DNA of 63,861 bases, filler included, from Reticulomyxa filosa (taxonomy: Eukaryota > Protista > Foraminifera), in the NCBI GenBank assembly GCA_000512085.1. It is 18 parts of 18 records of this genome, joined end to end, with 100 filler letters (N's around TTAATTAATTAA, not from the genome) between each part and the next. Parts side by side here need not be neighbours in the genome. Positions count along the whole stretch, not along the records: positions 17,078 to 26,901 come from ASPP01024863.1; 17 more parts are not named here. The stretch is one strand, 5' to 3'. The notes under the pieces are model-generated. The model had not been told where the DNA came from. It worked only from the letters and a program-made list of their open reading frames with translations, and made no database searches. Of the stretch, positions 1 to 63,861 are shown in pieces. The first letter of the stretch is position 1. Every line of letters starts with the position of its first letter. A program made the translations under genes and the position numbers.

Positions 1-1348
1 TTTTTATCAGGTTTTTTTTTTTTTTTTTCTTGCAAATGATAGTAGTGAAGAACAAGTATGTCGTGTATGTGATAATGATGATGATGACATGTTTATGGGG
101 GGGGTGGCGAAAAGTTTCCGACAACTTCCATCCGTGAGATCAAAATTCTTCAAACGTTAAACCATGACAACATTGTTCGATTGATCGAGGTTGTTAGAAG
201 CTCGTTACGAGGATAGTTAAGTGAACATAAAAGAAGAGGTGAGGGTAATAGAGACGTACATTTTATATATTTGTATATGTACATATATATATGTATATTA
301 TAATATATTATAATTTGCCTTGTTGGATTAGTGTGTTCCTCGTGTTTGAATACTTTGAACACGATTTGGGATATTTGGTGGATCAAAAAGGGCGTCCATT
401 TTCAGAAAGCGAAGTGAAATGCATAATGCTGCAGCTGCTTTGCGCGGTGGAGTATGCGCATCGACAGTTTATCATCCATCGCGACATCAAACTCTCTAAT
501 CTGCTAATGAACAATGTCGGCAGAGTAGTGCTGGCTGATTGGGGGTTGGCCAGATTATATTCGCATCCTTTGGAAGCTCATACACCTAAAGTCGTTACCT
601 TGTGGTATGTTGTGAGATAATAATATAATTGTATTTGGGTCTTGTTTGTTTGTTGCACGTGTTAAACTTTTTTTTTTTTTTTTTACATTAAGACACGCAT
701 ATGTGCTTGACTTGTGAGAGGTATCGAGCCCCAGAATTGTTGTTTGGTGTTGAAAAATATCACACTGCTGTAGACATGTGGTATGTAATAAAAAATATAT
801 TTACTTAGATTTCTATTGTTTTATGGATACACTACAAAATTGGGGTGATATACACTGGATAGGTCCGTTGGATGCATCTTTGCTGAACTCTTATTACATC
901 ATCCCTTGATGCCAGGCAAAACCGAGTTAGAACAAGTCCAAATGATTTATGAATTGCTTGGAACACCCAATGATCACATTTGGCCAGGCTTTTCCAGATT
1001 GCCTTTAGTCAAAAATAGTACATACAAAGATGTGCAAAAACACAAGTTACAACATTTTTTATCACCTATTATATGTATACATAAATGCATTTTGCATATA
1101 TGTGTAAATGAACGGGGGAGAACAGGTTCAACGAAATTGAAAATATATTTAATGCATATAAGCCTAGTTGTTTGGATCTTATGAAACGATTTTTAGCTTA
1201 TGATCCAGCAAAGAGAATTAGTGCCGGAGATGCAATCAAACATCCTTATTTTAAGGAAACACCTTTGGCCGTAGCAAGAGAGTTAATGCCCACATTTCCG
1301 CCCAAATGCAAATACAAACAACCAATGCAAAAGCCAATAGTACGTTAA
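1..1348 (+). CDS. Cyclin-dependent kinase, CDK10/CDK11-like (5'-partial, spliced; exons ~114-215, 332-605, 721-780, 863-1045, 1126-1348)
   Basis: Manual splicing at GT-AG sites gives FPTTSIREIKIL, VFLVFEYFEHDL, HRDIKLSNLL, LADWGLAR, TPKVVTLWYRAPELLFG, DMWSVGCIFAELL, YDPAKRISA and ELMPTFP, with stop TAA at 1346-1348. Confidence 0.9.
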
Positions 1349-1945
1349 TGTTTTCTTACTTCCTCACTACAGTAGACATGTATAATGTCTTTTCAAGCTT
1401 TCTCTTTTTTGAAAGATATTTGCAAGAACTGCACGCATTCATTATTAAAATTATACTTTTTTAAAACTTATTTCGCAATTCGCATTTATTAAAAAAAGAA
1501 CCCGACCGAATCTAACAAGTAAACATGGAATGAATATTCTCCAATATTTGTAAATTGTTTTTTTAGGAAAAAAATAGTGTATCAATTTTCCAATTAGAGG
1601 CAGTCAAAAAAAACGATTGGATATTTCTTTTTTTCCAGTAGATGTGTTGATGCACTTGTTATTAACCGATATTGCCACCAAAGCCCGTTTATAAAACGAA
1701 ATTCAGAAGTTTTCTTGAAACAAATTTTGAATTTTCAAAAATTTTTTGTTGCACAGTAACTTTGGTAATTACATCATATATGAACTTGGAAAATTGGTGA
1801 ATAATAAAATATTGTGAAAAAAGACAAGTTTGTAAAAATGTTGACACAAAGAATTTCTCCAAAACATCAAACAGTTTTCATCTAGAAAACAAATGGATGG
1901 GTTATAACAAACCAAAACCTTTTTTCCTTCGTTTCCATTTGATTC

Positions 1946-4435
1946 TTACCAACTGCTTCTGCCGTACTGTGGTGTTATTTTTTGTTAAGCCACAAAAACA
2001 ATCATGAATGAAACAAACATAATAGTTCAATTTGTCAATTAAACAAATAAGCAGGAGGACATAAATGTCCAAAAGTACAAACCTGAAATTTTAAACGAAT
2101 CAAATATTTCATTCGGATTCTTGCAGTGTCGTAAACAATATATTCATTGTAAAGCAAAGAGCCAGCGAAATTTGTGTCGTTAACACAACTTCCGACAGGA
2201 ACAATGCAACCATCAGGCAGAGTCTTCCATGTGGATTTATTAGGTGAGTTTGCACCGACACCTCGAGTAGAATGCTTTCCAGGAGGCAATTCATTGGCGT
2301 AATAATCAGCATAAAGTTTGTCATTCATTTCTCCCAGAGCGACCTCACACAACAAAATCAATCCTGTGGGATTCGATGGAGAAGTAAAACAATAGTTGGC
2401 AGACTTGCTCGACATGTCTGCAAAATAAACACCTTTTCCAAACATATAACCAGTAACAGGTGCTTCTGGTGGAGCAATGCGTAGCCCTTGAGACAGAATA
2501 CCAACAAAATTGGTCAATCGACTGCCATGCCATAAAAGCATACGATTGTGGTCTGAGCTATGCGCTTTAAATTTGCTCTCTTCGTGTTCGCGCTCCACAG
2601 CATAAATCCGGTCGACTTGTAATTTATAGTTGTCATGTGTAGAAGCATGTGTTAATTGAAGATAATCAGCCAATAATTTGAACATTTCATCGGTTTCGAG
2701 TATCGGTGATAATTTACAACGTAGGGTCAAGTAATGTCTGTCGACAGGATGAACAGTTTCGGTTCGATTTTCAGTTTTCAACAATCGACTAGCAACTTCA
2801 ATTTCACTCAAGCTTTCTACTAATTCCATTTCTTTTTTCACCATTTCCAAGTCTTCAATGGGAGGAGGTACCCGAAATCCAAACGAATGTGGGATCAAAG
2901 TGTAATATCGGTTGCTTAACTCCACAAGGTCTGCCGAATTTTTTTTACTTTTTCGTTTCGTTGTCGTTTTGTCATCAGTGCCTCCCAATGCTTCTTCAAT
3001 CTCTTTTAACACTTGAAAAGCTTGTGTAATAATTGTTTTGTCGACTTTTCCCAAAGGTAGCTTTTCTGCATCATAACCAATTTCTTTCATTTGTGTTTCC
3101 ATCATATTTTTGTCAAATATCAGTGATACCAATTCCTGGACGTGATCGTGCAATGAACTTTTACACGATTTTTTTTTTCTCTTCATCTTCTTTCTCTGCT
3201 GCTTCATCTTTTTCTTCTTCATTTGCTGCGTTACTGGAATAATCCATTGGTAAATATGTGTACTCTCCAGCATGTGCAACAAAATCATCTCGTTCACTCC
3301 AATTGTTTTGCGTTTTCTCATAAAATTTTTTTTCAAATTCCTTCTGACATTTGTCAAGAGGTAGACACTTGAACGTCTTCCCAGCAACATATCCAATCCT
3401 ACCCCATTTGAACCACACATGATATTTTCCTCCGTCATCACTTTCCAATACTTGCAACTTGTAGTATTTATTGTTATTGCGTCCAATGTTCGTTTGGTTT
3501 AGCATTGCGTCCCAAACTACTCCATCCTTTTCCAACACATGACAAGAACTCGCCTGAGGGCACTCTTCGTCCACTGGCGCTTTGCCTTTCATCACAACCT
3601 TTTTTATCGTGCTCTTGCTATCTTTTTCGTCTTTTTTATCTTCCTTTTTATCCTCTTTTTTGTCTTCTTTTTTGTCTTCTTTTTTATCTTCTTTTTTTAC
3701 ATCAGATTTCCAAGCGAGATAATCTCCTTCAATATCCAGCCAATCACCTTTTTCAATGCAATCAAACAGCCACTTTTCTCTTGCAATGGAAACATTTTGG
3801 CTTTTAGCCGTTTCGCATTTGCCTGCGCTCAAATCCAAGTTTTGCGCGATAATCAAATAATCGACGTCTTTTATGTTGCTCTTGATAGTTCCGCCTTGTT
3901 CTTCAATTGCCTCTTTGATCTCAATTTGCGTCCACTCAAAGGTGCCAGCCAGTGCAAACGACTTTCCTTCGAATATTTTCTTTTTTTTTTCCTTTTTGTC
4001 TTCCTTTTCTTTTTTTTTTTCGGCCTTTTCTTTGTCCTCTTTTTCTTGTTCTTCTTCCGTTAATTGAAACGAAAAGCCGCCTTTCAATTTTTCCTGTGTG
4101 TGTGTGTGTGTAGCAAAGAAGGAAAAGGGAAAAGAAAAAGATAAACAAATGTGCGACATATTGTTTTCATGTACAACTTTGTTTTTGCTAAGTCATCATT
4201 TCCAACAATACACACAATAATAATAATAATAAAACCCTCATGACGTGAACGTAACAACAATGAACGCGACAGCAGATTCGAAGGCTTCTTCTTTGGTTCC
4301 AAACGAATTTTTCGAGCTTCTGCCTGTTTTCCCAAGTGTCGACTTGGTGGTTGTGTAGTCATTGCCTTCCAATTTCACACTAAAAAATTCACTGCGAGTG
4401 TTTTTCAACTCCACGACCGCACGGGTTTCCAACAT
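1946..4435 (-). CDS. Poly(ADP-ribose) polymerase: WGR-like, BRCT, (KKED)n linker, WGR, regulatory and catalytic domains; spliced, with one homopolymer frameshift at ~3169-3178
   Basis: PARP signature LLWHGSRLTNFVGILSQGLRIAPPEAPVTGYMFGKGVYFADMSSKSANY and LLYNEYIVY (H-Y-E triad). WGR domain NQTNIGRNNNKYY...KWGRIG. BRCT FEGKSFALAG...VDYLII...EKWLFDCI. ATG at 4435, short last exon YGRSSW*. Confidence 0.95.
3628..3698 (-). repeat. 12-nt tandem repeat encoding (KKED)x5 in the PARP linker
   Basis: Translation reads KKEDKKEDKKEDKKEDKKEDKKDE. Confidence 0.9.
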
Positions 4436-4474
4436 TTGTTTTGCTTTCTTTTTTTTTTTTTTTTTTTTTTTTTT

Positions 4475-4574
4475 NNNNNNNNNNNNNNNNNNNNNNNNNN
4501 NNNNNNNNNNNNNNNNNNTTAATTAATTAANNNNNNNNNNNNNNNNNNNNNNNNNNNNNNNNNNNNNNNNNNNN
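4475..4574. other. Artificial contig-joining spacer (N44-TTAATTAATTAA-N44), first of 17. The others start at 5623, 12489, 14257, 15803, 16978, 26902, 28002, 30231, 32398, 34285, 37216, 38558, 55143, 57620, 58902 and 62276.
   Basis: Each block is an identical 100 nt of Ns around a palindrome that gives stop codons in all six frames. Genes are truncated at its edges. Confidence 0.99.
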
Positions 4575-4575
4575 A

Positions 4576-5531
4576 CACAAATTAAAAAAACATTTAGCAT
4601 TATCAGACCTACTGAAAGAAACAGTAGCAAGATATGGTGATATATTTAATAAAAAAATTAACAAAACGGCGTATAAAATGAACGCATCTGGCTCAGCAAA
4701 GAAAAGAATAAAGGCCAGAATATATCGAGAATATGTAAATATAACATTTACATATGAAAAAAAATGGGAGCAGTCTGATGATTGTATTAATGATGAAATT
4801 ACATGTATCCATTTAAATGAATTACCTGTGATATTGAAATATCTTTGTGAAAAAGTATTGTGCGATATTGAAAACGAAGTAAAAAATGCTGATATTTTAA
4901 ATGCAGCGAATGCTATTTTGGATGCTATACTAAGTCAAAAAACTTATATTGCATCTAGTTGCACACTATCTAGTGTGAAATCAGATAGCAAACAAAATGA
5001 TACTTTTACTGCATTTCCAGACATACTTATGTCACTTAATGACAAAACTTGTCGGAAAGCGGAACTAAAGACACCTTTTGTTGCTGTTGATTATAAAATC
5101 ACCGGCAAGTTATTAATTTTTGATAATGAAAAGGAAAATCTTTCTAAAATATGGAAAAGTACGCGTACATATGTTGTTACGCAACAAGGTTAATAATTTT
5201 TTTTTTTTGCGAAATGTATTTTTTTTAATGCACAAAATAAAAAGGAGAAGGACGTATGAAATATAAAAAGATTAATAATAGATTTAAATTAATGAATCCA
5301 GTCCTTCAAATTGCTGTATATATGATATGGAGTGTAGCAATAGCTGGAATATTACTTGCATATCCACGTGCAGTGTGGTTTGAGATTGAAAATAATGAAA
5401 ACGAAGATGTTTTCAACATAAAAGTGTACCCTTTGTTGAAAATGAATTCGTTTGCGGATGGAATGGTCGAGATTGTGTGCATACTAAAGTGTGCAAGCAA
5501 ACTTGAGCCAAATAAAAAGATGTTTATATGA
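4576..5531 (+). CDS. Hypothetical protein with PD-(D/E)xK restriction-endonuclease-like motifs (5'-partial, one intron ~5189-5244)
   Basis: The frame is open from the contig start. A phase-1 GT-AG intron joins ORFs 4678-5193 and 5256-5531 in frame. Motifs: AFPDILM...PFVAVDYK...LQIAVYM...AGILLAY. Confidence 0.55.
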
Positions 5532-5832
5532 AAAATAGATGAAGATGAAGAAAAAAAGAAGATAAAGTGGAAAAAAATAAAATAAAAAAACAAAAAAGAA
5601 CATTTTCAGAATTTCAATCAGANNNNNNNNNNNNNNNNNNNNNNNNNNNNNNNNNNNNNNNNNNNNTTAATTAATTAANNNNNNNNNNNNNNNNNNNNNN
5701 NNNNNNNNNNNNNNNNNNNNNNTTTTTTTTTTTTTTTTTTTTTTTTCTTCCCTCTCTCTCCCTCTCCCTCTTTTCCAATAACAATAACAATAATAATAAA
5801 ATAAAGTTATATCCCTTGTTTTGATTCTATAG

Positions 5833-7259
5833 TGGAAAGGAGAATCCGTCCGTCGAAACGCCGCAGAATAACAAAGACCACGGAAAGTCCGCCTCTGTCC
5901 GCCACGTTGCTCGCGCGAGCACAAGACACAAACGCGCGATCGTCTCGAGCGAGACAAAAGTTCCAGTTTAACCACGACCACGACGACAACAACAATCGTC
6001 GGCTTAAAAGGTGCAGAGCAGCAAAAGCGCAGTGCAACAAAAACTCGAAAAGCAATCTCCAAGCGCGAAATACATTGGATATCACCGATAGCTCGGATTG
6101 GCTTTCTAAAGAAAAAGAATTTGATATTGAAATCGATGGTGATGATAATAATAATATTCATAATATCAATCATTATAATCATAATAATCATTATTATCAT
6201 ACTCATAATCATAATAATAATGAGAATAAAAATGATACTAATGACAATGATGACACTGATAAAAATAAAAAATTACAACTCCGCAAACAGGAAATATTTG
6301 AGGTAAATAATAGGCTTTTTTTGTTTGTTTGTTTGTTTGACAAAGCCATATTATGCGATGAGTATACAATATAAACTTGTTACTATCACAGAAATGCAAA
6401 AAAATCGGATGGAAGCCTTTGGAAAAAATTGAAGGTATACCATGTGATGTGATGCACGGACCACCGGGATTAGGGGACACTCCTCAAGTGTGGTGCAGAT
6501 ATTGCGGCAGTCGAGTGTCCGAAGTGTGGTACAATTCTGAAACAGCGATGCTTTGCTCATTTCACCGAAGGATGGGAGACCTTGTCTCTGCGACACAAAC
6601 AGACCCAATTGATCCGACTAAAAATAAGGAAATTGAGATCATGCACTTGAATTATTGCAAACTAAAAGTTAATTCCTCAAAAAAAAAAAAAATATCGCAA
6701 CTATATTCAATAATTGTTTCGCATTTTGTTATGTATATTTCTCTCCTCTCAGAAACAACAACAGCGGACCATTGCTCATGCCTTTCGAGTCAAGAATAAT
6801 AATACACTCAAACTCTTCTTTCAACAACAATCGCAAACCGAGGAATGGAAGACAAAGAAGAAAAAGAGAGAGAAAACGCAAACGCCAAAGAACAAACACA
6901 AACGCCCTCAACGCAAAACTAATTCTCGTCACGAGTGGACACACAAGAGGAAAAAGAACAAGAGAAGGTGTGTCGAGACATCGGAGGATAGCGACAGCTG
7001 CAGTACAACTGATAGCTCTTCTGCTTTACGCACTGGTAGTGACTCGAGTCTCGAAGAAGACGCATATGAAGTGGAAAAAATTTTGGATGATCGGATCATA
7101 ACAAAAAGCGGAGTAACTGAAAGACAGTATTTGATCCATTGGCTTGGATATGACTCAAGCTACAACACTTGGGAGCCTGAGTCGAATCTCAACTGTGATG
7201 AATTATTGGCCAAATACAAAGAAATGAAACCTATTCAACAAAGCACTACTTTTAAATAA
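5833..7259 (+). CDS. Chromodomain protein with a GATA-like CxxC/CxxH finger (5'-partial; exons 5833-6302, 6392-6667, 6753-7259)
   Basis: C-terminal chromodomain YEVEKILDDR...YLIHWLGYDSSYNTWEPESNLNCDELL. Middle exon WCRYCGSRVSEVWYNSETAMLCSFH. Both introns are in-frame phase-0 GT-AG. Confidence 0.8.
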
Positions 7260-9026
7260 CAAAATTTGAAGTGCACTTGTCATGTGAGACATAACAATTA
7301 AGGCAAATTGTAGCAGTTGCCTTTATGTAATTGATATAATGTTTTTCACGTTCAGATGTTCAAAAATTATGAAAAAGGTCACCAAAAAAAAAACAACTGT
7401 TTAATTGCTTATTTCTTTGTAAAAATAAAAAATTCAATTCAATGGAAATTAAAAGACAAAATTACAAAATGGTTTATGCTATGAAAATCTAAATACTTTT
7501 TGATTTGCTGCTTTTTATCTTTTAAAATTCAAATTATGTTAATATTTTGCTTGCACACAAAATCTCAATATTTAACAGGCGAATAACAATATTTTTTCAT
7601 TCAATACGAATGAAGCATTTCAAAGATTTTTTCGGTTTCATTTATGTCTTATCTTTACCGAATTATGTTTTGACAAGTTGCTGTTGTGTTTTAGTCACAT
7701 TTTATTACATCTTTTACTTTTCAGATATGAAATAAACAAACATATTAATTCTAATCCAAATATAAGCAAAACTACAATCTAAAAGAGAATAAAAAGGTAT
7801 ATTTCACCACTTAATTTTAGTAAGTATGCAAACAATGCTAAACAATATTAGAACTGTAATATATTACAATATAGTTTTATGTGTAAATAGAATGTAACTT
7901 GTAAAATGATTGATCCAAATTTGATATTAGTGCAATTGTAAACATACATTATATTATACTATAATACATATTTACATTATTGCTATTTGATATTGTAATT
8001 AACTTAAGTATTGTAGTATTTTATTCTCTTATTGTACAATATAATAATAATGTTACTCTTGATTAGTCATAACTAATGATAACGAACTGTCAATTTGTCT
8101 TGTTTCAAATTCTTTGTTGAACATTGGATGCTTTTGATAAGCTCACATATAATTATATTTATCTATATTTACAAATTAATTTTGGTTAATATGTACATAG
8201 CGCATATGATTACTAACCAACATTATATAATTTCGTGTTAATAATATGCTGATACTATTGTTGGTCCTTCTTGCCCATTTTTTTGCAAAAATATTTAAAA
8301 AAATAATTCGAAAAAATTCTTACAATCTCTTTTTACTTTTATACATAAAATAACTACTTTGTCATGCGACAATTGTTTCAAACATGTATAATTTATTCGA
8401 CAAATTCAATAAGTAATTGTCTAGCCACTGACATACTTTAATGCAAGGTTCAATTAAGTTAAAAATAAACAATTTTGCAATTTAAAGTTCTCACAAGTTG
8501 CGACTTTGCGGTATAATTGTTTCTACAGTTCTTTTGAGTTTGGTTGTACAATATGGGTTTTCCCACAGTGAAATTTTGTGGCCCAACATTTTGATGTTTA
8601 TGATAGTGCTGTAACTTTAACTGTTTAACAACAACAGCACAAAAACACATAATTTATTACTTTTATCCTGATTCCTGGTTGTTGGTCCCTTAACGATCTA
8701 TGTCAACTTTTGCGCTTGTATTGCATTTTGAGTGCACTAGTATCAAATCATCAAACTCAATTTTGTTAATGGAAAAATTGTTGGAACAAATTAACAATTA
8801 CTAAAACAAAGAATGTCTCACAATTTTATTTGAACAAATAAATTAAGATTTGCACTATAAGTGGATTCTTTTTTTGTTTTTGTTAGGTTTTTTATAGATT
8901 TTTTTTAATTAATGACTACCAGTATATCGTGTAAATTTCTATTAATGCGAATTTTGGAAAGCCTCCCAAGAAAATATGAGAAAAACGAGGTATAAGTTTG
9001 AAAACTCCTAACAGCGCCCTGCTGCA

Positions 9027-10427
9027 ATGTCACAGCCTCAATCATTATCAAAAATCGAGCTTGCTCCATCCGTCGCTGGGCGCTCAAATAATAGTCTACA
9101 GGACAAGAATAATGTGGTCATTCGAGGTGCCTCATCTCCTCGCAGATCAGTGCAGCTGATGAACAACTACACAATTTCGACAGCAAGCCCGGCATTCAGT
9201 AATAGCATTGCTCAGAGTTTGCTATTTCCGATAATGAAACTATTGTTAATACTCCGAAATGCATTGTTGAAAATTCCAGCATTAATGATCGGTGGCATAA
9301 TGTTATTCATAGGATATTGCACATTGGGATTGGCAGTTCCATGGCGTATCCGTCAAGAAACGCAAGACCATGGAGCACCAGTGTTCACAGTAGTGTTGGC
9401 AATTTTTTTCGCTTTGCTTTGGATTTTGGATTTGCTTTCGTTCATCAAGTGCGTGATAACGTCAAGCGCCGTAAAAGATAACCCGTCTTCGTTTGTGTAT
9501 CGCTATCTAACTATCAATCAAAACAACAGCAGCAATGACCGCGAAGAAAACAATAGTCACTCCTCGCGGTTACGAGTCTGTGAAAAGTGTCAACAATACA
9601 AACCTATACGCGCGCATCATTGTAGCATATGTCAATCATGCATTTTAAAAATGGTGTGTTAATAACCCCCTTCTTTTAAAAACAGACAATAATAAATAAC
9701 GGAAATAAATAAATAAAACAGGACCATCACTGTCCATGGGTGTCCAATTGTGTTGGATATTACAACTACAAATACTTTTGTTTGTTCATTTGGTATTCTG
9801 CTTTGGGCTGCCATGTGTCATCTGTAATTTGCTTCTCGGACTTATATGTCGAATTAGCACAAGTTTTGCGGACCCTCCTTTTTGTCTTTCCTCCTTTCGA
9901 TCCAATGTACCATATCCGTTTTTTTTATTTCATCTTATCAAACAATAAAGACGTCATTTTTTTTGGGGGAGGGAGCAATAATTTTATAGCACATGCATAT
10001 ACATATACATATATATATGTATATAATACAAAAATAAAAGGGCTTCGCCCAACAATGGAACGTGCAAGAGTACAAGGGCCCAAAGAGCGGGTGGCTGTTA
10101 ATTAGCAGCGTTTTAACACTAGCTTTTGGCATCACACTAACTTGCTTTGGGTCATTTCACGCTTATTTGGTAAGCAAGGGATGCACCACTATTGAATTTG
10201 GTCAGGGTGGACATTATGGACGAACGGCTAAAGAAAACTTTGAAAATGTATTCGGCCAGAAGTGGTATTCATGGTTTTTACCAGTGCTTACTGCATCCGG
10301 AGATGGTTATGAATTTTCCATTCAAAATAGCACTTTTTCTAAAAAACTAAGACGTGGTTTTGAAAATGAAAGTGATTCATCCGGTGAAGAATCTGGATAT
10401 GGCATATCTGATATCGAATCTTCTTAG
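9027..10427 (+). CDS. DHHC-type palmitoyltransferase (exons 9027-9653, 9722-9862, 10041-10427)
   Basis: [25 protein letters not shown]|[19 protein letters not shown] across a splice junction, four hydrophobic segments, a TTIE motif and NFENVFG...WFLP. Confidence 0.95.
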
Positions 10428-11069
10428 CAAATTTGTTGTACTTTTCTTTTTTTTTGCAAGTCACAACATTTCTAAATTACATCAGTGGAGATGGTTTCAA
10501 AAAAAAATTTACACTTGTTTTTTCGCTCCCGTAACAAAATTTGTTTCAAAGTAACAGCTATTACTTATTCGTAAACAAAACCTAAAAAAGTTGTAACATA
10601 AAGTGAACAATAGCTTTGCTTTTGCAACTAATCAGTCGCAACAAATAGGAAATATGAACGGTATATCTGTCTATTATCCTCAGTTATAAATTTCAATCTA
10701 ATTGTCTCTAGCAATGTTAAGTGTAAATTACTTTGTATATCACTCAATTCACATTGCAAACGATTCAATATATAAATTCACAACAAGATCACAACTAAAA
10801 AATGGTTTAAAAATCCATGATATCTTAAATTAACGACAAAAAATAGCATATTGAAATGGATAAGGATTGTTTGCAAATAAAACTCATTTACTTTAAGTTT
10901 AAAATGTTAAGTAAACAACACAACCAAAAGTTCTTATGATCTTGAAAATCGATTCGACATTATTGAGTTTGTCAGAATTTATGAATAACTGAAAAAATAT
11001 AAAAAACTGACAACAATGTGATAAAAAGTATTTGACTCCTTCCAAAAAAAAAAAAAATAGTATTGCAAT

Positions 11070-12455
11070 CTAGAAAGTGGAGACTTTGCAATAATAGCAT
11101 TTTTGTTTCCACTTCCAGTCATCAATAGCGATCTCATTTTTGACTGACATAACAAACTCATTGTCAATGTTCCCATTTTCGCCTATGACCACATCTTGCC
11201 CATCAGCCGAAGTGGCGATATCGTTGGCAGAGACGTCTTTACCTTGGCGACGGGCATCGCCCCTGGCTTTCCTTTGATAGCAATGATAAGTGCACTGGCA
11301 CGTTTTTTTATCGAACGTGCACGGCACAATGCGATTGTCGACATTGGCAAGTGTATCTTGCACGTCGACATCGTCCTTTAATTCTTCATTCATGGTTTTT
11401 CCAGAATGAATTAATTCCGCATACTGTCTGGTCTTTACAATTTTGATGCACGTCTTGCTCACTTTGAGTGTGCCTAGACCTTTTGCTTGCAGTTTTAGTC
11501 GCAGCTCTGCAAAATATATTATGAAAGGCAAGCATATAATTGAGCATTGTTCCATATCAGATCGAAGCACACATATATGTATGTACATACATTACATATA
11601 GTAATACCTTGCAAAGCGTTGTTGTCAAACTGACATTGATCAGAGTCCGACGGCAATGAAGTTTTTACTTTTTGATAATTTTTTTTTTTTTTTTTTGGTA
11701 AGCTTTGAGTTGTTGACATCTGCAACAGCAGTAGTAGTGGTAGTGGTAGTAGTGGTAGTGGTAGTATGTGACTGGTCCTGATGGTCGCTGTCGCTGCTAG
11801 TGTCAGGAACAGCTTCGTGCCAGCCTTGCTGCCATTCTTGGAACGGATGATCAGAAGGCCGCGATTTGAAGGGCATAATGATAACAAAACTGACCGTGTC
11901 GCGCTTGAACACGTAGCTCTGTTGCAAGGCATCGATGCAATTATGCAAGTAATCGACGTCCCAGAAGGGAAATTTGATGATGAGGCGAATGTACAAAAAC
12001 GTCAAATTCATTTCCTCTTTTCGCTCCAAAAAGTAGCGCAGCTGATCCAAGAGATGAATATTGTGCATGGCGCCAGTGCGCTTGGTGATGATTACAAATA
12101 ATTTGAGCTGCTTGCAGCTGTTGCTCATCTGAGACGAATAGTACCAGTAGTTGTAATAATAATTCAGCCACGAAGTATTGCCCGTCGAATTGAATTCGTT
12201 GAAGCGATTGTTTTCGTTTTTGTTTAAATGCTCCAACAGAAAGTGCAGCTGCTGGATTTTCGATTGCTTGCCATAAATGACTTGCAGGCGCTTCAGCGAC
12301 GGCAAATGATGAAAGTATTCGGCCAAATACAGCATGTTGTTGTCAGACAAGTGCACGCACAGCTCTTCCAAGCCAAAGAACACTTTGTGGTTCTTTTCGA
12401 CAGACTCGTCTAGTCTTTCGTGATTCTTGCCTATCACGCCGGCACTTCTAACCAA
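11070..12455 (-). CDS. Hypothetical protein (spliced, probably 5'-partial) with a poly-Thr tract and a Cys/His-rich C-terminus
   Basis: Long ORFs of higher GC content (11640-12455, 11070-11588) separated by an AT-rich intron-like segment. No family recognised. Confidence 0.55.
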
Positions 12456-12707
12456 ACAGACATATCACATAATAAATATACATATATANNNNNNNNNNNN
12501 NNNNNNNNNNNNNNNNNNNNNNNNNNNNNNNNTTAATTAATTAANNNNNNNNNNNNNNNNNNNNNNNNNNNNNNNNNNNNNNNNNNNNTTCAAAAATGGG
12601 AGGTTCAATGAAGACATTCACCTTAACAACATCTTGCTTATGCCCGATGGACATCTTTGGCTTATTGACCACGTCCAATTGAAGTACCTTTCAAAGGAAG
12701 AATTCGC

Positions 12708-13112
12708 TCACTTGGTCAAACTGATCATTGTAATGACCGATCGCAACTCGGAATATATTGTTGAAAAGATCAATGAAATGATGTTTCGATCCCCAAACAC
12801 ATGAACCCTTATTTTATCAAAGTCATGGCCACAATTGGAGTTGGTTAGATAATGATATTCGGAGAGATGCTGAGTATCAAGTTTTTCACTTTTTTGAGAA
12901 ATTTTGACGAACGTGTCAAAGTTTGGGAAATTTTTGCTTGATTCAAAGAACATTCGTTCTCTTGCGAAGCTTGTCTCAGCCCGATTAGATTTATTAAAGA
13001 ATGACATCAAATGGCAGTTTGCTGGAACGTGTGAGACGACGACAAGCTTCAAAGGTATCTTTTTTTGGATGGATTTCTCATCTTGTTCACTTGTCCACAA
13101 GTCAAAATGCAA
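12708..13112 (-). CDS. Hypothetical protein or gene remnant
   Basis: 134-aa ORF only; no motif recognised. Confidence 0.25.
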   Translation of the reverse strand: MHFDLWTSEQDEKSIQKKIPLKLVVVSHVPANCHLMSFFNKSNRAETSFARERMFFESSKNFPNFDTFVKISQKSEKLDTQHLSEYHYLTNSNCGHDFDKIRVHVFGDRNIISLIFSTIYSELRSVITMISLTK

Positions 13113-13678
13113 CTAATCAATTTTTTTTAGATGATCTATTTTCTCACTCAATCAAAAAAAAAAAAGAATAAAATGTAAAACGATTGTGATATACACAAAC
13201 GCATACACAGATATAAATTTGATTATATTAAAGATGGAAGAAATATTAAGAGAGCATTTCTGCACGCGTTGATGCTCCGATATGCTTGTCTTATTTTTTT
13301 TTTTGGAAATCGTTGAAATATTTGCTAAAGCTTTTTCCATTTAAATTTTTTTTTCTTTGATCGAAGACTATGTTTTTTTAATCAATTTATATTTATCTTC
13401 TAAGTGAAAAGAATTTTTAAATAGAAAAAGATCAACTGTTTTCGCCTTGAGCTATAGTGAATGTACACAAAACAAATTCATTTCCAATCAACTTGGTATT
13501 TGCATAAATCTTTTGCAATCATTTAAAGTTTTACAAATGCGCTCATTTGTCACAAATTTTGTCTTATTTTTATCTTAAAGTAGCTTTATTGCTCATTGAA
13601 TGTCCTCCCGTTTTGGTGTGCCTAGGTAGAAGTGGAGGGAACAAACAGAGGAAAAAATCTTGAGTAAGTCCTTGGTTA

Positions 13679-14131
13679 GTTAAGCGGCAACATGAAATCG
13701 TCGCTGGTGTTGGTGGTGCTGCATGCATCAAATGCATTCGTTGTGATATCAAGCACAAGTGAGATGAATACAAGCAATTGCAGCTGGGCGAACAGACAAA
13801 AACGCTTCACTCAACACAGTAACATAAGCATACTGGCAATATCACGCGATATGTTGCTCAACCACTTGTGGAAATTGGAAACGTGGAAGTGCGAGCAATA
13901 TTTACAATTCTACAACAATATGACAAGCGCATCAGCATTGCAAATTTTCAACAATGAGTCGATGCAATCAACAAACAAAATTATACGTATTTTCCAAAGC
14001 GCTCTGAGTGCCAACATAAAGCATTTCAAAAAGAACTTGGAATCCAAAACGTCGACAATGAATATACTCATATCTATTTCAACCATACAATTGACAACAT
14101 GCAAATTGACATTCACATCAGCGACATTCAG
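13679..14131 (+). pseudogene. Probable decayed exon of an unknown gene family
   Basis: A frame different from the listed 206-aa ORF reads VKRQHEIVAG...KHK*DEYKQLQ...FQQ*VDAINKQNY...IDIHISDIQ, with three stops, and ends at a CAG|GTATAT donor. Confidence 0.35.
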
Positions 14132-14811
14132 GTATATAACAGTGACACAAAGTCTAAATGAAAAAAAATGGTCATTAAAAAATAAAAAAGGGGAGGTGTA
14201 CGTAGATCAAGAGATAGGAAGTGGAGATGATGAATTGTGTATGTTATTGATCTTATNNNNNNNNNNNNNNNNNNNNNNNNNNNNNNNNNNNNNNNNNNNN
14301 TTAATTAATTAANNNNNNNNNNNNNNNNNNNNNNNNNNNNNNNNNNNNNNNNNNNNTGTCTACACAATACCGATCACCTCCTTTACTTTTTCTGATTTGT
14401 CAATGACAATATCTTTCATTACTTCACTTAATAATGAAGAATCAGCGACAATATGACCATTTGTAGTTGACCAAATTGTTAAAAATCCGTCACCATTATG
14501 AAGAAAAACTGTGGTACTCAGGTTAACTGACCCCCTTACAAACAAAAAACAGCATATTTTTATTTTCTGTTCCGAATGTACTAGTTTTTTGAAAATGCTT
14601 TTTTTAAATAGAAATGTTAAATTTTTTTTTGTAATGTTGGCTTTTGAATAAAGTTTTTCCAAATGTCTTGCATGACAAAAAAGGAAAACTTTTTATTGTA
14701 TCAGTTGCTCGTTGTGAAAAGTTTGAAGATAGAAAAAAAGAGAGCAAAGTTACAAAAGTAAAAAAAATCAATTGTCATTAGAAATGATATAAATAACAAA
14801 AAAGACGACAG

Positions 14812-15802
14812 CTAATGCCTTAAGCCATAAAGTCTGGTCCATTTCTCAGAAAGTAAGTTAAATTCTTGTGGACGGTTTTGAGACATACAAGCAGGGTCTT
14901 CTGCCCAGCAAACAAAGACGGAAACAACAGCAGAACGCACCACCATCATAACTGATGCGCATAAGAAATATCCCACAACAAAACCGGCTAAAAGGTAGCC
15001 AATGCGCATGTCTGAACTGATGCTATCAAATGCACTGCTTAAAATGAACCCAACTATTGCAGTGATCAAAGCTCCAACAATTGCACCACAGCCCAGCGCA
15101 AACCCAGTCTGTTTCATTTGTTCATTTATTTTCTCGTGTCCCCAAAAGCTAAAAAAAAAAAAAAAAAAAATTAAAGAAATAAAAGTAAGAATTTCAAACC
15201 AGATCATCGTTAATCCAGGCATCAAGTCCTTTATGACTGAGCAAATGCCAAGTTCTTTTGGACGACTCAATAAAGGCTATTTTCAATTGAACAAACAAAA
15301 TACGCATTTTCCTTTCTTTTTGGGAAAAAAAAAAAAAAAAAACACAGAAAAAGAAATTAACAAGTTCCATAAATAGCCACTTGGGCATAGGCATAGGTAT
15401 TGAAGAAGCGGATTAAGGACTCCAAACATTGTAACATGCATTGCAGCAAACACAAAACAAAGGCATTTCCTCGGTGGCTGTTTTGTGCGTTTCGGACCAA
15501 AGCACGTGCCGTTTGAATCAATGCAACAACCAATGACCCAAGGCAACTTTAAAGTTCAAACAAGCATTTCAAAAATAAATAAATAAAGAAAAAAAAACCC
15601 ACAAACACAAACGCATACAAAATTTCTCCTTTTTTTTTTTTTTTTTTTGTAGTTTTCGATATCGTATATGCATAGATTGTTCTTTGATAAGAAAGAATAT
15701 ATAGCAAAGTGAGAGGTTTTTTTTTTTTTTTTACATAGATCCAAGGCCTTTTGTAGATGCATATTTGAAAGATGTCCATGTTGCATTTTGGTTTATCTTT
15801 GA
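14812..15802 (-). CDS. Choline transporter-like protein (CTL/SLC44/PNS1), C-terminal part (5'-partial, spliced)
   Basis: Spliced translation SFKYASTKGLGS...LGSLVVALIQ...FNTYAYAQVAIYG...FIESSKRTWHLL...INDDL...SAVVSVFVCWAEDP matches the choline transporter-like family pattern. Confidence 0.9.
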
Positions 15803-15902
15803 NNNNNNNNNNNNNNNNNNNNNNNNNNNNNNNNNNNNNNNNNNNNTTAATTAATTAANNNNNNNNNNNNNNNNNNNNNNNNNNNNNNNNNNNNNNNNNN
15901 NN

Positions 15903-16474
15903 AACAAGCCGGTATCAATACTGTGCCCACCTGCTATATCGAAGTGGGCGATCATCGCACCCTCGCCCAGGCTATTGCTGATAGCGGCTGGCACGACGTG
16001 ATCCTGAAACCGGTGATTTCCGGCGCAGCCCGCCACACCTACCGCTTGCAGGCCGAGGGTGCTGCCGCGCTGGAATGCACGTTTGCCGAGCTGGTACAAC
16101 GCGAGGCACTGATGCTGCAGCCGTTCCAGCACGACATCCTTAGCCAGGGCGAGCTGTCGCTGATGGTGATTGATGGTCAGTACACGCACGCCATCCGCAA
16201 AACCGCCAAAGCCGGCGACTTCCGCGTGCAGGATGACCATGGCGGCACCGTGCATCGTTACGACGCCAGCGCCGAAGAAATCCGCTTTGCCGAAGCCGCC
16301 GTCGCGGCGGTGCCGTTCGACGTGCTGTATGCCCGAGTGGACATGGTGCGCGACAACCGCGGCCAACTGGCCATCATGGAACTGGAAATGATTGAACCCG
16401 AGCTGTTTTTCCGCTTCCAAGCGGAAGCAGCCAGCAAGTTGGCCGCCGGCATCGCCCGCCGCCTGCAAGCCTGA
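15903..16474 (+). CDS. Bacterial ATP-grasp protein (glutathione synthetase/RimK-like), 5'-partial
   Basis: GC-rich and intronless; motifs VILKPVISGAA, LMLQPF, GELSL, GDFRVQDDHGG, LYARVD and MELEMIEPELFF. Confidence 0.85.
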
Positions 16475-16542
16475 GTAACACGCCGATTCTTTTTGAAGCA
16501 ACCGGCCAGCTCCGCTGGCCAGCAACCTGGAAGCACTGAGTG

Positions 16543-16977
16543 ATGAATCTGACCACGCTGACCGCCCTCTCCCCGCTCGATGGCCGCTACTCCGGCCAGG
16601 CCGAACCGCTGCGCGCCACCTTCTCCGAATACGGCCTGATGAAAGCCCGTATCAAGGTAGAACTGGAATGGCTGAAAATGCTGGCCGCCGAACCGGGCAT
16701 CGAGGAAGTGAAGCCGTTCTCCGACGCCACCATCCGCGAAATCGACGACGTGATCGCCAACTTCTCCGTTCAGCACGGCGAAGAAGTGAAAGCCATCGAA
16801 GCGCGCACCAACCACGACGTGAAGGCCATCGAGTACTGGCTGAAAGAGCGTCTGTCCGGCAACCCGGAAGTGATGGCGGCCAGCGAGTTCATCCACTTTG
16901 CCTGCACTTCGGAAGACATCAACAACCTCAGCCACGCGCTGATGCTGAAAACCGCGCGCAACACCGTGATGCTGCCG
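16543..16977 (+). CDS. purB: Adenylosuccinate lyase (bacterial), 3'-partial
   Basis: LTALSPLDGRY, FSEYGL, IEARTNHDVKAIEYWLKE and EFIHFACTSEDINNLSHALML. A purine-rich GGAAG lies upstream of the ATG. Confidence 0.97.
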
Positions 16978-17443
16978 NNNNNNNNNNNNNNNNNNNNNNN
17001 NNNNNNNNNNNNNNNNNNNNNTTAATTAATTAANNNNNNNNNNNNNNNNNNNNNNNNNNNNNNNNNNNNNNNNNNNNCAGGTTCCTTCAACGTTCAGATA
17101 TTTATAGGGGCCTTGCCCTACAGGCCATTCATATGTACACTAAATAACGTATTTTTCCTATTACTCTAGTGAATTGTCGTTTGTCTATAAGTTCTAATGA
17201 CAAGTGTGGGCATCTTCTAATTTGCAAATCAAAATGTAATACTAGTGGATTTTTTAAGCGAATTGAAGAAAACATTAATATCAAGTTTACCGTAGTTTTC
17301 TTGGAAACTTGTTGTGCTCCTGGTTGAATGCATAGTTCCTTTTTTATGATTCAGAATAAATAACGAGCCAATTGATTGCAATTTTTTGGTTGTTTTTTGC
17401 TCGTAATCATTCAATTGCAATAATATTTCAAATAGTCCTCTCA

Positions 17444-19100
17444 ATGACGCAAGCAAGATATGCATGTGTAGCTGTTGTGCTTGGAGCAATGTTGTCGTGT
17501 GTGCATTCCATGAGTACACAGTTCCAAGGGCTTATGGCATTTGTAATCGTAGGGATTGTCCCTCACAACGGTAAGTAAGGGAGTGTGCTGTTTGAGTGTA
17601 TTGGCAAGAAGAAAAGAGAATAAGAAGAGGAAAAAAGAGTAAAATGAAAAACAAAAACTGTGTAACAGCATATAGCCATCTCACGACGACATGGTCTCCA
17701 AACCCAACAGAAAGTATAATCCAACAATTGTGTATCAATTTTACGTTAGACTTTATGTCAGTTAATGACTGGTGGGCATCTGATATTGTCAGCGCTGTAG
17801 TCTTATCTTATCAAGACACATTGAAGGTAGTTTTCCTCTGTTCTGCCCCCTCCTCCCTTTAAAAAAAAAAAGTTCAAATCCGACCTAATTGAACATTAAA
17901 AAAAAAAAAAATTGTGGGGGGGGGGGGGGGGGAGTGCAATCGGAAACCGACATATGAACAAAAAGATTGAAGCGAATTATGTTGAAGCAAAAGTAGAAAA
18001 CTTGAACACAAAAACGACAGGGCCTGCCAATAGAACAATCACAAATTATTATGGCGACATAGCGAGTCAGATTGGTTGCCGCAGTGCAAATGAGTGTAAT
18101 AGTCTTGAAGCGCGATTTTCGAATCAAAGCGCATCTTTCGAGGCGAGTTTGGTCATCTATTTACAAGCACAAAATCTGACCCTCTCTTCATTTTATATGC
18201 AAATCGCAAACGTTACCAATGATTCTGACGATGAAAAGCATACTATTATCATCATTGTTTGGTTTTTAGCAGGCAAACTTTAAAAAAAAAAAAATTTTTT
18301 TTTTGAAGAAGGGGGGGGGGGGCGAGGGGGAAATTTCCCCTTTTTTTTTTTTGACGAATCCCTCCCAAAACAAAACTTGTTTTTTTAAAAAATAAAATAA
18401 TAATAAAAAAAAAAAAAAGGTGCGGCAGTGGTGGCGTGCTGCTCTATTGTTGGAATAATTTGCTGGAAAAAAGTGAATGCGTTTCGACGAAGAAAAAGAT
18501 ATGCCGATCCTGATGATGTACCAATGGAGTTTTTATTGGATTCCAATCCCGATGTCGATGAAGAACAGGGCTTCAAACAACGCGGCAAAAACAAAACGAA
18601 TGCGGGTTCACACGGCGACGATATGCAAGCGTCGCTGGCCGATGATGAGGAGATTATGGATCCTGATCCTCAAATGCATCACCAAGAAGGCAATACCCGC
18701 CGCTTCTCGATTTCGACTTCTGGGGATTATCAACACTTCAAAAGTAGAGGCGGGGATCATGACGACGAAAGAAATCGCTACTTGGATGTGGACACGTATT
18801 TAGACAGCAGAGATATTGCACCTATGGAGTCGGCTACTATTCGTATTCCTCACGATAATGACAGCGATGATGGTGAATTCATGTTGAACCAAACTCTGAG
18901 GTATATGTGGCACACGTTGAAGGAGGGAATTAAACATATCATATATGCATCGTATATTACACATATGTACATGCATATATGTTTATATACACATATGTAA
19001 CTTATTCTACATACTCTGCTTTTTTCTTCGTCTTTCAATCTGTTTCAGAGTAATCTTTTTCCATATACGTTATGTGTGGTTTGTTTGCAGTCACAATTAA
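17444..19100 (+). CDS. Hypothetical type I single-pass membrane protein (multi-exon)
   Basis: N-terminal hydrophobic signal-like segment. TM segment IIIIVWFLAG|AAVVACCSIVGIICW followed by KKVNAFRRRKR. Acidic cytoplasmic tail. GT-AG introns. Confidence 0.6.
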
Positions 19101-19456
19101 CTATCCGCTAAATCCCGTCAAACGAAAAATGAGGGCACATTGCAGTAATAATTACATAAACATTTAATTAAATAATAATGTGTTGCTTTGCGAAGAAAGG
19201 TTAAATATTTTTTTGGAAAAGAAATCGCTTGTCAACCTTGGTTGCACATCACTGGTTGATCGGTTTCCTTTACTTATTGACAACTTTCTTAACTTTAAAA
19301 AGAACATCTGACACTTCAACGATTAAAGCTATTTCCAAAACGAAAGCAACCAAAAATATAACCGATGTTTATTATTGCAGAATATCACCAATTTTGTCTG
19401 GAAATTATCAGTTTTGAAACCTTTAAAACGGACAAGTAATAAAAAAAACATTGATC

Positions 19457-22119
19457 ATGATTCGTAAAGTGAGAACACCAGAAGAAAATTTCAAAAATTT
19501 GCCAGATTTTCCGTATGCTGCTCGTTATTTGACGTTGGAAAATGATCTTCGACTGGCCTATATCGACGAGCAGTCAGACAATTTTGGCAGTGAAAGTGTT
19601 ACGTTGGATTGTGTTGAAAAGAAATGTTTTAACCTTGCCTTCGTCTGTAGCATATAAAACCACATTATCAGCCAAGTCAAAAAAGCAAATAAACCAAAAA
19701 TGGTGACACCAACAAATATAAAATGGACCGAAGGTGACATTTCTGTGTTTGCACGGCGTCCCAACGTATTCATACTTGTACCGCAAAATGATTCCAATAT
19801 TTTTGAAAAGCAACAAGCATCATGAAAAAGGAGTGCGCGTAGTGTGCCCTGATTTCATTGGTTGGGGACGAAGTGACAAGCCGGTTGATGTTGCGTTTCA
19901 CAATATCCCCTTTCATCGTGATTCGATCATGTTAATTATCCGACCCTTACTTTTTTTTTTTTAAAAAAGTGCATAGTATTTAAAAGAGAGAAGGGGGAAA
20001 CAAACAAAATGTTTTGTTTGAAAAATATATTGCGTTTTAGAACGTTAATTAAAACATTGGATTTAAAAATATCACTTTAGTTGTTCAAGTTCAGTTGAAA
20101 CTATAAAAAAAAAAAAAATAAATTGTTCCACATTGTTATCAAAATAAGCTAATAAAAATATGATGACAAATTAGGATTGGGGAGGGTTGATTGGCCTCAC
20201 TTTGCCTCTCGAGAAAGATATTCGGTCTCGTGTGAGTCGAGCGATAGTCTTCAACACAGGCATTCCGACAGGCAGATCTCCTGGGGAAGGATTTACGGCT
20301 TGGAAAAACTTTGTAAGTAAAAATTCGAACATGGATGTGGGTGCGTTGATCGAGGGTGCATCCGCAAAGAAATTTTCTTCACAGGAAAAAGATGCCTACA
20401 ATGCACCCTTTCCTGACTTGATGTTCAAGGCCGCTGTGACGGCGTGGCCTTTTATGGTCCCTGTCTCTCCTGACAACAAAGACATGGACTTGTTTCGAAG
20501 GTGTTATTATTTTTGGAATGAAAATAGGATCGCCAATACAAAGAGTATGTTTTCTTTTGTTTTTATCAAACTATATTAATATACATGTGTATATGTGCGT
20601 ATACGTATAAAGCGTATGCATGTACACATAGACGTATATATATATATACATATGTACATCATTGACTTAGTCGTAATTTTCTCTTATACTTTTTCCTTCT
20701 CTCTCTTTCCCCCTATTCTCAAAAAAAAAAAAAAAAAAATGGTTGTGATATTTGAAAAAGAAAAGAACTCAAATCAAAAAGGTGAAAGTATCAAAGGCAT
20801 TGAAGTTTTTATGGCCCATGGAATGCTTGATAAGGTGTTTACCGTCGAATCTGCGAGGTATACGTACGGGACATTAATCGGAGGTAACGATTGCGCGTAT
20901 TTGGCGTGGGTTCCTTTTGCTGGCCATTTTGCCCAAGAGTTTGGGGAGTTTATTGCAGAAAAAGCGCTGAAGCATTTTGGAGACATCCCCAAGGACTTGA
21001 TCGAATACGAATATGTGGCAAAAGCGTCGAGTGATTGGCTCAATCGAAAACGAAAGACCCGCAAAAATGATCAACGCTATGCCGTTAAGTTGACGTTGAA
21101 TAACCCTCCGGCAAATGTTCAAAATCTGGCATTGGTCAAGCAATTGATAGACATTATTCAAAAGTTAGATTCCGATCCGTACACTGGTGGCTTTATCATT
21201 ACCGCTAATTCTGCCAAAGGCATTTTTTCCGCGGGTTACGATATAACCACATTTCTCAAAGTTTGGCAAATTATATGTTTTATGTTCAATTGTCGATGCA
21301 AAAAAAATTTTCTTCCCTCCTTCGGCTCCCCCCCCCCCCCTTTTTGTGCACTTTTATAGAAAGATAAAAAGCTGACAGAACAGTACCTACTCACGATCAC
21401 TAATCTAAAGTTGGTCATTATGGAATCGACCAAACCTTTTATTGCTTGTGTCAACGGGCATGCGTTTGCTGGAGGTGCTGTTTTGGCTTTATTTTGTGAT
21501 TACAGGTTTGTGTGTTGAAAAAAAAGAAGAGAGCTTGAGTACGTTGGACATAGGGAAGAACACATCAGAACATTCCAAAAAAAAAAAAAAAAATCAGGGT
21601 CGGTAAACCGTCGATAAGATTTGCGTTTAATGAAGCGGCCATCGGGATCAAGTTCACGCTCCCTGTGTACAATCTCATTGTACATAACATTGGAAATCAA
21701 AATGCTGCTTATGTTTCCTCCACTGCAAAGGTTTTGTCTGGAACACAGGCAAAAGAATTAGGTTTGTAATATTTCGCTCTTTTTTCCTTTCTATATGCTT
21801 TTTCATACTACATTGTCTTGGTGATGTTTTTACTCTTCTCCGATTTCATTGTTTTGCCAAAAAAGGTTTGCTCGATCGGTGCATAAATACTGATGATAAC
21901 GATGTCTTATTTGATGAGTGTGTCAAAATATTGGAAAATGAATATTTCAATGGCACTGCAGAAGCCATTGCGCACGTCCGGAAACTACGCTACTCTTCTT
22001 TGGCTGAACTCCAGCACAAAAATCATGAAAAGGATTTGATTGATGCTGTTAATTTTTTCCATGACAATACAGTCCAACAAACTTTCCGAGAGTTTTTGCT
22101 CAAAAGAGCTAAGTTCTAA
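19457..22119 (+). CDS. Fusion of a haloalkane dehalogenase (DhlA/HLD-I-like alpha/beta hydrolase) and an enoyl-CoA isomerase-like crotonase with C-terminal AKF. Exons ~19457-19597, 19734-19930, 20041-20088, 20175-20544, ~20782-21260, 21360-21505, 21598-21761, 21866-22119. One-base frameshift in the A-run at 20065-20069.
   Basis: Dehalogenase motifs RTPEENF, FLCLHGVPTYSYLYRKMIP, PDFIGWGRSDKP, ITLVVQ|DWGG, GFTAWK, AYNAPFPD, GMLDKV and AGHFAQEFGEFIAEKALKHF. The same exon continues into LNNPPAN...FSAGYDI, then VNGHAFAGGAVLALFCDYR, FNEAAIG and AKELGLLD. Confidence 0.9.
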
Positions 22120-23367
22120 TTTTTTTTTAATTGTATGTGCAGTGGTTTTTTCAACCAAGTAAGTGACATTTAAACCCTTTTTTAATTACCAAATAAAGAA
22201 CTAAATCATTAAGAAACTCTCCTCACGCGCTTCTTTTTTCATGTACATAACTTTTTTTGAATCTCTTGATTTATTTTGTATGGACACATAACCACTATGA
22301 ATGCAATTGTTTATAATTGGCTGCTTCTGCAATTTGACCTCTTTCTCGTAGATTAATGAAATATATAATTAAGTTGAAAACCAATTGAAAATAAACATAT
22401 GCGCACTACTTTAAATATTATGTGTTGTCATCCAAGTGAACAAAAAATACAATTATAAGCTAATAATGTACAAAGTGCAGAAGAAGACAAAGTAAATCAC
22501 TCACGTTGAGTGGATATAAACATAAACAACTGTAATAACAGTACATTCAACTATTATATGTGATTATACATTTATTTTACAGTTGACAGTGTAATTCTTG
22601 TAAAAATTAAAACTTGAAATTTATTTATTGATAAAAATAACAAAGATGCTTTTGCACTTACAGTTAATTCTAAGAGATTAACATTGACTTCGTCTGCAAC
22701 TACATGACAGATAAAAAAAAAAAAAAATGGAATTACGCCCCCCTTGGTAACTTATTGATTTAATTGATTTTTTGATATAATTTTGATTTGACAAAAATAT
22801 AAACAACACAAATAACTGGTTTAGCTGCAAAAAATTTAATTGAAAAAAAAATTTTCTTTTTGATTGAATAAAACTGGGTCATTTTTTAAAATATGCTTAA
22901 AAAAATGATCCAAAGTTGTCAAAAAAACAGAATATTAATTTTTTTCTTTTATAATTGCGTTTCGAACTGGGTTATTTTTCTTTACTTAAAATTATTTCTC
23001 AAGCAGTGAGAAAAGCAAAAAGCATTCCTTATTGTCTCGGCTTAACATAGTAGAAGAAGAGCTGAACAAGTTGTCACTACCTGATTTTTGGAGTGGAAAA
23101 AATTTGCACAAAAGAGCGTCTAAAAAAATGAAAAAAATATTCTGGAGAGGAATTGATGAAACAGATCCAATCTCACAATGTTAAATGTTCTTGATGTATA
23201 CATTTTAAAGATTAATTTGAATTCATGTTTCTTCTATAGAAATAATTAAATTTTGTCAATTGAACATATAATAAAAAGTTAAAGTAAACTTTTCTTGAAA
23301 AATTTAAATTTTATTATTATTGCATAAGGAAAGTAGAATAAGGCTTTCTTTGTGTGCTTTCTTTAAG

Positions 23368-23532
23368 GAATATGAAAATTAAAAAGCCGATGATACAAAT
23401 GTTGCAAAAAGAATTCATGCTAAAAATGATTTAGAAAATTATACAAATCAAATGAAAACACTTTAAATAATCCTAAATTCAAATAGCAAATAAAAGAAAC
23501 AGATCGTTCAAAAGTTGAAAAAGCAATCAAAG
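23368..23532 (+). pseudogene. Decayed Hsp70 C-terminal (lid) fragment
   Basis: *KADDTNVAKRIHAKNDLENYTNQMK(frameshift)TLNNPKFK*QIKETDRSKVEKAIK resembles the Hsp70 motif KAEDE...IEAKNxLExY. It contains stops and a frameshift. Confidence 0.65.
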
Positions 23533-24577
23533 GTAAATTCGAGAAAGGATTAATTGCACAGAAATTTCAACACGATTATTGTGCTTTGTAGACTCTCCCC
23601 AGTTCTACAAATTTTTTGATAATATGAAGATTAAATTTTCAACAAGTAAAACTTATTTCTGATTGCAAGAAAATGATTAAACAGACATTTCTAGTTTTTG
23701 TAATAACATTTTTTGCATGAAGATAATAACACAATGAAACCATTTGTTAAACAAAAAAAGTATATAACAATTTCAATCAAAAAATATGTTTGTTATACTA
23801 CAATTTTGTCAATTTGTTACAAACAAGACAGCTTCAAAATTTGTAATGAATAGATTCAAATGAGTTGAATTTCTGATAGAGAATGTTGTTTTCAGCTTAT
23901 ACAGCGATTATATAAAAGTTGCTTGGAAAAGAAAAGTTAGTTAAATGATTATTGACAAATTTGCTGAATTTTTGGTTGATCCATATGTATTTGTCGCCTT
24001 AATTTTCTTTTCATACATTGCGACGAGAATTTGGTAAGAAGACAAAAACTTAAAATCTTTTGGAATGATAACGATTATGTTTTTCAAATAATTTATTTTT
24101 CAGTTTTTCATTGCTTCACTAACACAATTTAAGCTGTTTATTTATTGTCCTGGGATCATTATCGATTTTAGTACAAATATCAAGTTATCAAGATATGTAA
24201 AAAATATAATTTTAAAACAATACGAAAATTTTTTGGGTCACGTTCATTTAAGATTAAAAATACAGTACAACCAACAAAAAAAACCAACAATATTTCAATA
24301 ACAACAAATACTGTAACATAATGAATAATTTTTTTTTACACTATTTTCGCTTGTTGAAAAAATTTGACTTAATATTTTGTTATTTTAATGTACAATATAT
24401 CCTCTTGGATAAGGCGTGCTAACTTGGTTTGCAAGTTTAGAGCTAGTTTGCGCATTGAATCTTTAAAAAACAAACGTGACAAACAACATGGGCAAGGAAA
24501 ATAGTGCGATGTTTGTTGCATATATGATAATTATGTCAGTTATTATACTTAAAGCTTTTAAAACAAAAAATGACAAA

Positions 24578-26175
24578 TTACATTAGAGGTTTTTGAAAAG
24601 CATCTTTTCGTAATTGGGTAGTTGCAATGAAAGCAATCAGCAGACAAGAAGTCCAGCAAAGCAAATACAACCAATCATGATGTTCATCACTTATTAAAGT
24701 AGCACTAATAAATGGTGTAACAAGTCCACTAACACTTTGGACAAATTGTAGAAAGCCCGCTGCGGTGGATCTGATCTCGCAAGGATACGTTTCCCCAGAA
24801 TAAGTGAACAAAAGACCCCATACGGGAATAAGAAAAAGGTAAATGAGAGAGCAGCATATAATGATTCCAATGACAGCAGGAAGCCCAGTCAATACAAATT
24901 CAACGAAAAACAGCATGAAGCAGGAGAGGATACAGCCGACATAAAAGAATTTGATTGTCCGTAGGCGCCCCCATTCCACACAGTACTGCGCAATCATGAG
25001 CCCAGGGATCTCGCACAGCACCATCATAAAAATGACGGAATACGTGGAATAAAAATAATGTTTTTCTGAGGAATGCATGTCTGCCAAATACTCTGGCAGA
25101 AACAATGTGAAGCCCCAATATGACATGCCTTGACAAACCCAAAGGATTGACAATAAGACAGTATGGCGGTACGTATCGTCACTTTTATCAAACAACATGT
25201 TTATTTCACACCACTTCGACTGTCGTGGCAATATTGGAAACGAGTCCATATTTTGGGTCATTTTGGCAACAAAGTCCCTATTTCATTTTTTTTTTATTTT
25301 TTTTTCTTCCTCCTTTCTCTTTCTCTCTGCTTTGAGATGATCATATATATACATATATATATATATGTATATAACTGTTTGGAAGGAACAACGGGTAACA
25401 ATACTTGTGAGGGATTTTGCCTTTGTGAGAAATTGAAGCGGATCATTTGAGATATGACTTCATATGCTTGTTCCCATTGTTGTGAACACACTAAATAAGA
25501 TAAAGATTCGAAGCGATGGTAAATGCGAAAGAGTAAACAGAAAAAGCAAGGCACGACGGACCAAAAAGATAACCATCTCCATCTCTCATTGCTACTTTGG
25601 CCACTCCCACTCAAGTACCAACCAACACTTGTTATGTATAACACTCCCATTGTCCCACATAATGTGATCAACAAACAATAAAAACCTCGTTTATGCTTCG
25701 ATCCGGTACATTCCAAAAACAATACGTAATCAATTGTCGACAAACCACCAAGTCCTATTCCTCCAATCACTCCTCGGAAAATTACAAATTCAGTAAATGT
25801 TTGTGCACAGATTGACAGTAATGCTCCCAGTATCACGAGCACCAAACTTCCAATGTAAAACATTTTGCGTCCATATCGATCACTTAATACTCCAAACACA
25901 AGTGACGAACACAAACTACTCAGCGTTGACAAACATGGTAGCCACGAGTACGTTATGTTACTATCAAAGTTGAAATAATCCATTAAATCAGATTGCAAAA
26001 ACACTATCACCAACAGTTCACTGCACACGGCCATGTAGCCAACTGCACACATCCACAACAAATACCATTGATATTTTCCGAAACCTATTGCATTCACTAT
26101 CTCGTCAATCACTAGCAAGTTACTTTGGTTTTTTTTAATGGGATCTCCTATGTCTTCTATTGGTAAACTGTTCAT
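24578..26175 (-). CDS. Major facilitator superfamily transporter (SV2/SVOP-like), one intron ~25276-25377
   Basis: IGFGKYQW, GVLSDRYGRK (MFS motif A), RWRWL...FESLSYL, EIPG, WGRL and ETYPCEIRSTAAG; about 12 hydrophobic segments. Confidence 0.92.
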
Positions 26176-26533
26176 TTTTTATTGTCTGTTGGAGGTTGCC
26201 TGAGCCACCGCTTTCTGAAGAAAGTTTTAATATACAACTCGTTTTTAGAATATGCATGTACATCGAATGAGATTTTTGAACACAGTAAACTCTTCAATTG
26301 CACATCAAGTTGAAACAAAACATTTGATTATATTTTAAATTATTCCTTGTGATCTTCTCATCGATCAGTAGGATCTTGTCCTCGTGCATAATTTGAGATA
26401 ACAAAAATCCACTCAATTTTCTTTCAATTTTTTTGGAGTTAACAAAATATTGTAAAATATGTCGTGTTTGAAGCAGTAAAAGGGACGCGTGTTGTTGCAT
26501 ATAAAAATTTTCTCATCTGTGTAATTTGCAGCA

Positions 26534-26817
26534 ATGGTATTCTTACAAAAGTTTTTTGACAGAAATGTCCAAGCATTCGAATTTACTTTGTACTATATAC
26601 TGATCAACGTCGTAATAATGATATTTGTGATACTTTCTTCGATCCGTCGAGCAACAAAAATAAGCAGTGAAAACAAAAGGAGGGCGAGCGAAAGAGCAGA
26701 AACACCAGGAATGGAAGATCAAAATCCAGAGCCGAATTGTTTCTGGTTGTTTGTGAATCAAATGATAAATCGATGGTTTATCTATACGGCGTTTTTGGTT
26801 CATATTTGGGACACTGG
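26534..26817 (+). CDS. Hypothetical membrane protein, 3'-partial
   Basis: ATG-initiated ORF with two hydrophobic segments, followed by a GT donor and the contig end. Confidence 0.45.
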
Positions 26818-26866
26818 TATTTTGTCTATCCAAGCATGCAGGATCCCTTCCTCTGATTTCCCTCCC

Positions 26867-26901
<35 letters not shown>

Positions 26902-28169
26902 NNNNNNNNNNNNNNNNNNNNNNNNNNNNNNNNNNNNNNNNNNNNTTAATTAATTAANNNNNNNNNNNNNNNNNNNNNNNNNNNNNNNNNNNNNNNNNNN
27001 NGGCCATTAGCTATAAAAGTTGATCGAAAGTATGTGTGACATATAAAAGAATATGGGTATAACCAAAAAAGTGATATTTTTTTTTTTTAAATTTTATTAA
27101 CTTTTTCTGGAAAAAAATAAGCTGAGCTACTCAAAGTAAATAAAGAAAAGCATGAAATTTACAATGGATTTACTGCAGATTATCTTAAAAAGAGTCATAT
27201 AATGAAAATGGTAATATTTTTTTAAAAAACTTTAACTGAACAATGTAACGTCAAAACGGACTTGATTTTTGATCAAAATTTAATTTTTGTTTGCTTCACT
27301 TTGAGTCAACAAACATATTAACACAAATTAAGACAAGAAATTTAAATAAATACAACAAAACATTTTTCCTAATTTTGAATTATTTTCATTACTTTTTTGT
27401 TTTGTTAACACGTTTATTGTCAGTTGTGTCCCTTGAAGTGTTTTCGTAAGAATTTTATTTCAACACTCTTAACAATGGTCGCGCGACGTTTAAAAAAAAA
27501 GTACAAACTTTTTTGATAAAGCCAGCATTAGTTATCATTTGTGCTTAGTTGCCTTTGTTTTATTATTTGGCTGAAATGAAAGAAGTTAAAATAGCAAAAG
27601 TCGAACAAGCGGGAATTAGAAATTATTTCTTTAAGAAATTATTTGCGACAATATTTAAAAACAAATTTTTATTTTCTGGTAATGAACGATGCAGTCAACA
27701 TCTTTGCACGCGAATATAATAGTATTCTAAGATAAATGATTGACGCGTGAATGATATACTAAGAAAATTACTGGTACACGTGATGATATCATTGATTTAT
27801 GATAAATCATATTGTGAGAGGAGGAAACATTCAAAGCAAAGAGGCAAATCACACAGTTAAATGGATCAAAGAGAAAAAGAAAGTAATTTTGACTGACTTC
27901 AAAATTGCGTTAGCTGCAACCCTTCCACTTGCAGTTCAACTTTTACTTACGTCATTTTTTTTAAATAAAAATTCTAAGGACAGTAAATAATTGAAATTAA
28001 CNNNNNNNNNNNNNNNNNNNNNNNNNNNNNNNNNNNNNNNNNNNNTTAATTAATTAANNNNNNNNNNNNNNNNNNNNNNNNNNNNNNNNNNNNNNNNNNN
28101 NGGTATATTGTAGATAACACGTTTAATTTTTTATTTCATTAATGCATGAAGGAAATAAGTATACGTACA

Positions 28170-28722
28170 TTAAAAAAAAAAAAAAAGGGGTCGAGTTAAC
28201 TGAAGGACCATCAACCCAAGCAGAACAACGGAAATGAAAAATAAAAAAGTGTGAATGATGGACACCGCGGATGTGTGCGTGTCGATGCACATGTCTTTCA
28301 AGGTTGGCTTTTGGTGGAATAAATCCTCGTTGTCAATACGGGCAGACTGTACTTGGGATGCTCGTCTTCTCAAGTCTTGGATAAAGTTGACCTGGTTAAA
28401 CTCGTCATCGCTCAACGACCTAGGCGACAGCTTCGACGACTTTTCATCGCTTTTCAGCTTCTCTGTGGGCAGCAATGCCATTTCTGTCGTCGATTTCTTC
28501 ATATCTATGTCCCCAGCATTTTGTGGTGTTTCGTTTCAATTGGGGAGGACTCGTATATAAAGTGCGGTGAGTGAGGGAAAAAAGTTTGAACTTGAAAAGA
28601 ACATTATTTTTGCTTCTTTTTTTTTTTGTGAAAAAGTACATTAGTCGACCTTGCAGTTCTACTCCTTCCCCTATTGGGGTAGTACCAATCGGTATTGGAG
28701 ACTCCGCCCTGTTAGCGCTCAT
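28170..28722 (-). CDS. Hypothetical membrane protein N-terminus (spliced, 3'-partial)
   Basis: ATG at 28722. A second exon reads ...DIDMKKSTTE...RRRAS... and leads into a hydrophobic helix. Confidence 0.5.
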
Positions 28723-29248
28723 CAGGGGAAAAAAATTATGACAAGACTATTTTTGTAGATTCAATTAAATACCCCCTTTGTGTGGGTAGGTTTCGCCTGT
28801 CGTTGCCCGTTGTTTCCTTGTTTGTCAGCTTTAATTATACCTGGCCACAAAAAACAAAAACACTTGATTATTTTGAAACTAAAGGCAAGGTACAAATATT
28901 TACATCAAGTAAATAAAAATTAACATATTATCAAAATAACAGCTCATCTTTTCACGTATTCGAAATAATAATAATGTTATTGCCTTCGCCTATACCCTTT
29001 CTTTCAGCATCAACGAAAAAAGAAAAATCAAACAATAAAATTAATTTTCAAAAAATAGCCATTGATACAGCCTTTGTTTTTTGAGAATAAAATTGAAATA
29101 CTAAAAGCAAAATCGTAGCTACAATGAAAAATATCGACAGTTAACATGCGGTTTCTCAGGTTAAACAGGAAACTGCTCTTCAAAAATTTTTTTGTTTGAA
29201 AAAAACCAGTACAATAGATTGACCATTTTTCTTTCAAATTGCTGCAAC

Positions 29249-30067
29249 ATGTTATCACGAACCGCAATTAGGGTCAATTTGTCCACTTCATTGGGTAAGT
29301 TTTGGCCATACCGAATAAAAACCATAACTGACACACAAGTGAGAAAGGGGAAGAAGAAAGGGGGGAAAAAATAAAAAATAAAACAATTGGAATAGGCGCG
29401 ACAATGCTCGCGCTTAGCAATCGCAGTTTTGCAACAACCGTCAAAGACAAAGCAGCCCAAAGAGATCCAGAGCGATTGAAAGGGTTGACGCTGACAAAAC
29501 AACAGGTCGAAGAAGCAATGAAAGCTCACTACGATGAAGAAGGTAGCTACTCCCCTCCTCATGCAAGCACCTTTCCTTCCATTGACAGACGTGCTTGTTT
29601 GATGAATTTGCGAATCCCACCATTGGGAATTGCTCCACCACCTTTTGGAGACGAACAAGTCAAAGAGGTTTGAGATTTATTCATTTAATTTTTTTTCTTT
29701 TTTTATACGTACAACCCAATTACAAAAAAAAAAAGAAATTGTGGAAGAGTTTTTGTAATTTTATTTTTGAATTTAAAAAAAAAAAAAATGATAATAAATT
29801 ATGTTTGTCTTTTTTTTTATTTGATTAAAGATCGAGCAAAAGACAACATTACGTCGTGACAACTTACAATGGGATAGAGAGCACTGGACGGATGATTCAT
29901 TGCAACCTGACGAGAAAAGTGTGGATGTTATCATCGATGATATCCAAGAAATGTATAAGAAAGGAGTGTCGTTTGCTACCATCAACTTGTTTATAGATTG
30001 GTTTTCTGGTGCTGACAAAGGTTACAAACATGCCATCTACAATAAAACCTGGGCAAGAATTGAGTAA
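29249..30067 (+). CDS. Hypothetical protein with a mitochondrial presequence (3 exons: 29249-29294, ~29396-29668, ~29831-30067)
   Basis: Spliced N-terminus MLSRTAIRVNLSTSLGATMLALSNRSFATT is Arg/Ser-rich, lacks acidic residues and has an RxF motif. Introns are in-frame GT-AG. Ends KTWARIE*. Confidence 0.75.
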
Positions 30068-31075
30068 ATGTTTACTCATCAAAAGCTTTATTTGGTTTTT
30101 TTTTTTGCTCGTCTTTGCAATCTGATATAAAAACTCTAAATTTTTTGCAAGCAAATCGAAAAGTCCAACTTTTCATGGATTGATGTTAAATTGAAAATTT
30201 GAAGTGTTTATGTGCTTGTCTTTTTTTTTTNNNNNNNNNNNNNNNNNNNNNNNNNNNNNNNNNNNNNNNNNNNNTTAATTAATTAANNNNNNNNNNNNNN
30301 NNNNNNNNNNNNNNNNNNNNNNNNNNNNNNTTTTTTCTTTCATGAGGTTTCTGTGTTGCATTTCGCCAGCATGTTGATGAATTGTTTTAAAAAAAAGGGG
30401 ACGTGACAGATCCTTTGAAAAGTATTTGCATATGCAATGATTATTCAAACAAAAACTTTTGTAATACATAAAAACAGCAAGTCCAAAAGTTGTGTTGATG
30501 TATTTTTTGTTTTTTCAGGAAGGCAAAGGTAATCTATTTGTTATTCAATAACTTGGCACATAATTGAACAGAATTTTCTGTCTTTCGAGGCGTTCTTTTG
30601 TTTGGTTAATGAAACGAAAAAATTGCACATAATTGAGTAAGTCACATTGTAATCTTTTTTATTGCTCAATACAATTGAATGAGAGACTTGCCTGAAAAAA
30701 AGTCCACATTTGAATCCGATGTATTTTGTTTTTTTTAACAAATAAAAAAAGCAAAAATCTTATTAAGTGATTTTAGGAGTCATTGAACTTGATATATCGA
30801 AGCATGACAAATAGTTTGACACAATCTATTATTTAATCAAGTTTTATCCAAAAATAATAAGAAAATACGTTTTAAATTGACAATTTTAAACTGTCAAAAA
30901 AGACACAATTTTTTTTTTCAAACACTCCCAAATATTTGTAAACTCAGAGACTCAAAAATAACGTTAACTCTCTTCATTATACTAAAAATTGCTCAGTTTT
31001 TCTGTTGAAAGAAAAAAGGAAAACGGAGTTTTGTAATTTTTAAAATTCAACTTAATGATGTCTCAACATTAACGC

Positions 31076-31698
31076 ATGAGCAACCAAAACACAACACAAA
31101 AGCAAAGGCAAACCATTATTGCCTTAACTGCCTTTCAGGATGTGAAGAATGTGTCCTCTTCACTTGCTTTGCCTCAATGTGTGCGATACAAACGCGAAAT
31201 CCTCATTTGTGGAGGTTATAAACAGAGGGCTATTGATAATGATAATATCGGGACATGGAGATGAAGGAGATGTATTGATAACAAGTGAGGGAGATAAGAT
31301 CTCAATTGACGAAATTCGGGCATCCTTTGGTTGCAGACAAATGAAAGATTATCCTAAAATATTTATCATTGATGTATGTCGTGGTAATATTAATCCTCAA
31401 GAGGCATGCAGTCGAATAAAAGGAAAAAATGAAAATCAACAAAATAATTCACACAATGGCTATGGCTTTTTAGTGATATGGTCAAAAACGAAAGGATATC
31501 AGGTCAATGATTCAGCATTTTTCAGTGAAAGTACAATTGTTTCAAATTACAAAAGTGGTTGTTTTTTTACATCAAATGTTACGAAATGTTACAAAAAAAA
31601 CTGGTGGAGCATATTACTGCGTGGAAAGTCAAGACACCACTGCTTATGACATTATATTTCAACAAAGGAAATCTACTTTTTGTATAGGAAATATGTAA
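31076..31698 (+). pseudogene. Kelch-like N-terminus joined out of frame to a caspase-like (peptidase C14) domain
   Basis: First frame LPQCVRYKREILICGGY (Kelch-like GG). Second frame IISGHG...YPKIFIIDVCRG...FLVIWSKTKGYQV. A third frame continues YYCVESQDTTAYDIIFQ. Confidence 0.7.
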
Positions 31699-32129
31699 GC
31701 TACTTTGAGATGTTTCTTGTGTTTCACAAACGTTGGACATGTCCAATATAATCAATTAAGTACTTTGTCCTTCTTTTCAAAAATATTTTTCGGAGCTACT
31801 CCAATTTTAATGATAAAAAAACTCCTTTTTTTTTATATCTCTCAAACCCTTTTCAAACATGTGCATTTTTCAATGAAAGTAAATAATTGAATATTGCTCG
31901 ATTTGTAATTCTTAGACCGTTTGGTTCAGTGTTTCCTTTACAATTATAAAAGTTCAAATTTCTTTTTCATCTTTTAAGATCGATTAGCATTATTTAAAAG
32001 AGTTTGAAAGCATGAAGAATAAAAAGCTGCCAAGTTCAACACTTTTGGTAAACTTTGTCCAAATATTTCGGCAATCTCTTCGTTTTATGTACATACATAA
32101 TGATTTAAAATTTTTGATGAGTTAGCCAA

Positions 32130-32397
32130 AAACAAAGATGAAAATAATTATTAAAAATTGGATTCGAATTTTAAATCTGAAATTAGGATGGATTGATCCT
32201 TTTGACAAAATTATATTTGAATATGTTAAGTATTGAATGAATCTTACTGTCATTATTAGAAAATAGCATTAACATTAAAAAAAAAAAAAAAAAAGAATAA
32301 AAAATTTTCAATTATTAAGATCGTTATGTGGACATACCAGCACGATAACTAGCGTAAAATTTTCAGCAGACAGTCGTAAAGTTGTTTCATCATCACT
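32130..32397 (+). pseudogene. WD40 family N-terminal fragment (truncated at contig end)
   Basis: IIKNWIRILNLKLGWIDPFDKIIFEY, then an intron and GHTSTITSVKFSADSRKVVSSS. Confidence 0.65.
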
Positions 32398-34384
32398 NNN
32401 NNNNNNNNNNNNNNNNNNNNNNNNNNNNNNNNNNNNNNNNNTTAATTAATTAANNNNNNNNNNNNNNNNNNNNNNNNNNNNNNNNNNNNNNNNNNNNGAG
32501 GTTCCATTGAAATATGTGGATGATAAAGGAGAAATCATTCTGTGGCCATCAAGTTCAAAGTCAAAACAAAAAGATTGATTTGTTGTAATTTTTGCAACAT
32601 TGTAAATATATTTTTGTTTTTTTTTGGAGAACGTTGAAGATGGTTTGATGTCTTGTTCATAAAATTTTGAAATAGTCACTTCCTCCTTTTCTCCATAATA
32701 GTCATTATTCTGGTCTAGCTCTTATAACAATCGCAACACATTTTTTAAAAACTTTTTTGTATGTTCGTGTGAACATTTTTGCGATTCTAAAAATTTTTTA
32801 AAAAGGGACGTAACATTTCAATTTCTCAACTCAATTTTGATGAGAGTGGAGAACAGAAAAAGGGTCCAAGAACTAAAAAATACGGCAAATTCGAAGTTAT
32901 TACTGAAAGATCAATGAAGCTTCGTATTCGTATTGATTATCTCTTGTTTGACATTCTGTCACTTTTTTTCAAACAACTACTTAGAAAAGACCAAATGAAG
33001 CAACGAATACAGGACACCAGACAATCCAACAAACATTTGAATAACATCATACTGCGTATGAAAACGACGTGAGATGTTGCTTGTGTAAACTACGACAAAA
33101 ATTTTTATATCTTTGAAAGAAAATTGAAAATAAAAAAAATGACGAGTTAAATAGGTCCTTAAAAAGGGTCTAGTTCCAGATTTTTAATTTTTTTATCTAG
33201 CATCATTTGTTTTAATCCTTGTTCTCAAAGTTTACAAGGATAAAATTTATAGTTCCGGATTGCCGAAGAAATTTACTGTATGTAAGTTGCTGCGACAGTT
33301 CAAAGAGACTAGAACGTCGTTTTTTTATCATTAAAAGATATTTTCAATATATATGTCAAGCAATCGAATTATTTCATCAACAATCGAAAATTTATTTTAT
33401 GCATTGTTTCGACAAAATAAAAATGATAATTCGATGTACTTTCTTATATCTACAGTCAAAAAAATCATTATTCGGCCGATCGGGCTAAAAAAAATAAACA
33501 TCGTTAATCTTGGGATAACAACTCGTTTTGAAGTTATTTCCTTTATTAACCACATGAAGATAACTTTGATGAGCGACAACAAAAAATACGTGAAAAATAC
33601 AAAAGCGAAGAGGATTTGATATTCTGTCGTTTAACATTTGAAGGCTTCTATGCCCAGTTTGAAGCGTGTGTCGAACTTAACAACAAACTTCGTTCATTTG
33701 TCACACAATATTCTCTTTCGCGCACACTTACGCACATACGCATAACATATCCTAAAATTTTTCATTGAAACATAATTACAACATCTGTGGAAGAAAGAAC
33801 TTGTAAAAGCTGTTCAAATATATTTATTGAGTGGAAGCAGAAGAAGTGAATGCGAATGAAAACAGCATCAAACAATAAAGAAGAGCAAGAGAATTCGCAA
33901 AAGAGGTGCAGCCGCTTACTTTAAAGCGCATGCTTATGAAATAACAATTACTTTTTTAATTGCTATCTAATTGAGTTTGGAAATGGTTTGTTTCGTCTTG
34001 TTTGTTTTTTTTAACTGTGTGTCACACTAAGTTGCTGTGGTTGTCTTCAAAAGAGAAATGAATGAAAATTTTCTTAAAATGTTAGACAATTCGCCTTTAC
34101 TTCGTTACATGAGATATGTGTATTAATTGTGTCTACTGATGATTGCGATCCAGTATTTAGTGTTCTTTTAACAACAAGCAAACTATCTGATCTTTGGGAT
34201 GGGTATCCTAAAATATTGTTGCACAATGCAAAGCATACTAAGCAAAATAGGACGTGAACTGTTGATTCACTCAGCAAAAAAAAANNNNNNNNNNNNNNNN
34301 NNNNNNNNNNNNNNNNNNNNNNNNNNNNTTAATTAATTAANNNNNNNNNNNNNNNNNNNNNNNNNNNNNNNNNNNNNNNNNNNN

Positions 34385-35200
34385 TTTTCATTGTTCTTTC
34401 CTTTCTTTTTCAATGATACAAATTTAAGACATATTATTTCTTCACCGTTACCATCGTCACTTTTTTCTTTACCATCATCCACATTAATTACATACAATTG
34501 ACTCTTATTTGATCGAACATCCCAAAAACGAATCGTATTATCCCATGATCCAGAACATATTACATTCGAACTGCCACCAATTATTTTATTATTTACTATA
34601 AATGGTGAATATTCAACAGCACATACCCAATCTGAATGTCCTATAAATACTTGAATTTGTTGGCCAGATCGAATATCCCACAAACGAACACTTTTATCAT
34701 ATGATCCAGATAATATTGTATTTGCACAACCAATATTTTTTAATTCATTTGATCCATACCTTACACTTTTCACGTTGCCTTCGTGTTTTTTGAATACAAT
34801 CATTTGTTTGGTTGTTTCAATATCCCATACACAAATAAAATTATCACCTGATCCAGAACAAATGGTATATCCATTATCACCAATCACACCAATACTATTA
34901 CTTTTATTATCGTTCTTGTTATTACTTTGTAATGGTGAAATATCAACACACCAAATAGTGTTTGTATGCCCATTAAAAGCATGTAGTGATTTAGATGTTT
35001 CAACATCCCATAAACGAATTGTTTTATCACCAGATACTGAACATAAATATCTACCACCATTAAATGGAGAAAATTCAATACCACAAACACAATCGGTACG
35101 TCCATTAAATATTTGTAATTGTTTATTATGTTTGAAATCCCAAAAACGAATGATCTTTTCCCATGATGAAGAACAAATGACATTTTGATGATGTTGTGTT
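34385..35200 (-). pseudogene. WD40-repeat paralogue lacking its N-terminal repeats; runs off the contig end
   Basis: The open frame QNVICSSSWEKIIRFWD...FSPFNGGRYLCS...ICSGSWDNTIRFWD is preceded by a stop and unrelated AT-rich DNA. It is a close paralogue of 35735-36987. Confidence 0.8.
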
Positions 35201-35734
35201 TATAGACAAAATACATTTGGAAGTTATATTATTGGAATGATTTTCATTTTTATCTTTTCATCACTCTCAAACAACAGAAGTTATTTAAATGATTATTCAA
35301 TTTTAATATATTAATTGTGTATAATTATCATAATGTGTATTATAGAATAGCTTTATTACACTTATGCAAAACAGACAAAAGAGTGTATTCAACAAATTAG
35401 AGAAAAGATTTAATAAGAAGTACAAAAATTGGTTTTTATTAATTGTTTCAACACTTTAAATAAATTAAAAAATCATAACTTATCGTTGTGATGTCTTAAT
35501 GCTTTACAAAATGTAACATCTATATTCCATTAAATAGAGGTAACAGATTTAATTCAATCAAATTTTTCGTTAACCCCTGCGTTGATCAAAAAAAAAAATT
35601 GAACTATTTTTTCTCTAGCATCGTCCAAGATCATTTCAAGAAAAAAAAAGAATGAACTTAAGTTCATCAATGAAAGTTGTGTTCAAATTGTTTAGGTCTT
35701 TCTTCTTTATTTTTTCTTTTTCTTTTTTTGCTTT

Positions 35735-36987
35735 ATGACTGAACAGTTAAAAGAAGAAGAGGTTCAAATAATTATTCATCATTGGATTCGAACATTAAAC
35801 ATTAAATTAGGATGGATTAAAGATTTTGACAATATTGTTGTCAATTATGTTAGTTTATTTGTCCTTTTTTTAAATCAATCAAAATATTCAATATTTATTT
35901 AACATAGGTATCTACTGCCTTTATGCTTGATTCGTTTTGTTCATCATCCAAATTAATCAGTACATTTACTGGACATACTAATATTGTGTGGAGTATTGAT
36001 CGTTCGATATTTGATGATAGTCAACTTATTTGCTCTGGGTCGGGTGATAGTACAGTTCGTGTATGGGATATTGACACCAACAAACAAATTCAATTATTTG
36101 ATGAACATTCAGCTTCTGTGTATTGTGTGAAATTTTCACCATATCATTATTATAATTATCATCAATATGTCATTTGTTCTTCGTCAAATGATGAAACAAT
36201 TCGTTTTTGGGATATCAAAGATAATAAACAATTACAAATATTCAATGATCACACATTGGGTGTTTGTGGTATTGAATTTTCTCCATTTAATGGTGGTCGA
36301 TATTTGTGTTCTGGATCAGATGACAATACTATTTGTTTATGGGACGTCGAAACATCAAAATCGTTACATGTTTTCAACGGACATGGAGACACTGTTTTTT
36401 GTGTTGATATTTCACCATTACAAAACAATAACAATTATAATGATAATAAAATGAATAATATTGGCGTGATTGGTGGAAATGGATATACGATTTGTTCTGG
36501 ATCACGTGATGAAACCATTCGAATATGGGATATTGAAACAACAAAACAATTGAATGTATTCAATGGACATAAAGAATGTATTAATAGTGTAAAATATGGA
36601 TCAAATGAATTATTAAATGCAATATTATCTGGATCAGATGATGAAAGTATTCGTTTGTGGGATATTCGATCTGGTGAACAAATTCAAGTGTTTAATGGAC
36701 ATTCAGGTAGTGTGATGCGTGTTGAATATTCACCATTTGTAATAAAGAATAGTATCGGTAATTCAAATGTGATATGTTCTGGATCATTTGATAAAACAAT
36801 TCGTTTTTGGGATATTCGATCAAATAAGAGGGAATTGCATGTGATGAAATTAGATGAACGAGTAACATGTCTCAAATTTATGAAATTGAAAAAGAAAGTA
36901 AATAACAATGAAAAAAAATCAAATAGTGATAGTTGTGTTAATTTATGTTATTGTTCAGCCGAAGGTTTAATCCGTGTTTGGGGATGA
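35735..36987 (+). CDS. WD40-repeat protein (about 7 blades) with a family-specific N-terminal WIRxLxIKLGWIxDFD exon; start uncertain
   Basis: Repeated GH...SGSxDxT(I/V)RxWD units. Exon 35747-35848 splices in frame to 35908-36987. Confidence 0.93.
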
Positions 36988-37322
36988 ACACATATGAATG
37001 AATTTTTTTTTGGTTTGTGAAAAGATTAATAAAAGCTCTTTTTGATTCTTCTCCAATTCGTTCATTTTTAACTTGGAATTTGTTTTTTTAAAAAGAATTG
37101 ATATATTCTATTTCATCAAATGCTTATTACAAATTAAAAATAGTTAAATTGTTTATGATGAGCAAATAAAAATAAACTACAGTAGGTTGCAAAAAAAACT
37201 GAACACCTAAAATGCNNNNNNNNNNNNNNNNNNNNNNNNNNNNNNNNNNNNNNNNNNNNTTAATTAATTAANNNNNNNNNNNNNNNNNNNNNNNNNNNNN
37301 NNNNNNNNNNNNNNNACATATA

Positions 37323-37359
<37 letters not shown>

Positions 37360-37365
37360 GCAAAG

Positions 37366-38545
37366 ATGAAAGAACAAAAAGTGAAAGAAAAAGAAAAAGG
37401 GAAGACTGAAGCGGAAGAAGAAGAGGAGGAAGAGGAAGCAAATGAGATGCAATATGACCACAAAGGTGACGAGAAAAGAGGCAACGAAGAAGTGGAGAAT
37501 CAAAGTCAAAACCAAAGTGAGAGTGAGAGCGAAAGTGACAACGAGAGAGACAACAATTTGACAGAAGAAAATCGCAACCTTAAAAAATACAACACCTTTG
37601 CATCGCTGTTTCAAAAGCGAAAGGTCAGCCAATCGACGGGGTCATTGAACATTGCAAATTCGTCTGCGCGAAATGCAAACGCAAACGCAAATGCAAATGC
37701 AAGCGCAAACGCGAAGGCGAATGCGAATGCGAATGCGAATGTGAATACCAATAATCCACCTGCCAATGCTACTGGGCGTGCTTCCATTAGTTCGAACCAT
37801 CTGCCGGGCCAGATACCGCCACCCCCAACCGAACCACCGCCTCCGGATATACAGCAGCTCTATGCTCAATCGAGAAAGCTGTCCAAATCCACAGAATCGT
37901 TGTTGGCAGTAACTTCCAAATGTACTCTTTTTTTTTTGCATATACGCATAACAGCAGAGTCAATAATGAGTAAATGTATTACTGTTATTATTGTCGTTGT
38001 TGCAACATGAAATGTAAAACTCAAAGCATATAATCACAAATAAATAAAAGCAACGACAAATCTGCAAGCTCCTCGAATGTCGAATCGAATCTTCAATGAC
38101 TATTCGAATCGCACGAATCCGCAACACACATCGACGAATGCCTCCACAAAACGGGTCGGCATTGAGCACAGTCAAACCGAAACGACCCCCTACAGCAGTG
38201 CACAAGAGTCGGAGGAAGAGAGAGGATCAAAGCATGGCAAGCCATCTCTGTTACGTGCTTTTTACAGTTGCCCTGGAGATGTTGTTATGTGTTTGTCTTA
38301 CATATATTTGTTTGTATCCGACTTTGATCACTAGACCGAACAGTCCGATGCTGAAGCATACACAATCTATGCCAGAGGAAATCGTAAATAACCCGACATC
38401 CATGATCCCCACTTCGTCATCGACTATTGACCTAAAACCTCCTGCATCCTTCTCTTCCAAACAAAAGCAGACCAAGCAAACTGGTTCACTTAAAAAAACA
38501 TCCGCGAAATCGAATGACCCCAAAACAAAGACGAAACCAATGTAA
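37366..38545 (+). CDS. Low-complexity hypothetical protein (partial, spliced)
   Basis: Glu-rich, (NA)n and Pro-rich segments in long ORFs separated by intron-like DNA. Confidence 0.55.
37672..37746 (+). repeat. Hexamer repeat encoding (NA)n
   Basis: AATGCA/AATGCG/AACGCA tandem units. Confidence 0.85.
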
Positions 38546-38657
38546 TTTTTTTTTTTTNNNNNNNNNNNNNNNNNNNNNNNNNNNNNNNNNNNNNNNNNNN
38601 NTTAATTAATTAANNNNNNNNNNNNNNNNNNNNNNNNNNNNNNNNNNNNNNNNNNNN

Positions 38658-39150
38658 CCATTAGATGAAAATTCCATAACAAGAAGAACAAAATTTGGTA
38701 GTAGAAGCATTTTAGTCTTGTCATGTTTTGGAGCATTATGAATTACGCTTGCAAGGTGGAAGGTGGAGTAAATACTAATATATAACGAAGTTTTATCTGA
38801 CAAAATCTAAAGAGAGTCAATTGCTGCTTAAAAAATAAAGAGAATTTGCTTTCAGCAAGATAATGCAACATGCCATAAATCAGAAAAAATTATGAAATAG
38901 TTAAAACAAAAAAAAATGAAAACAATGAATTACTGCAAATTTACCTGATTTAAATCAAATTGAAAATCTTTGGTGGATAGTAAAGACAATGATTCACAAA
39001 AAAGGACCATTTAATACAAATGAAGAAATTTGTAACTAATTCGAAACAGAATGTGAAAAAATGTAAACAAATATTTGTGAAACCTTAATAAATTTGATTA
39101 TAAAGAAAATACAAGCAGTTAAAAAAGCTAAAGTAGATAATACGTCGGTA
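38658..39150 (+). mobile_element. Degenerate Tc1/mariner-IS630 DDE transposase remnant
   Basis: Fragments TKFGSRSILVLSCFG, FQQDNATCHKS, ANLPDLNQIENLWWIVK and KIQAVKKAK match the Tc1 motifs KHGGGSVMVWGCF, FQQDNAPxH and SPDLNPIENLW. There are many stops and frameshifts. Confidence 0.85.
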
Positions 39151-39710
39151 AACTTGAATTAAATTTTAAAAAACAAATCTTATCATAATCAGGCAAACAC
39201 AAAAAATTTTTTTAAAGTAAATGAAAGATTAAAATTTTTGAAAAAATTAGAAAGACTTAATAAAAAACCAAAATGATATTTAAAAACTACACGATTTGTA
39301 GATATTTTTTTTAAAAAAATTTTGATTAAACATAAATGTGTTAAATATCAAATTTTTCTCGTTGCCTTGCCATAGACATAATTAACATTTTGGAATAAGT
39401 CATGTAATAATCAAGAAACAATCCAATATACTTTATATAATCACATTCCTTTAATTTTGTTGCTGCATGTCAATTGTATCTTTGGGAATTTCTTCTGTCA
39501 TATGCTGCATAAATGTCCAATAATACTGCACATGTGACTGAATTGTGATCAAAAGACTTTTGGATCGTCTCAGTCAATCGCAATAACAATTCATATGTTA
39601 TGCCACGATCGGAGTCCTGCTTGTGTTTGATGCGACAACTACCTTTCGTTCAATCACCGCATTAATCTCCTTGTAATGATCCTTTCAATCAATTTAACAA
39701 TGTGATAGAC

Positions 39711-40145
39711 CTATAATTCTTGCAATACTATTATCTCTGTCAGGCTTGTGAATATGCATAATGTTTGATTTTTCCAAGCAATAGTCATATATCCCATTCG
39801 GAAACTCCATCCAAATAGGAATACCAATGATTCAATCATTGCATTGCCACCATTCTTTAACATTTGATTGTGGACTTGAGCTTTGTATGAAGACAAGTGT
39901 CTCAAAGTTTCAATAACTTCCCCCTTTGTTATATCACTTTGATGAACATCAAAAGACCAAATACAATTTTCATCCAATTCTAATTGTTTGGATATCGCCA
40001 CTTTACATTTAATTTCGTTTTCAGTTATCTCATAATACCCAAATCTTTGGATGTTGATGTGGCTATGCAAATGTTTTTGCCAACATATACGCTTAATCAG
40101 CATCTGATCTTGCCACTGAATTAGTCTCCTTATTGATTTATCCAT
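39711..40145 (-). CDS. Hypothetical protein or gene remnant
   Basis: 144-aa ATG ORF; no recognisable motif. Confidence 0.25.
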   Translation of the reverse strand: MDKSIRRLIQWQDQMLIKRICWQKHLHSHINIQRFGYYEITENEIKCKVAISKQLELDENCIWSFDVHQSDITKGEVIETLRHLSSYKAQVHNQMLKNGGNAMIESLVFLFGWSFRMGYMTIAWKNQTLCIFTSLTEIIVLQEL

Positions 40146-40627
40146 GTAGTGATCACAAAAATATTACGAATTTATGATGAAGCAAAAAAAATTGAAAAAA
40201 ATTTTTGTTTATCTAAATATGATATAACTTGGTCTTCAGCTATTTTGAAAATCGCAGTTCTATCGAATATTTGAAGCAATTAGAAAAATTGTATATTTGA
40301 AGATTTTCCACAATGAATTGTTTTTTCATCCTAATTTGTTTTATTTTTCACAACACTTGAAACAAAAATCACACTTCGTTTACTTCGTTTCTGGGCCAAA
40401 GATGATGAAATGTAAGTAGATCAAGCACAGATTAAGAATTATTAGCTGCAAGCAAGAGTACCACTATTTACAATACAGAACAAATATTACAAAAAGTTGT
40501 TAAGAGACAATTCAAATATGTCCATCTTGATCACATTCTGTTTGAAAATATTGGTCAGGCAAGATGTCTGTACAAAACACTGAGAAACAAAGAAAAAACA
40601 AAGCCAAAAGAAAAAAAATAATCGCTA

Positions 40628-43600
40628 TTATTTTTGGTTTGCACGTAATTTGGACGAAAGTGATTTAATGTTGTCACGAAGAGTTTGTATTGTTTCAGCA
40701 GTTGTCTGGACTATCAATAATTTATCTGCACGCATTGCAAGCACTTGATTTTTAAGAGCTTCTCTATCGTTTAACAACTCATGTTGCATTTGTTCTCCGA
40801 GTGTATTTTCTTCACTAATTTTAGTGAGTTGAGACAAAAGATCATGTTTTTCTTTCTCCAAAGCATCGGTTCTGTCCTGGAATTGAGAAATACGTGCATG
40901 CAAATTTCTGACATCTTCTTTGTACTTTTCAACGATTGCCTCATGTTGCATTTTAGATTGCTCAAGAGTATTGGAAACATTATCGTGCAGCTCATATATT
41001 GACTGTGCACGCACTTTTTTGCCTTCATGAGATCTTTGAAACTGTGATAATTGGCGATTGAGATCGTCCAGTTGCGCTTTATATTGATTGTTTTCTCTAA
41101 ATAATATATTATTTTATTGTATTATATTTTAATTCTTAACAAAAAAGAATAAAATGAGACAAAACTCTTCAATGGAATGCAGTCGTTCGGCTTCTTCTTT
41201 CCATTTAATCAAAGACATGATAGAATTTTCACGTTCCCTGATTTGAATTTTTTGTTTTTGTAACTCTTCTTTGTATGCTTTCGCTTTCTTTTTCCAGCCA
41301 ATGTACAGTTCATTTTTCATCAAATTTTCTTCATTTTTATAAAATTCCATACGCTCTTCTGCCCACGTGTTTTCATTCCTCAAGTCGACTTGGTTTTCTT
41401 GTTCGTTATCGTCGTTTTCATGACTTTCGAGAATGTGTTGGTCTTGTAATCCTTTTGTACCGAGTTCATTTTTTAGTTGTTTTAATTGTGTTTCCAGTTG
41501 CCACACAGATTTTCTGGATGTTTCTTGGATCTTTTCTTTTTCGTGCCTTTCGTCGGCCAAGTCCAATTCCAATTTGTCTATTCTTGCCTTTAATTCTTCT
41601 TCTTTGTCAATGACTTCAGATGATTTATAAACTTCTTCGAGAGAATCTTGACTTCGATTATCGAAGCTTCCTAATTTTTTTTGTGGTTGTAAAGATAGCT
41701 GCAATAAATTGAACATGATTCAAAAGAAAGACCTGATCGCTGTTTTTTTGTTTCTTCAGAGAGTTCCTTTAATTGTGCTTGTAAATGTAGTGACTCTCTT
41801 CGAATCCTTTCTTTTTCATGTTCTGTTTTTTTCAATCGGTCCTTTAATTCGGATACTTGTTTTTGCAATTCATCGTGGTAATTACTGTCAAGATCGACTT
41901 CAGTTAACCAGCGTGGCAAGTCATTGACCAGTTGACCGAATGTCATTAGCTCCCCGCTATCCAAATGACGTTCCACAATGTAAGAAACGAAAGGCTGTAG
42001 TCTCTCGCCGTATTGATCGCGTTGAGGCGTGGCTGAGCTCATGTCTTGTGCACGAATCGCTAGAGCCAAGAAGGAAAAGAGTATATTGAATATCTGGCCA
42101 GAAGGACGCATTCCCTTTGGAGAAGAATAGCGATTGTATATTTTCTCTTTGTGTGCATCAGGCAAGGCGCGAATGAAATCCGACAATAATTGAACGCGTA
42201 CCATTGGATTCTCGGATAATACGTCATTATGGTGATTGTGCTGGAGCTATTCAACAGCACCAAACATACCATTTTATTTGACACAACACAGAAAAGAACC
42301 AATGAACAGACAAAGAATGACAAAGGATTAGACTTTGTTTTTCAATGTCTGGTTTTCGTAATTGTAATGTTTGAACTTGGTCTTGCAGGTCCTCCAGACG
42401 AGACGCAGTCCCGTTTTGTGGTGACATAACAGAGGACTCCGTGTGCGGAGTAATGCTCTCTGTTGTGTCTGGTGGGGGATAGGACGGCGGTGGCGGCACC
42501 TCCTCCCTTTCTTGCTCTTCGTCGAACTCTTTGCTTTTGTCTTGTGACACAGGACGCAATGGTTTTCGAAAGGCGGGAGAAGTCGTCGAACTGCCAGTAT
42601 ATTGAAGAAGCTTATTCACGTGAACTTGATTGGCAACAGATAGGCGACGAGTCAAAGTGCTGCTGCGAACTCTTTCCGTCTCCACCTGCTCTTGCAATTC
42701 TACCTTTTTCTTTATTATTTCTTCGCTCTCTTTTCGCAATTGCAGATTTTCTTTTTCTAATGCTTCAATCCGTTCCAGCAATTGATTGTTGGTTAACGGC
42801 TCTTCTGTATGGACAAATGTAACGTCCCCATTTGAGTTTGATCGGATTATCATTTGCAATTCGCGTACTTTTGTTTTCAACTGTGTCGTTTATTTATGAG
42901 AACAAAGAACGCAATGCTAATTGATATGTACATATATACATACATATGTACATATGTATATACATATGTATATACATATGTATATGCACAGACATATACA
43001 GAACTTGATTGTTTTCAAGTTCGACTTGTTCCCTTTTGTTTTTTCTTCTTTGAGCTGAAGTTCCAATTGGCCAAGGTGATCGTTTGATAAAGTATCAAAT
43101 GCAAAGTCAAAAACATCACTGGTTTGAAGTATATCAATCCCCAGTTGTGAGGCACGACGTTGAAGTTGTTGAACGGATTCTTCGACGCCTTTTCTTTTCG
43201 TGCGCTCTTCTTCCAATTTTGCATGCAACTTTTCGACATCTTCGGACATCTTTATCATCACGTGTCGTATTATTGCTATTGAAGAATGAAAATAAAACAA
43301 CGCTCATGTTTGTATGTGTTGCAAAACTGTAGGAGTCACGGATAATCGTCTGACGAGAGCAATATTTTCCATTTTTTCATCGGCCAATTGAAATTGCAAT
43401 TTTTTTTTTTCGTCGACAATGGAGGCATTTTGCTTTTCGATGTCCATTGTTTTTAGTTTCTCTTCCGCTAATTGATATTGCAATCTCTTTGCTTCTTCTT
43501 CCAACTTTATAAAATAAATAATGTATTTGTATTTGTATTTGTATTTATATTCATAAAAAAAAAGATCCCTTCAGTCAATGTGATCTCAACTGAATGCTTT

Positions 43601-45606
43601 TGCTTTTCCAATTCACTTTTGGAAGTCCTCTCTCGATTCAATTCCTCATGGACTGGCGTGCCAACACTTTCTTGAGTGGAACGCCGCTTTGTCAACTCGA
43701 TATTTTGCAATTTTTCCTCGGCCAAATCGTATTGCAGTTTTTTGGACTCGTCTTCTAACTGCATTTGTGTGTTAATATGATTAAACGTGTGAACAGTAAA
43801 AATTATTGAATAGTGAGACAAGAATAAGAAACTTGGGAATGCTTTCTTTGGAGTTGTAAATTTTCCATTTTCTCTTCAGCTAATTGATATTGCAATCGTT
43901 TCAACTCGTCTTTCAAAATACCCGATTCCGTGGAATCTCTTGGAAGCACAGGTGATTGGTCTACTGTTAAAGATAGTCTTCGATTTAAATCGACGTTTTG
44001 GAATTTTTCTTCGGCCAATTCGTACTGTAATCGTTGTATTTCTTGTCGTAGTGAGTCATCGACAATCGCTGCCATGCCTGTTTCCGAAGACATTTTTCGT
44101 TCCATTTGTATTTTTTCAGTTCGCTCTTCCTGCAATTCGTTTTGCACTCGTTCAAGTTCTTCTTTCAACTTTGATAAAAGCCATTTATTAATGAGTCCGT
44201 TATTGTAATATGTATATATGTGTATGTGCAACATATTCCATGGATTACATATAATAATGACATGTTAATATACAATTGTAACTTTATCTCTTTCAGCAGC
44301 CAATTTTATTCTTTCCAATCGTTCATCGGCCAATGCAAATTGAATACGCTTTTGAGTTAAGTCTTGTTCAAATTGCTGCAGTTTTTCTTCGGCCAATTGA
44401 TATTGCAAGATCTTGGCCTCTTCCTCTTTTCTCAATCTCGCCATTTTTTCCTCGGCGAGTTCATATTGCAAGACTTTGGCTTCGTCCATTTTTTGATTTT
44501 TTCCAAAGTCTCATCGGCGAGCTTGTATTCACTTTTTTTTTTTCGTGTTCCAATTGCATCCGCTCATATTGTTCCTCTGCCAATGCAAATTGCATTTGCT
44601 TCATGGGCGTTGTTTGTCTCTCGTGTTGGATTTTGCTCTTTGCATTGTTATTTTCATTTTCCTCATTGTTATCAATGTCATTATCATTATCATTGTCATT
44701 GCCATTGGCTCCCGGGACGGTCAATGAGTCTATTCTCTTCCCACTATTCGTTAATTCGTTCTGTAATTCGGAGTCGTGGAATACCATCGATCCAATGTTC
44801 ACGCTCTTTTGTTTGTGTTCACATTCACATGTGTGTTCATCATCGTTGTCATTATCTGTTGATATGTTGGTCAAATGCATTCTTCCCTCTGTCAACTCAA
44901 CTGTTTTGGAAACTATGTGTCGTAATTTTTTCAAGTTGAATTGATCTTTCCACAAAAAGTATTCCATTGGAGTTATGTAGCCATACTTTTTCGTGTCGAT
45001 TTCGTTAAAAACCTCTTCGATTATTTCTTCGCTCACTCCTTTTTTTCCCCAAAAAAAGAAATGTATATACACATATATACATATATGTGTCTATATATGT
45101 GCATATACTTCTGTTCTTACAATGTATCCTATTTCGCTCTGCACAGTCCTCATTGGAGAGAGAGAGAGAAAAAAACAAAGACAAACCAAAGTTTGCAAAA
45201 TAAGCTTTCAAATCAGATTTTTCAATTTTACTGCGTCCATTTTTATCTAGTTCTTTCATATCAATTTCTTTCAATTGCCTCAATAGCCACCGTTCACCTT
45301 TCATTTTGTGTTCATTTGCTTACATTTCAAACCAAGAAAAAAAGAAAGAAAAAAGATTGATACCACGACAGATGCTGGTCGAACAAATTGACTATCGTAC
45401 CGATGCTTTTGTTCGACAAATCGATGAAATGCAACAATTGTTATTTTGCCATCGTTGTCATTGTCAATACATGTAAATATTTTTTTTGCTAATGTTGCAT
45501 TCATTATCGTTTGCAATGCGTTGCAAAATTTTTCTTCATTCAATTCACTCGTATTTTCTTCGTTTTCGAATCTATTATCGTCACTACTGTTATTTCCGAA
45601 TTCCAT
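40628..45606 (-). CDS. Large multi-exon EF-hand plus coiled-coil protein (probably a single gene)
   Basis: EF-hand-like loops DNDNDGKITI, DKNGRSKIEK and DTKKYGYITPME, followed by a chain of same-strand coiled-coil exons with recurring LQYxLAEEK. Frameshift in the T-run at 44533-44543. Confidence 0.75.
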
Positions 45607-46327
45607 TATTTTCAGATTATTCCATCTCTTTTTTATATTCCCAATAAGTGTACAAGTGCATAAATTGTTATCTTTTTATTACCACAAATGCCAAGAGAAA
45701 AAAAAGGTACCGTTTTCAGAATTTCTGCTGTTTTTTTCTTGAACTCTTCTGTTAAGATTTTTTATTTGGAATTTATATTCAAATATTTTTGATATTATTT
45801 CAATTGTTAATTTCTCCTGAAACGGGCAAGGGAAGTAAGATTTTTTTTTAAGAAAATGAAAAACAACTTCAACCAATGTCTTCATCAAACAGTGCCGATA
45901 GGTCTTGTTGAAGTTCGTTCTGTTCCATCATCCACAACACAGCGATTCAAGTGTCTACAAAAATATTTCAAATTACAAAAAACAAAACTGATAGATGGAT
46001 TTCCTCTGTCATTTTTATAAAGTGTGGTTATATCGATCCACAATCCAAAATCCCTTTCCAAAAAAATTCAGTCAAACTCTTCATCGCTGGTTTTTGATTT
46101 GAAAAACCAAAGCTAAAATCTGGTATCTTGAATAAAAGAAAAGTATTAGCAATATATTTAGACTTTTAAAAAGATTTGAACAATTCAAAAGTGCTTCACA
46201 CGAAGCAAGATTTTTAGGTACTTTGTCATCTCCCAGAGTAGATATGAAAAAAAAGTGTGATGGGGCTCTTTAAAGCAAATTAGATTTGCTGGTGTACTTT
46301 AATTAAACAAGAAAAATACGTAATGTT

Positions 46328-47200
46328 TTAAGTTTGTTTGTCAATTTGTTGGTAATCATTTTCTTGATAATTTTGATACGAGTCAGCAGTCTTGGCAGGA
46401 TTCAATGGCTCGGTCGCAGCAAAACTTCCTCCTCTTGTTTTTTCGCCATGCATCAATGGAACTCGGCCGACACCAAACCATACAAACAAATAATTGGATA
46501 TATCCAATTGTAATACTGGCTGTTCGTTCTCTTCACCTTTCCATAATTTTAACAACGCCATTAACAAATACAAGAAGCCAAGCCACATAATTCCCCAAAG
46601 GCCAACGAACACCTTTCATGGATACCATTTTTTTTTTTGTGATTATTGCTAGGTTTTTCGAGTTTTTTGAATTTTTTTTAAAAAGTGATGTCACCCAACT
46701 CCCCAATTTGCAGAGTATCCGATTATCCCAAACAAATGCCAAAATATAATGAAAAAAAAGCATCGCATCCAACTTCCGGTGATAATGTTCCATTTAAATC
46801 CTTCAAAGTTTTGGCAAAAGGCAAGAAATGCAAATGCAAATGGTGTCCACACATTCACGAATATGTCTGGCGCCAATGAAAATACTGAACGCCAATACTC
46901 TGCATTAATATCCTTTTCTATAAACGTGTTTTTTGTTGCACTTTTTTTCTCCCACTCTTTGTCATTCAGCACAGAAAGAGATTCACTTACTAAGGCCATC
47001 ACTGGTCAACCACGCCAAATTTCTTCCAACACATTTGTAACCGTCCCCGCCATCTCCTTGGCAACTCGCAACTTCAAACTGAATGTTCAAATGCACAAAC
47101 GAACCTATAATCGACAAAAATGAAAAAATAAAATAAGACCATCGTGCTATTAGTTTTAACCCATGAAAAGGCTCATTTTGTAAAGATTGCATCGTCACGA
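46328..47200 (-). pseudogene. Possible frameshifted remnant of an unknown membrane protein gene
   Basis: Overlapping short Trp-rich hydrophobic ORFs in shifting frames. Confidence 0.25.
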
Positions 47201-48089
47201 TTCAAAAGGAACCAAATTATAACTAAACTTACCAACTCAAAAAAAAACTGTGGATCATCATATGGGCCGCCTTTTGAAAGCGTGAACATTCGTTGGCTTA
47301 AAAATACAAGTTGCAATTATACGCGGAAAGGAAATTAAAGTATTGCATATTTGCTCAATACAACAAGTAGAATAGTGCTTTGTAAGGAAAGTGAACATAT
47401 CCAAAAAATGACATTTAAACAGGATGATCCAAAAATTGTTGACGCTTTTTTTTGTTAAAGAACAAAGACAAAAAGTTCGGTTGAGATAGCCCCAAGGTTC
47501 ATTAGCTCGCGTAAACATAAGAATAATGAAACATTCCTTCAATGAAAATTGGATATTGTAAACATCGTTGAAAGTATTTCTATTATTGGCAGCAAAACTT
47601 TGATTTGCTCTATGTGCTAACAGATTTTGCGTTCTAGTGCTCGATTTTTGGCGTTCATTAAATTGTACTTTGCACTCAGCTTTAAAGATTAAAAAAAAAG
47701 AGTGTAGGCAACATTTGATTGTGGATTTTGCTTCTTGAAAATCAAAGTTTTAAATTTTTGATGCACTCTTTGACATTGACAATATACATTCTAAGTCATT
47801 GGCAGCCTTTTATAAGAATTGGCTCCGACTCAAATCTATTGTTCAAAGCGATACGTTCAACCCCTAAAAATTATCAAAGACCAACATTTCAGGTTTAAAA
47901 AATGAATGCAACAATAATCAGCCAATAAAATCAATACATAGATGTTCAATTCATTTGGAATTTGAGAACTAAGTAGTTTTTAACTTTACTGCCAAACTTT
48001 CAGTTTGTAAAAAAACGTAAAGGGTCTTGTTGGGTCTAACTTTTTTGTTATTTTTTCCCTGTTAGGATAACAATATAATTCTCTGTACA

Positions 48090-50787
48090 ATGCTTGATGA
48101 AAAAGAAGAAAAATCAGAAGACGTAAAGCTCATCGTGACCTCTGTTGAACCAATAAAAGAAGAAAAGCGTCCGGAAGAAACGCATAGCGACATAGCAACC
48201 ATTCTTCATCCTGATTATGAATTAACTCGGGTTGATTATTTATTAAATGTCTCTCTTTCACATTTGAGTATATAAGATTCAATTTCTTGACTGGCATCAC
48301 AGGGAGAAGACGAGCCGTGGTGCACGCTAAATTGGAAAAAGATCCCTGCTCATATCCTTTGGATTTTTTACGTCAAAGAATGGCTACCGACGTATAAACG
48401 CGAGTGGCTGAAATCGGATATTAAAGCCGGATTAACAGTTGTTGGCATGGCGATCCCACAGGCCATAGGTAAAATTTACCCCTCCTTTCAATATGTATGC
48501 GTATCTAACCACACAGTATCCTATTTTTTTACTTCGGAATGTAAATAAAAACAGCATACACTGGTGTCATTGGTGTGAGTCCGGTCCTGGGATTGTATAC
48601 AGCATGCATAGGGCTATCATTGTACCCACTCTTTGGTACTGCTCGTCATTTAACAATTGGTTGTAGCTCTTTGACTACTATTTTAACAGCCGCAATTTTG
48701 ACTGATTTTACTCCTATTAACAATCCCAATAATCCGCAGGAAGAATACGTAACGCAAGTCAAAACGTTGGCATTAATGGCTGGTTAGTGTTTTTTTGTTT
48801 TGAGTGGCCACATTTAAAATGTTGGCTTTTTTAAATGTGCGACTCACAAGCATCTTTCTTTTTGCACTTGCTTTGAAAATAGGTGTATTTTATACTGCGT
48901 TGGCAATGTTTGGTCTCGGATTTGTTGCGTCATTTTTGGCGTATCCAGTGCTGTTAGGATTCACTGGTGGCGCAGCGCTTCAAATTGCTTCGTCGCAAAT
49001 TCGCTATTGTTTTGCATTGGCAGGCCATGGTACAGATTTAATCGCAAACGTAAAGTTGCTAAAATATTTAGATGAGGCGAATTGGCGTGCATTTGCTTGT
49101 TGCATTTCAACTTTGTTTATTTTACTAACTTTTAAAACTATTCCAAAGAAATGGCCAGAGTGGAAATATTCTTCTAGAATGAAAACATTGCCGATGACCC
49201 TTGTCATGGTAATATTTTTCACTATTATCAACACGGGCGGGCATTTTTTGTACCATGAAAAAAATGGAAATTGGAACAAGCATTCCCATCGCTCACCTGA
49301 AATTGTTGGCGTGGTAGAATTAGGTTTTCCAAAAAGCATTGATATTGATACAGGATTAATATCAAAGTATCCAAATACTTTTTTATTACAAGCAGTGTCA
49401 ATGTGTGTCGTTGAATTTACCGCTTTTTACTCAGTTGCAGCAAGCTATGCGGTAAGATATGAGTATGACTTAATTCCAACAAGGGAGTTGTATTCCCACG
49501 GATTTGTGAACCTCATTGGCTCTCTTTTTGGGACCTATCCTGCCGGAGGAGTGATAGTTCATGCCCCTCTTGCAGGTTTGCTTTTGAAAATGAAGAAGCA
49601 TTTAAATTAAGAAAATTACCCTTTTTTTTTTTTTTTTTACTGATACATATAGAACAAGGCGGTGCGCGTACATTAGTTTATAATTGGGCTGCAGTTGTGG
49701 TTGTCATGGCCTTAATGATAATAATAAGCGGAGTCCCACGTTTAATATTTTGGTTGCCACGTAGTGTTTTAGCAGGAATTGTATGGAATGCGTGTATTGG
49801 CATGTTTCCTTATGAGAAGATGATGGAACTCTCAAAAATCGACACAAAAGACTCGTACATTGTGATCATTACTTTGTTATGTACCGCATTGTGGGGAATA
49901 TTCGAAGGCATCGAAGTAGGATTTGGATTATCGATCGTACTGTTGTTGCAAAGAACAAGTAAGCCTCATTGTTCAGTGATGGGAAGAGTTCCAAACTCTA
50001 TGATGTATGGAGGAATCACTACGTGGCCTGATGCGATTACGACAAATGGTATAATTATATTCCGAGTCGACGGATCTTTGTATTTTGGAAATTGCAATTA
50101 TTTAAAACGAGCAGTACAAGTCTTAGTTGACAGAAATCGCAGACATAACAAACGATTGCTTTATTTTATATTAGACTGTCACGCTATGAATGACTTGGAT
50201 AGTTCTGGTGTTCTTGCATTGGACACGGTCGCCAAATATTTGCATCAAAACCGCATTATATTGATGATGGCCGGACTAAAATACCCAGTGATGAAAGTAA
50301 TTAAGCGAAGCCATTTGGCGAATTTGATTGGAACAGAACACTTTTTCTTTAGTGATTTCCATGCTCATATGAGGATTTATGGGCGTATCCGCTTGTGTAA
50401 AGGTCTTCCGATCAATAGTGACGTTCCTTTTGATTATATTGACAAAAAAAACCACAACTTAATCAAGTTAGTACAATTTTTTCCTGTTTTTGTGAATTGA
50501 AAACACATTTTTTGTTTGTTTGAAATAGTTTCGATGGCTTGACCATTGATGATTTAGAAAAACCATTAACTGATAACGAGTATGCGCAACTTGTTGCATG
50601 GGATCCATACAGGTTCACTAGTACAGAACATCCATTAAATCTTGTGAAGAAAGGATTCGAATTAGAGCCTCCAATTGTTCGGGTCTCTTTGGCCTCAAGA
50701 GCAGAGCAAATTCCTTTAAAACTGGCAAAAAGAACACCTATCTCTGTTATGCCACATATTTCGGACGAAGGACTGCGAGTCGCCTAA
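48090..50787 (+). CDS. SLC26/SulP anion transporter with C-terminal STAS domain (about 6 exons)
   Basis: WLPTYKREWLKSDIKAGLTV...IPQAIAY...GLYT...YPLFGTARHLTIG, PVLLGFTGGAA, LPRSVLAGI, IFRVDGSLYFGN and ILDCHAMNDLDSSG. Confidence 0.95.
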
Positions 50788-53042
50788 TTCTGTGTTTTTG
50801 TGTGATATGTGTTTGAGTCTTGTCGTGTTGTGTCCAATTTTTAATTTTCGTTTTTTTGAAATGACATCGTTCAATGACCCCTCGTAACGTTTTTGCACGT
50901 GTTTTTATTGTAAGTATTCCTCTCAAAAAAGTTTCTACTAGAAAACTATCCACTTTTTTTAAAGAAAAGATAGTCAATTTTTTAATTTTTTTAGGCAGAT
51001 TTAGACAGTTGAAAATTCGACACAAGTTAGTCACAATTTTTTGTTTTTTCAAATTCACAAAAAAAAATTTAACATCATTCAAAACCAATGCAACTTTGCA
51101 AAAAAAAATTGTATTTGGCTTGTTGATTATTTGATTTTTGGATATGATATCTTCGGCTAGTATTAAATTCATTTTCTTTTAGTCTTGTATTTACATCGCT
51201 TTTGCAACAAACATTGCGTCGACGAAATTGTTAAAAATATTTAAAGTGTTTTTTAAAAATTTTTCATATACGACGGATGTTGCTGTATCTAGTTATTCCT
51301 GTCTTTAATCTCCTTCAAAATGTGGTTTTTCCTGCTGCTGAAAGAGGCGTGCAAACTGTAATACGAAAGGTTTTCGCTCTTTTGAGAAATTTAAAACAAA
51401 AGATTAATGATTTAAATAGAAGAGAAAATAAACAACAAGATTCAACAAGTGAAAGAGAAAAGACAAGTCGTGAAAGTGAGTAGTGTGTTTTTAGAATAAA
51501 GGGTTCCAAAGTTCACTTGTAGTGCGCGAATTACTTATTACGACATCATGAGTACTACAAAACGAAAATGCAAGAAACAATATGACGACCATAATATCAT
51601 ATAAACAAGCAAAATAGCAAACAAAAAAAACCACCTTGATGCTTACTAAGTCAAAATTGAAACTCAACAGCTTCAATCACCTTTTTTGATTACTATAAGT
51701 GTTTAAATTTATTTTTTTATTTTAGTTTTTTTGGAAAAAGTATATTTATATAAATATTTTAGTAGTTCAACAATTCGAAAATAAAAACTCAGAAGATTCA
51801 GTCGAGTATTATCAACGTAATAATAATAACCGTTCTCAGTGAATATACAATTTGTTTTCATAACAGTTTGTATGAACGTTGGTTGATACTGATTGTGATA
51901 CTAATAAGCTTAGTTCCAAAAACAAGTTTCAGAAAAAGAAAGTAAATTAATATCAATAATTACAACAAAACAAAGAAAATAAGCTGTATTTTTGATATTC
52001 CAAAAATAAATAAAAAAGGTAGAAGTGTGGAACAGACATAGTAACCAAGCAAATCACTCAAACGGAATATAGTACTAAAATTACAATGTATTAAAATAAT
52101 CAATAAAATATAACATTGATCCAAATTTCTCAACATGTGCTAAAGAAATTTGTTTAATGAATATCCAATTCAAAATAATTTAACTACTTTAGTTAATCGA
52201 TAATAATCAGTCATCAGAAGTCCTAAAGTACAATTAATTCATCCAAACATTAAAATATAATATTTAATCCATATTTCGATTGTCGGTGGTTTGTGACAAA
52301 AAACAAATGTCTTGTTGGTCGAGTCGTCGGGCTATGAAACCTTCGGCCTCCGCGCATTTTGAGGGTTTGTAGTTTTTTCTTGTATGTTGTCAAGGAGATG
52401 TATTTGGATATTTTGCCCCTTCAATGGATAGTATGCCTTTTTCCACTGTTTTTGGCTTTTGCTTGCCAATGATGATGGGTGTAGTTTTACATTTTTTTTA
52501 ACTTATTGAAAGTAGCAATTTTACTATCTTTTTTATAACATTGAGAACATATATTTGCTTAAAATAAATTTATCTATGTTATACAAATTTAGGAAATTGC
52601 AAGATGTTTATTGATTTTAGGCTTACACATAATGCCGTATTTGTTTAAAATGATGTATGTTTATCTTATAAGTCTTTCTTCAATTTTTGAACATAAAGAG
52701 CTTGTGTAATTTTTTGACCTTAACCCACAGTACACAAAAGTTCAGCAGCTAGGCAAATTTTTTACTGTTCACATTTCTACATAAAAATTGGATATAAACT
52801 TCCGAAAAATAAACAGAACAAACACGTTTTCACAAATTAAAAGGGGATGAAATGCCATTATGATTAATCAAAAAAACATTTAACAAGTTGGCCATGGCCG
52901 TGATAGGAATGAGGCCCAATAAACAAACCATTTTTTTTTGTAATAACAATGGCACTCCAAAAATGCACAGTAAAAATAGTTAGGAGAAAAAACATTTTGT
53001 TGATATTAACTTTTCTTCATTTTGTATCACATTATGCAACCT

Positions 53043-55105
53043 TTAATTATCATCTTCTGACAATTGATCTGTTTGGTCACTTTCATAATCGTTTGCGGAA
53101 TGATTTCCTCGTCCCCCGTCATTGCTTTCATCACTGCTCTCAATGTCATCATAGAATTTGCCAATTTTTTGAGAAATTTCGTTAAAAGACGGACGATTCA
53201 TAGGATATTGGGCCCAGCACGAGTCTAGCAATTTTTTTAGCTCAATTTTGTCAACGACGTCATCCCACTCTTCCCAAGTGGCATCTGAAATTCCCAGTCT
53301 TTGTTGATTAAATATCATGTTGATCATACGCCTCGCCTCAAATCCTTCATAAGGCAATTTGCACGTGATCACACTCCACATGCAAACGCCAAACGAAAAA
53401 ACGTCAGTCTTAAAATCACTTAATATTCTTGGATCTGTGTGATCAAATTGGTTGGTAGGATTCAATTTGCCTTTCATTCGGACCTTTTTTGTTTTTTTCC
53501 CCCCCCCCCCCCAAGATAAAGAATGCATACATACAATAAATATGTTCAATAAATATATGTACAATAATGCAATAATCAAACATCCCAATGAGATAGAGTT
53601 GTGAACGCAACTAATTTTAACAAAATTTCCGGTGCCAAAAAGGCAGGTGTTCCAACATGAATAGTCCTCGAAATCTCTTGTATGTCTGCATTACTGAGAC
53701 GGACTTGCTCTCCGTCGTGAGTGGTAGTAATTAAGACCTCTGTCTCGTCGTCGGCGGGAGCAGCCGGATCGATTTCGCGAATTTCTTCTTTTTGTTCTTG
53801 TTTTCGTTGGTATTTACTAGGTTGTAATTTTCTGTCGCTGTTTGGTGGTGGTGAAGCAGTTCCCTGTTGCTTTTTGCGATCGCGTTTGCGTCGCAACCAT
53901 TCAAGATCTGTGCATGGTCACACATAAGGAAATAAGTAGACACACGCAGTGACGAACAAAAAAAGTAGAGCGACATATATGTGTATATGTATATATGTTA
54001 ACCTCGTTCATCTTTGGGTGAAGTTTGATCTGGTTGTTCAGTATCGTTTTGAACGGAGACAGAGCGACTACTTAAAGTCAATTGACTACTATACTTATTT
54101 TTGTCCTGTGGCGATGTGATAGAAGAGGCACTCAATTTACCATGTTTACGCGAATCTTTATTAGTGTTGGCGTCTTGCTCGTCTATGGACCCTTTGAACT
54201 TGGCTTTTTCCATTTTGCGAGTGACTCCAAAGTCGCAAATTTTGGCGACAAAGCGACGTCGTTTGGGAAGATCGAGTGAGTAATCATAGTTGACGACAAC
54301 ATTGGCGGTTTTCAAATCGCGATGAATGAACCCGTGTTGATGCAGGAACTCCATTCCACTGGAAATGTCTTTGAGAAACAGTAGTCTTTGTTTGATTTCG
54401 CGCAACTCTGGGATGGTGTCTTTGTGGATATTTTGAACCAAGATTTGCTGCAGATCCCCATACACGCAGTACTCGTATATCAAATAAAAGCCTTCGTACG
54501 TCAAAGACGCCCCCAAAAATTTGACAATGTTGGGATGCGTCAACGAACTGCTCAAAATCGATTCGCGAAAGATCAATGTCAAATCGGTCCATCCCATTTC
54601 CGTTCGCTTGTCCAATCGCAGCAGACACTTTATCGCGACGTCCTGCTTTCGATATTTTCCACGGTACACTTTGCTGGTCGCGCCTTTTCCTATCGTGTTG
54701 TTTTCGCGCGGACTCGTCACCACGACTTCGTCGTACTCTTCAAACTGGTCGCTTTTCGCAGAAGCGTCACTACTCACTGACGTGGATCGACGACTGCCAA
54801 AAGGGGAGAGAACACACATATATACATATATACATATATGCATATATACATATATATATATGTATATACATATCAATGCACAAATGCGTACAAACACACA
54901 ACACAAACTGTGATTTTTTGTAGGTTGAGTGCAAATGATCCCTGCCTCGCAAGTGAGGCCATACATCTTCAGGCTTTTCAGGTGGCATGGGCGAGTCGGG
55001 GTTGTAGATTTTTTACTTCGAAAATGGGATCACTGGCACGTATCCGGATACAATTTGTTTCAATTTGCGGAATCGGGTTTGTTTATCATTTGATGGATCT
55101 TTGTT
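53043..55105 (-). CDS. Tyrosine-kinase-like (TKL) protein kinase, 5'-partial, spliced, with long insertions
   Basis: IGKGATSKVYRG, VAIK, HPNIVKFLG, HRDLKTAN, ICDFG, GTPAFLAPE, DVFSFGV and CWAQYPMNRPSF. Confidence 0.92.
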
Positions 55106-55399
55106 AACGAAAAACACAAACATACATATATGCATATATACANNNNNNNNNNNNNNNNNNNNNNNNNNNNNNNNNNNNNNNNNNNNTTAATTAATTAANN
55201 NNNNNNNNNNNNNNNNNNNNNNNNNNNNNNNNNNNNNNNNNNAGAGAGAGAGAGAGAGAGACCCATTAAGACATTGTTAAGTGTATTTACACATATGTGC
55301 ATATATGCATATATGCATATATATGATATGTATTATATGTATATGTAACATCTCATTAAAAATTTTATTTAAAAAAAAAAAAAAATAATAATAATAAGA

Positions 55400-56600
55400 A
55401 ACTTCCATCCACTAAAGCATTAATGCAATTTCCCAAAGCCAACAAAGATCGATTGATATTGGACCCTTCTCGTTGATTGCCATGTTGGTTAGTCATGGAT
55501 CCGCGCTCGGACCCAGCCAAGTCGATCATGTTCAGCTTGCCGTACATGATTTTGTGACGATGTTCCGGGGCGACGGGGATCGTCTCCACATGGACTTGCA
55601 AGATCGCATGTGAACGCGACGATGTTTCATTGCCAAACGTCGCCTCCGTTGTTCTGCGGCGGTTGCCAATTTCCAGCATTTGCATTACCTCGGTTAGACT
55701 CTTCGCGGGACCATTTTCACTCCTGACACCACAACTCCCTTTCATTTTTTTTTTTTTTTAAAAATTAGTTTTTTAAAAAAAAAGTTGTTTTTTTTTTTTT
55801 TTTTAAATATATGTATTATATTATACATATATATATATATATATATATGTACATATATATATACACTGACTTTGGTTGGAGATTCTCTCAATTTCACAGT
55901 GGTTCTATCTTTGTGCATTAGATCTCGTATTTCTTCATTGTAAATCTCCATAAATGCCATAAAGATTTTGATTTCGTAGTGACTCTTGTTTTATTGGCCA
56001 AGTGAAATAGATCCTTTAATGTACACAACATTATGCCAGGCTCATTCTTATCCCCCAACATTGTGTGTGTTTTCCCCGCCCCTGTTGCTCCATATGCAAA
56101 CACTGTGGCATTATAGCCTTCCACTATTGTCTTCACTACATTACGAGATGTATTTTTATAGACCTCTTGAGTACTCGCCGTTTCATCAAACGCATGATCA
56201 AATGCAAACTTACGATCTCGATTTTTTTGTCTTTTTTTTTTTTTTTAAGCACGTTACATTTAAAAAAAATCGGTATCTAACAGATATTACTATCCGCTCA
56301 CTCCCTTTCTTTGTCTCCTTGCATATTAACTTCTTGCTTGGATCTGAAAGAATCACGTACTTCTGCTCTACTACGCTTATCACACTTTCGAGCCCTTTCT
56401 TTCGTTCATGGTCAAACAATGGACGAACACGAATCGACACCTTCACAGTTTTGAGGCGTTTCAACAAGTTTTAACAAGGTTTTGTCACATCGATACTCAA
56501 AATAAAATGTGTAAAATTACTTTACATTGAAAGTTTCTTTTTGTACTTCCAGTTCTTCATCTTCTTCTGGCGTTGCTATGCTCTTTCCAATGTTTTCCAT
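55400..56600 (-). CDS. Kinesin-8 (Kip3/KIF18/KIF19-like) motor domain; 3'-partial, start uncertain, two homopolymer frameshifts
   Basis: VSIRVRP, FAFDHAF, GYNATVFAYGATGAGKTHTM, EIYNEEIRDL, NETSSRSHAILQ, IDLAGSER and INRSLLALGNCINAL. Confidence 0.92.
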
Positions 56601-57018
56601 GAGAATTTTTCTTTATCCCCCACTTTTTTTTGACGTGAGTCCTTTTTTGAAACGTTGCTACATTTTGTGGACGTTGCAGTTCTGTCTCTTACAAACAGAT
56701 GTTAGAGAGCAGATTTGTAACGCTTCTTTCTTTCTGTTTGCAATTTGAAAATTTGTGCAGTTAAATTTTTTTCACTGCTGTAGATATGTGAAATCAGTTT
56801 TTAGTCCAAAATTTATTGACGTTTATACGGCACGAACAAACTAAACATAATTTCTCACCTAGAAAAAGGAGGCAATTTTAACAATCTCTCAATTTACACA
56901 AGTGAAGACGAACGACAGTTAAATTAAAGGCGTCCCTTTCAAAAAAAAGTTCAAGGTTTCCTTTTAATAATTTTGTCGAATATATCTTTATTTACTTAAA
57001 TTACGAAAAAAAAAAGAA

Positions 57019-57619
57019 ATGCCAAAAAAGAACCCAAAGCAAAAAGTGAAAGAGAAGCAGAAAAAGAAAGCAAAAGCAGAGCAATCAGGAAACAATAAAG
57101 CAGAGGAGAAGCCAGTAAAGGAGAAAGAGGAGCTGCTGTCACGTGGACAATTATTGAAGAAATGGGGCATTCGATTGGGACCAGAAGGTTATACTCCCGG
57201 GCCACCAAATGCACCAAAATCGATAAACATCCACGAGTTCAACATGATGGACCCGGGTGGTGGACGCGAATTACTGCACAAAACGGAGTTGAAAATATCG
57301 GAAGGACACAAGTACGGGTTGGTGGGGAAGAACGGTTTCGGTAAGACAACGTTGTTGAAGCTGATGAAAAACTACGAGATCGAGGGTTTCCCGACCCACA
57401 TTCGAATGTTGTTGGTGAACCAAGAAGAAGAGCTGAGCGACATGAAGGTGTTGGACAGCGTATTGAAAGCAGACGACATTCGAGAAAAGTTGGTTACCGA
57501 AGAGGAGCGGCTCACAAGGATTCAAGCGGAGACATCAGAAGAGGATGAAAAAAAGCATGAAGAAATCAATGAATTGTTCAAGTTAAAAAAAAAAAAAAAA
57601 AAATTTTTTTTTGAAATTT
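57019..57619 (+). CDS. ABC-F family ATPase, N-terminal part (3'-partial)
   Basis: Lys-rich N-terminus, ELLHKTELKISEGHKYGLVGKNGFGKTTLL (Walker A), Q-loop LLVNQE and VLKAD; no TM segment. Confidence 0.88.
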
Positions 57620-57719
57620 NNNNNNNNNNNNNNNNNNNNNNNNNNNNNNNNNNNNNNNNNNNNTTAATTAATTAANNNNNNNNNNNNNNNNNNNNNNNNN
57701 NNNNNNNNNNNNNNNNNNN

Positions 57720-57757
<38 letters not shown>

Positions 57758-58901
57758 AACAGCAATGGAACAACGAGTGAGAGTACGATGGACGGAGGAT
57801 TTGATGAGTTGGATATCCCGACGCAGATCCTCGAGTTTACGTTCCAAGGGAACCAAGCTGTGGGCTTTAGCGTGAATGTGACAAGTCGAATGGAAGTGGC
57901 AAAAGTGAAGGAAAATGGCCAAGCGCAGCAGTTGGGACTGAAGCAAGGCGACATACTGATCCGCATTGACGAAGAGGATGTTGGAAAGAATTGGGAAAAG
58001 GCGACGCAGTTGCTGAAAGACCGCGTGACGAAGCCGGGCAAATTCACGATTGCGTTTTCGCGACGCCAAGTGGAAAAGCTGAGCATTTTTGTGTCGCGTG
58101 CGGGCATGGAGACGTTGAACGGAAAGTATGTGTTTTGGAAGCGAGATAGCCAAAATCATGGAGTGCCTATTTTTGTGAAAGAGACGGACTACACAAGCAA
58201 GTATCTGAAAGGACGAAATGAATCAGAAGACGAAGAGAAAGCAGACAAGCCAAAAGAGAATGCGAATAAAAATGTATCTTCAAATGACAAAGATAAAGAT
58301 AAAGATAAAGATAAGACGGACATCAACTTTTTGCAATGCAACGATGGCAACGTGCATATCTTGCAACGAGTGGTGTGCGACGAAGAAAGTGGAGAATCGC
58401 TGTGGGTATTGCGAGATGGCAAAGACCAACACTTTTATCTGGCGATGACGAAAGAGTATCTTCCGCCACAACAAGGATGGGACACTGTCCCCAACTCGCA
58501 CGCCAAGTATCCCGCGCCCGGCCTGCAGTTCTACGCCGCCGACACCAAATTCGTCACGAAAATGCTACCCGACGGCACCATCTACGACCCTACCAAGCGC
58601 AACGAAACGCACGACGCCTTGAACATACAGAGTCGTGGCAGGACCAACCAGCACCGTCAGCAGCAGACCTTGACCAAGTTGAACCAGTTCCAGGCCACCG
58701 CCACTGCTGCCGCGGTGCAAATCCAAGCCATGGCTGCGAAGGCTGGCATGGGTGCCGCCACGGCTATGGGTAGATATCAATACAATACAGCGGCAGTTAA
58801 GCCCAAGCCTGCTATTGTTACTGCAACTGCTGCAACTGCTACTACTGCAACTGCTATTACTGCTACTGCTGCTGCTGCTAATAAACAAAAACCCAATAAT
58901 A
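57720..58901 (+). CDS. PDZ-domain-containing hypothetical protein (partial at both ends)
   Basis: VGFSV...VAKVKENGQAQQLGLKQGDILIRIDEEDV is PDZ-like; an uninterrupted ORF spans the contig. Confidence 0.75.
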
Positions 58902-59001
58902 NNNNNNNNNNNNNNNNNNNNNNNNNNNNNNNNNNNNNNNNNNNNTTAATTAATTAANNNNNNNNNNNNNNNNNNNNNNNNNNNNNNNNNNNNNNNNNNN
59001 N

Positions 59002-59554
59002 TGAAGAACAAATGACATGTTGACGATGATTACGATAATGATATGGTGAAAATTTCACACAATACACATAAGTTGAATGTCCATTGAACAATTGAATTTG
59101 TTTGTTGTTATCGACATCCCATACACGAACTGTTTTATCATATGATCCAGAACAAATGAATGGACTATTATCAAATGTTGAACAATCAATACTATGCACC
59201 CAATCAGTGTGTCCAGTGAATGTGTTAATCAATTTGGATGATGAATGAAATGTATCAAACATGAAGATAGTAGATATCTATGTTAAATAAACATTTGAGT
59301 ATTTTGATTAGTATTTAAAAAAAAGAATAAACAAATGAATTAACATAATTGATAACAAGCTTGTCAAAATCTTTGATCCATCCTAATTTGATTTTTAATA
59401 TTCGAATCCAATATTGTGTGATTACTTGAATCTCTTCTTCTTCAGACTGAAAAATAAAACAATAAAAAAGGCAATAGACTTTCTGAAAGCTTGTAATAAA
59501 GCTTACCAATGCTAGTTGTGTTGAAGTTCGCTTCTCATTGCTAAGAGTTGTCAT
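59002..59554 (-). CDS. WD40-repeat paralogue, N-terminal part (3 exons, 3'-partial)
   Basis: MTTLSNEKRTSTQLAL | SEEEEIQVITQYWIRILKIKLGWIKDFDKLVINY | ...MFDTFHSSSKLINTFTGHTDWVHSID. Confidence 0.9.
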
Positions 59555-60587
59555 TTTGTTTTTTTTCTTAAGTTCGTTTTTGACGATGTAAAATGAACCT
59601 TTTTTCCTTTCAAAGGCAATGAAAGGGGTTTTCAAAATGTTTTGGTAATATGAAAAACAGGATTTTAAAACATGTTAGCTTTCTTTCAATTAAGATAAGA
59701 AATTTTTTAAAAACTTGTTCAAAACTGAGTATGCACGTATAAGAGTAAAAATTTGAATATCCGGCTGCGTAAATAATCGCGGATTATGTAATTGCATAAA
59801 TTTCATAAATGATATATTTTCATGACTTAACTTGAAATAGTTGAATAAATTTGTGTACTTCTTTTTCAAATTACTTTATTGTAAAAGATATTTGGTTATT
59901 TTTTAACATTGAATTTTGTTGTTCAGTCATTGTCAGTAGTTTAATTCTTAACATAACATTTCCTCACGTTACTTTCAAACATTGAAAAGTTAGTATGATA
60001 TTTGGAGAGTGTAGACATTTTTGTCATACCAAAGGCAATAATTATAATTGTGATAACCTGTTTTTTCTAAAAGCAAAGTCAAAAATAAATGATAGTCAGC
60101 AAATAAAACAAATCAGAAATCTGCGAAAATTTTAAACAAAAGAAATTAATTGTTTCAAAAATTTGAATATTTTATTGATTTTTCAAAATTTCGCAGTAAT
60201 GCATATAAATCAAATCTGTATTACCAAGATGAAGTTTTTAAATCTTTTTATTTCTTTTAGCAATGTAGATACCCTTTTTTTAAAAAATTAGCATTATATC
60301 TTTCGTAGTTTTTGAAAAAATTCAACTTGAAGTTTTATTTGACGTAAGTTGAGTTTTGTAACATAATTGACACAATGTAGTCAACTGTTATATTTGTAAT
60401 TTAGACAATAAAACATAATGTTCAGACTGTCATTTTTTAATATTTTTTACCAATTTCATAACTGATTTCATTATTTACCTTGCAGTCAAACCTAACACCT
60501 TTTGAACCGAAGCAAATTCAAATCGTGACATTGTTTTTATTAGGCGTAGTCTTTTAATTTTACCTTATCTGTCAAGTCTTAGTTCAA

Positions 60588-61504
60588 TCATTATGGTAGA
60601 ACACTTGGTTTGTGTTGTTGGAGTTATCGGGATTTAGAAGTTCCACTACAATGTTAGCATCAGCAACAAAGAAAAATCGAATAATGCGTTTCGGTTTTTT
60701 CCGGAAAATGTTGTGTTTTCCTTTTCTGGATTTTATTTCATTGTCCTTGTCTTCCAACTAAGCGTTTTGATCTTCTTTATGCGCGTGGAATGCGGTCAAC
60801 TTTTCCAAAAAGCGATCAATGCTCAGTATGTGTTGCACTAACAAGGACAAGTCTACATTGTCCAACAGTCATCACAAATCAATGATCTCACTCCCCACAG
60901 GTAATGAGTATTGTTCGCTTGTGTCTATTAGCACATTGTTGATTTCATTTTGCCAAATGGGATATGTTCCGGTCCACAACATAGCATAAATCCCATTTTT
61001 ATTTGCTTTTTTTTACATGCAACAAACCATCGTCCAAGTATCCATGCAAAACGACAACGAAAATACAAAACAAATAAGTAACAAGACATTCCGTAAACAG
61101 TGCAACATAAGAGTCATTAGAAACTTCGTCTGTCTGATCAGTATGTTATTTTTGTTCTCAATTAATCATGTCCAATTTTTTTTTGCGATTCTTTTTAAAT
61201 CATAGAAACAAGACATCAGTCTCAATTTCAATAATCTCATCAATTGGATTAGACACTCGACATCTGTCATCAAACCTAGCACAACTGCCCTTTCATAAAA
61301 CGCGAGCATTTTCACGTATTTTGGCAAGCAATAGCTGGAGCTATTGTCTAACAATGACAGTCTATCTTGTAACTTTCCACACAAAATATCGTCGTACACA
61401 ATGATGCCATTGCATCGTCGCAATGTGTGAATGAATTTTATCAAAGGCAACATCAATTCCAGATTGACGCACAACACTAAAAAAGAATGTTGATAGTTTT
61501 TCAC
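60588..61504 (-). pseudogene. Decayed gene of unknown family
   Basis: Protein-like frame GIYAMLWTGTYPIWQNEINNVLID...IDL**LLDNVDLSLLVQHILSIDRFLEKL...* with in-frame stops. Confidence 0.4.
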
Positions 61505-61918
61505 GTAGTATTTGTAATCATTATATTATCTGTATTCTTTGCGTTGCACTTTTACTTAAAAAAAAATAAACGATATATTTGGCTCCAGTGTCCAAATCTG
61601 ATCACCAGTAAATTTCTGGCTTTCTACGTATGATATAAACCAAATGCTTGCCCCAACATGATACATATCAATGCATAAAATCACGATGTTGCAAACATCA
61701 TGCGCAAACAAAGAACAAATCCGTTTGAGTATTTGAATGATAGACACCATTCTGGTGAGTGATTTATACTCATTATAAAATAAGCCAGCGATATGAAACC
61801 ATAAGTTCACAAAACATCTGGTTCCCATTAGAAAAAAAACACACATATTAATATAACTTTTTTTTCAATGTTCAAACTATTGACACAACATGGACAGCAA
61901 AAAAAAAGCAGTTGCAAA

Positions 61919-62275
61919 ATGACAACTCTTATAAATGATGAACAAACTTTAACTCAACTAATAGTGGTAAGTTTTATTCCAAATTTATAAAAAGTTGATT
62001 TTGTTCAAGTTTTTATTGTATTTATTGTTGGATTAGCTAGAGGAAAACGAGATCCAAATTATTATCCAGCATTGGAACCGAATATTACACGTTAAATTCG
62101 GATGGATAAATGATTTTGATAAACTAATTGCCAATTATGTTGCGTTTTTTTTATTTTTGTCTTTCGTTTAATTCAAATAAAAATAAACAAATATATTTGC
62201 GATTTTTTATCATTGCTGTTAACACAGGCAACTACTTTCTTTATGTTTGACACATTTCGTTCATCATCCAAATTA
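61919..62275 (+). CDS. WD40-repeat paralogue, N-terminal part (3 exons, 3'-partial)
   Basis: MTTLINDEQTLTQLIV | LEENEIQIIIQHWNRILHVKFGWINDFDKLIANY | ATTFFMFDTFRSSSKL, with the same intron positions as the other copies. Confidence 0.88.
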
Positions 62276-62465
62276 NNNNNNNNNNNNNNNNNNNNNNNNN
62301 NNNNNNNNNNNNNNNNNNNTTAATTAATTAANNNNNNNNNNNNNNNNNNNNNNNNNNNNNNNNNNNNNNNNNNNNAAAAAAAAAAAAAAAAAAAAAAAGA
62401 TAACAAATAATTGTAATGATCCGTCTCAACAACAACAACAACAACAACAACGAACAAACGGCAAT

Positions 62466-62978
62466 GTGCGAGACAAAATGGAACAATACGAGTCGTTTGT
62501 ACGATACGGCAGCGAGCAGGATTACGGACATGTAGGACACAATACATCATCATCGTTTTCGATGACTCAGCCAACGACAGCAACGTCATGCTTCATTGAC
62601 AACAGCGCGTTGTTCCCAACGAAAACGATGACGACAGCAACATCGACGGCGACCACCGCAACAACAGCAACAACAGCAACAACAACAGCGGCAGCGTGCC
62701 CTCCGTCGATGATAATGGATGACTTTTTGGACGATATGCTGGTGCACATGAATCTGAATATGCCTTTGCGAATGCACTTCCCGGTATCAGTACCCATTTC
62801 GACGACGCCGTTGCATATGCGCGTCGACGCGAATCCACCATCATCATCATCGTCTTCTTCTTCTTTTGATATGGTCGGAGGTCATCATGTCCCACACGCC
62901 ACTTATCAGGGACATGACTCGATCACCACGACTGCTACAGCAACTAGTGCAACAAATGGTAATAATAATAATAATAAC

Positions 62979-63034
<56 letters not shown>

Positions 63035-63301
63035 AGCAGCGGAATTAATGTGTATTGCCGCCACGACAGCAATGACAACGACTATGGCAGACGCAATCCC
63101 GACAATCGATGGCGAAGAACTGTACGAACTTGTGCATCAATCCCAAAAAATGGACCAAGACGACCTCGTATTGGCGGACAAGTACCACTCGATTTTGACA
63201 TCACCCGTCGCAGTGCAGAAGGACTTTGTCGGCGATATTGCGTTGCAAACGGTCAGTGGGATGGGCCTTGAAGGGATTGCAGATTTGATGACTTATCACA
63301 C

Positions 63302-63354
<53 letters not shown>

Positions 63355-63629
63355 GTAATAATAATAATAATAGTAACAGTAACAATAATAATGTTGATCA
63401 TGCTGCGACGAATCAATTCCCACTCATTCAGACACTACTCAATCGCTACCATAGCAACAACAGCACCGGCTCCACTGTCGGCACGACGATCACTGCCAAT
63501 GACATGGACGCTTTGGCCAACAACGGCTGCTGTGTGTTGTATGGCTCCAACGATGCCAACTTCCTTGCCACCGCAAACTCCAAACAACACTCGTGCAATT
63601 GGCCTGATCACTGCTCCAACTTCAAATGA
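62466..63629 (+). CDS. Low-complexity (poly-Asn/Thr/Ser) hypothetical protein, probably partial
   Basis: 387-codon ORF. Coding-like sequence continues in another frame to a GT donor near 63818. Confidence 0.55.
62961..63032 (+). repeat. (AAT)n microsatellite encoding poly-Asn; second tract at ~63303-63392
   Basis: Directly visible tandem AAT. Confidence 0.95.
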
Positions 63630-63827
63630 ACCCCCATTTCACAAATGGATCGAACACGTCAGTGGCGCCACCAATCGGGCCGCCCCTTCTCCGTACTTGA
63701 CTCTCCACTCCGACCCATCGTCTACCCATTCCAATTTCCATCCTGCCGTCATGCAAATCATTGTTAACGAGGGCTTGGCATGTCGTGTCATCGACCGATT
63801 ATTCCAACAATTTGAGGGTATACATAT

Positions 63828-63858
<31 letters not shown>

Positions 63859-63861
63859 TAT

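What the first reader, a model, noticed from the sequence alone, without database searches (positions are those of the whole stretch)
19457..22119. Haloalkane dehalogenase fused to an enoyl-CoA isomerase with a PTS1-like tail: candidate peroxisomal dehalogenation/beta-oxidation enzyme
Seen in the sequence: the dehalogenase C-terminus (AGHFAQEFGEFIAEKALKHF) and the crotonase N-terminus (LTLNNPPAN...FSAGYDI) lie in one uninterrupted exon (~20782-21260), so the fusion does not depend on my splicing. Seven GT-AG introns show that it is a resident nuclear gene, and it ends ...KRAKF*. Established knowledge: Xanthobacter DhlA (HLD-I subfamily) uses an Asp nucleophile in QDWGG, Asp in GMKD, His in AGHF and two halide-binding Trp (DW and FTAW). 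All five have counterparts here, although HGEPT reads HGVPT. The crotonase half keeps only the second catalytic Glu (NEAAIG) and lacks the first (AGGAVL rather than GGGCEL), which is the pattern of monofunctional delta3,delta2-enoyl-CoA isomerases. AKF fits the relaxed PTS1 consensus. Inference: this is a bacterially derived dehalogenase domesticated and coupled to peroxisomal fatty-acid oxidation, for example for halogenated or unusual lipids from prey. I know of no described protein with this architecture.
Basis: partly seen in the sequence, partly recalled or inferred. Interest (0 to 1): 0.9.

Follow-up and report, generated by a model that had tools for sequence, protein, structure and literature searches.

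The report
Foraminiferal dehalogenase–enoyl-CoA isomerase fusion gene
A gene of the foraminifer Reticulomyxa filosa joins a haloalkane dehalogenase to a fatty-acid-breakdown enzyme in one protein, and the same undescribed fusion recurs in other foraminifera with a classic peroxisome address tag, which hints that these dehalogenases act on lipids.

Summary
Window 19457-22119 (+) is an eight-exon gene with seven GT-AG introns on R. filosa contig ASPP01024863.1. Exons 1-5 encode a subfamily-I haloalkane dehalogenase (HLD-I) with all five catalytic and halide-binding residues. Exon 5 runs on without a break through a conserved linker into a crotonase domain. That domain's best solved relative is mitochondrial-type delta3,delta2-enoyl-CoA isomerase ECI1, and its single Glu aligns with ECI1 Glu136.

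GenBank annotates only the 3' part (RFI_28781, 403 aa). The dehalogenase N-terminal portion (exons 1-4) is unannotated.

The fusion is a family. Bolivina argentea has a 636-aa transcript product and a second paralogue. At least four environmental eukaryotic contigs carry the same architecture and a nearly invariant linker, KALKYFGDIPxDxVEYEW. Three relatives end in -SKL. R. filosa ends in -AKF at the same position, so peroxisomal targeting is well supported for the family and only plausible here.

The assembly is one base short in an A5 run (20065-20069). No reads were available, so an assembly error cannot be told from a recent pseudogene.

A bacterial origin is unresolved. Chemical coupling of the two halves is inference. 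No paper describing the architecture was found. Verdict: a new variant of known kinds, of moderate to high interest.

The parts
19457..19597 (+). Exon 1: start codon and HLD N-terminus (MIRKVRTPEENFKNLPDFPY...). There is no N-terminal extension or presequence relative to homologues.
   Evidence: tblastn of P0016, P0017 and P0004; alignment A1; donor GT
19734..19930 (+). Exon 2: HLD core with the HGVPT oxyanion-hole motif and PDFIGWGRSDKP.
   Evidence: Pfam Abhydrolase_1, 3e-07; 52-60% identity to foram homologues
20041..20088 (+). Exon 3 (48 nt): TLIKTLDLK / NITLVVQ, read in two frames.
   Evidence: With one extra A the stretch aligns without gaps to FHRESICELIKSLNLTNITLVVQDWGG of P0017.
20065..20069 (+). 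A5 run where the assembly is one base short (frameshift). T_TTA_AAA at 20062-20068 is also a -1 slippery-type heptamer.
   Evidence: Exons total 1799 nt = 3n-1. Frame B has a stop upstream at 20050-20052, and no alternative AG acceptor exists.
20175..20544 (+). Exon 4: nucleophile Asp-Trp (20175-20180), the cap domain and the second halide-binding Trp (20301-20303).
   Evidence: PDB phmmer: DppA 2xt0 1.4e-25, positions 123-235. NCBIfam NF002043 haloalkane dehalogenase, 1.5e-27.
20782..21260 (+). Exon 5, the junction exon. It holds the catalytic acid Asp (20829-20831), the catalytic His (20925-20927), the conserved linker KALKHFGDIPKDLIEYEY (20961-21014) and the crotonase N-terminus up to FSAGYDITTFLK.
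   Evidence: Uninterrupted translation. Matches DhlA 251-308 and ECI1 18-70. Linker columns are nearly invariant in A3.
21360..21505 (+). Exon 6: crotonase core, ...PFIACVNGHAFAGGAVLALFCDY. There is no Glu at the position of the first hydratase Glu.
   Evidence: Pfam ECH_1, 4.9e-09; alignment A2; profile alignment to 1sg4
21598..21761 (+). Exon 7: holds the single catalytic Glu (21632-21634, in FAFNEAAIG). The acceptor chosen here removes the 13-aa insert of the GenBank model.
   Evidence: The family Glu aligns with Glu136 of human ECI1. The insert THQNIPKKKKKIR of P0001 is absent from all relatives.
21866..22119 (+). Exon 8: C-terminal helices, the tail ...FLLKRAKF (AKF at 22108-22116) and the stop (22117-22119).
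   Evidence: ORF list. Aligns end to end with relatives that end in -SKL.

Best explanation
This is a genuine Reticulomyxa filosa nuclear gene for a two-domain protein of about 599 residues.

The N-terminal roughly 330 residues are a subfamily-I haloalkane dehalogenase. By the known HLD mechanism, the Asp nucleophile attacks the halogen-bearing carbon while two Trp hold the leaving halide. His and Asp then hydrolyse the alkyl-enzyme ester.

A conserved linker of about 20 residues leads into an ECI1-type delta3,delta2-enoyl-CoA isomerase. This is a crotonase fold in which a single Glu shuttles the proton that moves a 3-enoyl double bond to the 2-position.

The protein belongs to a foraminiferal family whose members carry a C-terminal PTS1. 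The family is therefore most likely imported by Pex5 into peroxisomes, where fatty-acid beta-oxidation takes place.

The fusion places a dehalogenase upstream of a resident peroxisomal enzyme whose C-terminal signal serves both domains, and it ties their expression together. The likely common theme is breakdown of unusual lipids (halogenated and/or unsaturated).

The single missing A in exon 3 is most likely a homopolymer error of the draft assembly.

Shown: the gene structure, the domain identities, the catalytic residues, family conservation and the SKL tails in relatives.

Inferred: enzymatic activities, peroxisomal location in R. filosa, any substrate link between the domains, and that the frameshift is an error.
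For: - Gene model with seven GT-AG introns; the exons are otherwise free of stops.
- HLD-I identity by sequence: DppA 1e-25 for one exon alone, DhlA C-terminus match, NF002043.
- HLD-I identity by fold: the AF2 model of the Bolivina homologue has pLDDT 70-95 over residues 1-350. Its 17 best Foldseek hits are all HLD-I structures (TMt 0.83-0.89), clearly ahead of HLD-II/III.
- All five HLD-I residues are present.
- The crotonase-half family profile hits human and rat ECI1 best (108 and 105 bits; the next hit scores 91). The family Glu lies on ECI1 Glu136 and no hydratase Glu is present.
- Fusion relatives span the junction: P0016 (636 aa, Bolivina argentea, PF00561 + PF00378), P0003, P0004, P0010, P0002, and loci L003, L004, L005 and L007.
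- The linker is nearly invariant.
- P0008, P0012 and P0135 end in -SKL at the position of R. filosa -AKF.
- Foraminifera express Pex5 and predicted peroxisomal beta-oxidation enzymes (bioRxiv 10.1101/2022.07.20.500910).
- The N-terminus matches homologues with no presequence.
Against: - The reading frame is broken in the only available sequence, and no reads could be consulted.
- AKF is not a canonical PTS1 tripeptide, because Phe at the last position is rare.
- R. filosa has Tyr where the linker Trp is otherwise nearly invariant.
- Some relatives have lost the nucleophile (P0003: CQGFGG) or most of the HLD domain (P0012/L002). The dehalogenase half is therefore dispensable in some lineages.
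- The relatives score below NCBIfam's curated cut-off for NF002043 (210 against 265 bits).
- There is no experimental or expression evidence for R. filosa.
- The AF2 model of the isomerase half was unusable (pLDDT 54).
Confidence: 0.65

Rival explanations
1. The R. filosa copy is a recently inactivated pseudogene. The 1-nt deletion in exon 3 is real and truncates the protein before the nucleophile. The family is functional elsewhere, but this locus is decaying.
For: - Frameshift in the assembly, with a stop 4 codons downstream in the original frame.
- Non-canonical AKF where relatives have SKL.
- Tyr in place of the linker Trp.
- The GenBank annotators could only call the 3' part.
- Relatives show that HLD decay does occur in this family (P0003, P0012).
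Against: - This is the only lesion in 1799 coding nt spread over 8 exons.
- All 14 splice dinucleotides are intact.
- All catalytic residues of both domains, and 10 of the 11 nearly invariant junction columns plus both invariant ones, are retained.
- The lesion lies in a homopolymer, the classic site of draft-assembly errors.
- The exons hold 17 A/T runs of 5 or more.
Confidence: 0.2
2. The dehalogenase-like half no longer removes halogen. It serves as a different hydrolase, or as a non-catalytic lipid or acyl-chain-binding module for the isomerase, as the ACBP domain does in mammalian ECI2.
For: - Natural substrates of most HLDs are unknown (established knowledge).
- P0003 has lost Asp-Trp, and P0012 keeps only the last ~40 HLD residues plus the linker, yet both retain the isomerase Glu. 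P0012 also retains SKL.
- HGVPT replaces HGEPT or HGQPT in all foram copies.
Against: - In R. filosa, P0016, P0004, P0017, P0018 and P0010 the Asp nucleophile is conserved; the acid Asp, the His and both halide-binding Trp are conserved wherever each sequence covers them (P0010 lacks the His region). P0135 lacks the N-terminal part but keeps the acid Asp, the His and the second Trp.
- The Trp-Trp pair is specific to halide stabilisation in HLD-I.
- The residue that changed (Glu/Gln to Val) contributes a backbone NH, not its side chain.
Confidence: 0.1
3. The frame change is read through in vivo by a programmed -1 ribosomal frameshift, or by transcriptional slippage, on T_TTA_AAA (20062-20068).
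For: - The heptamer has the X_XXY_YYZ form in the incoming frame.
- A -1 slip gives exactly ...DLK-NITLVVQ..., which aligns without gaps to homologues.
Against: - No homologue needs a shift here. P0016, P0017, P0018, P0004 and P0010 read straight through.
- Programmed -1 frameshifting is rare in cellular eukaryotic genes and needs a downstream stimulator. That was not examined, because it would lie across a splice junction.
- An A5 run is short for transcriptional slippage.
Confidence: 0.03
4. The fusion is an artefact: a chimeric contig, or two adjacent genes wrongly merged.
For: The assembly is a fragmented draft, and GenBank annotates only one half.
Against: - Both domains meet inside one uninterrupted exon.
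- A Bolivina transcript product (P0016) and several independent contigs have the same junction and linker.
Confidence: 0.02

Closest known systems
HLD-I haloalkane dehalogenases: DppA (Plesiocystis pacifica, PDB 2xt0), DhlA (Xanthobacter autotrophicus, 1edb/2had), DpaA (7avr)
   Same: - Same fold and cap.
- Asp-His-Asp triad, with the acid placed after strand 7.
- Trp-Trp halide site.
- About 34-40% identity.
   Different: - Eukaryotic and interrupted by introns.
- HGVPT instead of HGEPT.
- A C-terminal conserved extension that continues into a second enzyme.
- The relatives score below the NCBIfam curated cut-off.
- Activity is untested.
Mitochondrial delta3,delta2-enoyl-CoA isomerase ECI1/DCI (human 1sg4, rat 1xx4)
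   Same: - Best solved relative of the crotonase half.
- The single catalytic Glu aligns with Glu136.
- No hydratase Glu.
- The DYR...NE spacing is identical.
   Different: - About 30% identity, and only about 17 bits ahead of other crotonases.
- No mitochondrial presequence is possible, because the domain is internal.
- Carries a PTS1-type tail instead.
Peroxisomal ECI2/PECI of mammals (ACBP domain + isomerase + -SKL); comparison from established knowledge, not tested here
   Same: - Same logic of architecture: an N-terminal accessory domain, a C-terminal enoyl-CoA isomerase and a PTS1 at the very end.
   Different: - The accessory domain there is an acyl-CoA-binding protein, not an alpha/beta-hydrolase.
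- Its isomerase belongs to the other (yeast Eci1-like) branch.
Soluble epoxide hydrolase EPHX2 (established knowledge)
   Same: - An alpha/beta-hydrolase with an Asp nucleophile, evolutionarily close to HLDs.
- Fused to a second enzyme domain.
- Carries a weak PTS1 and acts on modified fatty acids.
   Different: - Uses two Tyr, not two Trp, so its chemistry is epoxide opening.
- Its partner domain is a phosphatase.
Ascomycete HLD-I proteins (Xylogone sp. P0020, Hortaea werneckii cluster P0101)
   Same: - Eukaryotic HLD-I.
- A ~25-aa C-terminal extension that aligns with the foram linker.
- Several end in PTS1-like tripeptides: SKL, AKM, TKL.
   Different: - Single-domain, with no crotonase.
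- A sister relationship to the foram clade is unresolved (51/51).

Membership tests
Haloalkane dehalogenase subfamily I (HLD-I) | Alpha/beta-hydrolase core with a helical cap, closest to HLD-I structures | tested here: met
   Exon 4 alone matches DppA at 1.4e-25. The model of homologue P0016 has all 17 top Foldseek hits in HLD-I, with TMt 0.83-0.89. R. filosa itself was judged exon by exon only.
Haloalkane dehalogenase subfamily I (HLD-I) | Nucleophile Asp followed by halide-binding Trp (QDWGG) | tested here: met
   20175-20180 aligns with DppA D123/W124. The preceding Q lies at the end of exon 3.
Haloalkane dehalogenase subfamily I (HLD-I) | Catalytic His, and a catalytic acid Asp after strand 7 (the HLD-I position) | tested here: met
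   H at 20925-20927 aligns with DhlA H289. D at 20829-20831 aligns with DhlA D260.
Haloalkane dehalogenase subfamily I (HLD-I) | Second halide-stabilising residue is a cap-domain Trp (an Asn in HLD-II/III) | tested here: met
   GFTAW: the Trp at 20301-20303 aligns with DppA W163.
Haloalkane dehalogenase subfamily I (HLD-I) | Score above the curated family cut-off (NCBIfam NF002043, 265 bits) | tested here: not met
   Relatives P0016 and P0017 score 210 and 216 bits. It is the top family for both, but below the cut-off. The whole R. filosa protein was not scored, because the exons were not joined.
Haloalkane dehalogenase subfamily I (HLD-I) | Intact open reading frame | tested here: not met
   The assembly is one base short in the A5 run at 20065-20069. 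No reads were available to decide.
Haloalkane dehalogenase subfamily I (HLD-I) | Hydrolytic halide release from haloalkanes | not testable with these tools
   Needs an enzyme assay.
ECI1-type delta3,delta2-enoyl-CoA isomerase (crotonase superfamily) | Crotonase (ECH_1) domain | tested here: met
   Pfam ECH_1 in exons 5 and 6. P0001, P0016 and P0135 match ECH_1 at up to 1.8e-23.
ECI1-type delta3,delta2-enoyl-CoA isomerase (crotonase superfamily) | A single catalytic Glu equivalent to human ECI1 Glu136, and no Glu at the first hydratase position | tested here: met
   NEAAIG (Glu at 21632-21634). The family Glu aligns with E136 of 1sg4. AGGAVLALFCD has Leu at the hydratase-Glu position.
ECI1-type delta3,delta2-enoyl-CoA isomerase (crotonase superfamily) | Closer to ECI1 than to other crotonase subfamilies | tested here: inconclusive
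   ECI1 is the top hit with the family profile (108 and 105 bits, against 91 for the next) and with single sequences. No subfamily phylogeny was made, and the AF2 model was unusable.
ECI1-type delta3,delta2-enoyl-CoA isomerase (crotonase superfamily) | 3-enoyl-CoA to 2-enoyl-CoA isomerase activity | not testable with these tools
   Needs an enzyme assay.
PTS1-targeted peroxisomal matrix proteins | C-terminal tripeptide of the form [SAC]-[KRH]-[LM] | tested here: not met
   R. filosa ends in -AKF (22108-22116). Relatives P0008, P0012 and P0135 end in -SKL at the aligned position, so the feature is met for the family but not strictly for this gene.
PTS1-targeted peroxisomal matrix proteins | Pex5-dependent import into peroxisomes | not testable with these tools
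   Needs a localisation experiment. Foram Pex5 transcripts are reported in 10.1101/2022.07.20.500910.

The most novel reading that the evidence does not exclude
Foraminifera possess a dedicated peroxisomal bifunctional enzyme in which an HLD-I dehalogenase and an enoyl-CoA isomerase act on the same class of molecules: halogenated, unsaturated fatty acyl chains. Such chains could arise from haloperoxidase or HOX chemistry, or from algal and bacterial prey. This would be the first physiological pathway context for a haloalkane dehalogenase. Together with the ascomycete HLD-I proteins that carry PTS1-like tails, it would define a eukaryotic, peroxisomal branch of the family.
Probability: 0.2. Interest if true: 0.8.

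Novelty: new variant of a known kind. Interest (0 to 1): 0.6.

Why it matters
Haloalkane dehalogenases are heavily used in biotechnology (HaloTag, bioremediation, biocatalysis). Their natural substrates and cellular roles are nevertheless largely unknown, and they are treated as single-domain, mostly bacterial enzymes.

A conserved eukaryotic fusion to a beta-oxidation auxiliary enzyme, with a peroxisomal signal, gives a concrete and testable hypothesis about physiological context: lipid-derived halogenated substrates handled in peroxisomes. It also provides a new set of eukaryotic HLD-I sequences to characterise.

The finding adds to the picture of unusual peroxisomal metabolism in foraminifera. 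It also corrects the R. filosa annotation: RFI_28781 lacks its N-terminal ~290 residues and probably contains a spurious 13-residue insert.

Tried and rejected
- **Reads.** The look-up of sequencing runs listed no run for 19400-22200. Read laying was therefore not used, and neither the frameshift nor the junction could be checked in reads.
- **Word-index search.** The search for homologous proteins with the junction exon found nothing, a limit of query length and word matching. The exhaustive representative search found the family instead.
- **AF2 of the R. filosa isomerase half.** The MSA had 10 rows. pLDDT was 54 and pTM 0.44, so the model was discarded and not used for fold search.
- **AF2 of full-length P0016.** Only residues 1-410 are usable. 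The crotonase half scores below 50, so nothing can be said about domain packing.
- **JGI metagenome scan.** The junction alignment gave 160 pattern matches, none confirmed.
- **Protein Atlas.** The crotonase half returned only generic ECH clusters.
- **Eukaryotic monophyly of HLD-I.** Foram + ascomycete scored 96 under LG+G4 but dropped to 51/51 under the mixture model with a careful search. It is rejected as a claim. The AU test did not finish.
- **Literature.** Searches on HLD with foraminifera, enoyl-CoA fusion, peroxisomal or Eukaryota, on the AKF PTS1, and on the accession prefix JAANSW found nothing relevant.
- **Joined exons.** The spliced protein was never assembled or submitted, so the whole R. 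filosa protein has no whole-protein scores.
- **Alternative splicing to avoid the frameshift.** Rejected. Frame B has TAA at 20050-20052, and no AG acceptor lies downstream of it within exon 3.
Full report
**What the sequence is.** The piece 17078-26901 is the whole 9824-bp contig ASPP01024863.1 of the Reticulomyxa filosa draft genome GCA_000512085.1. On the + strand between 19457 and 22119 I reconstructed eight exons: 19457-19597, 19734-19930, 20041-20088, 20175-20544, 20782-21260, 21360-21505, 21598-21761 and 21866-22119. All seven introns begin with GT and end with AG and are 86-237 nt long. Exons have 41.8% GC and introns 29.7%. tblastn with three homologous proteins picks up exons 1, 2, 4, 5, 6 and 8 in the expected order. 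No whole-protein score exists for R. filosa itself.

**The dehalogenase half.**
- Exon 2 hits Pfam Abhydrolase_1.
- Exon 4 alone matches the HLD-I enzyme DppA (PDB 2xt0) at 1.4e-25, followed by DccA, DmrA, DpcA, DpaA and DhlA. It also matches NCBIfam NF002043 'haloalkane dehalogenase' at 1.5e-27.
- The printed alignments place Asp-Trp (20175-20180) on DppA D123/W124, and the cap Trp of GFTAW (20301-20303) on W163.
- They place Asp of HGMLDK (20829-20831) on DhlA D260, and His of AGHF (20925-20927) on DhlA H289.
- This gives the HLD-I-specific combination: the acid after strand 7 and a Trp-Trp halide site.
- An AlphaFold model of the full-length Bolivina homologue P0016 is confident over the dehalogenase half (pLDDT 70-95). 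Its 17 best Foldseek hits are all HLD-I structures (TMt 0.83-0.89, E 1e-25 to 1e-22), followed by a clear step down to HLD-II/III.
- HGVPT replaces the bacterial HGEPT or HGQPT in all foram copies. From established knowledge, that residue contributes a backbone NH to the oxyanion hole.

**The junction.** Exon 5 translates without interruption. It contains the last ~65 residues of the dehalogenase, a linker and the first ~60 residues of a crotonase domain. The same 159-residue translation matches DhlA 251-308 and human/rat mitochondrial enoyl-CoA isomerase 18-70, plus Pfam ECH_1. The fusion therefore does not depend on any splice prediction.

**The crotonase half.**
- Exon 6 hits ECH_1.
- A profile of the family's C-terminal halves (A2) finds human ECI1 (1sg4, 108 bits) and rat ECI1 (1xx4, 105 bits) as the best solved relatives. 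The next crotonase scores 91 bits. Single sequences give the same first hit.
- The conserved Glu (R. filosa NEAAIG, 21632-21634) aligns with Glu136 of 1sg4. From established knowledge, this is the catalytic base of that isomerase.
- The position of the first hydratase Glu is Leu (AGGAVLALFCD).
- The spacing between DYR and the Glu is 11 residues in every relative and in my model. The GenBank protein RFI_28781 (P0001) has 13 extra residues (THQNIPKKKKKIR) from an upstream acceptor, which no relative shares. I therefore prefer the intron 21506-21597.

**Annotation gap.** GenBank calls only 20652-22119 (403 aa, 'hypothetical protein RFI_28781'). Its first 44 residues are translated intron. Exons 1-4 are unannotated, probably because of the frameshift.

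**The frameshift.** The exons total 1799 nt (3n-1). Exon 3 reads TLIKTLDLK in the frame entering from exon 2 and NITLVVQ in the frame leaving to exon 4. The two overlap by one A of the run at 20065-20069. With one more A the stretch aligns without gaps to FHRESICELIKSLNLTNITLVVQDWGG of the homologues.

Alternative splicing cannot rescue the frame. The outgoing frame has TAA at 20050-20052, and no AG lies downstream of it. This is the only lesion in the gene.
- An error of the draft assembly at a homopolymer is the simplest reading. From memory, the R. filosa assembly included 454 data. I could not check this, because the genome paper is not in the library.
- A very recent pseudogene cannot be excluded, since no sequencing run was listed.
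- The site is also a -1 slippery-type heptamer (T_TTA_AAA), and a -1 slip would give the same protein. No homologue needs a shift there, so I rate this low.

**It is a family, not a one-off.** An exhaustive phmmer search of 1.84 billion representatives with the junction exon returned 15 hits. Several of them span the junction:
- P0003 (Bolivina argentea, EukProt)
- P0004
- P0002
- P0010
- P0008
- P0012

A follow-up search found P0016, a 636-aa Bolivina argentea transcript product carrying PF00561 + PF00378. It also found P0135.

tblastn shows that L003, L004 and L005 encode the complete two-domain protein, interrupted by introns that prokaryote-style gene calling had split. The called genes of L007 show the same pattern. 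L002 (P0012) keeps only the last ~40 dehalogenase residues, the linker and the isomerase. P0003 has lost the nucleophile (CQGFGG).

The linker KALKYFGDIPxDxVEYEW is nearly invariant across ten sequences. That is unusual for a passive tether. In the P0016 model it is ordered (pLDDT about 85) and forms a strand.

No fusion with a prokaryote-like sequence appeared in the search. A JGI metagenome scan added nothing.

**Targeting.** P0008, P0012 and P0135 end in -SKL. R. filosa ends in -AKF at the aligned last three positions, preceded by basic residues. The end of P0016 is masked by a poly-K run, probably an A-rich tract or tail. The N-terminus matches the homologues with no presequence.

A foram transcriptome study reports Pex5, Pex7 and predicted peroxisomal beta-oxidation enzymes (10.1101/2022.07.20.500910). 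It does not mention a dehalogenase. Peroxisomal import is thus well supported for the family. It is plausible but unproven for R. filosa: Ala at -3 is canonical, while Phe at -1 is a rare variant (from established knowledge, yeast catalase A uses -SKF).

**Origin.** In trees of HLD-I domains the foram sequences, including the R. filosa exon-4 fragment, form one clade (99; 100/99). This is consistent with a single fusion event.

Six proteins form a second clade (100/97). Two are identified as ascomycete: Xylogone sp. and Hortaea werneckii. They carry a ~25-residue C-terminal extension that aligns with the foram linker and ends in TKL, VNL, ASL, ASS, AKM or SKL.

Foram + fungal as one group had 96 under LG+G4 but only 51/51 under the mixture model. 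Neither a common eukaryotic origin nor a bacterial donor is shown.

**Mechanism and its limits.** The domain chemistries follow from the conserved residues and the known mechanisms of DhlA-type HLDs and ECI1. What links them is inference.

The minimal reading is co-targeting and co-expression. A PTS1 must be C-terminal, so placing the dehalogenase upstream of a resident peroxisomal enzyme imports both.

The stronger reading is that both domains act on halogenated unsaturated acyl chains. It is attractive, but nothing here tests it. Loss of the dehalogenase nucleophile or domain in some paralogues shows that the isomerase half can stand alone.

**Novelty.** Seven literature searches found no description of this architecture or of peroxisomal HLDs. 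Both domains belong to well-known families. The fusion, its conserved linker, its foraminiferal distribution and its PTS1 are new. I class it as a new variant of a known kind, with interest 0.6.

Noticed in passing
P0020, P0021, P0022, P0025, P0101, P0128 (proteins; no window coordinates): A clade of ascomycete HLD-I proteins (Xylogone sp.; Hortaea werneckii cluster) carries a ~25-aa C-terminal extension that bacterial HLD-I lack. The extension ends in SKL, AKM, TKL, ASL, VNL or ASS, several of which are PTS1-like. It aligns with the foram linker. Fungal haloalkane dehalogenases may therefore be peroxisomal too.
   Followed up: partly
window 21506-21597 versus GenBank model RFI_28781: The annotated protein uses an upstream acceptor that inserts THQNIPKKKKKIR just before the catalytic Glu. 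No relative has this insert. The first 44 residues of the annotated protein are translated intron (20652-20781).
   Followed up: yes
L002:10001-11251 (P0012, TARA scaffold_4528): This relative keeps the linker, the isomerase domain and -SKL. Its N-terminal ~100 residues show no detectable similarity to HLD, apart from a faint NVTLVILGSN remnant. It is an example of decay of the dehalogenase half.
   Followed up: partly
L004:1185-1289 and L007 (TARA scaffolds); L005:~3636-3705: Intron positions differ between lineages. L004 has an intron inside GHFLQ|E that R. filosa lacks, and P0018 of L007 runs into non-coding sequence at the same point. L005 has an intron one codon away, in a different phase, from the R. 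filosa exon 5/6 boundary (after ...F[AL][QK]).
   Followed up: partly
window 24578-26175 (-): An MFS/sugar-transporter gene is split by an intron into two ORFs (25294-26175 and 24578-25261). GenBank annotates only the N-terminal ORF (293 aa). The C-terminal half (Pfam MFS_1, 4e-11) is unannotated.
   Followed up: partly
window 17644-19000 (+): An annotated 374-aa gene has no Pfam hit. The ORF 18428-19000 is acidic and low in complexity.
   Followed up: no
P0005 (1132 aa) and P0006 (1231 aa): Two long proteins match the crotonase N-terminal segment 9-10 times each. They appear to be tandem arrays of crotonase domains of unknown origin.
   Followed up: no
window 20560-20740 and 21320-21345, 21575-21595: The introns carry long homopolymer tracts (A19, C12, A16) and TA/CA-rich simple repeats. 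This composition makes homopolymer length errors likely in this assembly.
   Followed up: no
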